Notes: generated from the sequence alone by a model not told the origin. A stretch of DNA of 64,000 nt from an uncultured Flavobacteriales bacterium (GCA_913048435.1 CAJWWC010000002.1:33485-97484); one strand, 5' to 3'. Numbered from the stretch's first letter, positions 1 through 64,000 are shown. Made by a program: numbers and translations.

Positions 1-852
1 GAAGCCCTCAGTATTATACAAGACATTTTACCCCATAGCGGACAATCTTTGCGTATTGGTATAACTGGAGTTCCTGGAGTGGGAAAAAGCACTTTTATAG
101 AAGCCCTAGGAAAGCATCTTACAGCACAAGGTATTAAGGTAGCTGTTTTAGCCATAGACCCCTCTAGCGAAAAATCAGGTGGTAGCATATTGGGTGACAA
201 AACCCGCATGCACGAATTGTCGGTTGATGAACTTGCCTTTATTCGCCCCTCACCAACAGCAGGTTCTTTGGGTGGCGTAACTAAGAAAACTCGAGAAAGC
301 ATACTTCTTTGCGAAGCTGCTGGTTATGAAGTCATACTAATAGAAACGGTAGGCGTAGGACAATCCGAAACAGCTGTTCATTCTATGGTAGACGTTTTTG
401 TATTACTTATGTTAGCAGGTGCTGGTGACGAGCTACAAGGAATCAAACGCGGCATTATGGAAATGGCGGATATTTTGCTTGTAAATAAAGCGGATGGAGA
501 CAATCTTATAAATGCAAAAAAAGCGCAAGTACAATACAAAACAGCTTTGCACCTATTCCCTCCCGACCCAAACGGATGGACACCAAGGGTCGGCATTTGC
601 TCGGCATTGGAAAAACAATACATTGACAAAACGTGGAAAACCATAGAGGCATATATTAATTGGACAAAAGAAAGAGGCGCATTACAAAGAAAACGTAAAG
701 AACAAAATCGATATTGGTTTCACCAAATGATAAAAAATCGTTTAGAAAATGACTTTTATAGCCAAAACCAAAGTCAAATTACCAATCTAGAAAAGCAAGT
801 TACAGAAGCTAAACTAAGCCCTTCACAAGCCTTGCGTAAACTTTTTTTGTGA
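1..852 (+). CDS. meaB: MeaB/ArgK-family G3E GTPase (methylmalonyl-CoA mutase accessory GTPase); 5' end outside the window
   Basis: The frame is open from base 1 ([17 protein letters not shown] precedes the listed start). Family motifs present: P-loop [34 protein letters not shown] and NKAD. Confidence 0.85.
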
Positions 853-1685
853 AAAAAGGCGTCTTTTATATGCTAGGCTCCACCCTAGCTTTTGCTCTCA
901 TGCAAATATGTGTGAAATACTTACCTCATATTCCAGCACACGAACTAATTTTATTTCGTTCGATTATCTCTATTGTATTAAGTATAGCAATGATTCAAAA
1001 ATTAGGCATACCTCTTTTGGGTAATAATAAAAAAATCTTACTAATGCGAGGTATTTTTGGTACTATTGCCCTATTGTTATTTTTCTACACTTTACAAAAC
1101 ATACCACTAGCTAGTGCAGTGACATTACAATACCTATCGCCTATCTTTACTGCCCTATTTGCGGCTGTCTTTCTCAAAGAAAAAATGCAAATGAAACAAT
1201 GGCTTTATTTTGGTATTTCATTTGCTGGAGTAGCCTTGATAAAAGGTTTTGATGAACGTATTTCCCTAAGTTTTATGCTCATAGGCATTTGTTCAGCTAT
1301 GTTTTCGGGTATGGCCTACACTTGCATTCGTCAACTTAGGGATACTGAACACCATATTGTAGTAGTTTTATATTTTCCCATGGTTTCCATTCCAATTATG
1401 TCAGTATTTTCATACATAAATTGGGTATCACCTAATGGAACTGACTGGTTCTTAATTTTACTTATGGGACTTTTCACTCAAATCGCTCAAATACTAATGA
1501 CAAAAGGAATACAGTGTGGAGTTGCAAATAAGATGATTAGTCTTAAATACATTGGTACTATTTATGCTTTAGCAGTTGGCTTTGTAATATTTGGAGAAAG
1601 TTATGGTTTATTGAGTTTACTAGGAATTACAATGGTTATTTCAGGTGTTGTATTGAATTTATGGAAGAAAAAAAGTAAAAATTAG
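849..1685 (+). CDS. EamA/DMT-superfamily permease
   Basis: 278 aa, polytopic and hydrophobic throughout, with a two-halves EamA-like layout. The GTG start overlaps the meaB stop by 4 nt. Confidence 0.7.
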
Positions 1686-1831
1686 AATTTAAAAATTGTT
1701 TGATTAAAGAAATATGAGAATTATAAATATAAACATAATATTAAAATTTTTAATTGAAAATATTACTTAAATAAAAATGTGAAAATCAATATTTCTTAAG
1801 ATTCAAATCTGATAGAAAAATTAAAGTTATA

Positions 1832-3898
1832 TCAATTATCAGTGATTTCAAATTCTGTACGTCTATTATTGGCCCGACCAACTTTAGTATCATTACTGTC
1901 AACAGGTCGACTAGCTCCATATCCAATTGCTGTTATTCTATTTCCATCTACAGAACGAGAAACTAAATAAGCTCTTACAGCTTCCGCTCGTCTTTGAGAT
2001 AACCTTTCATTATATGCATCATCTCCGACGTTATCTGTATGGCCTGAGAGCTCTATCTTTAGACTAGGAATGTCAGTCATTAGTTGTATCAATCGATCTA
2101 ACTCTGAATATGAATCTATCTTAACCTCAGACTTACCAGTATCAAAAAATACGTTTCGCAGAGCAATTTTACTTCCGATGTTGATATTCTTCAATTCTAC
2201 ATCTTTATTAACCATATTATAAGCTGAACCCTCTGGTAAATTAAAGTTTTCTGAATGGAATAAATAACCTTCTGCCTCAACTGAAATACCATAATTTAAT
2301 CCAGAAGGAAGAGACAATAAGAATTTACCCGTAGCACTATTAGATCGCATAACTGAATAGACATCTCCAGTAGTATTATCAAATATCTTAATTTCTGCTT
2401 CAATTGGTTCTTGTAATAAACCGTCCAAAATTCGACCTTTAAAGACAGTTAAACTATTAGCAACAGTCACCTCTACACTTTCAGGAATATAAGTTTCTTC
2501 AACAGGTGAAGCAATACTAGCGATAAGATTGTCCTCAGTAACCACTGACGGAATTTTAGGTTCACCCCAAAAAGTAGCACAATAAATATCCATACCTCCC
2601 TTACCAGAATCTCTATTTGATGAAAAGTAAGCTTTTTTACCATTAGCAGAAATACTAAAATACAACTCGTCATAAGGAGTATTAATAGGGTAACCCATGT
2701 TAATTGGTTCGTCCCAAAGTCCTAATTCATTTCGATGTGAAACAAAAACATCATAACCTCCTATAGATGTATGTCCTTGTGAACAGAAATACATTGTTTT
2801 GCCGTCCGGTGCCATATAAACCGACCCTTCGTGAAAGCCTGAATTTACCTCTTGTCCTGCACTTTGTGCCTTTCCCCAAAATTTTTCTTGCATATCTTTT
2901 TTACCACTAAAGCTTATATTTTTGTCACCACCATAGCCTCCATCTGTAATGAAATAGACTTTTATATCTTGAGGATCATAAGAAGCAAAGGTTTCATTTG
3001 CATCAGTATTTACCACTTTGGACATTTTTAACTTAGGTTCACTCCATTCAGTTCCGTTAAGTTTAGATTCATAAATGTCACTTTGATCATCGTTATATTT
3101 GAATAATAACATTCGTTGACCATCATATGCTAATGAAGAAGAAACATCATCACCATTACTATTTAGGCTGTTGAGTGATTTTAAAGATTGCCACTTTCTT
3201 TTTTTACGCTCAGCCGAGTAAATATCAAAATCGCCACTTTTGTTTGTATTAAAAATAATTTCTAAACCATCAGCTGAAATGCTTGGGGCAATATCATCAT
3301 AAAATGAATTTAACTCTCTAACATTATCTACCCAAACTCTGGTTTTCTTGTTAAAAATTTCAGCACCACTCTTACTTTCCTTTATATGCTTTCTATTTAA
3401 CTTTTTGTAAGGCTCTAATTCTTTATCACTCGCTAAGGTTCCAAAACGTAAAAATGACTTTTCAGCTTTTTCAAAATCCTGCTCCAATTGAAAAGCCTTT
3501 CCTAGCAAAAAATATATAAATGGCTCTGAATTATCTCCTGCTAGTTCCAAAGATTTCTTTAGAAAAGGCATGGCTTTATAGGGAGTATTGGTGTATAAAT
3601 AAGAGTGACCTATTTTTCTATTTAAATCCGAATTATTTGGATTAAAATCATAAGCAGGCAAATAAAGTTCTAATGCTTTTAAGTAATCATTAGCAGCGTG
3701 TTCCATATTTAAGACTTTAGCTTTTCCTTTATCTAGCCATTTGTCACCAGACACCATATTAGCTTTTGCTTTTTCAAAACCTGACTTGTCATCTTTAAAA
3801 TTACTTTTCTTAAAAGCAATATCTTGAGCTAATAAACCTGATGTTATTAGCAGAAATAAAAGTGTATAAAACTGTTTCATATTTTTGAATCTATTCAC
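1832..3898 (-). CDS. OmpA-family envelope protein: signal peptide, TPR, TolB/PD40-like beta-propeller repeats, CarboxypepD_reg-like domain, OmpA_C (PorE-like domain order)
   Basis: Repeated ..PSISADG..FNTNKSGDFDIY / APDGKTMYF / SISANGKKAYFSSNRDSGKGGMDIY motifs. Beta-sandwich VFKGRILD...GYLFHSENF. C-terminal LSGHTDNVGDDAYNERLSQRRAEAV...NRRTEFEI. Confidence 0.8.
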   Translation of the reverse strand: MNRFKNMKQFYTLLFLLITSGLLAQDIAFKKSNFKDDKSGFEKAKANMVSGDKWLDKGKAKVLNMEHAANDYLKALELYLPAYDFNPNNSDLNRKIGHSYLYTNTPYKAMPFLKKSLELAGDNSEPFIYFLLGKAFQLEQDFEKAEKSFLRFGTLASDKELEPYKKLNRKHIKESKSGAEIFNKKTRVWVDNVRELNSFYDDIAPSISADGLEIIFNTNKSGDFDIYSAERKKRKWQSLKSLNSLNSNGDDVSSSLAYDGQRMLLFKYNDDQSDIYESKLNGTEWSEPKLKMSKVVNTDANETFASYDPQDIKVYFITDGGYGGDKNISFSGKKDMQEKFWGKAQSAGQEVNSGFHEGSVYMAPDGKTMYFCSQGHTSIGGYDVFVSHRNELGLWDEPINMGYPINTPYDELYFSISANGKKAYFSSNRDSGKGGMDIYCATFWGEPKIPSVVTEDNLIASIASPVEETYIPESVEVTVANSLTVFKGRILDGLLQEPIEAEIKIFDNTTGDVYSVMRSNSATGKFLLSLPSGLNYGISVEAEGYLFHSENFNLPEGSAYNMVNKDVELKNINIGSKIALRNVFFDTGKSEVKIDSYSELDRLIQLMTDIPSLKIELSGHTDNVGDDAYNERLSQRRAEAVRAYLVSRSVDGNRITAIGYGASRPVDSNDTKVGRANNRRTEFEITDN

Positions 3899-4988
3899 AA
3901 TTATTAATGTAATATTCGTTAGCTTTTTCTATGCCTAATTTGTAAGCTTTTTGCCAATCTTGACATGCACCATCAACATCTCTTAACATTTCTCTGCTAA
4001 TACCTCTGTTTAATAAAGCTGTAGGATTATTAGGCTGTAGTTCAATAGCTTTATTGAGATCTGCTAAAGCACCGGTATAATGTTCTTGTAAATGATATAC
4101 TGCAGCTCTGTTACAAAGTGCTTTAGCGTAATCGGAGTTAAGCTCTAAAGCTTTTTTGAAATCAGAAAGTGCTAAGTCATATTCTTTTAATTCAAAATAT
4201 ACTGCTCCTCTGTTGTTATACGATATTTCATATTTGGGATTTGATTGTACAGCTTTTGTATAATATTCAATGGCTTTATCTTTTTCTCCAGCTTTACGAT
4301 ATGCACTTGCTAAATTATTTAAAATAAAGGCTTTTGGATCATATTTATATGCTTCTAAATAATCAGAAATAGCATTATTGTATTCATTGATGGCTCTGTA
4401 ACAACTTCCCCGATCATTTAGTGCATAAGCATGTGATGGTTCTATTTCAATAGCCTTTGAATAGGCTTTGATTGCATTCGAATAATCTTTTTGTAAATAA
4501 TAGATGACACCTTTATTATAAGCAGCCTCAACTCTGTCAGGTTCCAATTCTAATAAACGAGTATAATTAATTAAAGCAAGTTTATTTTTCTTCATTAGTT
4601 CATAACATTTCGCAATATTAAAAATGGCATCAAAATAATTACTATCAATAGAGAGCACGTTTTCAAAATGAGAAATGGCAGAATTATAATTTTCTAATTC
4701 TTTGTGTGATAATGCCATATTGAAATATGCGTTAACATTATTAGAGTCTAAAATAATAACCGATTCAAAAAAAACAATAGCTTCTTTAAATTTTGAAGAA
4801 GTAAAAGCTTGTGTTCCAGAATTATATAATTCTTGCACTTCCTGAATTAACGAATTTTTTGAATTTACTAGTGCTATTGAATCTCTAAATTGGATTTCTT
4901 CTAAAGTAAGAGTGCTGTCTGATTGCTGTTGTGCGTTTGCACAAAAAAAGCCTACAAAGAATAACGTAGACATAAAATATTTCTTCAT
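3891..4988 (-). CDS. Secreted tetratricopeptide-repeat protein
   Basis: Signal peptide MKKYFMSTLFFVGFFCANAQ followed by about eight 34-aa repeats of the A..Y/N..G..Y....Y..A type. It overlaps the downstream OmpA-family gene by 8 nt. Confidence 0.8.
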   Translation of the reverse strand: MKKYFMSTLFFVGFFCANAQQQSDSTLTLEEIQFRDSIALVNSKNSLIQEVQELYNSGTQAFTSSKFKEAIVFFESVIILDSNNVNAYFNMALSHKELENYNSAISHFENVLSIDSNYFDAIFNIAKCYELMKKNKLALINYTRLLELEPDRVEAAYNKGVIYYLQKDYSNAIKAYSKAIEIEPSHAYALNDRGSCYRAINEYNNAISDYLEAYKYDPKAFILNNLASAYRKAGEKDKAIEYYTKAVQSNPKYEISYNNRGAVYFELKEYDLALSDFKKALELNSDYAKALCNRAAVYHLQEHYTGALADLNKAIELQPNNPTALLNRGISREMLRDVDGACQDWQKAYKLGIEKANEYYINNCE

Positions 4989-5060
4989 TTTATTTTTTTT
5001 TAAAAATAAAAATTGTGTTTGATTCTAATTTAATTAAAAGCTAAAGTTTTTTACAATTTA

Positions 5061-5272
5061 TTAACTATTACAAGTGGAAGAATAAACTAATATCTCAATA
5101 TCTTCTTTAGTAAAAATTTTGAGTGATTTGTAATTTGTACAATTGTTTTCATTGGACTTTCTATGGGCATTATCACAGTTGGCCAATTTTTTACTCAGAC
5201 TACAACTGCAAAAACTATATTTCTTATCTTTAAATAATTTTATTTTAATTATTAAGATTTTTTGTTTGTCAT
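5061..5272 (-). pseudogene. CDGSH-type iron-sulfur mini-protein gene with a 1-nt frame offset between its ATG and the domain (pseudogene, sequencing error or recoding)
   Basis: Absent from the ORF track. The minus frame ending at TAA 5063..5061 reads ...KYSFCSCSLSKKLANCDNAHRKSNENN..., which fits C-x-C-x2-S-x3-[P]-x-C-D-[G]-A-H with all 3 Cys and the His in register. The only ATG (5272..5270, MTNKK) is one frame off, across an A6 run (5263..5258). Confidence 0.4.
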
Positions 5273-5334
5273 TTTTATTTTTGGTTTAACGTAAAATAAA
5301 AAAAATGATTTCTAAAAAAAACTATTTTTGCGAG

Positions 5335-6729
5335 ATGAACAATTCATTTTCAAAAATATTTTTTTTAATGTTGGTTGTTTTACCTTTTGTAAGTTGTGAA
5401 ACTCCAAAATCATTAACTAATAAGGGTAATAAATTCGCTAACAAAAATTTGTTACAAGATGCTAATTCACACTACATGAAAGCACTTGATAAAAAATCAG
5501 ATTTTATTCCAGCTAAAGAAGGGCTAAAATCTACAGGACAAAAGCAAATCAATATTTATTTAGATGATTTTTTTAAGTCCAAAAACTTTGGTGATAATAG
5601 AGCTGCGATATATCATTACAGAGATGCAAATGAAATGAAAGAAAAATTAAAAAGGTACAATATAGACATAAATATTGCAAGTACATACACAGATGACTAC
5701 AACAGCTTGGTTGATGATTACGTCAGCACCACATATTTTGAAGCTATGAACCTATTAGATAATGAAAATTTTCCTGAATCTGAAAAATTACTTAATGAGG
5801 TTGCACTTTTAAAGCCGAACTTCAAAGATGTTAATAATCTTAAAAACGTAGCTACTTATGAGCCAATTTACAGAAAAGCTAATGAATTTCTTGAAATAGA
5901 GAAATTTCGATCTGCCTATTTTGAGTATAATAAGATCCCTGAATCATACCAGAAAACACAACAAAGAAAAAAAATGGCTCTAGAAGCTGGACAATTTACT
6001 ATTGCAATTGTAGAATTTCAAAATTCTACTCGGCAAAAAGGTGGCGAATCGGCTATATCGGCACAATTGAGCGATAAAATAATGAAACTTAATAATCCAT
6101 TCATCAAACTTGTTGACAGAACTTATACTCAAAGTTTTATAGAGGAACAAATTTTAGGTCTTAGTGGTCAAGTATCACAAAATACCAACGCACAGGCAGG
6201 TAAGCTTGTAGGTGTAAAGTCTATAATTTCTGGAAAGCTCGTAACTTTTTCCAAACAAAAAAATCCAATCGTCACCACTGAAAAAAAAGCTTGGGCTGAA
6301 AGAAAAGTTCGTAAATATGATAAAGAAACTGATAAATATTTTTATGAAACAGTGTATGACAAAATAAAATACAAAGAATTTAAAGGAAATAATAGTGTAC
6401 AAATAAGTTTTCAGTTTCAACTTATCTCTACAGAAAGTGGAGAAATACTTTTAACAAAACTAATTAATTTAAGCCGTCGTGATGAAGTACATTTTGCTGA
6501 ATCAAACATCAACTATAAAAATATTTTACCAGGAAATTGGAGGTGGCAAACTAAACAAAGTCCAAACGATATTGTAGAGACTTCATATTCTCAAAAAAGA
6601 GCATTAAGAAATTTATTTAAGAACAAGAAAAATCTGCTATCAGTGAACGATTTAGCAAACGAAATCTATGAAGAAATTGCAACAGAGATAAGTCACATGG
6701 TTAATAATTACAATCCGGAAAATGAATAA
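5335..6729 (+). CDS. Lipoprotein with helical (TPR-like) N-terminal half and CsgG-like C-terminal domain
   Basis: Lipobox LPFVSC. The C-terminal half FTIAIVEFQNSTRQKGGESAISAQLSDKIMKL...FIEEQILGLSGQVSQNTNAQAGKLVGVKSIISGKLVTFS follows the CsgG/LpoB-type pattern. An alternative start at 5305 is possible. Confidence 0.55.
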   Translation: MNNSFSKIFFLMLVVLPFVSCETPKSLTNKGNKFANKNLLQDANSHYMKALDKKSDFIPAKEGLKSTGQKQINIYLDDFFKSKNFGDNRAAIYHYRDANEMKEKLKRYNIDINIASTYTDDYNSLVDDYVSTTYFEAMNLLDNENFPESEKLLNEVALLKPNFKDVNNLKNVATYEPIYRKANEFLEIEKFRSAYFEYNKIPESYQKTQQRKKMALEAGQFTIAIVEFQNSTRQKGGESAISAQLSDKIMKLNNPFIKLVDRTYTQSFIEEQILGLSGQVSQNTNAQAGKLVGVKSIISGKLVTFSKQKNPIVTTEKKAWAERKVRKYDKETDKYFYETVYDKIKYKEFKGNNSVQISFQFQLISTESGEILLTKLINLSRRDEVHFAESNINYKNILPGNWRWQTKQSPNDIVETSYSQKRALRNLFKNKKNLLSVNDLANEIYEEIATEISHMVNNYNPENE

Positions 6730-8083
6730 ACTTATCCTAATCCTTGCTAGCCTTTTTATATTTTCATGTCATTCTTCAAAACAAACTAATCAATTAGATG
6801 ATGGCATTCCCTTTTGGGTAAAAGAATATCCTGTCTCTGACAGTCACTATGTTGGGGTAGGTATAGCTGACAGAAGTACTCACCCACAAGACTACATTCA
6901 AGTAGCGCAGCAAAATGCGCTTCAGAATTTAAGCTCTCAAATAAAAGTTAATATTTCTTCTCAGTCAGTATTTCTACAAATTGACAGAGAATATGGCTAC
7001 GAAGAAGATTTTAAATCTAACATCCAAGTTAAAGCTAATCAAATGCTTGAGGGTTATGAATTGGTAGGCACATTCACTCAACAAAATGAACATTGGGTGT
7101 ACTATAGACTCAGTAAACAGCTATATCAAGAAACTAGAAAGGCTCGAATACAAGAAGCGATTGAAGAGTCCAAATATTTTTTGAATAAAGCCATATTGTA
7201 TTACACTCCTGCAAAAGAAAAATATATCTATTTTGTTAGAGCCTTAGATGTTTTAGAACCATTCCTTAGTGAGCCTTTAAAAACTCAATTTGAAAGAGAA
7301 AATGTTTTTTTAGGAAATGAAATTATTTCTAGATTTAGATCATACGTAGATGACTATCAAATCTTTTGCCAAAGTAAAAATATTAATGCTATGATTGGCA
7401 ACTCAGTGGATAAAATTAAATTAAAAGTACAACTCAAAGGAAATCGAGTATCTGACATACCACTAATCACTTCATCAAATTTATTAGAAATTAAAGATAT
7501 TAGCCAAAATACAGATACCAATGGTATTTTTATCACATCTGTACCCAAAATAACTAATGTTGAAAACATTCAAAAAATTGAAGTAGGTATAAATTTTCAG
7601 ACTTGGCTGGACGAAGGAAGCGATAGTAATTTTATAAAAAATTTGTTCAAAGGGATTAAAACACACCAAATTAATGTGCCTATTTATGTATATACCCCAA
7701 AAATCTATGTACAATCTGAAGAGAAACATTTTGGTAAAAACAACAATAGTTCAGTCTTACGTTATGCTGTAGAATCAAATCTTAGTAAAATGGGCTTCTC
7801 TCCTATTGGCAATAAAAACGATGCTCAAATATTTCTTGAAATAAAAGCTGATACTAGAAAAGGTCTAGAAAAGAAAGGGCAAAAAATGTTTACTACATTT
7901 TTAGATATGAATGTACAAGCCAAAGACCTAAATGATAGAGTTATTTTTAGTAAAAATATAAATAAAATAAAAGGGATACAGTTAGATTTTCAAAAAGCAA
8001 ATAACGAATCCTATCAGCAAGCTATCAAGAAAATAGAAAATACTGTTATTCCTGATTTTATAAATAGTTTTGTCAAAGAATGA
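6722..8083 (+). CDS. Lipoprotein with N-terminal LPP20-like domain and ~300 aa of unknown function
   Basis: Lipobox LFIFSC. GIPFWVKEYPVSDSHYVGVGIADRS...YIQVAQQNALQNLSSQIKVNISSQS matches the LPP20/FlgP-family pattern. It overlaps the upstream gene by 8 nt (ATGAATAA). Confidence 0.5.
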   Translation: MNKLILILASLFIFSCHSSKQTNQLDDGIPFWVKEYPVSDSHYVGVGIADRSTHPQDYIQVAQQNALQNLSSQIKVNISSQSVFLQIDREYGYEEDFKSNIQVKANQMLEGYELVGTFTQQNEHWVYYRLSKQLYQETRKARIQEAIEESKYFLNKAILYYTPAKEKYIYFVRALDVLEPFLSEPLKTQFERENVFLGNEIISRFRSYVDDYQIFCQSKNINAMIGNSVDKIKLKVQLKGNRVSDIPLITSSNLLEIKDISQNTDTNGIFITSVPKITNVENIQKIEVGINFQTWLDEGSDSNFIKNLFKGIKTHQINVPIYVYTPKIYVQSEEKHFGKNNNSSVLRYAVESNLSKMGFSPIGNKNDAQIFLEIKADTRKGLEKKGQKMFTTFLDMNVQAKDLNDRVIFSKNINKIKGIQLDFQKANNESYQQAIKKIENTVIPDFINSFVKE

Positions 8084-8127
8084 AAAACTCGTTTGAAGAC
8101 CAGTTTTCAATTAATATTTTTTTGTTA

Positions 8128-8697
8128 TCAGTAACTATTTGAAAGCTTTTCCATCTCTTTTTCAAAAGTTTCTTTAAACTTTTCATAATTATAATCAGCC
8201 TTAATCTTTTCATCTTTAGATAGTCTTTCATGATACTTGGAAGCTAATTTTTCAGCAGCTAGCTCTAACGCCATGTAGCACTTATACTTTCCATCTGAGG
8301 TTTTAGTCATTTTTTCGCAAATTGTAATAACGCCATTTAAAGTTTCGTTAACAACAGTTCTACTCATTTCGTTAAACGTTTCCGTTACCTCTTCTTTGTT
8401 ATTAAATTCAGTTGAACTTACATAATTATCACCAACTATTTTCATTGTAGAACTAATAGTTTTAGCCAATTCTGCCTGTGCATTTGAACGCGCTTTCTTT
8501 TTTGCAGTCATCTGATCCAAACTCTCCCCTAATGCATTGCCTCTAAAGGTGTTTTTATCTGAAAAATACTTTTCTCCAGAACAATACTGCTCTATTAAAA
8601 CCTCTCCCTGATCTTCTACGCTCAAACCTTTATTAGTCTTGCAAGAATAAATTGTTGCTGCTGCAATCATCAATAAAATATAATTACTCAATTTCAT
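8128..8697 (-). CDS. Small lipoprotein, weakly LPP20-like
   Basis: Lipobox TIYSC. MTAKKKARSNAQAELAKTISSTMKIVG resembles the LPP20 helix motif. It is convergent with the two genes above. The family call is weak. Confidence 0.4.
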   Translation of the reverse strand: MKLSNYILLMIAAATIYSCKTNKGLSVEDQGEVLIEQYCSGEKYFSDKNTFRGNALGESLDQMTAKKKARSNAQAELAKTISSTMKIVGDNYVSSTEFNNKEEVTETFNEMSRTVVNETLNGVITICEKMTKTSDGKYKCYMALELAAEKLASKYHERLSKDEKIKADYNYEKFKETFEKEMEKLSNSY

Positions 8698-8844
8698 AAT
8701 TGTAAAAATTAGTTTGTGTCCAAATTTAAACTTTTTTATCTAACTTTTACTTTAAGTAACTTTAATTAAAATTTCTATCATTAGCATTTTAAGGTATTTT
8801 TTAACGATATTTGTAAAAATAAACCAAATTACAATTTATCACTC

Positions 8845-10410
8845 ATGAAAAAATTTCTAATCATATCATTAGCTACATTACAAATAAGTAACATATTTGC
8901 GCAAATTCAAGTTGGCAACACTACACTAACTGAAAGAGAAGTTATAGGTGGTCTTGATGTTCCCTGGGAAATTAAGTGGGGACCAGATGACCATATATGG
9001 GTTACTGAACGTTCTGGAATTGTCAGTCGAGTGAATGTAGAAACTGGAGAACAACATATTCTATTAAATCTAGCTCCTCAATTATACGATCAATATGAAT
9101 CTGGTCTTTTGGGTATGGAAATTCATCCTGACTTCAATAACGACGCTCCTTATGTTTTTATGGCTTACACCTACAACTCAGCAAGTGGTGCAAGTGAAAA
9201 AATTGTATACTATGAATACGATTTTGATAACGATATACTTGTAAACGAAACTATATTAATTGATGATATCGATGGTAACAGTACACATATTGGTTGTCGA
9301 CTATTAGCAATAGACAATACAACTTTATTAGTTACTACTGGTGATGCGCAAGATTGGATGGCCTCCCAAGATATAAGTGCTCTCACAGGAAAAACACTTC
9401 GAATAGATATTGATCCTAATGGAGGTAACTTCGGTCAACCAAAGGCCGATAATCCATATCCTTACAGCTATGTGTGGTCAATTGGTCACAGAAATGCACA
9501 AGGCTTGGCATTAGGGCCAAATAATATTATCTACAGTTCTGAACATGGACCTAGTGGAGATGATGAATTAAATATACTATCTGAGGGTAATTTTGGATGG
9601 CCCAACGCACAAGGGCTTTGTGATAACTTACCATCTCCCAATGTTGGCGATTACGATTACGCCGAGGACTTATCCAGCTCTTACACAGAAACTCAATTTT
9701 GTAATGATAACAATGTTATCGAACCAATTTGGAGTACTGGTGCCTATGTAAATGGAAGTACTACTATAGCACCCTCAGATATTATTTGGTATGATCATCC
9801 TTCTATTCCTGAATTTCAAAATACTTTACTAATGACAGTATTGAAAGGAAAAAAATTAGTTCGTTTTGAATTTAATGAAAGTGGTGATGTTATAACTGGT
9901 GAAACTGATGTTGTTATTTTGAGAAATTCAAATAATCAGCCTTTACGTCTCAGAGACATATGTGTTAGCCCCGATGGTAAAATTTACTTGGCAACTAATG
10001 GATACTCCTGGCCAAGTCAAGGTCCCAATGAAATAATTGAACTCTACAATGCCGAATATGTGGCAGATATTACTTACAAGTGTTATTCTGATGGATGTGA
10101 GTCTACGACAGATGGAAGTGGCGAATACTCTTCTCTTGAAGATTGTGAATTAGCATGTAATGTTAGTAACATCGATGAAGTCAATAATCAGAGTATAAAC
10201 TTCTATCCAAACCCCATTTCTAAAAATGAATTACTAAACTTCCAAAATTACAAAAAACCTTTCTGCTTAGATATCTATAATTTACAAGGACAAATTATTT
10301 ACTCAAATAAATTACAGACAAAAAGTCTTTCAATAAAAGGTATGTTAGAAAGTGGTATATATTTCGTTAGTCGTAACAATGGTATGAATACTAAATTAAT
10401 AGTTAAATAA
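8845..10410 (+). CDS. PQQ-dependent sugar (glucose/sorbosone) dehydrogenase-like beta-propeller with T9SS C-terminal sorting domain
   Basis: GLDVPWEIKWGPDDHIWVTERSGIVSRVN, GLLGMEIHPDF, WSIGHRNAQGLA and HGPSGDDELN are typical of the soluble aldose dehydrogenase family. The C-terminus FYPNPISKNELL...GIYFVSRNNGMNTKLIVK is a type-A CTD. Confidence 0.75.
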   Translation: MKKFLIISLATLQISNIFAQIQVGNTTLTEREVIGGLDVPWEIKWGPDDHIWVTERSGIVSRVNVETGEQHILLNLAPQLYDQYESGLLGMEIHPDFNNDAPYVFMAYTYNSASGASEKIVYYEYDFDNDILVNETILIDDIDGNSTHIGCRLLAIDNTTLLVTTGDAQDWMASQDISALTGKTLRIDIDPNGGNFGQPKADNPYPYSYVWSIGHRNAQGLALGPNNIIYSSEHGPSGDDELNILSEGNFGWPNAQGLCDNLPSPNVGDYDYAEDLSSSYTETQFCNDNNVIEPIWSTGAYVNGSTTIAPSDIIWYDHPSIPEFQNTLLMTVLKGKKLVRFEFNESGDVITGETDVVILRNSNNQPLRLRDICVSPDGKIYLATNGYSWPSQGPNEIIELYNAEYVADITYKCYSDGCESTTDGSGEYSSLEDCELACNVSNIDEVNNQSINFYPNPISKNELLNFQNYKKPFCLDIYNLQGQIIYSNKLQTKSLSIKGMLESGIYFVSRNNGMNTKLIVK

Positions 10411-10412
10411 GT

Positions 10413-11534
10413 TTGAAATACCTATTTATTTTCTATTTATTATTAGGCTTTACAAGCCTTTATGCACAATCATACGATAATCCTGAAAGTGTGGATTATG
10501 ATAGTGATAGTCAGCGTTATTTTGTGTCTAACTCTAGTCAAGGTCAAATACTTTCTTATGATGCTTTAAACGATGAATTAGAAATTTTCGCCTCAGGTGT
10601 TGGCTCTGGCCCTCACGGACTGGAAGTTGTGGGTGAAGAATTATTTGCCTGTAGTGGCAGTTATCTCAAAGCATATAATCTTATTACTAAAGAACAAACT
10701 GTAATCGTAAATTTAGGTGCAACATTTGCTAATGGTATTACTCACAAAGGCAATAATATATTCATTTCAGATTTTGTTGGAAAAGATATCTATCGCTACA
10801 ATAAGGTCAGCGGTAATTTCAATATTTATATAGAAAATCTACCCAAAACACCTAACGGTATTTTTTATGACGAAATACAAGATCGACTATTAGTAGTATG
10901 CTGGGGAAATAACGCCCCGGTTTATGAAATCAACATGACAGACTCTTCATACAGCATAATAACAAATACGAACTTAGGTAACTGTGATGGAATCACAATG
11001 GATAATAACGGAGATTTTTATGTTTCGGCATGGAGTAACAATGCAATTAGTAAATTTAATAGTGATTTTAGCGGTGGTTCTACTATTGTTGTTTCTAATA
11101 TGAGCAACCCTGCCGATATATACTACAACAGAGCAACTGACACCCTAGCCATACCAAATTCCGGAAACAATACTGTTGTATTCGTAGATTTTAGCCCATC
11201 TTTTGCTTCATATATTTGTGTAGATAAAGGTTGTGTTGAACTTAGTGGTGATGACGGGGACTACTCCACATTAGAAGATTGTGAATTCGCATGTCTAACT
11301 ACAAAAATTAAAGAAAAAGAATCTTCATCTAGCCTAATATTTCCGAACCCTGTAACAAATGGTGAGTCGATTACAATCAACCAAACAGAATCTGTTTCAT
11401 TGTACACCTTGCAAGGTAAAAAAATATACGAAAAGAAAATGTATGGCAATTTTTCTCTCAAACTACCACAACTTGATAAAGGCTTTTATTTAATTAAAAT
11501 TAATCAAGAAATAACAAAAATTATAATTAAATAA
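10413..11534 (+). CDS. Secreted beta-propeller-like protein (SMP-30/NHL-like) with T9SS C-terminal sorting domain
   Basis: TTG start 2 nt after the previous stop, with a signal peptide. Repeated blade-like segments (PESVDYD..RYFVSN, ANGITHKGNNIFISD, PNGIFYD, CDGITMDNNGDFYVS, PADIYYN). CTD IFPNPVTNGESITI...GFYLIKINQEITKIIIK. Confidence 0.5.
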   Translation: MKYLFIFYLLLGFTSLYAQSYDNPESVDYDSDSQRYFVSNSSQGQILSYDALNDELEIFASGVGSGPHGLEVVGEELFACSGSYLKAYNLITKEQTVIVNLGATFANGITHKGNNIFISDFVGKDIYRYNKVSGNFNIYIENLPKTPNGIFYDEIQDRLLVVCWGNNAPVYEINMTDSSYSIITNTNLGNCDGITMDNNGDFYVSAWSNNAISKFNSDFSGGSTIVVSNMSNPADIYYNRATDTLAIPNSGNNTVVFVDFSPSFASYICVDKGCVELSGDDGDYSTLEDCEFACLTTKIKEKESSSSLIFPNPVTNGESITINQTESVSLYTLQGKKIYEKKMYGNFSLKLPQLDKGFYLIKINQEITKIIIK

Positions 11535-11599
11535 ATTGCAATTCAAAAAGGATATTTAAAAGACCATTTTTAAATGTACTTGATTTGTATAAATTAGCG

Positions 11600-13642
11600 A
11601 TGGATATGAAATGTACTATAACATATTTTTTAGTATTTTTTTTATTAGTGTCATGTCGTCACGATTTTGAAAGGCCTACATGGGAAACTGATATCAGTAC
11701 ACCATTGATACATACTAGTTTAGACTTTACCAACATAATTAATGACACTATTTTAAAATTTGATACTTTAAATGATAATAGCTTAAAACTACTTTTTCAA
11801 AAAGAAATAATTAACTACAGTTTTGATAGTTTAATTAATTTAAAACCTATAAGTACGACTAAAAATGTGAAGTTAGAGACTATCAACTTCTCAAATACAA
11901 CAATTACTAATTCGGTAACATTGGGAAACTTAATTTCCTCAATAGATTTTGGCACATTTTTATTACCTAATGGCGGCACAGCAATTATTCCAGCTTACTC
12001 AGACTTACTTAATAACGTTTTTCCTATAGATGCAAATGAATATTTTGAAGAGATGATATTCACCGAGGGTAATATAGAATTAATAATTGAAAATGGACTT
12101 CCAACTGATTTGAGTAATGTTGTTATAGAACTTCGAAATGCTGGACAAAGTAACAACATTATTACAATGAATATTCCAACATTAGTTAGTGGCGAAAGTA
12201 AGACAACTACACAATCATTAGCTAATCAAACTTTATTTGGCAATTTAGAGGTAGAGATAATTAGTGCTGATATTGTTGGAACATCACCGAATGCTGTTAC
12301 AATTGATTATAGCGATGCGTTAACATCTAAAATAATTATACGTGATATAGAGCTTCAAGAAGGTGTTGCAATATTCCCAAGTCAAGAAATTTTTGATGAA
12401 GATACCGTCGTTGCGTTTGATATTGGAGAAGTCAAACTAAAAAGGGTACTAGTCGCTGAAGGTGGTGTAGAAGTAGTAGGCGTAAGCACTATACAAGATA
12501 CTCTGAAAATTGAGTATAAAATTCCTGGAACAACTTTCAATGGTCAGCCTTTTGAATTTTATTATGAATTACCACCAGCACCCGAGGGTGGATCAATTAC
12601 TGAGACTAAGCTATTCGACTTTTCAGGATATCTAATAGATATGACAGGAAAATATGGGGATACCATAAACACAATATATACTGAATCTAGAGGCTGGATT
12701 GATTCATCTGGTGTTATAACTCATATTTCACTTGAAGACAGCGTATTTAATACTATTACGATAAAAGAGATTATTCCAGACAAAGCCTGGGGTTACATGG
12801 GCAAAGATACTGTCTATGAAAATCAAGAGTTGGATTTTAGTAATTTTTCTAGTTTTAATGGACAATTCGATTTAAAATTCACTGAAGTGAAATTATTAAC
12901 TGAAAATTTCATTGGTGCTAATGCCGATATAAAAATTAATAATTTTAAAAGTATTAATGACCAAAGTGAAATTGAATTAAATAGCGATATTTTATCCTCA
13001 ATCATAAATATTAATGCAGCTTCTGAAAATCTGAACTCTGGTCATGAAGTAAATTCAAGTACTATTGAATTAGTATTCGATGAAAAAAATTCTAACATAG
13101 ACGAACTTATAGAAAATAAACCCAAAACTATAGGTGTAGATTTCGAAATATTACTCAACCCTAATGACAATCAAGAAGATGGTTTTTTGTTCAGAAACTA
13201 TGGAATAAAATCAGAATTACAGATTGAAATACCCTTGTCCTTTTCTGGCTCAAATATAATTTTGAAAGATACTTTAGATGTTTCTTTTTCAATTGACAAT
13301 ATTCAACAAGGTTCGTTATCTTTATTAGTGCAAAACAGTTATCCAATCGATGCTGAAATTAAAATGATTTTAATGGATGAAAATAATTTGGCTCTCGAAA
13401 ATCTTTTTTCTGAACAAATTGTTCAAGCAAGTGAAGTTGATGCTTTCGGTAAAACAATTTCAAGTACCTCAAGTGAATTACACTTTCCTTTTAACAATAT
13501 CAGCGAAAGCTTGTTGTCATGTAAAAAGATAGCTTTTGAGGTCAAGCTCGACACACAGCCTTCAAATCAATTTATCACTATATATGATTACTACACAATG
13601 GATTTAAAACTTGTTGCCAAATTCAATTATTACTTAGAATAA
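11600..13642 (+). CDS. Large lipoprotein of unknown function
   Basis: Lipobox FLLVSC after MDMKCTITYFLVF (the track start at 11585 is TTG; ATGs lie at 11600 and 11606). About 660 aa, beta-rich, with no motif I recognise. Its stop overlaps the next start (TAATG). Confidence 0.6.
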   Translation: MDMKCTITYFLVFFLLVSCRHDFERPTWETDISTPLIHTSLDFTNIINDTILKFDTLNDNSLKLLFQKEIINYSFDSLINLKPISTTKNVKLETINFSNTTITNSVTLGNLISSIDFGTFLLPNGGTAIIPAYSDLLNNVFPIDANEYFEEMIFTEGNIELIIENGLPTDLSNVVIELRNAGQSNNIITMNIPTLVSGESKTTTQSLANQTLFGNLEVEIISADIVGTSPNAVTIDYSDALTSKIIIRDIELQEGVAIFPSQEIFDEDTVVAFDIGEVKLKRVLVAEGGVEVVGVSTIQDTLKIEYKIPGTTFNGQPFEFYYELPPAPEGGSITETKLFDFSGYLIDMTGKYGDTINTIYTESRGWIDSSGVITHISLEDSVFNTITIKEIIPDKAWGYMGKDTVYENQELDFSNFSSFNGQFDLKFTEVKLLTENFIGANADIKINNFKSINDQSEIELNSDILSSIININAASENLNSGHEVNSSTIELVFDEKNSNIDELIENKPKTIGVDFEILLNPNDNQEDGFLFRNYGIKSELQIEIPLSFSGSNIILKDTLDVSFSIDNIQQGSLSLLVQNSYPIDAEIKMILMDENNLALENLFSEQIVQASEVDAFGKTISSTSSELHFPFNNISESLLSCKKIAFEVKLDTQPSNQFITIYDYYTMDLKLVAKFNYYLE

Positions 13643-14811
13643 TGCCAAAGTACTTTTTGATTTTATTGTTATTTCTTAATTTATCGGTTTATTCACAGGA
13701 AAGTTCAGTTGAGTTTAAAACAGACATAGGTTTTTTCAATAACAACATAAATGCAGAATTGCTATTTCAGTCTTTTGGATTTTTGGATGAAACTGAAAAG
13801 TACAATATTTTAAATGTTCTAAAATCAAAAAATAATATTGCTTTCGAAATGAATAATTCTTTTAGGTACAAAAATTCAAAAGAATGGGGACTTAGTCTTT
13901 CTAATAATGTTGGAGCATATGCAACCTACTCAAAATCGTTAGCACAATTAATTCTTTTGGGTAATACTCCATTCAAGGGTGAAAATTTAAAGCTGGACCC
14001 AATTGATATCACGGCATTTAATTATACTCAACTAAAATTTTTATATAAATGGAATAAAAAAATAGAAACAAACGTAGGATTAATTTTAGGACATCATTTA
14101 TTAAATGCTAATGTTAACAAAGGGTATTTTTATACAGACTCACAAGCTTCCTTTATTAATTATGAACTAGATTATGAAGCTCACTTTACTAATTCAATAG
14201 ATTTGAGACAAAATCCATACAGTAATAATGGTTATGGTGCATCATTTGGCATGCGCTACAAAGAAAGTATAGATAAAGGATCAATTCAAATTACAATAAG
14301 TGATATAGGGTTCATCAACTGGAATAAAAAAACTACCAACATATATATTAAAAATCAATATGAATTTGAAGGAATATATGTTGACAACTTCATAAACTTC
14401 AATGATAGTATCATAAGAAATGAAATTGATAGCCTTCAATATAATTTACAAGTCAATACAAAAGAAAGTTTTATATGGAAAATTCCTACAAGATTATCAC
14501 TTAAAATTAATCAATCTTTAAACTCATCATTTATTCAAACATATTCTATTACTATGGATCATCGAATTAACCTATACAATACTCCAAGATTTGCTATAGA
14601 AATTAGTAAAAAAATAAAAAAACATAATATGACATTAGGTTATCATATTGGAGGTGTAGAACATATAGGTTTTCAATTCAAATACTTCTACTTGGGAGAA
14701 AAAAATCAATTATATATTTGTACTAAACAATTTAATTTTGGTATACCATCATTAAGCTATGGTCTTCATGTGGGCATTGGAATTAAAAGAGTGTTTTCCA
14801 GAACTAACTAA
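13642..14811 (+). CDS. Secreted protein of unknown function, probably an outer-membrane beta-barrel
   Basis: Signal peptide MPKYFLILLLFLNLSVYSQ. Many short amphipathic alternating segments (WGLSLSNNVGAYATY, TNVGLILGHHLL, GASFGMRYK, IQITISDIGFINW, MTLGYHIGG, IGFQFKYFYLG, GLHVGIGIKRVF). No family assigned. Confidence 0.55.
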   Translation: MPKYFLILLLFLNLSVYSQESSVEFKTDIGFFNNNINAELLFQSFGFLDETEKYNILNVLKSKNNIAFEMNNSFRYKNSKEWGLSLSNNVGAYATYSKSLAQLILLGNTPFKGENLKLDPIDITAFNYTQLKFLYKWNKKIETNVGLILGHHLLNANVNKGYFYTDSQASFINYELDYEAHFTNSIDLRQNPYSNNGYGASFGMRYKESIDKGSIQITISDIGFINWNKKTTNIYIKNQYEFEGIYVDNFINFNDSIIRNEIDSLQYNLQVNTKESFIWKIPTRLSLKINQSLNSSFIQTYSITMDHRINLYNTPRFAIEISKKIKKHNMTLGYHIGGVEHIGFQFKYFYLGEKNQLYICTKQFNFGIPSLSYGLHVGIGIKRVFSRTN

Positions 14812-14923
14812 ATTTTAAATTAAAAATAAAGAAATTTTATGTATGGTCGTTTAAATTTTTAATTCTGCCAAATAATATTGTTATAATTATAGAATAATTA
14901 AAATTTTCAAAAAATAATCAAAA

Positions 14924-16807
14924 TCATTTTATTCTAAAAGCTGTCCTTCTGTTGCGAGCTCTACCTTGTTCAGTATCATTATTAGAAATTGGTTGACTTG
15001 GACCAAAACCTTTAAATGTCATTCTTTTGGAGTTAATTCCATTATTAACAAGATATTCAAAAACAGCCTTGGCTCTATTTTCAGAAAGCATTAAATTATG
15101 GGATTCTGCGCCGATATTATCTGTGTGTCCTTCTATCTCAACTTCTAAATTTTCATTGTTCTCCATAAAATTTAGTAAGGTATTCAGCTCTACTTCAGAT
15201 TCACTTTTCAAAGTGTAGGCATCAGTATCAAAGAATATATTTTTCAATACTATTTTACTACCCTTATCAATAGGTTGTAAAGCAATATCTAAGCTAAGTG
15301 CTTGTAATGCACTTTGGTTATCTAGGGAAAAATTTTCAGAGTGAAATAAATAACCATCTTTGAAAATATTAACAGCATAATTTGCATTAGCTGGTAGACA
15401 AGTAAAAAAATCTCCTGTTTTTGTATAAGTAAATGAAGATATCATAACATGAGCTGTAGCTAAATCAATAATTTCAACTTTTGATTTTATCGGTGTTTTA
15501 GTTACAGCATCAAAAACCTTAGTATTAAGATAAGCTACTTGCTGTGATTGCATTTCTTTAGGTAGATGAAACCAGAAAATATCTTCTTGACCGAAACCTG
15601 ATTTATCAGAAGCAAAATATGCTGTTTTACCATCTGAACCAACAATAAGACTATTTTCAACACCTAAAGTGTTGATAGGATAACCTAAATTAATGGGGTT
15701 TTGCCAACTGGCGGCAGGATAATCTCTTCGAGTTAAAAACAAATCAAAATCACCTAAACCCGGGTGCCCATTAGATGCAAAATATAAGCTTTGGTTATCG
15801 GTATGTATAAAGGGTGACATTTCATCGTATGGGGTATTGATAGTAGATCCCAAATTGACAGGTGTAGAAAAGGTACCTTGCTCAGAAAGTACACTTTTCC
15901 ATATATCCATATCGCCATAGCCTCCTGGTCTGTTACTCACAAAATAAAGCTCTCTGCCATCTGGTGAAATAGTAGGCTGTGATTCCCAATGTTTACTATT
16001 AATGTTAGGTCCTAAATTTCTAGCTTCAGACCATTGTCCGTTTCTCATAATACTATAATATATATCGCAACGACCTAATCCATCATCTCGATCGCAAGCT
16101 GTAAAAAATAGAAGATTCCCACTAGGAGCTAAACACTGGGCTCCTTCATTTCCGATAGTATTGACAGATGATCCCATGTTTTGACATTTAGTCCACTTAC
16201 CATTTATAAATTCGCTTTCATAAAAATCTTCTGAAATAATATTTTTATATGGGCTCCTTCGAGTAAAAACAAATAACTTTCCATCAGCAGAAATACTAGG
16301 TAAATATTCTTCCCATTCACTATTTATTGCATTTCCCATATTTTTAAAATCAAAAGTCTTAGGGTTGGCTATCGCATTGATTGAAAAATCACAGTTTTTA
16401 ATTTCTTTTTTAGAAGATTTTCTTTTTTCTAAACTCTGATTCTTAAAAGTTAAAAAATGATTAAATGCTGTTTTAGCTTCTAAGTAATTTGGTATTTGCA
16501 TGTGTAACATACCTACTTTCCAATAACCCCACGCGTTGTTAGTGTTATTATCTGAAATACCTTTTAAGTAATTTTCAATTGCCAATTCTATGTTACCATT
16601 TTCTTCTTCAATCTGACCTAGCAGTAAATATGAAGGTAAATAGTTGGTATCATGTCGTATTGCCGATTGAACTAATTCTTTAGCTTTTTTGTCGTTACTC
16701 TCCTCATAAAACTTTACGGCTTTGTCATAAGCTTTTTTAGCTTTTGTGGTATTTTGTGACAACAGCATAGCAGGAATAAACAATAATATAATAAGAAGGT
16801 TTCTCAT
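14924..16807 (-). CDS. OmpA-family envelope protein, paralogue of 1832..3898 (TPR, PD40-like propeller, CarboxypepD_reg-like, OmpA_C)
   Basis: LPSISADGKLFVF, PTISPDGRELYFVSNRPGGYGDMDIW, SLYFASNGHPGLGDFDLF, GSDGKTAYFASDKSGFGQEDIF, ...DGYLFHSENF, and EGHTDNIGAESHNLMLSENRAKAV...NRRTAFRI. Confidence 0.8.
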   Translation of the reverse strand: MRNLLIILLFIPAMLLSQNTTKAKKAYDKAVKFYEESNDKKAKELVQSAIRHDTNYLPSYLLLGQIEEENGNIELAIENYLKGISDNNTNNAWGYWKVGMLHMQIPNYLEAKTAFNHFLTFKNQSLEKRKSSKKEIKNCDFSINAIANPKTFDFKNMGNAINSEWEEYLPSISADGKLFVFTRRSPYKNIISEDFYESEFINGKWTKCQNMGSSVNTIGNEGAQCLAPSGNLLFFTACDRDDGLGRCDIYYSIMRNGQWSEARNLGPNINSKHWESQPTISPDGRELYFVSNRPGGYGDMDIWKSVLSEQGTFSTPVNLGSTINTPYDEMSPFIHTDNQSLYFASNGHPGLGDFDLFLTRRDYPAASWQNPINLGYPINTLGVENSLIVGSDGKTAYFASDKSGFGQEDIFWFHLPKEMQSQQVAYLNTKVFDAVTKTPIKSKVEIIDLATAHVMISSFTYTKTGDFFTCLPANANYAVNIFKDGYLFHSENFSLDNQSALQALSLDIALQPIDKGSKIVLKNIFFDTDAYTLKSESEVELNTLLNFMENNENLEVEIEGHTDNIGAESHNLMLSENRAKAVFEYLVNNGINSKRMTFKGFGPSQPISNNDTEQGRARNRRTAFRIK

Positions 16808-16823
16808 TTTAATGAGGTATATG

Positions 16824-17456
16824 TTAGGGTATATTCATGTACTTATGTAATTGTAAGGATATATTCCATTTAGGATTATTCATCACGTAATCGACTATTT
16901 TTGGCATCATCTTTTTATACTTGCTCCATTCAGGCTGTAAGTATAATTTACAATCTGAAGAACATTGATTAGCAAATTGTTCTGCCCATTTAAAATCATT
17001 ACTACTATATATAACAACTTTTAACTCATTTGCCTCAGAAATTATTGTTTCTTTAGGAGGACATTTTTTCTTAGGCGATAAACAAATCCAATCAAAATTA
17101 CCACTTAATTGATGAGCTCCTGAAGTTTCTAAGTGAACTTTCATTCCATTTTTGTGAAGAATGTCAGTAAGTGGTAGCATATTCCACATCAAGGGCTCAC
17201 CTCCAGTAATAACAACTGTTTTAGTAGGATAAGTTAAAATTTGATTCATCATATTACTAACTTCTGTTGGTGGATGTAAATTTGCGTTCCAACTTTCTTT
17301 GACATCACACCAACCGCATCCTACATCACAACCACCTATCCTTAAAAAGAATGCCGATTTACCCGAGTGGTAACCCTCACCTTGAATAGTATAGAAGGCT
17401 TCCATAAGAGGTAACATTTGCCCCTCAGCGACTAATTTTTCTTGAATATTATTCAT
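16824..17456 (-). CDS. queE: 7-carboxy-7-deazaguanine synthase (radical SAM, queuosine pathway)
   Basis: [49 protein letters not shown] and the C-terminal [10 protein letters not shown] are collinear with E. coli QueE. Confidence 0.85.
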
Positions 17457-18331
17457 TCAACAAATCCTTTTACAGCGTAAAGTGTATTTTTTAAAAGCAT
17501 AGCAATAGTCATTGGTCCTACTCCACCCGGTACAGGAGTTATAAAATCGCATTTTGGGGCAACATGTTCATAGTTTACATCTCCTTTTAACTTCCACCCA
17601 CTTTTGGTTTTGTCCGAATTTACCCGAGTAATACCAACATCAATTACACATGCACCTTCCTTTACCATATCGTCGGTAATATATTCGGCACGCCCTAGCG
17701 CAACAATAAGAATATCGGCCGTTAGGCATAATTCTTTGAGGTTGGTGGTTCTACTGTGTGTTAAAGTCACGGTACAATTACCAGGGTAGCTATTTCTTGC
17801 CATAAGGATACTCATAGGTGAACCAACGATGTGACTACGCCCTACCACAACGCAGTGTTTACCCACAGTATCTATATTGTATCGCTTTATCAATTCGACT
17901 ATACCAGCAGGTGTGGCAGGAAGAAATGTAGGTAAATTTAGTGCCATTTTCCCTATGTTTTGAGGATGAAAACCATCGACATCTTTGGAGGGCAATATGG
18001 TTTCAGTAATGGTCATTTCATTGATGTGCGAGGGTAATGGCAGTTGTACAATTAAACCATCGATATTGGCATCCTTATTTATTTTATTGACTTCTGCTAC
18101 TAATTCATTTTCTGTAATACTTTCATCAAAACGCAATAAAGTAGAATCAAAACCAACCCTTTCACAAGCTTTTACTTTAGCACCCACGTAAGTTTCACTA
18201 GCTCCATTGTTGCCAACCAAAATAGCTGCTAAATGTGGTTTCTTCTTGCCCTTATCTATTAAAGCCTGAACTTCTTGAGCAATCTCTTGCTGAATATCTA
18301 AAGAAGTTTGTTTCCCGTCTATTACCTGCAT
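17453..18331 (-). CDS. folD: Bifunctional methylenetetrahydrofolate dehydrogenase / methenyl-THF cyclohydrolase
   Basis: [57 protein letters not shown] and [15 protein letters not shown]. Confidence 0.95.
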
Positions 18332-18341
18332 AAAATTTGTA

Positions 18342-19685
18342 TTACATACGTGGCATACCGCCTTTATTTTTCATCATTTGCATCATCTGCTTAGCACCAC
18401 CGCCTTGCATCATCTTCATCATCTTGCCCATTTGTCCAAACTGCTTTATCAACTGATTGACTTCTTGTATTGAAGTACCACTACCATTGGCAATTCGCTT
18501 TCTTCGGCTACCATTCAAAATTTTAGGGTTACTTCTTTCCTCAAGAGTCATGGACTTTATCATAGCTTCTATTCCTTTAAAGGCATCATCATCAATATCC
18601 ACCCCTTTTAGAGCTTTGCCCATTCCAGGTATCATGCCCATCAAGTCTTTCATATTTCCCATCTTCTTGATTTGCTGAATTTGCTTTAGAAAATCATCAA
18701 AGCCAAATTGGTTCTTGGCAATTTTCTTTTGCATCTTACGGGCTTCTTCTTCATCGAATTGCTGTTGAGCCCTTTCAACTAAAGAAATAACATCACCCAT
18801 ACCCAAAATACGACTAGCCATTCTATCTGGGTGAAATACGTCCAAACCGTCCATCTTTTCACTCGTACCGATAAACTTAATCGGCTTATCTACAACCGAG
18901 CGAATTGTTAAAGCAGCACCACCACGAGTGTCACCATCTAACTTAGTCAAAACGACACCGTCAAAATTTAACCTCTCATTAAATGCTTTGGCCGTATTAA
19001 CAGCATCCTGTCCAGTCATCGAGTCCACAACAAATAATATCTCATTAGGATTAGTGGCTGACTTGACAGCAGCTATCTCATTCATCATTTGTTCATCTAT
19101 GGCTAAACGACCTGCTGTATCGACAATAACCACATTATGATTATTTTTTTTGGCATGTTTTATAGCGTTTTGAGCAATCTCAACAGGTTTTTTATTCTCT
19201 ACTTCCTTATAAACTTCTACGCCTACTTGCTCTCCCAATACGCCTAGTTGGTCAATAGCGGCTGGTCTGTAAACATCACAAGCTACCAACAAAGGCTTTT
19301 TGTTTAGCTTAGTTTTTAAGTGAAGGGCTAACTTTCCCGTAAACGTAGTTTTACCAGAACCTTGCAATCCCGCTATCAATATTACTGTGGGATTATCATC
19401 TAGATTAATTTCAGATTTGGAGCTACCCATCAATTCAGCGAGTTCATCACGCATAATCTTGGTAAGCAATTGACCAGGCTCAACAGCAGTAAGTACTTGC
19501 TGACCTATAGCTTTTTGCTTAACAGATGCTGTAAACTGCTTAGCAGTTTTAAAATCCACATCGGCAGATAACAATGCCTTACGGATTTCTTTCATAGTCT
19601 GTGCTACGTTAATTTCCGAAATACTACCTTGCCCTTTGAGGACTTTAAAGGCTTTTTCTAATTTTTCTGATAAATTTTCAAACAT
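18342..19685 (-). CDS. ffh: Signal recognition particle protein Ffh
   Basis: [47 protein letters not shown]-like motif, and a Met-rich M domain at the C-terminus. Confidence 0.95.
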
Positions 19686-19690
19686 ATTTT

Positions 19691-21463
19691 TTACATTCTA
19701 TCGGGAACATTTACCCCTAATAATTTCATACCTGTTTTACTTACTCGAGCTACCATTTGGCAGAGTGCTATTCTAAATGCAACTTGGTTTTTATCTTCGC
19801 CAATCAAGATAGGAACATTCTGATAAAAACCATTAAACCCTTTAACCAAATCATATACATAGTTGGCTATTAATGCTGGACTGTATGATTTGGCAGCCTC
19901 TTGAATGATAGTTGGAAAATCGTTTATCTGCTTTAAAAGAGTTCTTTCTTTCTCCGTTAGTTCTAGCCCCTCTAGAGCATAGTCAACTTCTTTGTTGTAC
20001 TTTTTAACCATAGTTTGAATACGAGCGTGAGTGTATTGAATAAAAGGCCCCGTATTGCCGTTAAAATCAATAGACTCTTTGGGATTAAATAACATGCGTT
20101 TTTTAGGGTCTACCTTTAGCATAAAATATTTCAATGCTCCAATACCAATATTCTCATAAAGCAATTCAGACTCTGAATCGCCCATACCATCAAATTTTCC
20201 TAAATCTTGAGCAATACCTTTGGCAGAATCTACCATTTCTTGCATCAAGTCATCGGCATCAACAACAGTACCTTCTCTGGATTTCATTTTACCAGAAGGT
20301 AAATCTACCATGCCATAGGATAAGTGGTAACAGTTTTTGGCCCAGTCGTAACCTAATTTATCAAGGATTAAGAATAAAACCTTGAAATGGTAGTCTTGTT
20401 CGTTACCTACCGTATATGCCATGTGTGAAAAATCAAAATCTTGATGTCTCTGTATAGCAGTGCCAATATCTTGTGTCATATATACAGCTGTTCCATCAGA
20501 ACGTAATAAAATCTTCTCGTCAAGACCATCTTCTGTTAAATCTATCCAAACTGAACCGTCGTCTTTGTTGAAGAATGTACCCTTGTCTAAGCCTTCTTGT
20601 ATAACAGCTTTTCCAAGAATATAAGTGTCGCTTTCGTAATAATTCTTATCAAAGTTAACACCCATTCTATCATAGGTCGAAGCAAAACCATCGTAAACCC
20701 AATTATTCATTTTCTCCCATAGTGCTATTACCTCGGCATCTTTGGCCTCCCATTGACGCAACAACTCTTGAGCTTTTTTGAATAATGGTGCTTGTTTTTC
20801 AGCATCTTCTTTAGACATACCACTTTCCACTAATTCAGCTTGTTCTGCTCTATAATACTTATCAAAAATGACATAGTATTTTCCAACGAAATGATCTCCT
20901 TTTATCTGAGTAGACTCAGGAGTTTCACCATTTCCATACTCCAACCAAGCAACCATAGATTTACAGATATGAATCCCTCTATCGTTAATGATTTGTACCT
21001 GTTTTACTTTTTTTCCCGCTGCTTGTAATATATTGGAAACAGATGCACCTAAAAGAATATTTCTGATATGCCCCAAATGAAGGGGTTTGTTAGTGTTTGG
21101 AGATGAAAATTCTACCAAATGTATTTGTGAATCGTCTGAATGTTCAACACAACCAAAGTTCTCTGAATCAAAAGCAATTTGAAATTGCTTGAGCCAATAG
21201 GAGTTGTCAATACTTAAATTTAGAAAGCCTTTAACGACATTATAGTCCGAAACGAGTGCTTCATTTTCTTTCAGATACTGACCAATATCATCAGCTGTTT
21301 GCTCTGGGCTTTTCTTTGAAACTCTTGTTAGTGGAAAAACCACTAATGTCACATCTCCTTCAAATTCCTTTCTTGTTTTTTGAAACTGAAGGTTGGTCTT
21401 ATCAGCTTGATAAAGTGACTGTAAGGCTAACTCTATAACTTTATGTAATTCTTGCTCTATCAT
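19691..21463 (-). CDS. argS: Arginine--tRNA ligase
   Basis: Class I HIGH motif (SSPNTNKPLHLGHIRN), an MSKS-like SGKMKSREG, and the typical C-terminal anticodon-binding DALR region ending ...VNVPDRM. Confidence 0.95.
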   Translation of the reverse strand: MIEQELHKVIELALQSLYQADKTNLQFQKTRKEFEGDVTLVVFPLTRVSKKSPEQTADDIGQYLKENEALVSDYNVVKGFLNLSIDNSYWLKQFQIAFDSENFGCVEHSDDSQIHLVEFSSPNTNKPLHLGHIRNILLGASVSNILQAAGKKVKQVQIINDRGIHICKSMVAWLEYGNGETPESTQIKGDHFVGKYYVIFDKYYRAEQAELVESGMSKEDAEKQAPLFKKAQELLRQWEAKDAEVIALWEKMNNWVYDGFASTYDRMGVNFDKNYYESDTYILGKAVIQEGLDKGTFFNKDDGSVWIDLTEDGLDEKILLRSDGTAVYMTQDIGTAIQRHQDFDFSHMAYTVGNEQDYHFKVLFLILDKLGYDWAKNCYHLSYGMVDLPSGKMKSREGTVVDADDLMQEMVDSAKGIAQDLGKFDGMGDSESELLYENIGIGALKYFMLKVDPKKRMLFNPKESIDFNGNTGPFIQYTHARIQTMVKKYNKEVDYALEGLELTEKERTLLKQINDFPTIIQEAAKSYSPALIANYVYDLVKGFNGFYQNVPILIGEDKNQVAFRIALCQMVARVSKTGMKLLGVNVPDRM

Positions 21464-22395
21464 TTAGATTTAGGTAAAAATATTTCTGCCATCATACATC
21501 TTGCACTACCACCACCACAAGCCTCTATGGTGTCCAATGAGCTGTTTATGATTGGACAATGCTTTTCAATCTGACTAATCTGTTCTGGGCTTAAACTTTT
21601 GTAGGCAGAATCTGACATTACCAAATAAGGCCTATCTCCCAAAACCTGTAACATATTACCAGCAAAATGTTGTTTTTGTTCTTCTGATATTTCTATGATT
21701 TCCTTATCGGTTTCTTCTAACACTTCTATAACATGAGTACGCTCCTCTAATTCATCAATAGTATCTAAACAAACTACTGCAAAATTATCTGCTACACACA
21801 TCATTACGTTAGTGTGATATATCGCTAATCGTTCGCCATTGACATCTTGATTGGCTGTAAAACAAACGGGCTTGTAACCAAAAACATCGCAAAACTGAAT
21901 CACTGCTTGTTCGTCTGTTCGTTCAGAGATGGCAGCATAACAATATTTATTTTCTCTATCTAATATCATACTACCTGTTCCCTCTAAATACCTATTGTAT
22001 TCTTCAAATTCGGTAAAGTCGTGTATCTGCTCGATATGAAATCCATAATCATCAACCAAGATATCAAAAATATCTTCTCTACGTTCTGTACGTCTATTTT
22101 CAGCACACATAGGATACAATCCTATACCCCCATCTCTATGAAAAGACACCCAATTATTAGGGAAAATAGAGTCTGGTGTGTCAGGCTCTTTAGTATCAGG
22201 AACTACAATTACATTCACATCTTTGGATCGTAATTTATCTACAAAGGCATTGAACTCTAAAAGAGCTTTTTCCTGAGTGGCTTGAGGTGACAAACCGTCT
22301 AATACTTTTTGATAGTAATTATTAACAGCAGTTTGATCGTTAAAGCGAAAACTTACTGGCTGAATCATTAGTATGTGCTGTGTTATTTGACTCAT
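21460..22395 (-). CDS. ctlX: Amidinotransferase-fold (guanidino-group modifying) enzyme, CtlX-like citrulline utilisation hydrolase
   Basis: ILMIQPVSFRFNDQTAVNNYYQ N-terminus and C-terminal catalytic GGGSARCMMAEIFL. ATGA overlaps on both sides. Confidence 0.65.
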   Translation of the reverse strand: MSQITQHILMIQPVSFRFNDQTAVNNYYQKVLDGLSPQATQEKALLEFNAFVDKLRSKDVNVIVVPDTKEPDTPDSIFPNNWVSFHRDGGIGLYPMCAENRRTERREDIFDILVDDYGFHIEQIHDFTEFEEYNRYLEGTGSMILDRENKYCYAAISERTDEQAVIQFCDVFGYKPVCFTANQDVNGERLAIYHTNVMMCVADNFAVVCLDTIDELEERTHVIEVLEETDKEIIEISEEQKQHFAGNMLQVLGDRPYLVMSDSAYKSLSPEQISQIEKHCPIINSSLDTIEACGGGSARCMMAEIFLPKSK

Positions 22396-23309
22396 TTTCT
22401 TCTCAATGGTAGTGTTGAACAGCGCAAAAGCCCCTCCATCTTTGCAATTTCAGCATAGGGTACTTCTTCTACAGTAATTCCTTTATTTCTTAATTCTTTG
22501 TTTAATCTTTCAAAACCTTTTTCTGATATCACAACTTGAGGTGAGATAGAAAATATATTAGAATTCATTTGATACATTTCATCTCTACTAATAAATATGA
22601 TATTGTCTTCTCCAAAATGACTAATTAAAAAATCAATATCTGATTGATTTTTGAAACCCTCTTTGTACATAATAGCATAGTGTTGTCCGACAGACTGAAA
22701 ACAACAATCCAAATGCAAAGCATTATCTTTTGGGTTGTCATCTGATTTTTTAAGTTCAAAACCTTTTACTTTTTTATGCGGAAAGGAATGCTGTAAAAAA
22801 TCAACTGCGCTTCTGTTAGTTCTTGCCACTTGATACTTATGAAAATCCAATTCCTCTGAGTAACCCACAAATATAAAGTCGTCACACAACATTACATCGC
22901 CACCTTCTACTCTTGCATCATTAGGCATTGGGATGATGTTTTCAGAACTTAAATTTTCTATTAATGTGTCTAATGCTGAAGCTTCTTCTTTCCTATCTTC
23001 AATGATATTAGGCACAATAAATTTGTTATCAATAACAAAAGCTATATCTCTTGAAAAAATTTGATTTAAACCCTCAATATTCCTTGGTCTAAAAATCTCT
23101 ACGCCATACTTTAAAAGAACCGATTTGACCGCATTCATCTCGTTAATAACATTTTGCTGTGTAGGAAAAGTGCCTTTCAAAACGTGTTCTCTAGACTTTG
23201 GATCATAGCAATCTTCGAGTTTAGGTGTGCCACCAAAACTATCTGGCAAACCTAGAACTACAGCCTCTAACGGATTAGTTTCATTGTGTAAATTTAATGC
23301 TATCATCAT
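22392..23309 (-). CDS. Amidinotransferase / dimethylarginine dimethylaminohydrolase-family protein
   Basis: 305 aa. FSRDIAFVIDNKFIV, EGGDVMLCDDFIFVGYS, HLDCCF and C-terminal GLLRCSTLPLRR (Cys nucleophile) fit the superfamily. A TAAATTTG -7-type box (23331..23324, minus) lies upstream. Confidence 0.6.
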   Translation of the reverse strand: MMIALNLHNETNPLEAVVLGLPDSFGGTPKLEDCYDPKSREHVLKGTFPTQQNVINEMNAVKSVLLKYGVEIFRPRNIEGLNQIFSRDIAFVIDNKFIVPNIIEDRKEEASALDTLIENLSSENIIPMPNDARVEGGDVMLCDDFIFVGYSEELDFHKYQVARTNRSAVDFLQHSFPHKKVKGFELKKSDDNPKDNALHLDCCFQSVGQHYAIMYKEGFKNQSDIDFLISHFGEDNIIFISRDEMYQMNSNIFSISPQVVISEKGFERLNKELRNKGITVEEVPYAEIAKMEGLLRCSTLPLRRK

Positions 23310-23418
23310 TTTTCAATGAGTCGCAAATTTAACTATACTTTAGGGTTTAATAAAATCTTAAGGATGATATTATTTGCACCCATAAATTTGAATATATTTG
23401 AAATGTATTTAATCTAAA

Positions 23419-24198
23419 ATGAAAGATAAATTTCTAACATACCATTGCAAAAACAGAATTGGCTTCATCACTATGGTTCGAGCAGAAAAAAGAAATGCTC
23501 TAAATCCTCAGCTTGTTAAAGAATTAAAAAATTCTTTTGAAACTGCCGAAAAAGATGAAACATGTAAAGTGATTGTATTACAAGCACAGGGCCAAGCATT
23601 TTGCGCTGGTGCCGATTTGAAATACTTGCAATCCTTACAATCTTTTTCTCACCAAGAAAATGTTGCCGATTCATCAAGTCTAATGCAGTTGTTTAAACAA
23701 ATTTATACCTTGGAGAAGGTAGTCATCGCAAAAATACAAGGACACGCAATAGCAGGTGGTTGTGGCTTGGCTAGTGTTTGTGACTTATCCATTGCATCAG
23801 ATGATGCTAAATTAGGCTATTCTGAGGTCAAAATTGGATTTATCCCTGCTATAGTAAGTGTGTTTTTACTACGAAAAATTGGCGAAAGTAAAACTAAAGA
23901 ACTATTACTTACTGGAAAAACTATATCAGCTACAGAAGCTGTAAGTATTGGATTAATAAACCAAGTAGTTAATAAGGATGTTTTAGATGATACAGTACAT
24001 AATATAGCCGAAAAGTTATGTCATCAAGCCTCTATACAGTCTCTAGCAAGTACTAAGAAATTGATAGCAAATCTACAAAGTATGTCGCTAGAAGATGGTC
24101 TTGATTATGCCATAGAAGAAAATGCAAAAGCTAGAGTTAATGAAGACTGCAAAAAAGGTATTGACTCCTTTCTCAATAAAGAAAAAATAAATTGGTAG
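23419..24198 (+). CDS. Enoyl-CoA hydratase/isomerase (crotonase) family protein
   Basis: RAEKRNALN, FCAGADLKYL and GHAIAGGCGLASVCDLSIAS are crotonase-fold signatures. Confidence 0.85.
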   Translation: MKDKFLTYHCKNRIGFITMVRAEKRNALNPQLVKELKNSFETAEKDETCKVIVLQAQGQAFCAGADLKYLQSLQSFSHQENVADSSSLMQLFKQIYTLEKVVIAKIQGHAIAGGCGLASVCDLSIASDDAKLGYSEVKIGFIPAIVSVFLLRKIGESKTKELLLTGKTISATEAVSIGLINQVVNKDVLDDTVHNIAEKLCHQASIQSLASTKKLIANLQSMSLEDGLDYAIEENAKARVNEDCKKGIDSFLNKEKINW

Positions 24199-24210
24199 AA
24201 TTCCTATTGA

Positions 24211-26547
24211 ATGAAAAAGAAAAAGACAAAAGAAAACATCTTTAAACGCCTTGTACAAAAGTTTAAAATTGAAGATGATAGAACGAAAAAGATAATTGGC
24301 TTTTTACTTCTATTTTTTTCTATTTATATGTTTACAGTTTTTGTATCCTATATCATCAACGGTAATATTGACCAAGACAAAATAGGTAAGCTAACTGATG
24401 ATATTAGTAATTTTGGTGGAGTGTTTGGAAATACTTTGTCTCATTTATTTTTGCGTAATTACTTTGGCATTTCTTCTTTAATTATTCCTATTTTGTTTTT
24501 AAATTGCGGCTTATCACTAGTCTTTGACAAGACATTATTTTCTGTAAAAAAAGGCTTTTCACTTGGTATTCTAGCTATAGTTTGGATTTCTTTGTTCTTT
24601 GGCTTTTTCACATCTCATTCAATTTTAGGTGGAGTATTTGGTAATGAAATGAATGATTTTCTTGATTTAAGAATAGGAAAAATTGGAAACGGGTTTTTTA
24701 TTTTTCTATCCTTATTAACTTTCATCATCATACGATTTAATCCAAAATTTAAATTCAATAAAAATAGTAATGACAAGCAAGAATTGACAGAAAATAATGA
24801 AATAACTGATGAAGAATTAAGTTTTTCCGAAGAAGTAGATTTTCAGGAGGAAGTACAAGAACCCATTATCGAGCCGATTAGTCAGATAGTTAATCAGCAA
24901 ACAGAAGAAAAGAAAGAAGAAATTACTCCAGACATAAAACAAAAAGAAAGTAATGATTTAGGAATTGAAGTTCATATCAATGAAGAAGATACTTTGAGTC
25001 AAAAAGACATCAAAACAAAACTAGAAGAACTCAGTGATTATGACCCTAAGCTTGATCTTTCTAATTACAAAATACCTGCAGTAAATTTATTAAATGACTA
25101 TGGCTCTGGTAAAATAGAAATTGATAAAAGTGAATTAGAGGCCAACAAAAATAGAATTGTCGAAACACTAGCAAATTACAAAATAGGTATTTCATCTATT
25201 AGTGCAACTATTGGACCAACCATAACGCTTTATGAAATTGTTCCGGAAGCTGGAGTGCGAATCTCTAAAATCAAAAACTTAGAAGACGATATTGCACTTA
25301 GTTTATCGGCCTTAGGTATTCGTATAATTGCCCCTATCCCTGGTAAAGGAACTATTGGTATTGAAGTACCCAATCAAAAACCAGCGACAGTATCTATGAA
25401 AGCTGTAATATCATCAAATAAGTTTCAAAATTCTGAAATGGAATTACCTGTTGCTTTTGGTAAAACAATTTCAAACGAAACCTTTGTCGCTGACTTAGCC
25501 AAAATGCCTCACCTTTTAATGGCAGGTGCTACAGGTCAAGGTAAATCGGTTGGTTTGAACGCCATATTAGCATCATTACTTTACAAAAAACACCCTGCGC
25601 AAGTCAAATTTGTATTGGTAGATCCAAAGAAAGTGGAACTCACATTATTCAACAAAATAGAGAGACACTTCTTAGCCAAACTACCAGACTCCGAAGAGGC
25701 AATTATTACTGATACCAAGAAAGTAATTAATACCCTTAATTCCTTGTGTATTGAGATGGATCAACGCTATGATTTACTACAAAATGCTCAATGCAGAAAC
25801 ATTGTTGAATACAACAAGAAGTTTATTGCTAGAAAATTAAACCCTAATGACGGGCATAAATACTTACCATATATAGTCTTGGTTATTGACGAATTTGCCG
25901 ACCTTATTATGACAGCCGGTAAGGAAGTAGAAACACCAATTGCACGACTAGCTCAACTTGCTAGAGCTATTGGAATACATTTAATAGTAGCTACTCAACG
26001 CCCATCAGTAAATGTGATTACAGGAATTATTAAAGCTAATTTCCCTGCACGTGTAGCCTTTAGAGTAACATCAAAAATTGACTCTAGAACAATTCTAGAT
26101 GCTGGAGGTGCCGACCAATTGATTGGTCGTGGTGATATGCTTATTTCTCTAGGTAGTGACTTAATACGATTGCAATGTGCATTCATTGACACTCCAGAAG
26201 TAGAAAAAATCACCGATTTCATAGGCAACCAAAGAGCCTATCCCGAAGCCTTTTTACTACCTGAATACGTTGGAGATGCTGAGGGTGGCACTGGTGATGC
26301 TAACTTAGATGACAGAGATGTTATGTTTGAAGAAGCAGCTCGAGTTGTCGTACAACATCAGTCTGGTTCTACTTCACTCATACAACGTAAATTAAAACTA
26401 GGCTACAATAGAGCTGGAAGGATTATTGATCAACTAGAAACAGCTAGAATTGTAGGTCCTTTTGAAGGAAGTAAAGCTCGTCAAGTACTAATTCGTGATG
26501 AAATGGCGTTGGAAGAAGTATTAAAACAATTAAACAACTCTAATTAA
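24211..26547 (+). CDS. ftsK: DNA translocase FtsK/SpoIIIE
   Basis: N-terminal TM segments, an E/K-rich linker, MPHLLMAGATGQGKSVGLN Walker A, LVIDEFADL Walker B, and a C-terminal gamma domain (SGSTSLIQRKLKLGYNRAGRIIDQLE). Confidence 0.95.
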   Translation: MKKKKTKENIFKRLVQKFKIEDDRTKKIIGFLLLFFSIYMFTVFVSYIINGNIDQDKIGKLTDDISNFGGVFGNTLSHLFLRNYFGISSLIIPILFLNCGLSLVFDKTLFSVKKGFSLGILAIVWISLFFGFFTSHSILGGVFGNEMNDFLDLRIGKIGNGFFIFLSLLTFIIIRFNPKFKFNKNSNDKQELTENNEITDEELSFSEEVDFQEEVQEPIIEPISQIVNQQTEEKKEEITPDIKQKESNDLGIEVHINEEDTLSQKDIKTKLEELSDYDPKLDLSNYKIPAVNLLNDYGSGKIEIDKSELEANKNRIVETLANYKIGISSISATIGPTITLYEIVPEAGVRISKIKNLEDDIALSLSALGIRIIAPIPGKGTIGIEVPNQKPATVSMKAVISSNKFQNSEMELPVAFGKTISNETFVADLAKMPHLLMAGATGQGKSVGLNAILASLLYKKHPAQVKFVLVDPKKVELTLFNKIERHFLAKLPDSEEAIITDTKKVINTLNSLCIEMDQRYDLLQNAQCRNIVEYNKKFIARKLNPNDGHKYLPYIVLVIDEFADLIMTAGKEVETPIARLAQLARAIGIHLIVATQRPSVNVITGIIKANFPARVAFRVTSKIDSRTILDAGGADQLIGRGDMLISLGSDLIRLQCAFIDTPEVEKITDFIGNQRAYPEAFLLPEYVGDAEGGTGDANLDDRDVMFEEAARVVVQHQSGSTSLIQRKLKLGYNRAGRIIDQLETARIVGPFEGSKARQVLIRDEMALEEVLKQLNNSN

Positions 26548-26550
26548 ATT

Positions 26551-27168
26551 ATGAAAAAGCATTTTTTTATATTCTTTCTACTTCCTTGTATAGTTTTAGC
26601 ACAAGACCAAAAAGCAAAAAGTATTTTAGAACAACTAAGTGATAAGACCAAATCATACACTTCTATAGAAGCAAAATTTACTAACACTTTTTATAGCTCA
26701 GTAACAGATATTAATGAGTCACAAAGCGGCACATTATTCATAAAAAATGATTCGTATAGAATTGAGATGAAAGAACAAACTATAATTTGTGATGGAGAAA
26801 CAAATTGGATTTATCTTCCGGACGATAATGAAGTAAATATTACAGAAATAGAAAATGATGAAAACGTTTTAAATCCCTCTGAAATTTTTACCTTGTATGA
26901 GAACGGATACAAGTATAAATTTATAAATGAAGACAACAAAAAATATCACATTGATTTATTCCCTGAAGAAAGTGGTCCTTTTTCTAAAGTTGAATTATTC
27001 ATAAATAAATTTAACATGCAAATAAGTTCTTTTACTATAATTGATAAACAAGGCAGTCATTTTAAATACATTATTGATTCATTCATTACAAACCAAGAAA
27101 TTAATGATGATTTTTTCATGTTTAAAACATCAGACTACCCCAATGTAGAAGTTATTGACTTGAGGTAG
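26551..27168 (+). CDS. LolA-like outer-membrane lipoprotein carrier protein
   Basis: Signal peptide and about 200 aa. The LEQLSDKTKSYTSIEAKFT...GTLFIKNDSYRIEM pattern and the position directly after ftsK are typical of Bacteroidota lolA-like genes. Confidence 0.65.
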   Translation: MKKHFFIFFLLPCIVLAQDQKAKSILEQLSDKTKSYTSIEAKFTNTFYSSVTDINESQSGTLFIKNDSYRIEMKEQTIICDGETNWIYLPDDNEVNITEIENDENVLNPSEIFTLYENGYKYKFINEDNKKYHIDLFPEESGPFSKVELFINKFNMQISSFTIIDKQGSHFKYIIDSFITNQEINDDFFMFKTSDYPNVEVIDLR

Positions 27169-27415
27169 TCATTCTAATTTAGCTAAATCAAATTTCAGTT
27201 TGGTTTACTATACAAGTGATTTTCATACAAAAGACCAAAATAAAATCTTTCATAATTTAATTTACAGTTAAGCTATAACTTTTTTAATTTAATTCTTGTG
27301 TAGCATAAAAAAATAACCTTTTCTGTGTATGAATAACAGAGAATATTTGGAATAATATGGTTTTAAACAAAATTTTATTCTTAGTTATTGAAGTCTAATC
27401 TATATTTTTTAAAAT

Positions 27416-28798
27416 CTATTTTACTATTATTCTTTCAAAATTATTATAATTTATGATGTTGAATTTCAAATTTGAATTGAATGATGTATTTGGAAAAGTT
27501 TTAAAATCTAATAATTTGCTAAATTCATCAGACAGAAAATATAAACATTGTTGATAGGCTGAATAAGCATATTTCTGAGGGTAAGCAAAATATTTCTGGT
27601 AGTAATTTAAAAGAAATTCTAAATAAAATGTGGTGTCATCATTATTAAAAATTGATGGTAAATGTACATTTAAATTTACCAAATCATTATAATCTAAATT
27701 ATCAAATCTATTCCACGTATTCAGACCAAAGATTGTAAATAAAGTATCCTCCATACTTGCTAGAGTTGGTAATAATCTGCTTACAAATGAGCGATCATTT
27801 GATGGAATTAATATAAAATTTTCATCTTTTTTTAGTTTACTTTTAATAAAATTTCTATCAATTGATTGACTATTTTCAAAGGTATATATTGTGCATTTTC
27901 CTTTTTTATATTGAAAACTCAATTTCTTTTTGGCATATGAAATTAATGAATCTTCTTTTTGCTGTCCAATAATAATTAACTCCTCATAATTAAATGATTT
28001 TACTAGAAAATTGATCATAGCATCAATTTGTGCAATCGATATTGGAACAGTTTGATAAACATTCCTGTAATTATTTTTAACGCTCATGTAAGAAAGAGGA
28101 GAAATAAGCTTTTTATTTTTATCGAAGCCGTAAAAGCCTGCTAATTTTTCGAATTGTCTAATAAAGATAGGCCCAAAAATATATTCTCTATCATAAAGAA
28201 TATTGGATTCAAGTATATTAGTAAACACAGAATCGTTAGGAATATCCAAAACCATTAAATCAATTTCATAACCTAATTTATTTATACTATCAATAGCAAG
28301 TTGAAAACCGAAATAAAAATCTATTGCAACCTTAGACTTGGGGTATATAATATTTTTGTTATTGATTGCTAAAGAATCGTTAAAATCCAAATAAAAAGGC
28401 AGTAATAAAGCCACTTTGATTTTTGTAGTATCATGTTCATAGGATGGAAGATTTGAAATATGAAAATCTGAAATAATTTTGTTTTTTTTGGAAAGTGTAT
28501 CCGAAGAAACTGATTTTGTTGACTGAGATATTATATTACCATTTGATTTTACTATGTTATAATTTAAAGGAACTAATAATTTAAAGCCAACTTTTAAACC
28601 TTGAAGAACCGCTGGGTTAGAAATAACTAAATCATTTAACTCAGCATTATATTGTCTTGAAATTGAATACAACGTTTCTCTAGATTGAACAACATGTATA
28701 GCAAAAGGTTTATTATCAATAATGGTATCCTGCTGAGCCTCAGCAAAAAAAGTCGTAAAAACACTGAATAAAACTATACATATTGCCGAATTAGTCAT
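27416..28798 (-). CDS. Secreted LysM-domain protein with periplasmic-binding-protein-like C-terminal region
   Basis: LysM: HVVQSRETLYSISRQYNAELNDLVISNPAVLQGLKVGFKLLVP. This is followed by an alternating alpha/beta region (KVALLLPFYL...). Function unknown. Confidence 0.6.
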   Translation of the reverse strand: MTNSAICIVLFSVFTTFFAEAQQDTIIDNKPFAIHVVQSRETLYSISRQYNAELNDLVISNPAVLQGLKVGFKLLVPLNYNIVKSNGNIISQSTKSVSSDTLSKKNKIISDFHISNLPSYEHDTTKIKVALLLPFYLDFNDSLAINNKNIIYPKSKVAIDFYFGFQLAIDSINKLGYEIDLMVLDIPNDSVFTNILESNILYDREYIFGPIFIRQFEKLAGFYGFDKNKKLISPLSYMSVKNNYRNVYQTVPISIAQIDAMINFLVKSFNYEELIIIGQQKEDSLISYAKKKLSFQYKKGKCTIYTFENSQSIDRNFIKSKLKKDENFILIPSNDRSFVSRLLPTLASMEDTLFTIFGLNTWNRFDNLDYNDLVNLNVHLPSIFNNDDTTFYLEFLLNYYQKYFAYPQKYAYSAYQQCLYFLSDEFSKLLDFKTFPNTSFNSNLKFNIINYNNFERIIVK

Positions 28799-28827
28799 AA
28801 TAATTTAACTTTCAAAATCTCTTTTTA

Positions 28828-30363
28828 TTATTCCCATTCTATTGTAGCTGGTGGCTTAGAGCTGATATCGTATACAACTCTATTGATGCCTTTAACTTTA
28901 TTTATAATGTCGTTAGATACTTTAGCTAAAAACTCATAAGGTAAATGAACCCAATCGGCAGTCATTCCATCTGTGGATGCTACGGCTCTCAAAGCTACTG
29001 CATTTTCATAGGTTCTTTCATCACCCATTACTCCAACCGATTGTATAGGTAAGAATATAGCACCTGCTTGCCAAACCTTGTCGTAAAGGCCTGCTGAAAT
29101 CAGTGAGGATACAAAAATATGATCAACTTCTTGTAAAATTCTAACTTTCTCTTTAGTTACGTTTCCAAGAATACGAATAGCCATACCAGGACCAGGAAAA
29201 GGGTGTCTTTGTAATAGGGATTTATTAATTCCCATAGAGTGACCTATTCTTCTTACTTCATCTTTAAATAATGTGTTTAGGGGCTCAACTACTTTTAACT
29301 TCATAAAATTTGGAAGACCACCTACATTGTGATGAGATTTTATGGTAGCAGAAGGTCCTCCATTAGCAGATACAGATTCTATGACATCAGGATAAATAGT
29401 TCCTTGTGCCAACCATTTAACATTTTCAATTAATTGTGCCTCATCGTCAAAAATGTCTATGAATTTATTTCCAATAGCTTTTCGTTTTGCTTCAGGGTCA
29501 CTTAGGTCATCCAGAACTTTATAAAAACGTTCTTTAGAATCAACGCCTTTGACATTTAGACCCATGCCTTTGTATTGTTCCAATACATTTTCGAATTCAT
29601 TTTTACGAAGTAAACCGTTGTCAACAAATATGCAATATAAATTAGAGCCAATGGCCTTGTGTAATAGTACACCTGCAACAGTTGAATCCACTCCTCCAGA
29701 CAAACCTAAAACCACTTTATCGTCACCTAATTTGGCTTTCAACTCTTCAACAGTTCGTTGAACAAATGAGTCTGGAGTCCAGTCTTGAGCGCACTCACAA
29801 ATGTTTACTAAAAAATTTGAAAGCAACTGTTTTCCGTCTGTTGAATGATAGACTTCGGGATGAAATTGAATGGCAAATGTTTTTTCTTTATTTATTTGAT
29901 AACCAGCTACTTGAACTTCTTCTGTTGAAGTTATTATTTCAAATCCTTCAGGCAAGGTTGTAATGGTATCTCCATGACTCATCCATACTTGTGAACCTTC
30001 AGAAATACCTTTCAAAAGCGGATTAGATGAATTGACATAAGAAAGATTTGCTCTACCATATTCTCTAATTTTTGAGGGCAATACTTCTCCCCCGCTGATG
30101 TTAGCTAAATGTTGTGCACCATAACATACTCCAAGTAATGGAAGAACGCCTCTAATTCCTTTTAAATTTGGAATTGGTGCATACTCATCACGCACAGAAA
30201 AAGGACTTCCTGAAAGAATTACACCTTTAATATCATCAGTCAATTCAGGAATTTTGTTGTATGGATGTATTTCAGAATAGATGTTTAATTCTCTTACTCT
30301 TCTAGCGATTAGCTGAGTATATTGTGAACCAAAATCTAGAATAAGAATTTTTTCTTGTACCAT
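28828..30363 (-). CDS. guaA: GMP synthase (glutamine-hydrolysing)
   Basis: GATase domain ([14 protein letters not shown]), ATP-PPase SGGVDSTV, and the C-terminal ...[10 protein letters not shown]. Confidence 0.95.
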
Positions 30364-30373
30364 TTATAAATTA

Positions 30374-31897
30374 TCAAAGCGGTAAAACTACAAAATTAGT
30401 ATCTAGTGGATTAAGCTCTTCTTTCAACTTTTTTATAAAGTTATCACCATACTTTAGGTAATATGGAATAAAGTTATCGTAACGCTCTTGTAAAAAACGG
30501 TTTGGAAAAAAGCTTGTTTTAATTTTAGAAATCTTAGATAAAGCTAATTCATGCTTTTGCTTTTCTATTTTGTGTAGTTTTTTACTTAAATTTTCTAAAG
30601 ATTTTTTTTGTCTTTGGTGTTCGGCATCTATCATAGGCTCATATACCCTATCTTTAAACTTATCTTTTATGGAATGAAATATTTCGCTCAAAGACTCCAC
30701 TTTACTTTCTAGTGACAAATTAGCTTGATTTTGAACATATCTCTTGTGTAAATCGGATTCGGAACTAAAGAAATCTTCAAAAGAAAAACCTAAGTGATTT
30801 ATTTTATCTATGTTAGATGTCGTAGTTATGATGACTGAATTTCTCAAAACTAAAATAGGAAATGGTATATGTTCAGACTCAAAAGCTGTTTTTAACTGCA
30901 TCCAATAAGACAATTCGGCACCACCTCCAATATATGCTAGATTAGGAAGAATCATTTCTTGATATAATGGACGTAATAGAACGTTAGGGCTAAATTTTGT
31001 TGGATTGGCATCTATCAATTCATCATCCAATGGATTAATAATCCTTTTTCTACTAGACTGATCTAAATGAAAAAAGTTACAATTTCTAATAAAAGCTTGA
31101 ACTTTATATTTTTGACTAAGCTTTTCAGATTGCGAAGCAATAAGAGGATAAAATGAATGGTCTTGTATGTCTTTCTTCATAATATCCACAAAGGACTTTT
31201 TTAACTCAATATCATCACCATCAATGATAACAAGTCCATCGTATTTAAATAATTCATTTAACAAAATACGTGTTGCATTGGCTAGATTAAGTGAAGAATA
31301 GGCTTTATTAAAAATAGCTTTTAATCGCTCAGCATTTTTACCCTTACCTATAATTAAGTTTAAATCTTCCAAAACACTAGAGAAGTCAGATAAACTCATT
31401 CTACCTACTGCCCCACCTTGACTGCTATCCCATCGAATAGTCTGGCCAAATAAATTGATATGATTAATCTCATCAAAATCGTGATCTTCACTAGCTAACC
31501 AAAATACAGGCACAAAATGTTTGGAGGGGTATTTTTTCTTTAAAGCAAGACTTAAATTAATAGTAGACACTATTTTATATATAAAATATAAAGGCCCTGT
31601 AAAAATACACAACTGATGGCCTGTAGTTATTGTAAAAGTGTCTGTAGATTCTAATGATTCTATGTTAGATTGTGTCAAATCAGATAAATCAATGTCTTGG
31701 TTTTGTTTTTTCAAAACGTTAACCAAAGTCTTTCTATCGATATGAGATTGGCTTTTTTCCTCAATCTGATTATGAAAGTTATCAATAGTACTGTAACGAC
31801 CATAAAAAGAAGTTAATTCGATACTTTCAGACAAATAGTCTTGCACTAGAGGACTTAGAAAGTTAATTTTACGATATGGTATTTTAATAGAACTCAC
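30374..31897 (-). CDS. bshC: Bacillithiol biosynthesis cysteine-adding enzyme BshC
   Basis: 507 aa. N-terminal ...LVQDYL.., TGHQLCIFTGPLYFIYKIVSTINL, FWLASEDHDFDEINH and a C-terminal coiled-coil region fit BshC. Confidence 0.7.
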   Translation of the reverse strand: MSSIKIPYRKINFLSPLVQDYLSESIELTSFYGRYSTIDNFHNQIEEKSQSHIDRKTLVNVLKKQNQDIDLSDLTQSNIESLESTDTFTITTGHQLCIFTGPLYFIYKIVSTINLSLALKKKYPSKHFVPVFWLASEDHDFDEINHINLFGQTIRWDSSQGGAVGRMSLSDFSSVLEDLNLIIGKGKNAERLKAIFNKAYSSLNLANATRILLNELFKYDGLVIIDGDDIELKKSFVDIMKKDIQDHSFYPLIASQSEKLSQKYKVQAFIRNCNFFHLDQSSRKRIINPLDDELIDANPTKFSPNVLLRPLYQEMILPNLAYIGGGAELSYWMQLKTAFESEHIPFPILVLRNSVIITTTSNIDKINHLGFSFEDFFSSESDLHKRYVQNQANLSLESKVESLSEIFHSIKDKFKDRVYEPMIDAEHQRQKKSLENLSKKLHKIEKQKHELALSKISKIKTSFFPNRFLQERYDNFIPYYLKYGDNFIKKLKEELNPLDTNFVVLPL

Positions 31898-32027
31898 TCA
31901 GCGCAAAAGTAAGTAAAAATGTAATTTTTATGTAACAAAAACACAGGGAGATAAATTAGAACAATTGACTTAACTTAAGACTTATATTAAAATTAATTAA
32001 ATATTCAGCTTATAAACCATACAAATC

Positions 32028-32404
32028 TTAATGGTCAGCGTGGGTGATTTTGACTTTGGCAAAGTCACCCGTTCTTACATAAACATTTGAAGCTTTTACT
32101 AAAACTTCATTATCTAAGAGTTAGGAATTTCCTTATCTAAGTCTGGCTTATAGCGATCGGACAAACAACCAGTAACAAATAACTTGTCTATTTTAACATT
32201 AGATTTTCGTTCTGCCTGTTCAATGATAGTATTAATAGACTCTTCTTTAGCATTGTCAATGAAGCCACAGGTGTTGATAACCACAACATTAGCATACTTT
32301 TTATCCGATTCATGATCCACATCCATATCATTGGCTTTCAATTGCCCCATCAACACTTCTGAATCGTAAATATTTTTAGAATACCCTAGAGTGATAACAT
32401 TGAT
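32028..32404 (-). pseudogene. rimO: rimO (ribosomal protein S12 methylthiotransferase) relic: N-terminal MTTase fragment plus out-of-frame TRAM tail; radical-SAM core deleted
   Basis: 32404..32117 reads INVITLGYSKNIYDSEVLMGQL...VVINTCGFIDNAKEE...VTGCLSDRYKPDLDKEIPNS*. It is preceded in frame by TAA TAG, and the first cluster Cys is replaced by Tyr. 32120..32031 (another frame) reads LLDNEVLVKASNVYVRTGDFAKVKITHADH*. No CxxxCxxC region is present. Confidence 0.75.
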
Positions 32405-32434
32405 CTATTATTCTTTAATGACTTTGTTTTCACG

Positions 32435-33385
32435 TTAGTTGAATAAAGAATCTACAAACTCTCTCTTGTTGAATACTTGTAAATCTTCAATTCCCTCACC
32501 CACACCGATGTAGCGAACAGGAATTTTGAATTGGTCGGATATACCAATGATTACGCCACCTTTAGCTGTACCATCTAATTTACTAAGAGCTATAGAGTCT
32601 ACTTTTGTTGCTAAGGTAAATTGCTTGGCTTGTTCTATTGCGTTTTGCCCAGTAGAAGCATCTAAAACTAACATAACATCGTGAGGAGCATTAGGAATGA
32701 CTTTAGACATAACTTTTCTTATCTTAGTGAGCTCATTCATAAGATTAACTTTATTATGTAAACGGCCTGCCGTATCAATAATAACCACATCAGCTCCTTT
32801 ATTTTTAGATAACTGAACAGTATCAAAAGCTACTGATGCAGGGTCAGAACCCATTTCTTGTTTTACGATATCTACTCCTACTCTTTCAGACCAAATAACC
32901 AATTGGTCAACTGCAGCTGCTCTAAAAGTATCCGCCGCTCCTAAAACTACCTTCTTACCAGCTTGTTTGAATTGATGAGCTAATTTTCCGATGGTGGTAG
33001 TTTTACCCACACCATTCACCCCTACTACCATTATAACATGTGGTTCATCAGTTTTAGGAACTACAAATTCAAACTCATTCGAATTATTACTTTCTTCAAG
33101 TAAAAGACTCATTTCCTCTTTGAGAAAGGTGTTCAATTCTTTAGTGTTAAGGTATTTGTCTTTAGCTACCCTTTGTTCTAGTCTTTCAATAATTTTTAGA
33201 GTTGTTTCAACACCAATGTCAGAGGTAATTAAGGCTTCTTCAATATTATCTAATGCATCCTCATCAACTTTAGACTTTCCCGCAACCGCACGAGAAAGTT
33301 TTCCGAAAACATTTTCTTTAGTCTTTTCTAAACCTTTGTCTAGTTTGTCTTTTTTATCTTTTGAAAAAAAACCAAATATTCCCAT
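32435..33385 (-). CDS. ftsY: Signal recognition particle receptor FtsY
   Basis: MGIFGFFSKDKK start (the track start at 33436 adds 17 unlikely residues). GVNGVGKTTTIGKLA, DTAGRLHNK and LSKLDGTAKGG. Confidence 0.9.
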   Translation of the reverse strand: MGIFGFFSKDKKDKLDKGLEKTKENVFGKLSRAVAGKSKVDEDALDNIEEALITSDIGVETTLKIIERLEQRVAKDKYLNTKELNTFLKEEMSLLLEESNNSNEFEFVVPKTDEPHVIMVVGVNGVGKTTTIGKLAHQFKQAGKKVVLGAADTFRAAAVDQLVIWSERVGVDIVKQEMGSDPASVAFDTVQLSKNKGADVVIIDTAGRLHNKVNLMNELTKIRKVMSKVIPNAPHDVMLVLDASTGQNAIEQAKQFTLATKVDSIALSKLDGTAKGGVIIGISDQFKIPVRYIGVGEGIEDLQVFNKREFVDSLFN

Positions 33386-33461
33386 AGTTAATGATGTGTT
33401 TTTAAACAGAAAAAGCTCCTTTTGCAAGAAGCTCAAAACTCTTAAATTATAAAGTTGGGAC

Positions 33462-33617
33462 CTACTTTTTAGCCAAATATTCGTTCACTTTATCTTTAGA
33501 AACGATTTCTGATTTGAAACTGTAAGAACCCGTCTTTTCAGACTTGGTCATCTTAATTACTTTTGTAAAATCTTTTGCTCCTCTTTTCTGTAAAGATGCT
33601 ACTGCCTTCTTTGCCAT
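33462..33617 (-). CDS. DUF4295-type small basic protein (51 aa)
   Basis: Not in the ORF track (<60 aa). MAKKAVASLQKRGAKDFTKVIKMTKSEKTGSYSFKSEIVSKDKVNEYLAKK, read from ATG 33617..33615 to TAG 33464..33462. It occupies the conserved position between rpmG and ftsY. Confidence 0.7.
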   Translation of the reverse strand: MAKKAVASLQKRGAKDFTKVIKMTKSEKTGSYSFKSEIVSKDKVNEYLAKK

Positions 33618-33638
33618 AATATATCAGCTTTTAATTGC

Positions 33639-33821
33639 TTACTTAATTTCTTTATGTACCGTCATTTTCTTTAAGACAGGATTGAATTTTTTTAATTCCA
33701 TTCTTTCTGGTGTATTCTTTTTGTTCTTAGTAGTAACGTAACGAGAGGTACCTGGTTTACCAGATGCTTTATGCTCTGTACATTCTAATATCACTTGAAC
33801 TCTATTTCCTTTCTTAGCCAT
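33639..33821 (-). CDS. rpmG: 50S ribosomal protein L33
   Basis: [60 protein letters not shown]. Confidence 0.95.
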
Positions 33822-33844
33822 TTGCTTAAAAAATTATTGGATCG

Positions 33845-33875
33845 CAAATTTAATTAAACTATTTTTATCTACAAA
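33845..33875 (-). promoter_or_regulatory. Bacteroidota-type promoter for rpmG (-33 TTTG, 19-nt spacer, -7 TAAATTTG)
   Basis: The minus strand reads TTTG (33875..33872), then 19 nt, then TAAATTTG (33852..33845), 23 nt before the rpmG ATG. It starts 3 nt after the upstream peptidase stop. Confidence 0.5.
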
Positions 33876-33877
33876 TT

Positions 33878-35563
33878 CTATTGAAGCTTTTTAACATCTA
33901 TCAAAAATAAATGATTTGCAATCTGAAAATCCTTCTTCCAAATGGATAAATCTAACTCTTTCCATTCACTTTCAGGATAAATCCAATCAAATACACCGTT
34001 ATCTAAAGTTACTTTTAAGGGCATGTCAAACCCATCAATAGCGTTCCACCTGAATTTTAAGGTTTTTTGCTTACCCCAACCACATAATTCATATTCAAAT
34101 TGAGGTAATTTTGGCGTATATAGATACTGCTCATATAATTTATTAAAATTACGTCCGCTTTTTTCATTAATATAATTTAAAACTTCTCTACCATCTACTG
34201 TTTGGTGTTTAAAATGATTAGTCATAGATTTAAATAAATCAAACCACAATGTATCGTTGTCAACAACACTTCTCAAAGTGTGTATAAAAGCACTACCCTT
34301 TGCATACATATCACCACTACCCTTATTATGTACATCAGGAGTTCCTACAATTGCTCGTCTGTTCTGAGCCATAGACATCTGATTTTTTACATATTTAATC
34401 ATAGCATCGTATCCATAGGAACATTCCACAAATAATAATTCAGAATAAGTACAGAACGTCTCTTGTATCCACATATCAGAAATATCATTCGCAGTAATGC
34501 TATTGCCCCACCATTCATGAGCACTTTCGTGAACAATGATAAAATCAAAACCCAATCCAGCCGTAAAACGTAAATTACCCAAATAACCTAGTCTAAACTT
34601 ATTACCATAAGCAATAGCACTCTGGTGTTCCATTCCTAAATACGGAGTTTCAACCAAAGTAAAACCATCATTCCAAAATGGGTATGGCCCCAAATATTTT
34701 TGAAAACAATCTAGCATAGGCTTAACTACCTCAAATTGCTCTTTGGCTTTCTCAAGGTTATAAGGTAATACGTAGTAATCCAAATTTAGTGTGTCATTAC
34801 CACTTATATACTTGTCCCAAAAATGAGTATAATCACCAATATTTAGAGTCACATTATAATTGTTGATCGGATAAGAAACAAACCAGTGGTATGTATTGTA
34901 CAACTTTGTTGACTTACGTAAATCATGAAAGCGCATATTACCATTTGAAATGCATTGCAAGCCTGCTGGAACTTGACAGCTAATAAGCATACTGTCTGGC
35001 TCATCTGATTGGTGGTCTTTATTAGGCCACCAAGAACTAGCTCCTAAGCCTTGACAAGATACACCCACCCAATCTTTACCATTATCGTCTTTTTCCCATG
35101 AGAAACCACCATCCCAAGGTGGATTTATAGCAACTCTGGGATTACCGCTATAATAAACTCTAATGAAAGTTTGTTCGCCACTTTTCACAAGCCTATCAAA
35201 ATTCACGAAAACAGCGTTAAATTCTCTGTAATATTTTTGAGCTCTACCTTCAAACTGAATTTCAGAAATTTTCATATTCTCAAATAAATCAATTTGTATA
35301 CGTTCAAAATCAGACTTAGCTTTAAAATGAATTTCAGAATAACCTTTTATGAATTTTTCTTCGGGATAAACAGAGATTTTTAGATGATAATAATTAACGT
35401 CATAACATATCCTTTCAATTGATAAATGACCTCTTAGACTATCTTTTCTACCAAATTCTTGAGAATATGTAACTAAAGATTGAGAAAAAATAAATAATAA
35501 AACAAGTATTTTGATAGTCTTCAGAAATGAATTTATTGGATAAGAGTAAGCGTTAAAGTACAA
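33878..35563 (-). CDS. M1-family zinc metallopeptidase (aminopeptidase N-like), secreted
   Basis: HESAHEWWGN (HExxH) with downstream WIQETFCTYSE (third-ligand Glu) and a GMEHQS exopeptidase-like motif. The N-terminal hydrophobic leader is present. The TTG start at 35563 is uncertain and overlaps the upstream gene by 31 nt. Confidence 0.8.
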   Translation of the reverse strand: MYFNAYSYPINSFLKTIKILVLLFIFSQSLVTYSQEFGRKDSLRGHLSIERICYDVNYYHLKISVYPEEKFIKGYSEIHFKAKSDFERIQIDLFENMKISEIQFEGRAQKYYREFNAVFVNFDRLVKSGEQTFIRVYYSGNPRVAINPPWDGGFSWEKDDNGKDWVGVSCQGLGASSWWPNKDHQSDEPDSMLISCQVPAGLQCISNGNMRFHDLRKSTKLYNTYHWFVSYPINNYNVTLNIGDYTHFWDKYISGNDTLNLDYYVLPYNLEKAKEQFEVVKPMLDCFQKYLGPYPFWNDGFTLVETPYLGMEHQSAIAYGNKFRLGYLGNLRFTAGLGFDFIIVHESAHEWWGNSITANDISDMWIQETFCTYSELLFVECSYGYDAMIKYVKNQMSMAQNRRAIVGTPDVHNKGSGDMYAKGSAFIHTLRSVVDNDTLWFDLFKSMTNHFKHQTVDGREVLNYINEKSGRNFNKLYEQYLYTPKLPQFEYELCGWGKQKTLKFRWNAIDGFDMPLKVTLDNGVFDWIYPESEWKELDLSIWKKDFQIANHLFLIDVKKLQ

Positions 35564-36144
35564 TTTTCTGTCAAAACAGTAACCGATGCCGAAATATTAA
35601 TTACAGCTGTAGTTTCTGACTGCAGAAATCCTGTCCCTGATATTTGAGTTAATCCTGTGGGGTCTTCACCACTAACAGAAATATTACCATTGTTATCGAT
35701 AGAACCCTCAAGACTAAATAAACCAAAATCCACAACTAAGTCTCCTTCATTTTCACCTTCTTCAATAGTGATTTCACTTGCACCAACATCTATAAGTTTA
35801 GACATAATAAAACCGTCACAATTAGACTCAACCGCCCAGTTATTTATCATTAATTGTGACGCATATACACAACTTCCGTCATCAATTGTTGCCTCAGGAT
35901 CAAAATTGAAAGCTAGCTCATCCATACATCCATAACAAGAGTAGTCGCATGACTCGTTATCGATATTTGCTAAATTGTTGTAGTTGCAAGCCGTATCAAC
36001 CATACAGCCAAAAATAGTTTCAACATTATTACTACCTCCATTTGGATTAGTATCATCATTAATGTTATCATCTTCTTTTTTGCAAGAGGCAATTACTACA
36101 GATGTTAAAACGAAAGTTAAAAATAATCTAAAGCTAAATTTCAT
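35533..36144 (-). CDS. Lipoprotein with tandem Cys-rich GCMD..ACNYN..A..DDGSC.Y motifs, unknown function
   Basis: MKFSFRLFLTFVLTSVVIASC lipobox (ATG 36144; the track start at 36192 is less likely). GCMVDTACNYNNLANIDNESCDY is followed by GCMDELAFNFDPEATIDDGSCVY. Confidence 0.55.
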   Translation of the reverse strand: MKFSFRLFLTFVLTSVVIASCKKEDDNINDDTNPNGGSNNVETIFGCMVDTACNYNNLANIDNESCDYSCYGCMDELAFNFDPEATIDDGSCVYASQLMINNWAVESNCDGFIMSKLIDVGASEITIEEGENEGDLVVDFGLFSLEGSIDNNGNISVSGEDPTGLTQISGTGFLQSETTAVINISASVTVLTENCTLTLTLIQ

Positions 36145-36221
36145 AAATGTTGAACATTTGGTTAAAAAAAAAGTCGTTACCAAATGTAACAACTTTATTT
36201 TAAAACTAAAGTAAACTGTTT

Positions 36222-36461
36222 TTACAACAATGTATTATCATTTTCCAATGCTTTTTTCAATACTGAGGTAATACCATTTTTGTCGATAGTTCTAAGAGCA
36301 CTGGTAGAAACCTTTAAAGTAATCCACTCACCAGATTCTGGAATAAAAAACTTTTTAGTTTGTAAGTTTGGATAAAACTTTCTCTTTGTTTTCCTGTTGG
36401 AGTGAGAAACATTGTTTCCAACCATCACTTTTTTACCAGTTAAATCACAAATTCTTGACAT
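36222..36461 (-). CDS. rpmB: 50S ribosomal protein L28
   Basis: MSRICDLTGKKVMVGNNVSHSNRKTKRKFYPNLQ... A TATATTTG -7-type box lies upstream on the minus strand. Confidence 0.95.
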   Translation of the reverse strand: MSRICDLTGKKVMVGNNVSHSNRKTKRKFYPNLQTKKFFIPESGEWITLKVSTSALRTIDKNGITSVLKKALENDNTLL

Positions 36462-36524
36462 CTCTAAATTGTTTAATTATTTTAGATTGCAAATATAATT
36501 TTATTTATTAAAAAAACTAACCTT

Positions 36525-37757
36525 TTATTTATCTGCTACACTAATCAAAAAATTGAGCGCTTCATTTGAAGCTCGAATGATATTTGTATCTCTATCAGTA
36601 TTGTATGTTACAGTCTGAGAATATATATCTAAAGGGGTAGCAACTGCAATACAAATTGTACCTCCTTTAACACCCTCACTGTCGCACAATTCAGCTAATC
36701 CTGAGGTTGATATTGCAAAATCACTCTTGAATAATTTTTGAGAACATTGCGCCATTTCTTGAACAACTTCTTCGCTTATAACTCCATATTTAAAAATTGT
36801 TTCGGCTTTTACACCAAGAATATTTTCTTTTGTAGCGTTGGAATAAGCTACTATAGATCCATTAAAGTAGTTAGAACTGCCAGAAACAGAAGTCAACATC
36901 TTTGCAATATTACCACCAGTACAACTTTCAGCAACTGAAAGTGTAGAATTGGTATTTTTCATAATTTGTCCCACGACTTCTTCATTCAAACGCGTTTGAT
37001 ATTTTGAAAAATATGGACCTATTAAAGATTTTAGGGTACCTATATTTTTGTTTATGAGATTTTCTAAATATTGTCTGTCCGAACCTCTTGCAGTAAATCG
37101 TAACATCAAACAACTTTCAGAAGGTAAATAAGCTAATTTTATTTCTTTAGCTAAATCATTTTCCCAATCAACAATTAGTTCTGCTAAATGAGACTCAATA
37201 ATTCCTCTAATGTAAACTGTTTTATGTACAATTTCTAAAAGATTAAATTGTTTCTTAAGTTTATGAAGGACTAATTTCATCATGGACTTCATCTCGTAAG
37301 GAACACCAGGCATTGAAACTACTATTTTACCATCATACTCAAACCAAAAACCTGGCGCTGTTCCTTTTCTGTTTTTTATAACCTTACATTTAGAGGGTAT
37401 AAAAGCTTGTGATTCTGTAAGCTTATTAATAGTTCTTTTTCTCGAATCAAAATATTTTGTGATGTCATCTAATATGCTTTGACTTAAAATCAATTCATCG
37501 TCAAAATATTCACAAAGTGTTTGCTTTGTGATATCATCTTTGGTGGGACCTAAACCACCGGTAATCAGAACTATGTCTGAGCGTTCAAGAGATTGAGAAA
37601 GTGTAGAGATAATGTGGTCTTTTTTATCAGAAACAGAAATTATTTGCAAAACATGAATTCCGTTTTTCTCTAATAAATCACTTATCCATGCCGAGTTTGT
37701 ATCAATGGTCTGACCAATCAATATCTCATCACCAATAGTTATAACTTCAGCTTTCAT
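36525..37757 (-). CDS. cinA: CinA-family protein (MoCF-binding domain plus NMN deamidase PncC-like domain)
   Basis: MKAEVITIGDEILIGQTIDTNSAWIS, ITGGLGPTKDDITK, and C-terminal SVAESCTGGNIAKMLT. Confidence 0.85.
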   Translation of the reverse strand: MKAEVITIGDEILIGQTIDTNSAWISDLLEKNGIHVLQIISVSDKKDHIISTLSQSLERSDIVLITGGLGPTKDDITKQTLCEYFDDELILSQSILDDITKYFDSRKRTINKLTESQAFIPSKCKVIKNRKGTAPGFWFEYDGKIVVSMPGVPYEMKSMMKLVLHKLKKQFNLLEIVHKTVYIRGIIESHLAELIVDWENDLAKEIKLAYLPSESCLMLRFTARGSDRQYLENLINKNIGTLKSLIGPYFSKYQTRLNEEVVGQIMKNTNSTLSVAESCTGGNIAKMLTSVSGSSNYFNGSIVAYSNATKENILGVKAETIFKYGVISEEVVQEMAQCSQKLFKSDFAISTSGLAELCDSEGVKGGTICIAVATPLDIYSQTVTYNTDRDTNIIRASNEALNFLISVADK

Positions 37758-37778
37758 ATTTAACCTTTGAACATAAGG

Positions 37779-38174
37779 TTATTCAATAATGTAAAATGAT
37801 CTTTTTTGAGCAGTTTCTTCACTATCAATGTCTTGTAATGTTACTGTAAGCTCATATCTGCCAGGCTCAAGATCAGGATAAGGTAAATTTATTTGCATTG
37901 TGTCAACTAAAGATAGTCCTGACAAATCATAATCCATCTCATAATTCCAAGGTGCTGAAGCAAGTCTTGCATCAACAAAATTATCTAAAATTGAAACTCT
38001 AAACTGATTCAAACCTGTATCATCAGAAAATTCATACATAAATTCAAGCATAGCACCCTTTTCTTTTTGAATGTTATTGTTGCTAATAATAAGTGAATTT
38101 ATTATGGGAGCATCATTAATTTTTTGACATGAGTAAATAACGCAAAGTGTAGATAGTATTAAAATTTTTCTCAT
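37779..38174 (-). CDS. Small lipoprotein, Ig-like/beta-sandwich, unknown function
   Basis: Lipobox VIYSC. 131 aa, no motif recognised. It is sandwiched between hisS and cinA. Confidence 0.45.
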   Translation of the reverse strand: MRKILILSTLCVIYSCQKINDAPIINSLIISNNNIQKEKGAMLEFMYEFSDDTGLNQFRVSILDNFVDARLASAPWNYEMDYDLSGLSLVDTMQINLPYPDLEPGRYELTVTLQDIDSEETAQKRSFYIIE

Positions 38175-38180
38175 TGTGAA

Positions 38181-39542
38181 TTACTTTAAAATTGATATCA
38201 ATTGTTTAAATGTTACATTGACTTGTGAACCATCATTCATATTTTTTACGGTAATTGAATTATTAGTTATTTCATCTTCACCAATCAACAGAACGAAATT
38301 AACATTTTTCTTATTGGCGTATTGCATTTGTTTTTTCATTTTTGATGGAGATGGATAAATTTCAGATTTGATACCTTCTGACCTCAATTTTTTTAATAAA
38401 TTTAAACAATAAGTAGATTCGCTTTCCCCAAAATTTACAAACATAACTTTTGAATCTAATTCTGAAAAATCAGGAAACAAATTGAACATTTCTAGAACCA
38501 TACAAATTCTATCAAAACCAAAAGAAATTCCAACTCCCGACATATTTTCAATACCAAATATTTCTGTAAGATTATCATATCTACCTCCACCACCAAGACT
38601 GCCTATATTAACATCATTGGCAACAACTTCAAAAATTGCACCTGTATAATAATTCAAACCTCTGGCTAAACTTACATCAATTTCCAAATTTAAAGATTTA
38701 AGATTGATTTTTTCTAATTGAGAAACTACTTTACTTAATTCATTTACTCCTTTTATACCAGTTAAAGAATTTTTAAGAAAATCCTTCAAAGAAATTATCT
38801 TGGATGAATTAGCTCCTGAAAGATTTAAAAAAATAAAAATACTAGAAACTGATTCCTCAGAAATCCCTTTATCATATAATTCTTGCTTTACCTTTAATTC
38901 CCCCATTTTATCTAACTTGTCCAGAGCAACAGTAATATCAATAATTTTATCTTCCTCTCCAATGATTTCGGATATTCCACTTAAAATTTTCCTGTTGTTA
39001 ATTTTTAGTGTGATATTTCTTAGATTAAGAGAATCAAATATTTCATCATACAATTGAATTAGTTCTACTTCTGCAAGAAGAGAATTTGAACCAATAATAT
39101 CAGCATCACACTGATAAAATTCTCTAAATCTACCTTTTTGGGGGCGATCTGACCTCCAAACATTTTGCATCTGAAATCTTTTGAAAGGAAATACAATATT
39201 ATTTCTATTTTGAGCAACGTATCTAGCAAATGGAACAGTCAAGTCGTACCTCAAAGCCTTATCAGAAATTTGTGGCGTTAAGGATTTAAAATTTGTCGAT
39301 TTTTCTATTTTGACTTGAGAAAGATAATTTCCTGATTTTAATATTTTAAAAATTAATTGTTCACCTTCATCTCCATATTTACCGGTCAAAGTTTCTAGTT
39401 TTTCTATGCTAGGAGTTTCAATTTGCTCAAAACTGAATATTTCAAAAGCTTTTTTCATCTTTTGAAAAACATAGTTTCTTTGTCTCATAACATTTGGAGA
39501 AAAGTCTCTTGTTCCACTGGGAATACTTGGCTTACTATTCAT
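38181..39542 (-). CDS. hisS: Histidine--tRNA ligase
   Basis: PSGTRDFSP, FRYDLTVPFARY-like LRYDLTVPFARY, RFREFYQCDADIIG and GGGRYDNL are class II HisRS motifs. Confidence 0.95.
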   Translation of the reverse strand: MNSKPSIPSGTRDFSPNVMRQRNYVFQKMKKAFEIFSFEQIETPSIEKLETLTGKYGDEGEQLIFKILKSGNYLSQVKIEKSTNFKSLTPQISDKALRYDLTVPFARYVAQNRNNIVFPFKRFQMQNVWRSDRPQKGRFREFYQCDADIIGSNSLLAEVELIQLYDEIFDSLNLRNITLKINNRKILSGISEIIGEEDKIIDITVALDKLDKMGELKVKQELYDKGISEESVSSIFIFLNLSGANSSKIISLKDFLKNSLTGIKGVNELSKVVSQLEKINLKSLNLEIDVSLARGLNYYTGAIFEVVANDVNIGSLGGGGRYDNLTEIFGIENMSGVGISFGFDRICMVLEMFNLFPDFSELDSKVMFVNFGESESTYCLNLLKKLRSEGIKSEIYPSPSKMKKQMQYANKKNVNFVLLIGEDEITNNSITVKNMNDGSQVNVTFKQLISILK

Positions 39543-39558
39543 TTATTTTTTTTTACGA

Positions 39559-39568
39559 GCAAATATCT
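39559..39568 (-). promoter_or_regulatory. Possible -7 promoter element for hisS (AGATATTTGC)
   Basis: The minus strand reads AGATATTTGC 17 nt before the hisS ATG. The same 10-mer occurs on the plus strand at 39656..39665, before the divergent gene. Confidence 0.3.
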
Positions 39569-39655
39569 AAAAAATTACTCATGTAAATTGTCATGTTTTA
39601 ATATATTTAAATTTAATTTTTGCAAAAAAGTGTTGTGAGATGAAAATAATTATTA

Positions 39656-39665
39656 AGATATTTGC
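39656..39665 (+). promoter_or_regulatory. Possible -7 promoter element for the small OMP gene (AGATATTTGC)
   Basis: Identical 10-mer to 39559..39568 on the opposite strand, about 32 nt before ATG 39697. Confidence 0.3.
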
Positions 39666-39696
39666 AAAATATTAATCTATTATAACTAATTATATT

Positions 39697-40155
39697 ATGA
39701 AAAAAATGCTTTTAACAGCAGCAGTAGTTTTTTCAACTTTGATAGCTTCTGCTCAATTTATGGTAACTGCAGATTTAGATCTTGAAGATTTTGATGCTGA
39801 GAACCTTACTGAGACTACAGACTTTGGTTTTGGTTACACATTTAACGAAACATGGACTGTTGGTGCTATGATTATGGCTGAAGGAGTTCATGAAGATGAA
39901 ACTGAAGAAGAACATGCTGATCATGCAGATGAAGAAGATATGAGATTATTTGTTCGTTACAACATGAACAACATTTATCTAACTGCAAACACTACAACAG
40001 AAGATTTTTCAGATAATTTAAGATTTGGAGCTGGATATAGTTTTGCTGCATTTGGCAATCTTTATATAGAACCAAATTATACCATGGATTTGTCAACTGA
40101 TGATGGTGATGAAAGAAATGGAACTTTCAAGTTAGGTTTAGCTTACAGATTCTAA
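39697..40155 (+). CDS. Small acidic outer-membrane beta-barrel-like protein with a His/Glu/Asp-rich loop
   Basis: Signal peptide ...LIASAQ, amphipathic strands (FGFGYTF, WTVGAMIMA, RLFVRYN, LRFGAGYSF), and C-terminal FKLGLAYRF. Insert: HEDETEEEHADHADEEDM. Confidence 0.5.
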   Translation: MKKMLLTAAVVFSTLIASAQFMVTADLDLEDFDAENLTETTDFGFGYTFNETWTVGAMIMAEGVHEDETEEEHADHADEEDMRLFVRYNMNNIYLTANTTTEDFSDNLRFGAGYSFAAFGNLYIEPNYTMDLSTDDGDERNGTFKLGLAYRF

Positions 40156-40171
40156 ACTTAGTTTTAAATTT

Positions 40172-40208
40172 AAAAAAAAGTGTGTCATAAATGATGCACT
40201 TTTTTTTT
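40172..40208 (+). terminator. Hairpin terminator after the small OMP gene
   Basis: AAAAAAAAGTG-tg-TCAT-aa-ATGA-tg-CAC followed by T9. It is an interrupted stem with flanking A and T tracts. Confidence 0.5.
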
Positions 40209-40258
40209 CTCCAATACTAACTAATTAGTTAAATTTGTATTCATTTAAAAAAAAAATT

Positions 40259-40948
40259 ATGATTTGGTTAATTATTATATTCTTTATGATTTTGGGTGGA
40301 ATTGTTAGCAGCCGTCTTAAAAATAAATTCAAAAAATACTCCTTAATTCCATTATCCAATGGAATGACTGGTAAAGATGTTGCTGAAAAAATGTTAGCAG
40401 ACCATAATATCACAAATGTGAAAGTAGTGTCTGTGCCCGGAAAATTAACAGACCACTATAATCCACAAGACAGAACAGTTAACCTAAGCCCCGAAGTCTT
40501 TAACAATTGTAGTGTAGCTTCTGCTGCGGTCGCCGCTCATGAGTGTGGTCATGCTCTTCAGCATGCAACTGCTTACTCTTGGCTACAAATGCGTTCTGCC
40601 ATGGTACCTGCAGTTGCATTTAGCACCAAAATGTTAAATTTTATTTTCATTATGATGTTTTTAGGTGCTGGTTTTTTAGGCTGGTTTGGTATGGATACTG
40701 CCTTAATAACAGTCATTATTTTTCAATCAGCGATAACTCTTTTTACTTTAGTAACTTTACCGGTTGAATTTGATGCATCGAATAGAGCTTTGGTATGGCT
40801 TAACAGAAAAAATATTACAAATCAACAAAACCACCCATTAGCTACAGATGCTTTAAAATGGGCCGCTGGGACGTATGTAGTTGCTGCTTTAGCATCTTTA
40901 ACACAACTGGCTTACTACATAATGCTTTTTCTAGGCAATAGAGATTAA
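40259..40948 (+). CDS. Membrane zinc metallopeptidase (Zn_peptidase_2 / YpfJ-unrelated PF04298-type)
   Basis: HECGHALQH motif, an N-terminal TM helix MIWLIIIFFMILGGIV, and C-terminal TM helices. The track start at 40235 falls inside a TAAATTTG box (40230..40237), so ATG 40259 is preferred. Confidence 0.75.
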   Translation: MIWLIIIFFMILGGIVSSRLKNKFKKYSLIPLSNGMTGKDVAEKMLADHNITNVKVVSVPGKLTDHYNPQDRTVNLSPEVFNNCSVASAAVAAHECGHALQHATAYSWLQMRSAMVPAVAFSTKMLNFIFIMMFLGAGFLGWFGMDTALITVIIFQSAITLFTLVTLPVEFDASNRALVWLNRKNITNQQNHPLATDALKWAAGTYVVAALASLTQLAYYIMLFLGNRD

Positions 40949-40966
40949 ATTTATTTTATTGCATTA

Positions 40967-40999
40967 AACCTTGCTAATTTTTAGTAAGGTTTTTTTTTA
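40967..40999 (+). terminator. Rho-independent terminator
   Basis: AACCTTGCTA-atttt-TAGTAAGGTT (10-bp stem with one G.U pair) followed by a T8 run. Confidence 0.55.
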
Positions 41000-41061
41000 T
41001 TTGGTTTTTTAAGACAAATTAATTGTCGAAATTTGTACTTAAATTATATATATTCCATAAT

Positions 41062-44000
41062 ATGTTAAAGACTTTTTATTTTTCATTAATATTTCTACTG
41101 ACTGTAAATTTTGCTTATGCCCAAAAAAATTGGGCACAAGATATTCATAACGATGAAAAATCTTTATATGAATTACAAGAATCCTTTGAAAATTACTGGC
41201 AAGATAAAATCATTGGTAAAGGTAAAGGATGGAAACCGTTTAAAAGAAGAGAAGCATTTATGGAACCCCGAGTATTTCCTTCAGGATTTTTTCCCTACGA
41301 AAAATTATATGTTGAGTATAATAAACTAAAAAATCAGCCCAAGAATACTTTTCAGACAACGTACGAAGCCAATTGGCAAGCTTTCGGCCCTACTGATGTT
41401 CCTCTACAAAATAGTGGTAGAAAAAGAGGCGTTGGCAGAATTAATAATGTAACTTTTGATCCAAATAACGATAATATTTTATGGGTAGGATCTCCATCAG
41501 GTGGTCTTTGGAAATCTATTGATGGTGGTCAAAACTGGACATCTAATACTGATTTATTACCAAATTTGGGCGTTTCTGATATTGCTATTGATCCCTCTAA
41601 CTCAAATATAATGTACATTATTACAGGTGATAGAGATTCAGATGACACTTATGCTTATGGATTAATGAAATCCACAGATGGTGGTGAAAGTTGGAATTCT
41701 ACTGGACTATCTTTCAACATTAATAGTGCATATAGAGGAAATAGAATACTAATTAATCCAAATAACACAAATATTTTAATTGTTTCTACTAGAAAATCTG
41801 GATATGGTGAGACCTATCGTTCGATTGATGGTGGCAACAATTGGGAATTAGTTCTTCAAGGACCAAATTTGATATCCATGGAATTTAACACAATAAATTC
41901 CAATCATATATACGCTGTAACTACTGGTACTAGTAAATACTATCGCTCCTTCGATAATGGACAAACATGGAGCAATGTTACCAATAATTCAGGACTTCCA
42001 AACTCTGGAAATGCCAGAGGAATAGTGGCAGTAACAACTGCAAACCCAAATGTTGTATATATTCTTTACAGTAATGGAGGAGGGGGGTTTGGAGGTATTT
42101 ATAAATCGACTGATGGAGGTTACACTTTTACACTTCAGTCAGACATGCCAAATATTTTAAGTTGGGAAGTTGATGGTTCTGGAGAAGGTGGACAAGGAAC
42201 CTATGATCTAGCTCTTGCTGTGTCTCCTATTAATGAAAATATAATTTACATTGGAGGAATTAATATATGGAAATCCACAAACGGTGGCGCAGATTTTAAC
42301 ATAAGTAGCCATTGGTATGGAGCTGACGGAATTGAATATGCCCATGCCGATCAACATATTCTAAAATTTAATCCATCAAACAATATACTATATGCTGGAA
42401 ATGATGGTGGATTATACAAAACCGAAAACAACGGTCAAAACTGGACTGATATTAGTGATGGCTTGCAAATAACGCAATTTTACAAAATAGGTATATCTCA
42501 AACTGATTATGGTCTTTTACTTGGAGGCACTCAGGATAATGGGACCCTTAGAGGTAATTATCAGAATGATTGGGATGCTGTAAGAGGTGGTGATGGAATG
42601 GAATGCGCCATTGATCCAACAAATCCTTCAATTATGTATTCAGAGCTTTATTATGGTGATATAGCTATTTCTACAAATGGAGGTCAAAATTGGGATAATA
42701 TTGCTCCTGACAGTGACGGAGCATGGATTACACCCTACGAGATTGACCAAAACAATCCAAACAGGATAATAATTGGATATGATGTATTGTATGAAAGTTT
42801 AGATTATGGAACTAGTTGGAGTACAATTTCTGAAACATTTAATAATTCTGGAAATATTGATGTAATCGCTCTATCAAATTCAAATTCTGATGTAATATTA
42901 GTTTCCGAAACAAACAAACTATACAAAACTACAGACGGTGGTATTAATTGGCAAAATATTAGTTCAGGGCTTCCGAATCGAACAATTACTGACATAACAA
43001 TTCATCCAAACAATGAGAATAGAGTTTGGATTACCTTTTCTGGATACTCTGATAATGATAAAGTTTTCTACACCAATGATTTAGGTCAGAATTGGATGAA
43101 TATTTCATATGATTTACCTAATCTTCCGACTAATTGTATTTTATTTTACGAACCTAATGAAACTTTATTTATTGGGACCGATATTGGAGTTTTTTACAGA
43201 GATAGTTCAATGATCAATTGGGAAATGTTTAATCAAGGATTGCCAAATGTAATTGTAACTGAATTGGAGCATCATATCAATTCCAATAAATTATTTGCCG
43301 CTACATATGGTAGAGGTGTATGGGTTAGTGACCTACCAGCGACAGCTCCTCCTATTGCTTCATTTGACTTCACGATTGTTGATGAATGTGCTGGAATTGT
43401 TAATTTTAACAATAATTCAATAAACGCATCATCTACAGAATGGATTTTTGGTGATAGTTCTGATAATTCAATTGAAAATAATACTACACATCAATTTGTT
43501 GTAGATGGCAATTATGATGTAACGTTAATTGTAAACAATATTTTAGGTTCTGATTCCATTTCACAAACAATTAATATAGATGTAATAGATCTTCCATCCA
43601 TTATCGAAAATGAAAGTTGTACACCATCAGCACTTGAACTATTTGCTGAAAGCAATAATTCTAATTCAGTAATTAATTGGTTTGATAGTCCAAGCAATGG
43701 AAATTTATTATATACTGGCAATACTTACACTACTGACATCCTGTACGAGACTACATCTTTCTATGTTTCATCATCTGAAGAAATTAGTTCGTCAAATATT
43801 GGAGAAATTCAACATCTAGGAGATAATGAATATAGTGGTTCGTCTAACAGTTCTGGTGGACTAGTTTTTGATGTATACAAAAGTTTTATTTTAGAATCAG
43901 TTGATGTTTACACAAATCAAGCAGGAGAACGTAAAATAATATTGTTAGATGATGACAACAATATTATTGCTGAACAAACTGAATACATTCCACAATCAAA

Positions 44001-45213
44001 TAATGAACCATATACAATTGTTTTGAATTTTCAAATAAGCCCCGGTTTGAATTATCAATTAGCAACTGATGATAATACAAACATTGAAAATTTTGGAGGG
44101 ACTAATCCACAATTGAAAAGAACAAGTAATGATATTCAGTTATTTTTTCCATATGTTTTTAATGACGTAATTAGTTTAAATAGCTCATACTGGTACACTG
44201 GAGAAGAATTCTTGACAAATTATTACTATTATTTCTATAATTGGAATGTTAAAGAAATTTGTTCAAGTCCTCTTAGTGAAGTAGTGGCTAAAATAGGTAG
44301 TAACGAAGATTTAACAATTAGCGTTGATGAATGCCAATACGACAGCTTAATAATTAGTGCAACAGGAAACTTTACATCTTACGAATGGAATGATGGATCT
44401 AATCAATCATCTTTAACAATTTACGATAGTGGGGAATATACTGTTAATGTACTTGATTCATTAGGATGTATAGCCTCAGAAACTATAAACATTCCATCGC
44501 TTCAATCCTTCACAATTAATGCAAACGAAATCTTGTGTGAAGGGAGTTCTATTTACCTTCAATGTCCCTCTGGACTAATTTCTTATGAGTGGAATACTGG
44601 TGAAAATACTAATGTTATTTCTATTAATTCTGAAGGGGTTTACAATGTTAGCGCTGTTGATATTGATGGCTGTGTCGTTGAGGATGAAATTGAAATAATT
44701 TCAGTAAATCCCATTCAAGTCAATATACAAACTGAAATGGATTCTCTTGTAATATGTAGAGATACTGAATTTTCTTTTAACATTTCATCATCATATGTTA
44801 ATGCTGTTTGGAATAACAGCTTTTCGGATTTATCTTATAATGATGTAGCGTCAAATTTGGGTGAAAACTTAATAACGGTAATTGCTAAAGATGAAAATGG
44901 CTGTTATTCTAACGATACAATTATTTTAAAAGTTGTTGACTGCACATCAATAGATGAATTTTCATTAAAAACAACAATATTTCCTAACCCAACAACAGGT
45001 CAATTTATAGTTAAAGATGTTTCGTTAAATAATGATATTCAAAGAATCAAATTATTAGATTTACAAGGAAGAATAATTCAACAAAGGAAAGGAAATTATA
45101 ATAATGGTATTTTAAAGGAAAAATTTGATTTGAGCAATTTCGTTTCAGGAATCTATCTTATCGAACTATTAACACTTAAAGGCAAAGCTGTAAAGAAAGT
45201 TATATTAAACTAA
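41062..45213 (+). CDS. Very large BNR/Asp-box (sortilin/VPS10-like beta-propeller) protein with PKD-like and Cys-bracketed Ig-like repeats and T9SS C-terminal sorting domain
   Basis: Start at MLKTFYFSLIFLLTVNFAYAQ. More than ten S-x-D-x-G-x-x-W boxes (SIDGGQNW, STDGGESW, SIDGGNNW, SFDNGQTW, STNGGADF, TENNGQNW, STNGGQNW, SLDYGTSW, TTDGGINW, TNDLGQNW). CTD IFPNPTTGQFIV...GIYLIELLTLKGKAVKKVILN. Confidence 0.8.
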   Translation: MLKTFYFSLIFLLTVNFAYAQKNWAQDIHNDEKSLYELQESFENYWQDKIIGKGKGWKPFKRREAFMEPRVFPSGFFPYEKLYVEYNKLKNQPKNTFQTTYEANWQAFGPTDVPLQNSGRKRGVGRINNVTFDPNNDNILWVGSPSGGLWKSIDGGQNWTSNTDLLPNLGVSDIAIDPSNSNIMYIITGDRDSDDTYAYGLMKSTDGGESWNSTGLSFNINSAYRGNRILINPNNTNILIVSTRKSGYGETYRSIDGGNNWELVLQGPNLISMEFNTINSNHIYAVTTGTSKYYRSFDNGQTWSNVTNNSGLPNSGNARGIVAVTTANPNVVYILYSNGGGGFGGIYKSTDGGYTFTLQSDMPNILSWEVDGSGEGGQGTYDLALAVSPINENIIYIGGINIWKSTNGGADFNISSHWYGADGIEYAHADQHILKFNPSNNILYAGNDGGLYKTENNGQNWTDISDGLQITQFYKIGISQTDYGLLLGGTQDNGTLRGNYQNDWDAVRGGDGMECAIDPTNPSIMYSELYYGDIAISTNGGQNWDNIAPDSDGAWITPYEIDQNNPNRIIIGYDVLYESLDYGTSWSTISETFNNSGNIDVIALSNSNSDVILVSETNKLYKTTDGGINWQNISSGLPNRTITDITIHPNNENRVWITFSGYSDNDKVFYTNDLGQNWMNISYDLPNLPTNCILFYEPNETLFIGTDIGVFYRDSSMINWEMFNQGLPNVIVTELEHHINSNKLFAATYGRGVWVSDLPATAPPIASFDFTIVDECAGIVNFNNNSINASSTEWIFGDSSDNSIENNTTHQFVVDGNYDVTLIVNNILGSDSISQTINIDVIDLPSIIENESCTPSALELFAESNNSNSVINWFDSPSNGNLLYTGNTYTTDILYETTSFYVSSSEEISSSNIGEIQHLGDNEYSGSSNSSGGLVFDVYKSFILESVDVYTNQAGERKIILLDDDNNIIAEQTEYIPQSNNEPYTIVLNFQISPGLNYQLATDDNTNIENFGGTNPQLKRTSNDIQLFFPYVFNDVISLNSSYWYTGEEFLTNYYYYFYNWNVKEICSSPLSEVVAKIGSNEDLTISVDECQYDSLIISATGNFTSYEWNDGSNQSSLTIYDSGEYTVNVLDSLGCIASETINIPSLQSFTINANEILCEGSSIYLQCPSGLISYEWNTGENTNVISINSEGVYNVSAVDIDGCVVEDEIEIISVNPIQVNIQTEMDSLVICRDTEFSFNISSSYVNAVWNNSFSDLSYNDVASNLGENLITVIAKDENGCYSNDTIILKVVDCTSIDEFSLKTTIFPNPTTGQFIVKDVSLNNDIQRIKLLDLQGRIIQQRKGNYNNGILKEKFDLSNFVSGIYLIELLTLKGKAVKKVILN

Positions 45214-45214
45214 T

Positions 45215-46621
45215 CTAAACAAAAATCTTTTTAGGATTAAGAATATTATTTGGATCAAATATAGATTTTATACCTTTTTGAATAGCGATATTCTCTTTAT
45301 CAAAAGCAATATCCAAATATTGTTTTTGAACAAATCCTATTCCGTGCTCACCACTTATCGTACCGCCGAGACTAACAGTTAATTCAAAAATTTCTCGAAT
45401 ACCCTTGGTCAGATCTTCATTCCATGCTTTATCGCTCATATCACCCTTAATGATATTTATATGTAGATTACCATCACCGGCATGTCCATAACATACAGAT
45501 TTAAATCCATACTTGTTGCCAATAGACTTTACCCCTATCAATAAATTAGGTAATTCTGCTCTAGGAACAACTGTATCTTCTTCTTTGTAAATACTGTTAC
45601 TCTTAACAGCTTCACCAACTGATCTTCTCATTTTCCATAGCTGTTCTTTTTGTAATGCGGAGTCAGCAAATAATATTTGGTCACAGTCATATTGCTCCAT
45701 TACTTTTGTAATTTTTTCACAATCATTAAAAAGTATGTCTATGTCATTACCATCCACTTCAACCAATAAGTGAGCTTGTATATCCTCGTTGATAGGTACA
45801 TTAATATCTGTAAATTTTAGAGTCCAATCGATAGCATCTCTTTCCATGAATTCAAGGGCAGAGGGTGTAATACCATCTCTGAAAACAGCTGAAACAGCCT
45901 CACAAGCCTTTTCTGCAGAACGAAATGGTACCAAAAGCGTAAGGTCATGCAATGGGTGAGGAATAAGCTTGAAAATAATTTTTGTAATGACGCCTAAAGT
46001 TCCTTCACTTCCCACCATTAGTTGAGTTAAATTATAACCCGTAGAATTTTTCAAAACATTAGCTCCTGTCCAAATAACATCTCCTGAAGCTAATACTACT
46101 TCTAAGTTTAAAACATAATCTTTTGTCACCCCATACTTAAGTGCTTTTGGACCACCTGAATTTTCGGCTAAATTACCGCCAAGAAAACTACTACCCTTAC
46201 TTGCAGGATCAGGAGGATAAAACAAACCTTTAGCTTTTACAGCATCTTTAAAAACTTGATTGATCACTCCAGGTTCAACAGTAGCTTGTAAGTTACGCTC
46301 GTCAATTTCTATTATTTTATTAAAACGCTCCATACTCATAGATACACCACCACAAACTGGCAATGAACCTCCACTCAAGCCTGTTCTAGCACCGCATGGA
46401 GTTATGGAAATATTATGCTCGTTGCAATACTTCATTATCATAGAAATATCTTTCGTGTTGCATGGTTTTAAAACGATTTCAGGTAAAAACTTTAAATCTT
46501 CAGTTTCGTCATGAGAGTAATCACTTAAACTTTCATCGTCGACAAAGATTCCTTTTTCATCTAAAAAAGAATTAAAAAAATCCAAATCTTCTGCGCTTAT
46601 CTTCTTGTATCCTATTTCCAT
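45215..46621 (-). CDS. FAD-linked oxidase (GlcD / D-lactate dehydrogenase family)
   Basis: PCGARTGLSGGSLP, NQVFKDAVKAKGLFYPPDPAS, GSEGTLGVITK and GEHGIGFVQKQYL. Start at MEIGYKK (46621) is preferred over 46651. Confidence 0.85.
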   Translation of the reverse strand: MEIGYKKISAEDLDFFNSFLDEKGIFVDDESLSDYSHDETEDLKFLPEIVLKPCNTKDISMIMKYCNEHNISITPCGARTGLSGGSLPVCGGVSMSMERFNKIIEIDERNLQATVEPGVINQVFKDAVKAKGLFYPPDPASKGSSFLGGNLAENSGGPKALKYGVTKDYVLNLEVVLASGDVIWTGANVLKNSTGYNLTQLMVGSEGTLGVITKIIFKLIPHPLHDLTLLVPFRSAEKACEAVSAVFRDGITPSALEFMERDAIDWTLKFTDINVPINEDIQAHLLVEVDGNDIDILFNDCEKITKVMEQYDCDQILFADSALQKEQLWKMRRSVGEAVKSNSIYKEEDTVVPRAELPNLLIGVKSIGNKYGFKSVCYGHAGDGNLHINIIKGDMSDKAWNEDLTKGIREIFELTVSLGGTISGEHGIGFVQKQYLDIAFDKENIAIQKGIKSIFDPNNILNPKKIFV

Positions 46622-46673
46622 AATTATAGCAAAATTAAGTAAATTCGCCATACTCTAAAAACATAAAAAATAT

Positions 46674-48824
46674 ATGAGAAAGATTTATCTAATATTAATG
46701 TTTCCTTTAGTTTTATTCGCTCAGAAAAAAGAGGTAACACTTGAAAATATTTGGCAAACCTACGATTTCTATCCTAAATCAGTGAGTGGTTTCAACTCCA
46801 TGCATGATGGAAAATATTACAGTAAATTAGATAAAAAGGGAGATAACTCACAAATCAACAAGTATAGTTTTCGTACAGGTCAGAAAACTCTCACACTTGT
46901 TGATTCTAAAAATATAGAAATAAAAATCAACAACTATACTTTTTCAAAAGATGAAAAGAAAGTTCTTTTCGCAAATGAAACTGAAAAAATTTATAGATAT
47001 AGTTCAAAATCAATTTACCACATCTACAACTTGAAAACTAAAAAACTAGAAAAATTAAGTGATGATAAAGTAATGTATGCTGATTTCTCACCATCTGGAG
47101 ACAAAGTAGCTTATGTCAATTCCAATAACCTTTTTGTTAAAGATTTATCCAATGACAAGACCATTCAGATAACTACGGATGGAAAGCTAAACCAAATTAT
47201 TAATGGAGCCACCGACTGGGTTTATGAAGAAGAGTTTGGTTTAACACAAGCTTTCTTTTGGTCTCCTGATGAAAATAAAATTGCCTTTTACAAATTCGAT
47301 GAAAGTAAAGTTAAAGAATTTTCTATGGATATGTTTAATAATGAACTTTACCCTAGTCAATATCAATTTAAATATCCAAAAGCCGGAGAAGACAATTCAA
47401 AATTAAGTATTCATATTTATAATTTTGATTATGGGGAAACCACAACAATTAATTTAAATCAATCATATGAGTATATCCCAAGAATGAATTGGACTAAGTC
47501 AAACGACTTACTCTATATACTTGGAATGAATAGACATCAAAATGAGTTGGATTTTATTCTTTACAACACAAAAAATTATTCATCTGAAATACTATTCTCA
47601 GAAAAAGACAAATATTATATCGAAGTTCACAACAATATTAACTTTACAGATGATGGCCAAAGTCTAATTTGGACTTCAGAAAAAAGTGGCTTTAACCACA
47701 TATATTTAATCAATTTAAAAAATGGACATAGTCAGCAAGTCACTAATGGTAATTGGGAGGTTACCAAATACCACGGGATAAACCAAGATAACAACAAAGT
47801 TTTTTATACCTCAAATGAAGAAGGCACCATTAACAAAAGTCTTTATTGCATTAAATTAGACGGAAGTGATAAAACTAAACTATCGAAAAATTTAGGAACA
47901 CATTCAAGCATATTTAGTAGTGGTATGAAATACTATTCAAACACCTATTCTACAGCTAATACCCCACCTTACATTAGCCTTCACGACTATTCTGGAAAAG
48001 AAATAAGAGTATTGGAAGATAATGCAGATTTATCTAACAAAATGGAAGAGTTTGATTTGACAAAAAAGGAGTTCTTTTCATTTACAACCTCTGAAGAAAT
48101 AAAACTTAATGGGTGGATGATTAAACCACCGAACTTTGACCCCAATAAACAATATCCTGTTTTTATGTTTTTGTATGGAGGTCCAGGCTCACAACAAGTG
48201 GTTAACTCATGGGGCTGGTTTAATTACTTTTGGCATCAACACCTAGCTCAAAAAGGATATATCATAGCATGTGTAGATAATCGAGGCACTGGAGGTAGAG
48301 GTACTGAATTCAAAAAGATGACCTATCTTCAACTAGGGAAGTATGAAACCATTGACCAAATAGAAGCCAATAGATACTTAGCTAAATTACCCTACGTTAA
48401 TGAAAATAGAATAGGAATCCAAGGGTGGAGCTATGGTGGCTATATGTCTTCATTAGCCATTACTAAGGGCGCTGATTTCTTCAAAATGGCTATAGCTGTT
48501 GCACCAGTTACAAATTGGCGATATTACGACAATATATATACCGAAAGATATATGCGTACTCCAAAAGAAAACGCATCAGGCTATGATGAAAACTCACCAA
48601 TAAATCACGTTGATAGTCTTAAGGGCAATTATTTACTTATTCATGGAACTGCTGACGATAATGTTCATGTTCAAAATACCTACGAAATGGTTTCTGCACT
48701 TGTTAATGCAAATAAACAATTTGATTTGTTCGTTTATCCTGATAAAAATCATGGAATTTATGGTGGTAATACTAGATTACATTTATATAAATTGATGACA
48801 GACTACATATTTGAGAATTTATAA
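46674..48824 (+). CDS. Dipeptidyl-peptidase IV (S9B serine peptidase)
   Basis: Signal peptide, DWVYEEEF propeller motif, catalytic GWSYGGY, and downstream HGTADDNVH. Confidence 0.9.
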   Translation: MRKIYLILMFPLVLFAQKKEVTLENIWQTYDFYPKSVSGFNSMHDGKYYSKLDKKGDNSQINKYSFRTGQKTLTLVDSKNIEIKINNYTFSKDEKKVLFANETEKIYRYSSKSIYHIYNLKTKKLEKLSDDKVMYADFSPSGDKVAYVNSNNLFVKDLSNDKTIQITTDGKLNQIINGATDWVYEEEFGLTQAFFWSPDENKIAFYKFDESKVKEFSMDMFNNELYPSQYQFKYPKAGEDNSKLSIHIYNFDYGETTTINLNQSYEYIPRMNWTKSNDLLYILGMNRHQNELDFILYNTKNYSSEILFSEKDKYYIEVHNNINFTDDGQSLIWTSEKSGFNHIYLINLKNGHSQQVTNGNWEVTKYHGINQDNNKVFYTSNEEGTINKSLYCIKLDGSDKTKLSKNLGTHSSIFSSGMKYYSNTYSTANTPPYISLHDYSGKEIRVLEDNADLSNKMEEFDLTKKEFFSFTTSEEIKLNGWMIKPPNFDPNKQYPVFMFLYGGPGSQQVVNSWGWFNYFWHQHLAQKGYIIACVDNRGTGGRGTEFKKMTYLQLGKYETIDQIEANRYLAKLPYVNENRIGIQGWSYGGYMSSLAITKGADFFKMAIAVAPVTNWRYYDNIYTERYMRTPKENASGYDENSPINHVDSLKGNYLLIHGTADDNVHVQNTYEMVSALVNANKQFDLFVYPDKNHGIYGGNTRLHLYKLMTDYIFENL

Positions 48825-48872
48825 GTTAATAAATTAGTATATTCGACCAGTTAATTTTAAAAAAACCAAACT

Positions 48873-50471
48873 ATGCTTCAGATAATTTCATATGTTGTTT
48901 TTACAATAATTGTTTTAGTAATCGCTAAAACATACTTAGACAAAAAAGGACATCCTAAAGGCTTATTTTATTTATTTTTTGCTGAAATGTGGGAAAGATT
49001 TTCATTTTATGGAATGCGGGCATTATTGACACTTTATCTAATTAAAGATTATTACTCTCATATTGAAAACAATGAAGAAATAGCCTATGGTATTTACGCT
49101 GCTTATGGAGCATTAGTTTATTTAACACCTTTAATTGGCGGCTATATTGCCGACAAATTTATAGGATATCGAAAATCTATTTTATATGGTGGAATATTAA
49201 TGGCATTAGGTCATTTCTTCATGGCATTTCCCACCGATTTTTTCTTTTATGGGGCTTTGGGTTTACTTATTATGGGTAATGGTTTTTTTAAACCCAATAT
49301 TTCTACACTTGTGGGTTCATTATATGAAGAAGGTGATATCAAAAGAGATGGTGGATTTACAATATTTTATATGGGAATAAATCTTGGTGCAATGATTGCG
49401 CCATTATTCTGCGGCTATCTTGGTGAGGTATACGGATGGCATTATGGTTTTGGAGCCGCTGGTATTGGAATGTTAGCTGGTTTAATTGTTTTCTGGAGGG
49501 GTATTAGCACTAATGTTTTGGGCGACAAAGGACTTCAGCCAAAAGAATATATCAACAAAAAAATATCTGGAATTTCAGTAGCGAATTTAATCTATATACT
49601 TGGTTTTGTTGCCGTTCCTGTTTTCGCATATTTAATCGTTTTAGATACAGAAACCTCCGTTCTTGGTGATGTTTTATCATTAGTAGGTGCAGTTGTGCTA
49701 ATATATCTTGCTTATATTATTTATGATTATAAAGTCAAACAAAACGATAAAGTAAGTGGAGACAGGCTCATTGCAATTCTTATTCTATCTGTATTTTTAA
49801 CTATTTTTTGGGCGTGTTTCGAACAGGCTGGAAGCTCAGTAACTGTATGGATTGACAAGTGTGTTAACTTGGTGGGAATGACTGCTTCGCAAACCAATGC
49901 AATTAATCCGTTTTACATTGTACTTTTAGCTATACCATTTAGTCTTCTATGGACTAAACTGGGAGCTGTAAACAAAAATCCTAATACTCCGATTAAATTT
50001 GCTTTGGGTATTTTCCAACTTGGACTGGGTTTTTTAATTTTTGCAGCAACCGCACATTTCATTGGTGAAGATGGAAAAATACCATTTTTATTTGTTTTCT
50101 TAGGATACTTTCTAATTACAACCGGTGAGTTATTTTTATCTCCTATTGGTTTATCTAAAGTAACTGAGTTATCACCAAAAAAAATGGTAGCGTTTATGAT
50201 GGGTGTTTGGTTCTTGTCCTCTACCTTTGCACATTACATCTCTGGAATTCTTGCAAAACTTACAACAACTGGAAGTACTGCCGATAGTAATTGGCTATCA
50301 AATCTTGGAAATTGGTTTATGGGTAATCCAGATGTATCGTCTGAATCTGTTGCAACACTAATGCAATACAACAGTATTTATGCTCAAATAGGTTTTGTGA
50401 CAATATTTATCTCAATTTTCGTTATGTTAATATCACCATTCATTAAAAAATTAATGCACGGTATTCACTAA
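48873..50471 (+). CDS. POT/PTR2-family proton-dependent di/tripeptide transporter
   Basis: FYLFFAEMWERFSFYGMRALL and GGYIADKFIGYRKSI signature motifs, with about 14 TM segments. Confidence 0.9.
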   Translation: MLQIISYVVFTIIVLVIAKTYLDKKGHPKGLFYLFFAEMWERFSFYGMRALLTLYLIKDYYSHIENNEEIAYGIYAAYGALVYLTPLIGGYIADKFIGYRKSILYGGILMALGHFFMAFPTDFFFYGALGLLIMGNGFFKPNISTLVGSLYEEGDIKRDGGFTIFYMGINLGAMIAPLFCGYLGEVYGWHYGFGAAGIGMLAGLIVFWRGISTNVLGDKGLQPKEYINKKISGISVANLIYILGFVAVPVFAYLIVLDTETSVLGDVLSLVGAVVLIYLAYIIYDYKVKQNDKVSGDRLIAILILSVFLTIFWACFEQAGSSVTVWIDKCVNLVGMTASQTNAINPFYIVLLAIPFSLLWTKLGAVNKNPNTPIKFALGIFQLGLGFLIFAATAHFIGEDGKIPFLFVFLGYFLITTGELFLSPIGLSKVTELSPKKMVAFMMGVWFLSSTFAHYISGILAKLTTTGSTADSNWLSNLGNWFMGNPDVSSESVATLMQYNSIYAQIGFVTIFISIFVMLISPFIKKLMHGIH

Positions 50472-50483
50472 AAAATTCATGAA

Positions 50484-50945
50484 ATGAAAAAAACATTTGT
50501 TATTTGTGTCCTTTTAATTGGCTCTATAAATCTATATTCACAAGAAAATGATGGTTGGCAACTTAATTTCGATAAAGCTGCAGAACTATCTATGAAAACT
50601 GGCAAACCTATTCTTGCTAACTTTACAGGTAGTGATTGGTGTGGTTGGTGTGTTAGACTAAAAAAAGAAGTATTTGTAACCCCTGCCTTTAAAAAATGGG
50701 CTAAAGAAAATGTTATTCTTCTTGAACTTGACTACCCAAGACGAACACAACAAACTGAAGAAATAAAAAAACAGAATAAAGAACTTCAACAATTTTTTGG
50801 TGTTAGAGGATACCCCACTCTTCATATGTTTAACGTCGCTATTTCAGATGGAAAAACACAAATTACTTCATTGGGTAAAATGGGATATCTCGCTGGGGGA
50901 CCTACTCCTTGGATTGCTAATGCAAATAATTATCTTAAAAAATAA
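50484..50945 (+). CDS. Secreted thioredoxin-fold protein (CxxC)
   Basis: Signal peptide. FTGSDWCGWCVRLKKEVF active-site-like WCGWC motif. Confidence 0.7.
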   Translation: MKKTFVICVLLIGSINLYSQENDGWQLNFDKAAELSMKTGKPILANFTGSDWCGWCVRLKKEVFVTPAFKKWAKENVILLELDYPRRTQQTEEIKKQNKELQQFFGVRGYPTLHMFNVAISDGKTQITSLGKMGYLAGGPTPWIANANNYLKK

Positions 50946-50948
50946 ATA

Positions 50949-51506
50949 ATGAAACAACTCTTTTTCACTTTGTTGGTTTTTATTTTGCCATTTGTAGTAG
51001 TTTCTTGTAATGAAAACACTACTAATCCAGTAAAAAAAGAAACCGACCTTAAACAAATCATTCAGTCAAATAATGCCTATTCAGCTATTAAATGGATATC
51101 ATTAGAAGAATTGGAAATAAAAATTAAAAAATCACCTCGCAAAGTGATTTTATTTTTTACCAAAAAAGGATGCCCCTTCTGCAAAGAGATGAAAGAAACT
51201 ACTCTAATTGACCCTGAAGTAATTAAACTAATTAATGACAATTATTACGCAGTTGCTTTAGATGGAAAATCTAAGGAAAATATTACTTTCAAAGGTGTAA
51301 CCTATATCAATGATGCTTCAATTGAAGAAGATCCAAAATCAACGTGGAGGCATAATTTATTTGCCGAATTGGTAGAGCCATATAATGGCGGTTATTATTG
51401 GCCCTCAACAGTAATACTCGACAATAATCTTGATTTGATAAAAAGTTTTCCAGGTTCACAAAAACCTCCTCAGTTTAAACGATTACTAATGAACTATTTG
51501 AGATAA
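50949..51506 (+). CDS. Lipoprotein with thioredoxin-like fold (CPFC)
   Basis: Lipobox VVVSC. FFTKKGCPFCKEMKETTL. Confidence 0.55.
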   Translation: MKQLFFTLLVFILPFVVVSCNENTTNPVKKETDLKQIIQSNNAYSAIKWISLEELEIKIKKSPRKVILFFTKKGCPFCKEMKETTLIDPEVIKLINDNYYAVALDGKSKENITFKGVTYINDASIEEDPKSTWRHNLFAELVEPYNGGYYWPSTVILDNNLDLIKSFPGSQKPPQFKRLLMNYLR

Positions 51507-51526
51507 AAGTCTCGTAAAATGTAAAT

Positions 51527-51558
51527 AAAAAAGGTCTTACAAATGCAAGACCTTTTTT
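51527..51558. terminator. Bidirectional hairpin terminator between the thioredoxin-fold gene (+) and tRNA-His (-)
   Basis: AAAAAAGGTCTT-acaaatgc-AAGACCTTTTTT. The stem is perfect, with an A tract on one side and a T tract on the other. Confidence 0.6.
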
Positions 51559-51562
51559 ATTG

Positions 51563-51637
51563 GGTGGATGATGGGATTCGAACCCACGACCCTCGGTACC
51601 ACAAACCGATGCTCTAACCAACTGAGCTACAACCACC
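51563..51637 (-). tRNA. tRNA-His (anticodon GTG) with genome-encoded G-1
   Basis: Hand-folded cloverleaf: G-1 GTGGTTG TA GCTC-AGTTGGTTA-GAGC A TCGGT-TTGTGGT-ACCGA GGGTC GTGGG-TTCGAAT-CCCAT CATCCAC C73. There is a G-1:C73 pair and one U5.U68 mismatch. The 3' CCA is not cleanly encoded (C73 is followed by CAA). Confidence 0.9.
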
Positions 51638-51713
51638 GTTGGGAGGGCAAATATATAAATTTAGAAAAAATATTAGCCTGATTTTACATAAAAAACTACC
51701 TTTGAGTAATACC

Positions 51714-53816
51714 ATGGACAAAGCTAAAAAATATCTAAGTCTTAATATTTCAGGAATGACTTGTTCTAATTGTGCAAAAGGAATAGAAAAACACCTCACT
51801 AAAAAAGGAATTAAAGAAGTCAAAGTCGATTTTGTTAAAGCAGAAGCTCATTTTTTATCAAAAAACCTAGAAATAGATGATGTCATTAAAGAAATTGAAT
51901 CTATTGGTTTTAAAGCCAAAACTGAAGAAATTGAGGAGGACACTAAAGTAGAAAAATTATTCGCGTTTTGTCTCATATTGACTATTCCTTTATTTAGTCA
52001 TATGTTTTTAAATGAAAATAATATTCTACATAATCCTATTATTCAGTTTTTTTTGGCTTTACCTGTTTACATTGTTGGTTGCTATTATTTTGGCATAAGC
52101 GCTTGGAATTCACTAAAATCAAAGGTGCCAAATATGGACGTTCTGATAATAATCGGTACTACGGCTGCATTCTTCTATAGTTTAACAGGAAATTTACTGT
52201 TTTGGGGCGCTCCAGAAGCTCACAATTTTTTATTTTTTGAAACAACAGCTACTATTATAACTATAGTACTTTTAGGAAACGTTTTAGAGCATCGTTCGGT
52301 AAAACAGACTACCACAGCAATAAAGGAACTAAATTCAATTCAAAACCAAGAGGCGAAAAGAGAGAGAAAAGATGGCTCAATAGAAATTATTTCTTTCAAA
52401 AACATAATTAAAGATGATGTCCTACTAGTTAATTCTGGAGATAAAGTACCAACAGATGGTATAATCATGTCAGGAGATGGTTATTTTGATGAATCAATGA
52501 TGACTGGTGAAAGCCATTCTATTCTTAAAAAAAGTAAGGAAGAAGTAATTGGAGGTACACTATTAATTGATGGTAACATTAAAATGATAGCTCAAAAAGT
52601 GGGTAAAGAAACTGTTTTATCTCACATTATTAAATTGGTTAAAAGCGCCCAAAACAATAAACCTAACATACAACGTCTCGCTGACAAGGTCAGTGCTATT
52701 TTCGTGCCTCTTGTTATATTATTATCTCTAATTACTTTCATACTAAATCATTACGTTTTTGATATCAGCCTTTCAGATTCTATTATGCGTGCAATAGCAG
52801 TACTTGTTATTTCATGCCCTTGTGCTATGGGCTTAGCAACACCAACAGCCGTAATGGTAGGCTTGGGGCGAGCAGCAAAAAGTGGAATTCTAATTAAAGG
52901 CGGCAATACCTTAGAAGAGTTTGCTAAAGTTAAAAATGTAGTCTTTGACAAAACAGGTACACTAACAACAGGAGACTTTAAAATAGATAGTCTAGTTTGC
53001 AATGAAAGTGACAAAGAAGATGTTATAAACATTATATTTTCCTTAGAAATGCATTCTTCCCACCCTATTGCTAAGTCATTTATCAAAGAACTAGAGGAAA
53101 AGGCTGAACTATTAGAATTAGAGGAAATCCAGGAAATCAAAGGACAAGGCATTCAAGCAAATTGGAAAAAAGATTTTTACCAATTTGGATCAAATAAGTT
53201 TGTCAATAATGAAGAAGAAACTCATCAAATTTATCTTTATAAAAACAATAGTTTTTTTGCTGGAGTAAATTGCTCTGATGAAATAAAAAACGATTTAAAA
53301 GAAACTATTTCAAAACTTAAAAAACAAGGATTAACAACTACAATCTTAAGTGGAGATAAAGTTAGTAAATGTGAATCTGTGGGTCAAGCTATAGGCATAA
53401 ATAACATTTATAGTGAGCACTTACCTCATGAAAAATTAGAAAAGATTGATGAGTTTAATAAAAATGGTCCTACAGCTATGGTAGGTGACGGCATAAACGA
53501 TGCACCCGCTTTAGCAAAAGCACATGTTGGAGTGGCTTTAGGTGGAAGTACCGAAGTAGCCATAGAATCAGCACAAGTTGTACTATTAAATACAGATAAT
53601 TTAAAGCAAATTGATAAAGCCTACAAAATCAGTAAGCATACTCTAAAGACCATCAAACAAAATTTATTTTGGGCATTTTCTTATAACATTGTAGCCATAC
53701 CAATTGCTGCCTTAGGTTTTCTAACCCCCATGTGGGGTGCTATGTTTATGGCGTTCTCAGATATTATTGTGATTGGAAATTCCCTTAGATTGAAGAAGAA
53801 GAATATTAATAAATAA
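51714..53816 (+). CDS. copA: Copper-translocating P1B-type ATPase
   Basis: HMA domain GMTCSNCAKGIEKHL, TGES, SCPCAMGLATP (CPC), DKTGTLT and GDGINDAPAL. ATG 51714 is preferred because the track start at 51639 abuts the tRNA. Confidence 0.9.
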   Translation: MDKAKKYLSLNISGMTCSNCAKGIEKHLTKKGIKEVKVDFVKAEAHFLSKNLEIDDVIKEIESIGFKAKTEEIEEDTKVEKLFAFCLILTIPLFSHMFLNENNILHNPIIQFFLALPVYIVGCYYFGISAWNSLKSKVPNMDVLIIIGTTAAFFYSLTGNLLFWGAPEAHNFLFFETTATIITIVLLGNVLEHRSVKQTTTAIKELNSIQNQEAKRERKDGSIEIISFKNIIKDDVLLVNSGDKVPTDGIIMSGDGYFDESMMTGESHSILKKSKEEVIGGTLLIDGNIKMIAQKVGKETVLSHIIKLVKSAQNNKPNIQRLADKVSAIFVPLVILLSLITFILNHYVFDISLSDSIMRAIAVLVISCPCAMGLATPTAVMVGLGRAAKSGILIKGGNTLEEFAKVKNVVFDKTGTLTTGDFKIDSLVCNESDKEDVINIIFSLEMHSSHPIAKSFIKELEEKAELLELEEIQEIKGQGIQANWKKDFYQFGSNKFVNNEEETHQIYLYKNNSFFAGVNCSDEIKNDLKETISKLKKQGLTTTILSGDKVSKCESVGQAIGINNIYSEHLPHEKLEKIDEFNKNGPTAMVGDGINDAPALAKAHVGVALGGSTEVAIESAQVVLLNTDNLKQIDKAYKISKHTLKTIKQNLFWAFSYNIVAIPIAALGFLTPMWGAMFMAFSDIIVIGNSLRLKKKNINK

Positions 53817-53819
53817 AAT

Positions 53820-56800
53820 ATGCGACTATTAATTACTTACTTTTTACTTTTATCAATAAATGCTATAGCTCAAGACAAGTTTGTAGCTCACGACTATATC
53901 AATGGTAATATACCTTCATATAAGCCTACATTTCAAGAATCATTTCCAAAATGGGCAAAGTTATTGTACGAAAATGATCCTAATTTTTATGACATACAAC
54001 AAAACTATATCCTTTGGAAATTAGAAAATTCAAAAAAAGAATTCAAAGCCGTAGAACGGTATTACAAGATATGGTCTAGACATATAATTCCATATGTTTC
54101 TGAAGATGGTAGCATAATTATTCCCATACAGTCAGCAGATGTTGAAAGTCAAAATATGCCAAATATTGTATCTGATAATAACTGGGAATTTTTAGGTCCA
54201 AAAGAGACTTTTTTTCTCAATGAAACTGGTGGTGAAATAGCAATGTCTAGTTGCCCATGGCAAGTAAATGTATACTCCTTTGATGTCTCAAAAAGTAATA
54301 ATAATGTATTGTATTGTGGTACAGAAACCGGATTTGTCAATAAATCTATAGATAATGGAGATAGCTGGACAATTTTGGCTAAGGAGTATAGTTTTAAAGG
54401 AGGAATAACCGCCCTAGCTATTGACCCTCAAGACGAACAACTTGTCTATCTTAGTGCCAATTCACAAATCCATAAAACATCTGATGGTGGACAAAATTGG
54501 AATCCCATACTAGCTAATGATGGGCTATTTAGTTCTGATAAAATCATAATTGACGAAAATAACTCTAATACGATAATTTCAGCGGGTTCTTCTGGTATAC
54601 ATCGTTCCATTGATGGTGGGCAAAATTGGTCTAACCCATCACAATTACAAACCTATGATATTCATTTCAAAAGCGATGATGCATCGACCGTTTATGCCAT
54701 AGCTACATTAAATGGTTATTTTAAATTTCTTATCTCAACTAATGGAGGGCAAACTTTTACAGAATCCAATTCATTCCCTAATGACATAGAAAATGAGTCA
54801 GGAGCATTAATAGCAGTAAGTAATGATGATGCTGAACATGTTTTTGCTTTACTTTTAAGTTCCAATGACACTCCCATTCTCTATAAAGGAAATCCTCAAA
54901 GTGGTAATTGGGAACTATTAGCAACTGGACAAACAGATGATTTTCCAATTGACAATTGGCAAGGTTTCTATGACCTTGTTTTTGAGGTATCTCCTGATGA
55001 CTCAGACGTAATTTTTGCAGGCACAGCTAGCCTATATAAGTCAATTGATGGTGGCGAATCCTTCAATATTGTAGGAGGTTATGGAGGAGACTTTTCTATT
55101 CATCCAGATGCTCAATGTATGGTACTTCTAGAAAACAATAGAGCATGGTTAGCAACAGATGGTGGCTTGACCTATTCTTCAGATAATTTTAGCCAAACAA
55201 ATAATGCTCAATCCAAAAATAATTTATTAGTCGGTTCTGATATGTGGGGATTTGACCAAGGTTGGAATGAGGACATTGTTGTTGGAGGAAGGTACCATAA
55301 CGGAAATACAGCGATTGCTGACTTTTATCAGCCAAAAGCCTTGAGAATGGGTGGTGCTGAATCACCAACAGGATGGGTTATGAAAGGAAAAAGTAGACAT
55401 GTTGCTTTTAATGATTTAGGACCGGGCTGGATTTTGCCAACTTCAGCAGAAACATCACCTGAAGGAAGATTCCCTTTTTCTAAATATCCGAATATGGACG
55501 AATATGGTGGTAGAAGAGGAAATATGGTTTTCCACCCCAATTATTACGAAGTTATATATTTAGGAGAAGGTGATAGTTTTTGGAAAAGCAATGATATGGG
55601 ACTTAGTTTTGAATTATTGCATGATTTTGGTCAAAGAGTAAGATATATTCAAATCGCATACAGCGATCCAAATATAATTTATGCTGATGTCGTTAGTTTA
55701 GGATTATATAAATCTGAAGATGGTGGTTTTACTTGGACAGCTAAACCTAATTTAACTAATTCACAAGATGGCGGGAGTTATTGGGAAGGAAAACTTCATT
55801 TCGACATATCACCAAATGATGCCAATACGATATACGCTTGTCAACAAAATGGAACTTGGTCATCAGATTTAGGAAAGATTTTCAAATCTATCGATGGTGG
55901 TGATAGTTGGACAGACTGGACGGCAAACCTAAATCCTTATGCTAAATCAATAGTCGTACAACCCGATCTATCGGGTAATGATATTGTCTATTTATTTACC
56001 TCAAATATCAACAATCAAGATGCTCAATGCTACATTAGAAGTGATGGAGAAAGCGAATGGTCTATTTATGGCAATGGATTTCCTGTAGGCACTAACCCTA
56101 ATCACGCGCTAGCATTTTATAGAGATAGTAAGTTAAGAATTGCTGGCACATCAGGAGTATGGGAAATCGACTTAGATCAAGTGAATTTTTTACCTATTAT
56201 TCAGCCTTGGGTAAATAGTCCTATTATCGATTGTGTAAATGATACTATTCAGCTGGAAGACCATTCTATCCTGAATCATGAAAATTGTAGTTGGACATGG
56301 AGCATTGACCCTGAACCTTTGTATATTGAAAACACTAATATTAGAAATCCAAAAGTTGTATTAGGTGAGGTAGGTAATTACTCTATTACTTTAACTGTTA
56401 ACAAAGATGGTAATACATACTCTAAAACCATTGAAAATATGATTTATGCTAGCGAATGTCCATCGCTAGAAAACTGCAACAATCCAGCCTTAGTTTCAAA
56501 GGAGGATTGGAGTTTAAGGTATGTTGATAGTGAAGAAATCAATTATCCTGGTTATGCTACTATGTCTTTTGATGATGATCCAAGTACTATATGGCATACT
56601 CAGTGGAGCACAGGTGATATACCCTATCCTCATGAGATACAAATTGACTTAAATAATGAGTATAAAATTTTTGAGTTTACTTACCAAACAAGACAAGATG
56701 GGCAAAATGGGCGAATTAAAAATATGGAATTATATTTCAGTAACGACTCTAATGATTTTGGCACATCCGATACCGTCATTCAATTTGAAAATACATCAGC

Positions 56801-57191
56801 ACCACAAACTATCATTTTTCAAAATCCTAAAATAGGTAGTCATATGAAGATTGTTGCTCTCTCAGAAGTTAATGGAGGACCATGGTCCTCTGCTGCTGAA
56901 TTTGATTTAAAAGCATGTTATAATACTTCAAGAATTGAAACAAAAGATTTTGAATATCTTAGTGCTTATCCTATTCCAACAATTGGTCCATTAAAAGTGT
57001 CCTTGCCCTCAACTGGAAGCTATCAATATGCTATATATTCTATTGATGGAAGATATCTTAAAAGCAGTTCGTCTAAAGATAATACCGATTATTTAGAATT
57101 AGATTTATCTAACTATGAAGACGGTGTGTATGTTATAGAAGTTCTTTCTAACAATAACAGAAAATACCTCATAAAATCTATTAAAAAGTAA
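53820..57191 (+). CDS. Large BNR/Asp-box beta-propeller protein with PKD-like domain, F5/8 type C (discoidin) domain and T9SS C-terminal sorting domain
   Basis: Asp-boxes SIDNGDSW, TSDGGQNW, SIDGGQNW, STNGGQTF, SIDGGESF, SEDGGFTW and SIDGGDSW. Discoidin-like WSLRYVDSEE...DDDPSTIWHTQW...PHEIQIDL...FTYQTRQDGQNGRIKNMELYFSND. CTD ...DGVYVIEVLSNNNRKYLIKSIKK. Confidence 0.8.
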   Translation: MRLLITYFLLLSINAIAQDKFVAHDYINGNIPSYKPTFQESFPKWAKLLYENDPNFYDIQQNYILWKLENSKKEFKAVERYYKIWSRHIIPYVSEDGSIIIPIQSADVESQNMPNIVSDNNWEFLGPKETFFLNETGGEIAMSSCPWQVNVYSFDVSKSNNNVLYCGTETGFVNKSIDNGDSWTILAKEYSFKGGITALAIDPQDEQLVYLSANSQIHKTSDGGQNWNPILANDGLFSSDKIIIDENNSNTIISAGSSGIHRSIDGGQNWSNPSQLQTYDIHFKSDDASTVYAIATLNGYFKFLISTNGGQTFTESNSFPNDIENESGALIAVSNDDAEHVFALLLSSNDTPILYKGNPQSGNWELLATGQTDDFPIDNWQGFYDLVFEVSPDDSDVIFAGTASLYKSIDGGESFNIVGGYGGDFSIHPDAQCMVLLENNRAWLATDGGLTYSSDNFSQTNNAQSKNNLLVGSDMWGFDQGWNEDIVVGGRYHNGNTAIADFYQPKALRMGGAESPTGWVMKGKSRHVAFNDLGPGWILPTSAETSPEGRFPFSKYPNMDEYGGRRGNMVFHPNYYEVIYLGEGDSFWKSNDMGLSFELLHDFGQRVRYIQIAYSDPNIIYADVVSLGLYKSEDGGFTWTAKPNLTNSQDGGSYWEGKLHFDISPNDANTIYACQQNGTWSSDLGKIFKSIDGGDSWTDWTANLNPYAKSIVVQPDLSGNDIVYLFTSNINNQDAQCYIRSDGESEWSIYGNGFPVGTNPNHALAFYRDSKLRIAGTSGVWEIDLDQVNFLPIIQPWVNSPIIDCVNDTIQLEDHSILNHENCSWTWSIDPEPLYIENTNIRNPKVVLGEVGNYSITLTVNKDGNTYSKTIENMIYASECPSLENCNNPALVSKEDWSLRYVDSEEINYPGYATMSFDDDPSTIWHTQWSTGDIPYPHEIQIDLNNEYKIFEFTYQTRQDGQNGRIKNMELYFSNDSNDFGTSDTVIQFENTSAPQTIIFQNPKIGSHMKIVALSEVNGGPWSSAAEFDLKACYNTSRIETKDFEYLSAYPIPTIGPLKVSLPSTGSYQYAIYSIDGRYLKSSSSKDNTDYLELDLSNYEDGVYVIEVLSNNNRKYLIKSIKK

Positions 57192-57194
57192 CCG

Positions 57195-57902
57195 TTATTT
57201 TAAACTTGTTAAGCTTTCAGAAACTAATAATTTCTCCGTTGTAAAGCCTTCTGCAAGTTTTACTCTTGATAGTCGACCCAAGTTAGCCGCACGATAATAC
57301 ACACTATCTAAAAACTCTTGACTAGAGATTATTGTTTCAGGTTCTTTAGAACTTGCGTCAAAAAATTGAGACCTAAATGCCTTTACAGCCTCCATTTTAA
57401 TGGACATAAAATCGCTAACATCTACAACGAAATTTGGCTCTATTTCTTCAAATTGTATGTAGTGATAAACCACATCTGGTCGCCAAGCTTCTTGTCCTGT
57501 TTTTATCTTGGGCAGTCCTGCCAAAAAACAAGCACTAGAAACCAAGTCAGAACCTTTTTTGTGGTCGGGATGTCTATCGCTTACAGCATTGGCTAATACA
57601 ATACTTGGTCTATATTCTCGGATTATTTTCACAAGCTCCATTTGATGCGCCTCATCATTTTGGAAAAAACCATCTTTAAAACCCATACAGTGACGAAACT
57701 CAACACCCAATATTTGAGCCGCTAAAGCAGCTTCTTTATCTCTTATTTCTGCACTACCTCTTGTCCCTAATTCACCCCTTGTAAGGTCAACTATTCCAAT
57801 CTTATTGCCCAAATTAACTTGTTTAGCAATTGTTCCTCCACAACCTAACTCTACATCATCGGGGTGAGCTCCAAAAGCTAATATATCTAGCTGTTTATCC
57901 AT
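57195..57902 (-). CDS. bshB1: Bacillithiol biosynthesis deacetylase BshB1 (LmbE/PIG-L family)
   Basis: MDKQLDILAFGAHPDDVELGCGGTIAK and HPDHKKGS. Start at 57902 is preferred over the track start at 57956. Confidence 0.75.
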   Translation of the reverse strand: MDKQLDILAFGAHPDDVELGCGGTIAKQVNLGNKIGIVDLTRGELGTRGSAEIRDKEAALAAQILGVEFRHCMGFKDGFFQNDEAHQMELVKIIREYRPSIVLANAVSDRHPDHKKGSDLVSSACFLAGLPKIKTGQEAWRPDVVYHYIQFEEIEPNFVVDVSDFMSIKMEAVKAFRSQFFDASSKEPETIISSQEFLDSVYYRAANLGRLSRVKLAEGFTTEKLLVSESLTSLK

Positions 57903-58462
57903 TTTACTATTTTTTTTGATTTTGGACTTGTTGTCGGTAAAAAATAATCTACCCACTGACCATTTTCATCGATAATGAATTTTTGAAAATTCCACAAAAC
58001 AGAAACATTCTTTTTACCATTCTTATTTTTCTCTGTCAACCATTGATAAATGGAATGTTTAGATTTTCCTTTGACCGATACTTTTTCAAAAATAGGAAAA
58101 GTTACGCCATAATTTTTTTGACAAAAAGATGATATCTTTTGACTATCGGTATATTCTTGATTGGCAAAATCAGAAGAAGGGAATGCTAAAACTGTAAAGT
58201 TTTGATTTTTATACTCTTTATTTAGTTCTTCTAATTGTTTATATTGAGATGTCAACCCACACTTGGAAGCTACATTGACAACTAATAACTTCTTACCTTT
58301 AAATGTAGACAAATCAAAATCTTCTCCATCAATGGTTTTCACCTTAATGTCGTAAAAAGATAAATTTTGCTCATAATTGTAACTATTCATACAACTCGGT
58401 AATAAGGTTATTAGAAATACAAATGAGTATTTCTTTAGTTTATTAATTGTTTTTGTCTCCAT
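57887..58462 (-). CDS. Glutathione peroxidase-family thiol peroxidase (lipoprotein leader)
   Basis: LVVNVASKCGLTSQYKQLEEL, FPSSDFANQE and WNFQKF are GPx signatures. A Cys, not Sec, occupies the active site. Lipobox LLPSC. Confidence 0.85.
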   Translation of the reverse strand: METKTINKLKKYSFVFLITLLPSCMNSYNYEQNLSFYDIKVKTIDGEDFDLSTFKGKKLLVVNVASKCGLTSQYKQLEELNKEYKNQNFTVLAFPSSDFANQEYTDSQKISSFCQKNYGVTFPIFEKVSVKGKSKHSIYQWLTEKNKNGKKNVSVLWNFQKFIIDENGQWVDYFLPTTSPKSKKIVKWINS

Positions 58463-61400
58463 TTAGCTAATACTGCAACAAGAGTAACTATAACGATAGA
58501 ATAATAAACAAATGAAGGAATAGGCATTGGATCACCTTTAGCGTAAGAATGTAAACCTGAAAGGTAGAAGTTCACTCCAAAATAGGTCATGATAATTGAA
58601 CTGTAAGCTATTATAGAGGCTAGGTTAAAAGCAAATTTTCCTTTAATTTTTGGTATGAAACGCATGTGCAAAACAAAAATATAAATTAGCATACTTGCCA
58701 AAGCCCAAGTTTCTTTAGGATCCCAGCCCCAATATCTACCCCAAGATTCATTAGCCCATATACCACCTAAAAAAGTACCTACAGACAACATAAACAAACC
58801 TGTTGTAATACTCATTTCATTAATAAATGTCAACTCCTTTAAACTAGCTGCTATTCTACTTTTATTCGTTGAAATTTGAATGACCATTAAGATTAAATTG
58901 AGGAATCCTAACAATGCACCAAGTGCCAAAAATCCATAACTAGCAGTTATGATAGCTACGTGAATGATAAGCCAATACGAATCTAAAACAGGCACTAAAT
59001 TGGTAATTTCGGGGTCTAACCAATTCAAAGCCGCTACCATTAGCAATAAGGAAGATAGAATAGCTGTAGCAGCTACAGTCATCAAACTTTTTCTCGAAAA
59101 AATGAATCCAGCTAATATGGTTGCCCAAGCTATATAAATAACGCTTTCATAAGCATTACTCCATGGTGCATGACCAGAGATAAACCATCTACCTACAAGA
59201 CCAACTGTATGAGCAAAGAAACCAATTCCTACAAGTACAAAAGCAAATTTTATAATATAATTACGCCATTTTCTTTCCTTTAAAATTTGCTGAATGAGTA
59301 GTAAAATCATTATTAAACCTACAATGGCATAGTAGTATGATAAACGATTAAAAACTTTAAACTCATTATAAAATACTTCAGATTCTATTTTCATATCCGA
59401 TGGATAAACATCAGAACCAAATTTCAATTGATAGTTCTTTATTGCTGTTAAGGTATTGTTTGGCACTTCATAGTCTCCGTCATTTAAGGCATGTTGTAAA
59501 CTCTTATAATAAATCGGTAGAATATTATTCACAAATAAAGAATCATCACCCATTAGTAAACCTTGATTCATAGATGGTGATATCCATTTGTTATTGCTGT
59601 CATCAGGGATTGGAAAAAATCGCATGAAAGAACCGTTATAGACCATATAACAGATGTTTACCCTTTCATCAACATTCATTACCTCCTTATCATACTTACT
59701 TCTTTCTGCTGGTTTTTTAGCGTAGGCTACCTCAACATCATTTGTTAAGACATATTTAGCTTCATCACTAAAAAATGATAAGAAGGATGTGAATTTGTCT
59801 TCTAGGCCTAGCTTTTCTTGTAACTCATCATTACTTACCTTAATCATTGGTGCTAACTGCCACAAATAAGGGTTTTGTAACATACCCAATACTACTTGAT
59901 TAGAGTTTAAACCTTTATACTCACTCTTTCTACTTACTTTTCTAAGAACTTCAGAAGTTGTTGTACTAAAAGGCTTTAGTCGACCACCATCATCTTGAAC
60001 AACTAATCTGCCAAATTTATCAGCGTGATTTTTGTCTATAGCATTGGCTTTAATGAGCGAATCTATTGATGATGAACTTTGAGCTAAAACATAAGATGAA
60101 AAGGAAACAAAAAATAATAAGGAAAGTGCTCTTTTGAGTCTTAAATCATCTAATTTTTTTCTCAATGAAGCAAAACGTGTTTTCTTAGAAAACATAGTTG
60201 CTACCATTCCCACAGTCATCATCAAATAACCTAAATAACTTATCCAAGTACCCCAAAAATCGTGATTTACAGAAAGGACTGTCCCCAATTCATCTTGGTC
60301 ATAAGAAGACTGGAAAAAACGATAGCCATGATAATCCAAAACGTTATTCATGAAAATACGATGATTGGTCTTTTCTTCACCATCTGTTAAAGTCACCTCA
60401 CTAGCAAAAGAAGCAGGACTATTTGAACCGGGATAACGCTCAAGCTGAAAATCGTTCAAGCCTATGAAAAAAGGTGTTTGGTAATATTTTGAGCCATAGG
60501 AAAGGGAAAAATTCAACCCTCCTAACTGGAACTGATTTTTATTACTAACAAAGCCCTTGTCGCCAAATAACTCAACAAGCTGTTCTTCACTGTTACATCT
60601 AACCATTACCTTTAGTAAGTCTTCCATTTCTTGACCTTCAGGATTTACTCCTGCATAATGTGTCAGAGTAGCTTTTTCATTCAAAACGGGAATTACAAAA
60701 TTTTGACCATCAACCATGTATAAGGAACGTAGCATAAGGGGTTGAATGCTATCTTTTTTGACGCTGCCTTGAAAACGATCTGCCATACGCATATACTTTC
60801 CATCTGAAGGAAGTTGAACCATTAGTTCATCGTTTTGATAAAAGAAATTAACGTGACCTGGTAAGGGTGTTCCAAAAGAAAAGTTTAAACCTAAATAGCG
60901 TTTTGCCCTACCCTCTTGCAAATAATAGGTTTCTCTACCATTTGCACCTGCCAAAACAATAGTCAACGTTGGAATACCTTCACCAACAATTAAAGTATCT
61001 ACGGCATTAGGAATATAATCGACATAATCTACAGAAATATCGTTATCTAAAAACTTCACATCTTGACTAAAGTTATTGGATTTTAAAAACTCTAATGGTC
61101 CAACATAATTGTGTAATAATAATGGCTTATCATAACTGTATTGATAAGCGTTGTCATGAACATTTATCTGTAAAAAAGTACGGTCAGATACAATTAAGTT
61201 GGATTGCTCACCCTCACGAATTGACATCATGCCCTCAAAACTTACGTATCTAGTGACACCAGCACCAATAACAATCATTATAAATGAGATGTGGAAAAGT
61301 AATACTGGCCATTTTTCTTTGCGCCAAAGTTTATATCTGTTGATATTAGCAATCATGTTGATACTGAGAAGCACAATAATAACCTCAAACCATGTTGTAT

Positions 61401-61539
61401 TATATATTAGAGCTTTAGCAGTTTGAGTACCAAAATCATTTTCTATAAAAGTGGCATATCCGATAGCAACAAAAAATATGAGTATCAAAATAGCCATCAG
61501 GCGCATTGAAAATAAATAGGCAATAAATTTATCTAACAT
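58435..61539 (-). CDS. ccsBA: Fused ResB/CcsB-CcsA cytochrome c synthase (System II, CcsBA-type)
   Basis: 1034 aa. ResB-like N-terminal TM plus a large periplasmic region. The C-terminal CcsA half carries the WWD motif WGRYWGWDPKETWAL and conserved His residues. Confidence 0.85.
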   Translation of the reverse strand: MLDKFIAYLFSMRLMAILILIFFVAIGYATFIENDFGTQTAKALIYNTTWFEVIIVLLSINMIANINRYKLWRKEKWPVLLFHISFIMIVIGAGVTRYVSFEGMMSIREGEQSNLIVSDRTFLQINVHDNAYQYSYDKPLLLHNYVGPLEFLKSNNFSQDVKFLDNDISVDYVDYIPNAVDTLIVGEGIPTLTIVLAGANGRETYYLQEGRAKRYLGLNFSFGTPLPGHVNFFYQNDELMVQLPSDGKYMRMADRFQGSVKKDSIQPLMLRSLYMVDGQNFVIPVLNEKATLTHYAGVNPEGQEMEDLLKVMVRCNSEEQLVELFGDKGFVSNKNQFQLGGLNFSLSYGSKYYQTPFFIGLNDFQLERYPGSNSPASFASEVTLTDGEEKTNHRIFMNNVLDYHGYRFFQSSYDQDELGTVLSVNHDFWGTWISYLGYLMMTVGMVATMFSKKTRFASLRKKLDDLRLKRALSLLFFVSFSSYVLAQSSSSIDSLIKANAIDKNHADKFGRLVVQDDGGRLKPFSTTTSEVLRKVSRKSEYKGLNSNQVVLGMLQNPYLWQLAPMIKVSNDELQEKLGLEDKFTSFLSFFSDEAKYVLTNDVEVAYAKKPAERSKYDKEVMNVDERVNICYMVYNGSFMRFFPIPDDSNNKWISPSMNQGLLMGDDSLFVNNILPIYYKSLQHALNDGDYEVPNNTLTAIKNYQLKFGSDVYPSDMKIESEVFYNEFKVFNRLSYYYAIVGLIMILLLIQQILKERKWRNYIIKFAFVLVGIGFFAHTVGLVGRWFISGHAPWSNAYESVIYIAWATILAGFIFSRKSLMTVAATAILSSLLLMVAALNWLDPEITNLVPVLDSYWLIIHVAIITASYGFLALGALLGFLNLILMVIQISTNKSRIAASLKELTFINEMSITTGLFMLSVGTFLGGIWANESWGRYWGWDPKETWALASMLIYIFVLHMRFIPKIKGKFAFNLASIIAYSSIIMTYFGVNFYLSGLHSYAKGDPMPIPSFVYYSIVIVTLVAVLAKWRQKQLIN

Positions 61540-61611
61540 AAAGGTTTAAATTTGGAAGTACAAAATTACTTAATTTTGTGATGATTTTATCTCAATTATC
61601 TGTATTTCAGT

Positions 61612-62358
61612 ATGACAAAAATAACAATGATAGGCGCAGGAAATTTAGCTACTCATTTGTGTCGTGCTTTGATAAACTCAGGACATGAAATTATTCAAAT
61701 ATATAGTAGATCAGTAAAATCGGCTTCAACTCTTGCTAAGAAAATAAATGTACCTTATACAAACGACACTAAAACAATCAAAAGTTCAGATTTAGCTATT
61801 ATCGCAGTTAATGACGATAGTATTAAAGACATCGAAAAGCATATATGTTTTCCTAAAGTTCATACTTCAGGAACAAAACCATTATCTTGTTTAAAAGGAA
61901 AAAATATTGGAGTCTTTTATCCGTTGCAAACCTTCAATAAAAATATAGATGTTAACTTTAAATCCATTCCAGTATGTGTAGAATCATCCAATAGTGATTT
62001 ATTGCAAACATTAAAAATATTAGCAGTATCTATTTCAGATAAAGTCGTAGAATTAAACAGCGAACAAAGAAAAAATTTGCACCTTGCTGCAGTAATTAGT
62101 TGTAACTTCAGCAATGTGCTTTACCGCTTCTCTGAAGAAATATGTCAAAAAGAAGGTATTCCTTTTGACATGTTGCAACCATTAATTTTAGAAACGGCAC
62201 AAAAAATCAAACATACAACACCCTTACAATCACAAACAGGACCGGCTAAAAGAGGTGATTTTGAAACGATTGCAAAACATTTAATGCTTTTAGAAAATGA
62301 TCATGAGAAAAAAGAAATTTATCAATTGCTAACAGCAAGTATTAAAAAACGTCAATGA
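61612..62358 (+). CDS. Rossmann-fold / DUF2520-type putative oxidoreductase
   Basis: N-terminal ITMIGAGNLATHL dinucleotide-binding motif. The C-terminal region fits the DUF2520 layout. It overlaps kdsC by 4 nt. Confidence 0.6.
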   Translation: MTKITMIGAGNLATHLCRALINSGHEIIQIYSRSVKSASTLAKKINVPYTNDTKTIKSSDLAIIAVNDDSIKDIEKHICFPKVHTSGTKPLSCLKGKNIGVFYPLQTFNKNIDVNFKSIPVCVESSNSDLLQTLKILAVSISDKVVELNSEQRKNLHLAAVISCNFSNVLYRFSEEICQKEGIPFDMLQPLILETAQKIKHTTPLQSQTGPAKRGDFETIAKHLMLLENDHEKKEIYQLLTASIKKRQ

Positions 62359-62858
62359 ATTATAAAGAAAAACTAAATCACATTAGAACATTCATTTTTG
62401 ATGTAGATGGTGTGCTAACAGATGGAAAAATATTACTTCACCCTTCAGGAGATCAAATAAGGAGTATGAATGTAAAAGATGGAATGGCAATTAGAGAAGC
62501 TATTAAAAAAGGATATCTAGTTGCTATAATTTCTGGAGGAAAAAGTCAAGGTCTAATAGAACGCTTTAAAAATCTAAAAATTAATGATGTATACCTTGCT
62601 TGTGACGACAAAAAAGATGCACTTAGTGATTTAATGCATATTCACAAACTTGATTCACAATCAGTTCTATATATGGGAGATGACATCAATGATTGGGAAG
62701 TTATGAATGAAGTAGGCCTAAGCTCATGCCCTAAAGACGCAGTTCCAGAAATAAAAGCTATTGCAGACTACATTTCACTTAAAAATGGTGGTCAAGGTTG
62801 CGTCAGAGATGTTATTGAACAAACACTTAAAGTACAAGGAAAATGGTCAAACTACTAG
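62355..62858 (+). CDS. kdsC: 3-deoxy-D-manno-octulosonate 8-phosphate phosphatase (HAD-IIIA)
   Basis: FIFDVDGVLTDG, ISGGKS, YMGDDINDWEVM and GGQGCVRDVIE. Confidence 0.8.
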   Translation: MNYKEKLNHIRTFIFDVDGVLTDGKILLHPSGDQIRSMNVKDGMAIREAIKKGYLVAIISGGKSQGLIERFKNLKINDVYLACDDKKDALSDLMHIHKLDSQSVLYMGDDINDWEVMNEVGLSSCPKDAVPEIKAIADYISLKNGGQGCVRDVIEQTLKVQGKWSNY

Positions 62859-63748
62859 ATTTTTTCAGACTAATAAGAACAAAAAATCTTTTAATTATTG
62901 CTATTAGTCAATACTTAATTCGCTATGCTATAATTATACCGATGACTGATAGTAAGAGTCTTAGTGATTTACAATTTTTCTGTTTAGTGATGTCAGCAAT
63001 TTTTATTGCCGCTGCTGGCTATATCATTAATGACTACTTTGACACTAGAGTTGATAGACTTAACAATAGAAAATTAATTATAGACCACACTATTAAGAGA
63101 CGTGAAGCTATTTTATTACACTTTGTATTCAGTGGAATAGGTATTTTTCTAGGTTTTTTTCTAGGTTGGAAAGTAGGTATTGTAAATCTTGGCTTTATAA
63201 ATCTATTCTGTTCTAGTGCATTGTGGTTTTACTCAACTCATTTTAAACGCGCTTATCTAAGTGGCAATCTGCTTATTAGTCTATTGGCTGCTTTAGTTAT
63301 ACTAATTATACCACTATATGAAATAATACCTAACCCAAATACAAATAGTGTAAATGCTTTTTATATAATCTGTGGTTATAGCATTTTTGCTTTCATTATG
63401 ACTTTTATCAGAGAAATTATTAAAGATTTCGAAGATGCTAATGGAGATAAAAAAATGGGCTACACTACTTTTGCAATAGTTTCAGCTAAAACAGCTAAAA
63501 AAGTAGTTCAGTCTTTAACTCTAATATTAATAACTATCATTGGAATTGTTGCTTTTCTTCAACTTAAATATTCAGCATATTTAGCTGCGACATATGTTAT
63601 TATGATAGTTGAAGTACCATTTATTTACTTTTTCATAAAGTCAATAGGTGTTAATTATAAAAAAGAATATCACCACCTAAGCCAAACTATAAAGTTAATT
63701 ATGATAACAGGAACTCTATCAATGTTAGTCTTTACACTTTTATTTTAA
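62843..63748 (+). CDS. UbiA-family prenyltransferase
   Basis: Eight or more TM segments, the first Asp-rich motif NDYFDTRVD, and a second motif region DFEDANGDKKMG. Confidence 0.75.
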   Translation: MVKLLDFFRLIRTKNLLIIAISQYLIRYAIIIPMTDSKSLSDLQFFCLVMSAIFIAAAGYIINDYFDTRVDRLNNRKLIIDHTIKRREAILLHFVFSGIGIFLGFFLGWKVGIVNLGFINLFCSSALWFYSTHFKRAYLSGNLLISLLAALVILIIPLYEIIPNPNTNSVNAFYIICGYSIFAFIMTFIREIIKDFEDANGDKKMGYTTFAIVSAKTAKKVVQSLTLILITIIGIVAFLQLKYSAYLAATYVIMIVEVPFIYFFIKSIGVNYKKEYHHLSQTIKLIMITGTLSMLVFTLLF

Positions 63749-63757
63749 AGTTATTTT

Positions 63758-64000
63758 ATGTTAAAAAACCTTAACGCGAAGACTATAATATTGGCTTCTA
63801 AATCTCCTAGAAGGCGAGACTTACTTTCTGATTTAGGTATTACTTTTAAAGTTATAGCAAAACCTATAAAAGAAGATTTTCCGTCAGAGATGAACCCTCA
63901 TTTAATTGCTGAATATCTAGCGAATAAGAAAAGTTCGGTATTTCATCCGAAAAGTGAAGAAATTATAATTACAGCTGATACTGTGGTAATTCATAATAGC
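63758..64000 (+). CDS. maf: Maf-family nucleoside triphosphate pyrophosphatase; 3' end outside the window
   Basis: MLKNLNAKTIILASKSPRRRDLLSDLGITFKV...IITADTVV. The frame is open to the window edge. Confidence 0.8.
   Translation, partial: MLKNLNAKTIILASKSPRRRDLLSDLGITFKVIAKPIKEDFPSEMNPHLIAEYLANKKSSVFHPKSEEIIITADTVVIHNS

Follow-up and report, generated by a model that had tools for sequence, protein, structure and literature searches.

The segment 32433..32001 on the minus strand of the window, by which we mean the whole 64-kb stretch of DNA analysed here, from an uncultured marine flavobacterium, is in our judgement a non-functional rimO pseudogene. We assign a probability of about 0.93 to the complete reading, namely that the gene lost its core through an 882-nt deletion at a repeat, that it decayed stepwise and that a second, independent deletion took place in the lineage of L001 and L013. 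The remnant is a derivative of the RimO family and not a functional member of it. This is ordinary gene decay in a compact genome with a modestly interesting parallelism; neither a new mechanism nor the answer to an open question comes out of it. What goes slightly beyond routine is the ordered decay across two haplotypes and the identical deletion in a second lineage. A literature search found no relevant report of a rimO pseudogene.

Place and identity of the remnant

The window carries, in this order, hisS, DUF4625, cinA, an M1 peptidase gene, L33, DUF4295, ftsY, the rimO remnant, bshC, guaA, LysM, lolA and ftsK, and relatives show the same order from hisS to ftsK. The remaining window genes that were checked were intact and typical of free-living marine Bacteroidota. 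PF02881 and PF00448 (SRP54) identified FtsY through its counterpart in contigs that share the 621-nt relic region without a difference, and its amino acid identity to FtsY of L014 and L010 is 93%; guaA, which comes after bshC, was recognised by Pfam on contigs with the same identical region. The initial annotation had placed a relic between ftsY and bshC, and the Pfam matches on the same genes confirmed both neighbours. It had also described decay in an otherwise compact locus, in line with the ftsY-bshC gap of about 538 nt, the widest in the window between ORFs of at least 120 amino acids. The features of the region are the following, in the reading direction of the gene:

32435..33436 (-): ftsY, upstream neighbour, an open reading frame; its stop TAA (32437..32435) sits 1 base before the old rimO start
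32433..32431 (-): start codon GTG, ATG in relatives (alignment)
32407..32433 (-): remnant of rimO codons 1-9, VKTKSLKNN, aligned to MRTKSLKNN of L014 and L010; out of frame with the rest of the remnant
32405..32406 (-): -1 frameshift, codon 10 AAA to AG (alignment); common to L101 and L102
32121..32404 (-): remnant of the MTTase N-terminal (UPF0004) domain, RimO residues 11-105 (PF00919, TIGR01125, tblastn)
32381..32383 (-): Cys18 TGT changed to TAT (Tyr); TGT in L101, L014, L010 and L001
32114..32356 (-): ORF of 80 aa with a GTG start (78 aa from ATG) within the remnant, called in 10 contigs
32112..32121 (-): deletion junction with the sole remaining, mutated copy of ATGTAGAT (alignment)
32120..32117 (-): 2-nt insertion within CTCT, which shifts the frame (alignment)
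32031..32111 (-): C-terminal half of the TRAM domain, RimO residues ~403-433, NEVLVKASNVYVRTGDFAKVKITHADH (PF18693; tblastn)
32028..32030 (-): nonsense TAA at codon 134, Tyr TAC in relatives; common to L101 and L102
32001..32027 (-): final rimO codons past the nonsense codon, DLYGL*AE (alignment; the tblastn match reaches 32004)
32012..32010 (-): second stop (alignment)
32003..32001 (-): old stop, now TAT; TAG in L014 and L010 (alignment)
32000..31898 (-): ancestral rimO-bshC spacer, conserved with L014 and L010
31904..31911 (-): TACTTTTG, beyond the remnant, 6 nt ahead of the GTG of bshC
30374..31897 (-): bshC, downstream neighbour, an intact open reading frame (PF10079 and PF24850 on the same gene in L094-L097)

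Two pieces can be translated from the minus strand. Piece 1 (32404..32117) matched the MTTase N-terminal domain PF00919 (E=4e-20, profile positions 3-91 of 98), and its best NCBIfam model was that of RimO, TIGR01125 (E=8.5e-23, 81 bits). Piece 2 (32120..32031), taken alone, gave a weak match to Pfam TRAM_2 (PF18693; E=1.4e-3, profile positions 29-54 of 63). Joined together the pieces scored 86 bits against TIGR01125; neither piece 1 nor the joined pieces reached the equivalog cut-off of this model, 356.95 bits. As a reference for tblastn we used the 437-aa RimO of L010 after repair of one probable long-read indel. Its residues 11-105 aligned to 32404..32120 with 88% identity (E=2e-48) and its residues 400-437 to 32117..32004 with 79% identity (E=6e-13), so that both fragments are significantly similar to RimO. 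Both pieces had been described in the initial annotation, and translation reproduced their peptides and coordinates. Its assignment of piece 1 to the N-terminal domain of RimO found agreement between PF00919, TIGR01125 and the 88% identity; that of piece 2 to the TRAM tail, for which TRAM_2 alone is a weak match, was secured by the 79% identity to residues 400-437. Its statement that the entire radical-SAM core had gone was correct as well: no Pfam match to Radical_SAM occurred in the remnant, and residues 106-399 had no counterpart in the window by tblastn. No further methylthiotransferase-like sequence was detected in the 64-kb window when full-length L010 RimO was used as tblastn query.

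The tRNA methylthiotransferases MiaB and MtaB (TIGR00089 subfamily, TIGR01574, TIGR01579) share the fold of the MTTase N-terminal domain, and the remnant matched models of this type weakly (E=5e-17 to 6e-7). The 88% identity together with the synteny, however, links it with the orthologues of rimO rather than with the tRNA enzymes. In L014 and L010, the loci closest to the window among those listed (88-92% identical in GuaA), rimO lies between the same neighbours, ftsY and bshC. L014 encodes an uninterrupted 437-aa RimO in this position, and L010 has the same 437-aa gene apart from the indel mentioned above. L015-L017 share the gene order, with a longer gap between rimO and bshC. That rimO directly follows ftsY, as had been stated at the outset, was true of this clade and of about 26 of the 80 loci examined from Flavobacteriales but not of Flavobacterium species. 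With RimO proper (TIGR01125; structure 4JC0 from Thermotoga maritima) the remnant thus has ancestry and the slot after ftsY in common; unlike RimO, it is devoid of residues 108-401 and bears two frameshifts, a nonsense codon and the exchange of a cysteine for tyrosine.

This cysteine, Cys18, is the first of the three that bind the auxiliary [4Fe-4S] cluster and is nearly invariant in the RimO alignment. Its replacement by Tyr had been noticed before, and the relatives all have TGT at this place. Cluster cysteines 2 and 3 are retained in the window, and the first strand of the domain has been lost to the frameshift. A complete TRAM domain is absent, since only positions 29-54 of the 63 of TRAM_2 are left and these are cut by the TAA. 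The relic had at first been given the limits 32028-32410. The location stood, whereas the extent had to be enlarged to about 32433..32001, which takes in both gene ends. The remark that no start codon exists is valid for the frame of piece 1 only; a GTG, formerly ATG, precedes VKTKSLKNN in another frame. The 'UPF0004' protein predicted by gene callers (P0005, P0121) is an annotation artefact of the pseudogene, and the 78-80-aa ORF behind it should be marked as a rimO pseudogene fragment.

The deletion, its repeat and its counterpart in the L001 lineage

The deletion comprises 882 nt, or 294 codons, is in frame and removed RimO residues 108-401. Lost with it were the linker, the whole radical-SAM core including its CxxxCxxC motif, visible as CDRPCSFC in L014 and L010, and the first half of the TRAM domain. 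Mapping against relatives, which the initial annotation had suggested, placed both ends at the octamer ATGTAGAT, 882 nt apart. In L010 the octamer is found at gene positions 314 and 1196 (locus positions 6314 and 7197), with a true spacing of 882 nt. The E-I-P-N-V-D that closes the N-terminal domain is encoded in part by the first copy, the S-P-D-V-D-N-E of the TRAM domain in part by the second; ATGTAGAT itself specifies the V-D of a repeated P-x-V-D motif (P-N-V-D and P-D-V-D). Removing one copy and the intervening DNA from L010 in silico recreated the junction. The junction reads CCTAACTCTTAGATAA in the window, CCTAACTTAGATAA in L101 and CCTAATGTAGATAA in both L001 and the virtually deleted L010. 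The deletion probably arose by slipped-strand or microhomology-mediated illegitimate recombination between the ATGTAGAT copies.

The peptide repeat is old. RimO of Thermotoga maritima (4JC0) has IPEVD at about residues 93-97 and APEVD at about 394-398, and L017 has, at these two sites (gene positions 311 and 1193), a 10-nt repeat likewise spaced by 882 nt. To judge from these sequences, the repeat (I/A)-P-x-V-D is conserved from Thermotoga to Flavobacteriales, and many rimO genes should therefore contain in-frame microhomology at a distance of 882 nt. In bacteria with deletional bias or streamlined genomes, deletions between short direct repeats are a known source of pseudogenes. The present case resembles them in its 8-nt direct repeats, in the later point mutations and small indels and in the raised pN/pS. 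It differs from them in that the identical repeat pair was used in two lineages and that one of the product ORFs is open.

This open product, P0001, was the top match of the protein search. It is a 143-aa ORF in which the N-terminal domain is fused in frame to the TRAM tail (..EMPNV|DNEVLVK..), and it aligns to residues 3-101 and 393-430 of 4JC0. All three cluster cysteines, C18, C56 and C90, are retained (L001-L009, L013). P0001 occurs on at least ten contigs with the same gene order, where its start overlaps the stop of ftsY and its stop the start of bshC. The junction of L001 and L013 lies at the same repeat as that of the window.

How widespread such forms are was assessed by scanning one genome per GTDB species, which yielded at least 80 Flavobacteriales loci, each checked by tblastn. 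Among the 80 loci listed, 78 contained a full-length rimO, one was cut by a contig end and one, L013, a MAG representing the L001 lineage, had the mini form; the species of the window was absent among the loci listed. Several candidates had to be discarded. Apparent mini-RimO loci, with query residues 1-139 within 396 nt, proved by tblastn to be ordinary full-length genes, the tail having been misaligned to the linker in the scan. P0002, P0004 and P0034, which looked like further cases of decay, were frameshift artefacts of error-prone long-read assemblies in which the neighbouring genes were split too. A search of metagenome contigs with the junction pattern K-E-I/M-P-N/D-V-D-N-E-V returned a single match, L093, an unrelated chance match. 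The short RimO proteins P0033 and P0058 are probably assembly artefacts. In L010, L012 and L104, which are long-read or low-coverage contigs, bshC, cinA, guaA and the M1 peptidase gene are split by frameshifts.

Why the same repeat pair served twice is of some interest. ATGTAGAT is not the longest direct repeat in progenitor-like genes, and length alone does not explain its double use. With 19-25 direct-repeat pairs of 8 nt or more in these genes, of which 12-15 are in frame and some measure 9-13 nt, reuse of the same pair by chance would be expected in about 1 in 12 to 1 in 25 cases; the coincidence looks greater than it is, since the second case was found by searching for this very architecture. 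The P-x-V-D/ATGTAGAT repeat might predispose rimO to recurrent deletion favoured by iron sparing, or the 143-aa fusion might be transiently or newly functional; we regard this pair of ideas as doubtful. If the hotspot idea were true, losing a dispensable two-[4Fe-4S] enzyme would be advantageous in streamlined open-ocean flavobacteria, for example by sparing iron.

Somewhat less credit still is due to the more definite proposal that the truncated product is a functional small protein, an Fe-S domain with a TRAM tail, which selection would maintain in the L001 lineage at least and would once have maintained in that of the window. The open ORF of L001-L009 and L013, its three cysteines and its overlaps with the ftsY stop and the bshC start would fit such a role, as would the appearance of the same in-frame product twice despite the 19-25 other repeat pairs. 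The overlaps, however, were probably inherited from the full-length gene, and L001, a clonal lineage, is alone in having the ORF open. In the lineage of the window the mini-ORF is broken, with loss of start frame, one cysteine, junction frame and C-terminus, and is thus not maintained. The L001 contigs did not differ by a single base (0 DNA differences among L001-L009) and the branch offers few substitutions for a selection test. We estimate that the L001 deletion is younger than a split at 4.4% nucleotide divergence, a time within which it is no surprise that an ORF of 432 nt has stayed open. Of the TRAM domain profile only half remains, and a single-sequence AlphaFold model of P0001 was uninformative, with a mean pLDDT of 40.6; an alignment with N-terminal fragments, which set the tail against the linker, was left out of the structure prediction. 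Finally, no other mini-RimO was present among the 120 protein matches listed or the 80 species representatives listed. We regard a function of the mini-ORF as unlikely; in the window lineage it clearly has none.

The identical junction in both lineages could also suggest a single ancestral deletion, passed on by descent, with the full-length genes in between re-acquired later. We consider this very unlikely. In a bootstrapped neighbour-joining tree of ftsY and guaA, the window grouped with L010 and L014 (100%), then with L017 (95.5%) and then with L015 and L016 (98%). All five of these species lineages have a full-length rimO and are nearer to the window than L001, which falls outside them, so that a shared deletion would need at least three re-acquisitions. 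The two halves of the relic follow the local phylogeny as well, with 88.6% and 86.7% nucleotide identity to L014 against 74.9% and 67.6% to L001. Moreover, each mini allele has a close full-length relative, L014 and L010 on the one side, L104 and L011 on the other. A full-length gene with both copies of ATGTAGAT is present in L104, a sister of L001, and the two cease to align in blastn precisely at these sites. As far as the repeat extends, L011 shares 95.6% identity with L001; beyond it comes GAATATTTTGG, as in full-length genes. From the tree of the flanking genes and the full-length relatives on both sides it follows that the deletion happened twice, and we take the deletions of the window and of L001/L013 to be independent.

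Three contigs around this site showed peculiarities of their own. L007:1-2108, set against L001:5656-7763, shows no difference in the last part of ftsY, in the whole mini-rimO and as far as ~120 nt into bshC, and is about 7% divergent from L001 across the remaining bshC; it is either a chimeric metagenome contig or an instance of the mini allele recombined into a second strain background. The last 33 nt of the 1,076-nt Tara scaffold L011 (L011:1044-1076), after VDEYFG, match no rimO and no fetched locus and add a stop (..YFGGE*), which could be a scaffold-end artefact or another rimO rearrangement. P0014 (190 aa, on a 1,264-nt NCBI contig) follows the RimO N-terminal domain up to ..EKEMPNVDE and then turns into a NAC/UBA-like sequence (PF01849, PF19026). 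This is probably a chimeric assembly; its switch point is the P-N-V-D deletion site.

Order of the lesions and relaxed constraint

A 621-nt stretch that reaches from the last part of ftsY across the remnant into bshC was 100% identical in six other contigs (L094-L099), and L100 and L103 were 100% identical over the 421 nt they share with it. L094-L099 stem from JGI, ENA and Logan assemblies of up to 388 kb, that is from several samples and different assemblers. A second haplotype, L101/L102, is 98.2% identical. The deletion is present there along with GTG, TAA and the -1 frameshift, yet codon 18 is still TGT (Cys) and the junction, CCTAACTTAGAT, is in frame and reads P-N-L-D.

Alignment of the window with L101, L014, L010 and L001 provided the order of the lesions. 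The comparison of the haplotypes indicates that the deletion came first or early, that three shared lesions followed it and that two lesions particular to the window came last. In the ancestor, the place between ftsY and bshC was taken by a rimO of 437 aa, which the closest relatives retain today. A single 882-nt deletion then joined the two ATGTAGAT copies and left a mini-ORF, which decayed in two steps. The change of ATG to GTG, the -1 frameshift in codon 10 and the change of Tyr to TAA, common to both known haplotypes, came next. The exchange of Cys18 for Tyr and the +2 insertion at the junction, confined to the window haplotype, are the most recent events.

An assembly or sequencing error that hides an intact rimO has a practically negligible probability, although some truncated RimO proteins in databases are long-read artefacts and L010, L012 and L104 have many frameshift-split genes: the sequence recurs without change in six contigs over 621 nt and in two over 421 nt, the neighbouring genes are intact, an 8-nt repeat should be too short for a collapse in k-mer assembly, and the 98.2% haplotype has the deletion together with three of the lesions. 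The misassembly that the initial annotation had named as its possible refutation is excluded by the identical sequence in other assemblies.

The substitutions are also those of a gene that has come under weaker selection. With the codons on which L010 and L014 agree as ancestor, the window branch had 18 non-synonymous and 16 synonymous changes, a pN/pS of 0.26, against 0.09 (L014) and 0.04 (L010) on the full-length sister branches for the same codons. Fisher's test of the window branch against the sister branches gave p=0.03-0.05, with few substitutions. Selective constraint on the remnant is thus relaxed when compared to functional orthologues, on small counts. A rough mixture estimate, which assumes a neutral ratio of 1, suggests that about the last fifth of the window branch was neutral.

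Methylthiolation of S12 and the surroundings of the remnant

RimO is the only known enzyme for the beta-methylthiolation of Asp in ribosomal protein S12, a modification that is exclusively bacterial; the Asp of S12 is universal, whereas RimO exists in 'some bacteria' (PMC10702137). RimO is also among the ribosomal-protein modifiers lost in mollicutes (PMC4014445). The initial annotation had called the modification nearly universal. This was appropriate to the extent that RimO is near-constant in the Flavobacteriales loci listed, but it was overstated in view of the 'some bacteria' (PMC10702137) and of the mollicute loss (PMC4014445). Assuming that there is no second rimO, which would be unusual, the organism probably does without methylthiolation of S12 Asp (Asp88 in E. 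coli). The gene for S12, rpsL, was not found within the 64-kb window. E. coli rimO knockouts are reportedly viable with a mild growth defect, in work attributed to Anton et al. 2008. The loss of rimO would be tolerated if, as it seems, RimO is dispensable.

The predicted loss would supply an example from nature alongside the other evidence that the methylthio-Asp of S12 is dispensable. Two small-genome marine lineages are now found without the catalytic core, against near-universal retention among the Flavobacteriales loci listed. With the ORF still open in one lineage and five more lesions in the other, they constitute a small datable example of streamlining decay, in which a microhomology deletion followed by point decay removes a gene during genome streamlining.

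As to the immediate surroundings, scans of 31800..32600 for sigma-70 promoters and terminators gave nothing above shuffled expectation, and Rfam and tRNA scans produced no match in the remnant region. The element TACTTTTG upstream of bshC is conserved in L014, and L010 has it with one substitution, TATTTTTG. It fits the Bacteroidota -7 promoter motif TAnnTTTG. It may represent a putative promoter of bshC's own, from which the gene would be transcribed with a very short leader and without dependence on the dead rimO.

Further observations concerned other parts of the window. A 153-aa ORF antisense within ftsY (32991..33452, plus strand) is in all likelihood a spurious shadow ORF. The plus strand also encodes two very large proteins that are predicted to be secreted, one of 1,396 aa (41023..45213) with Sortilin/BNR repeats and one of 1,123 aa (53820..57191) with Sortilin/BNR repeats and an F5/8 type C domain. 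Both have a C-terminal Por_Secre_tail sorting domain of type IX secretion.
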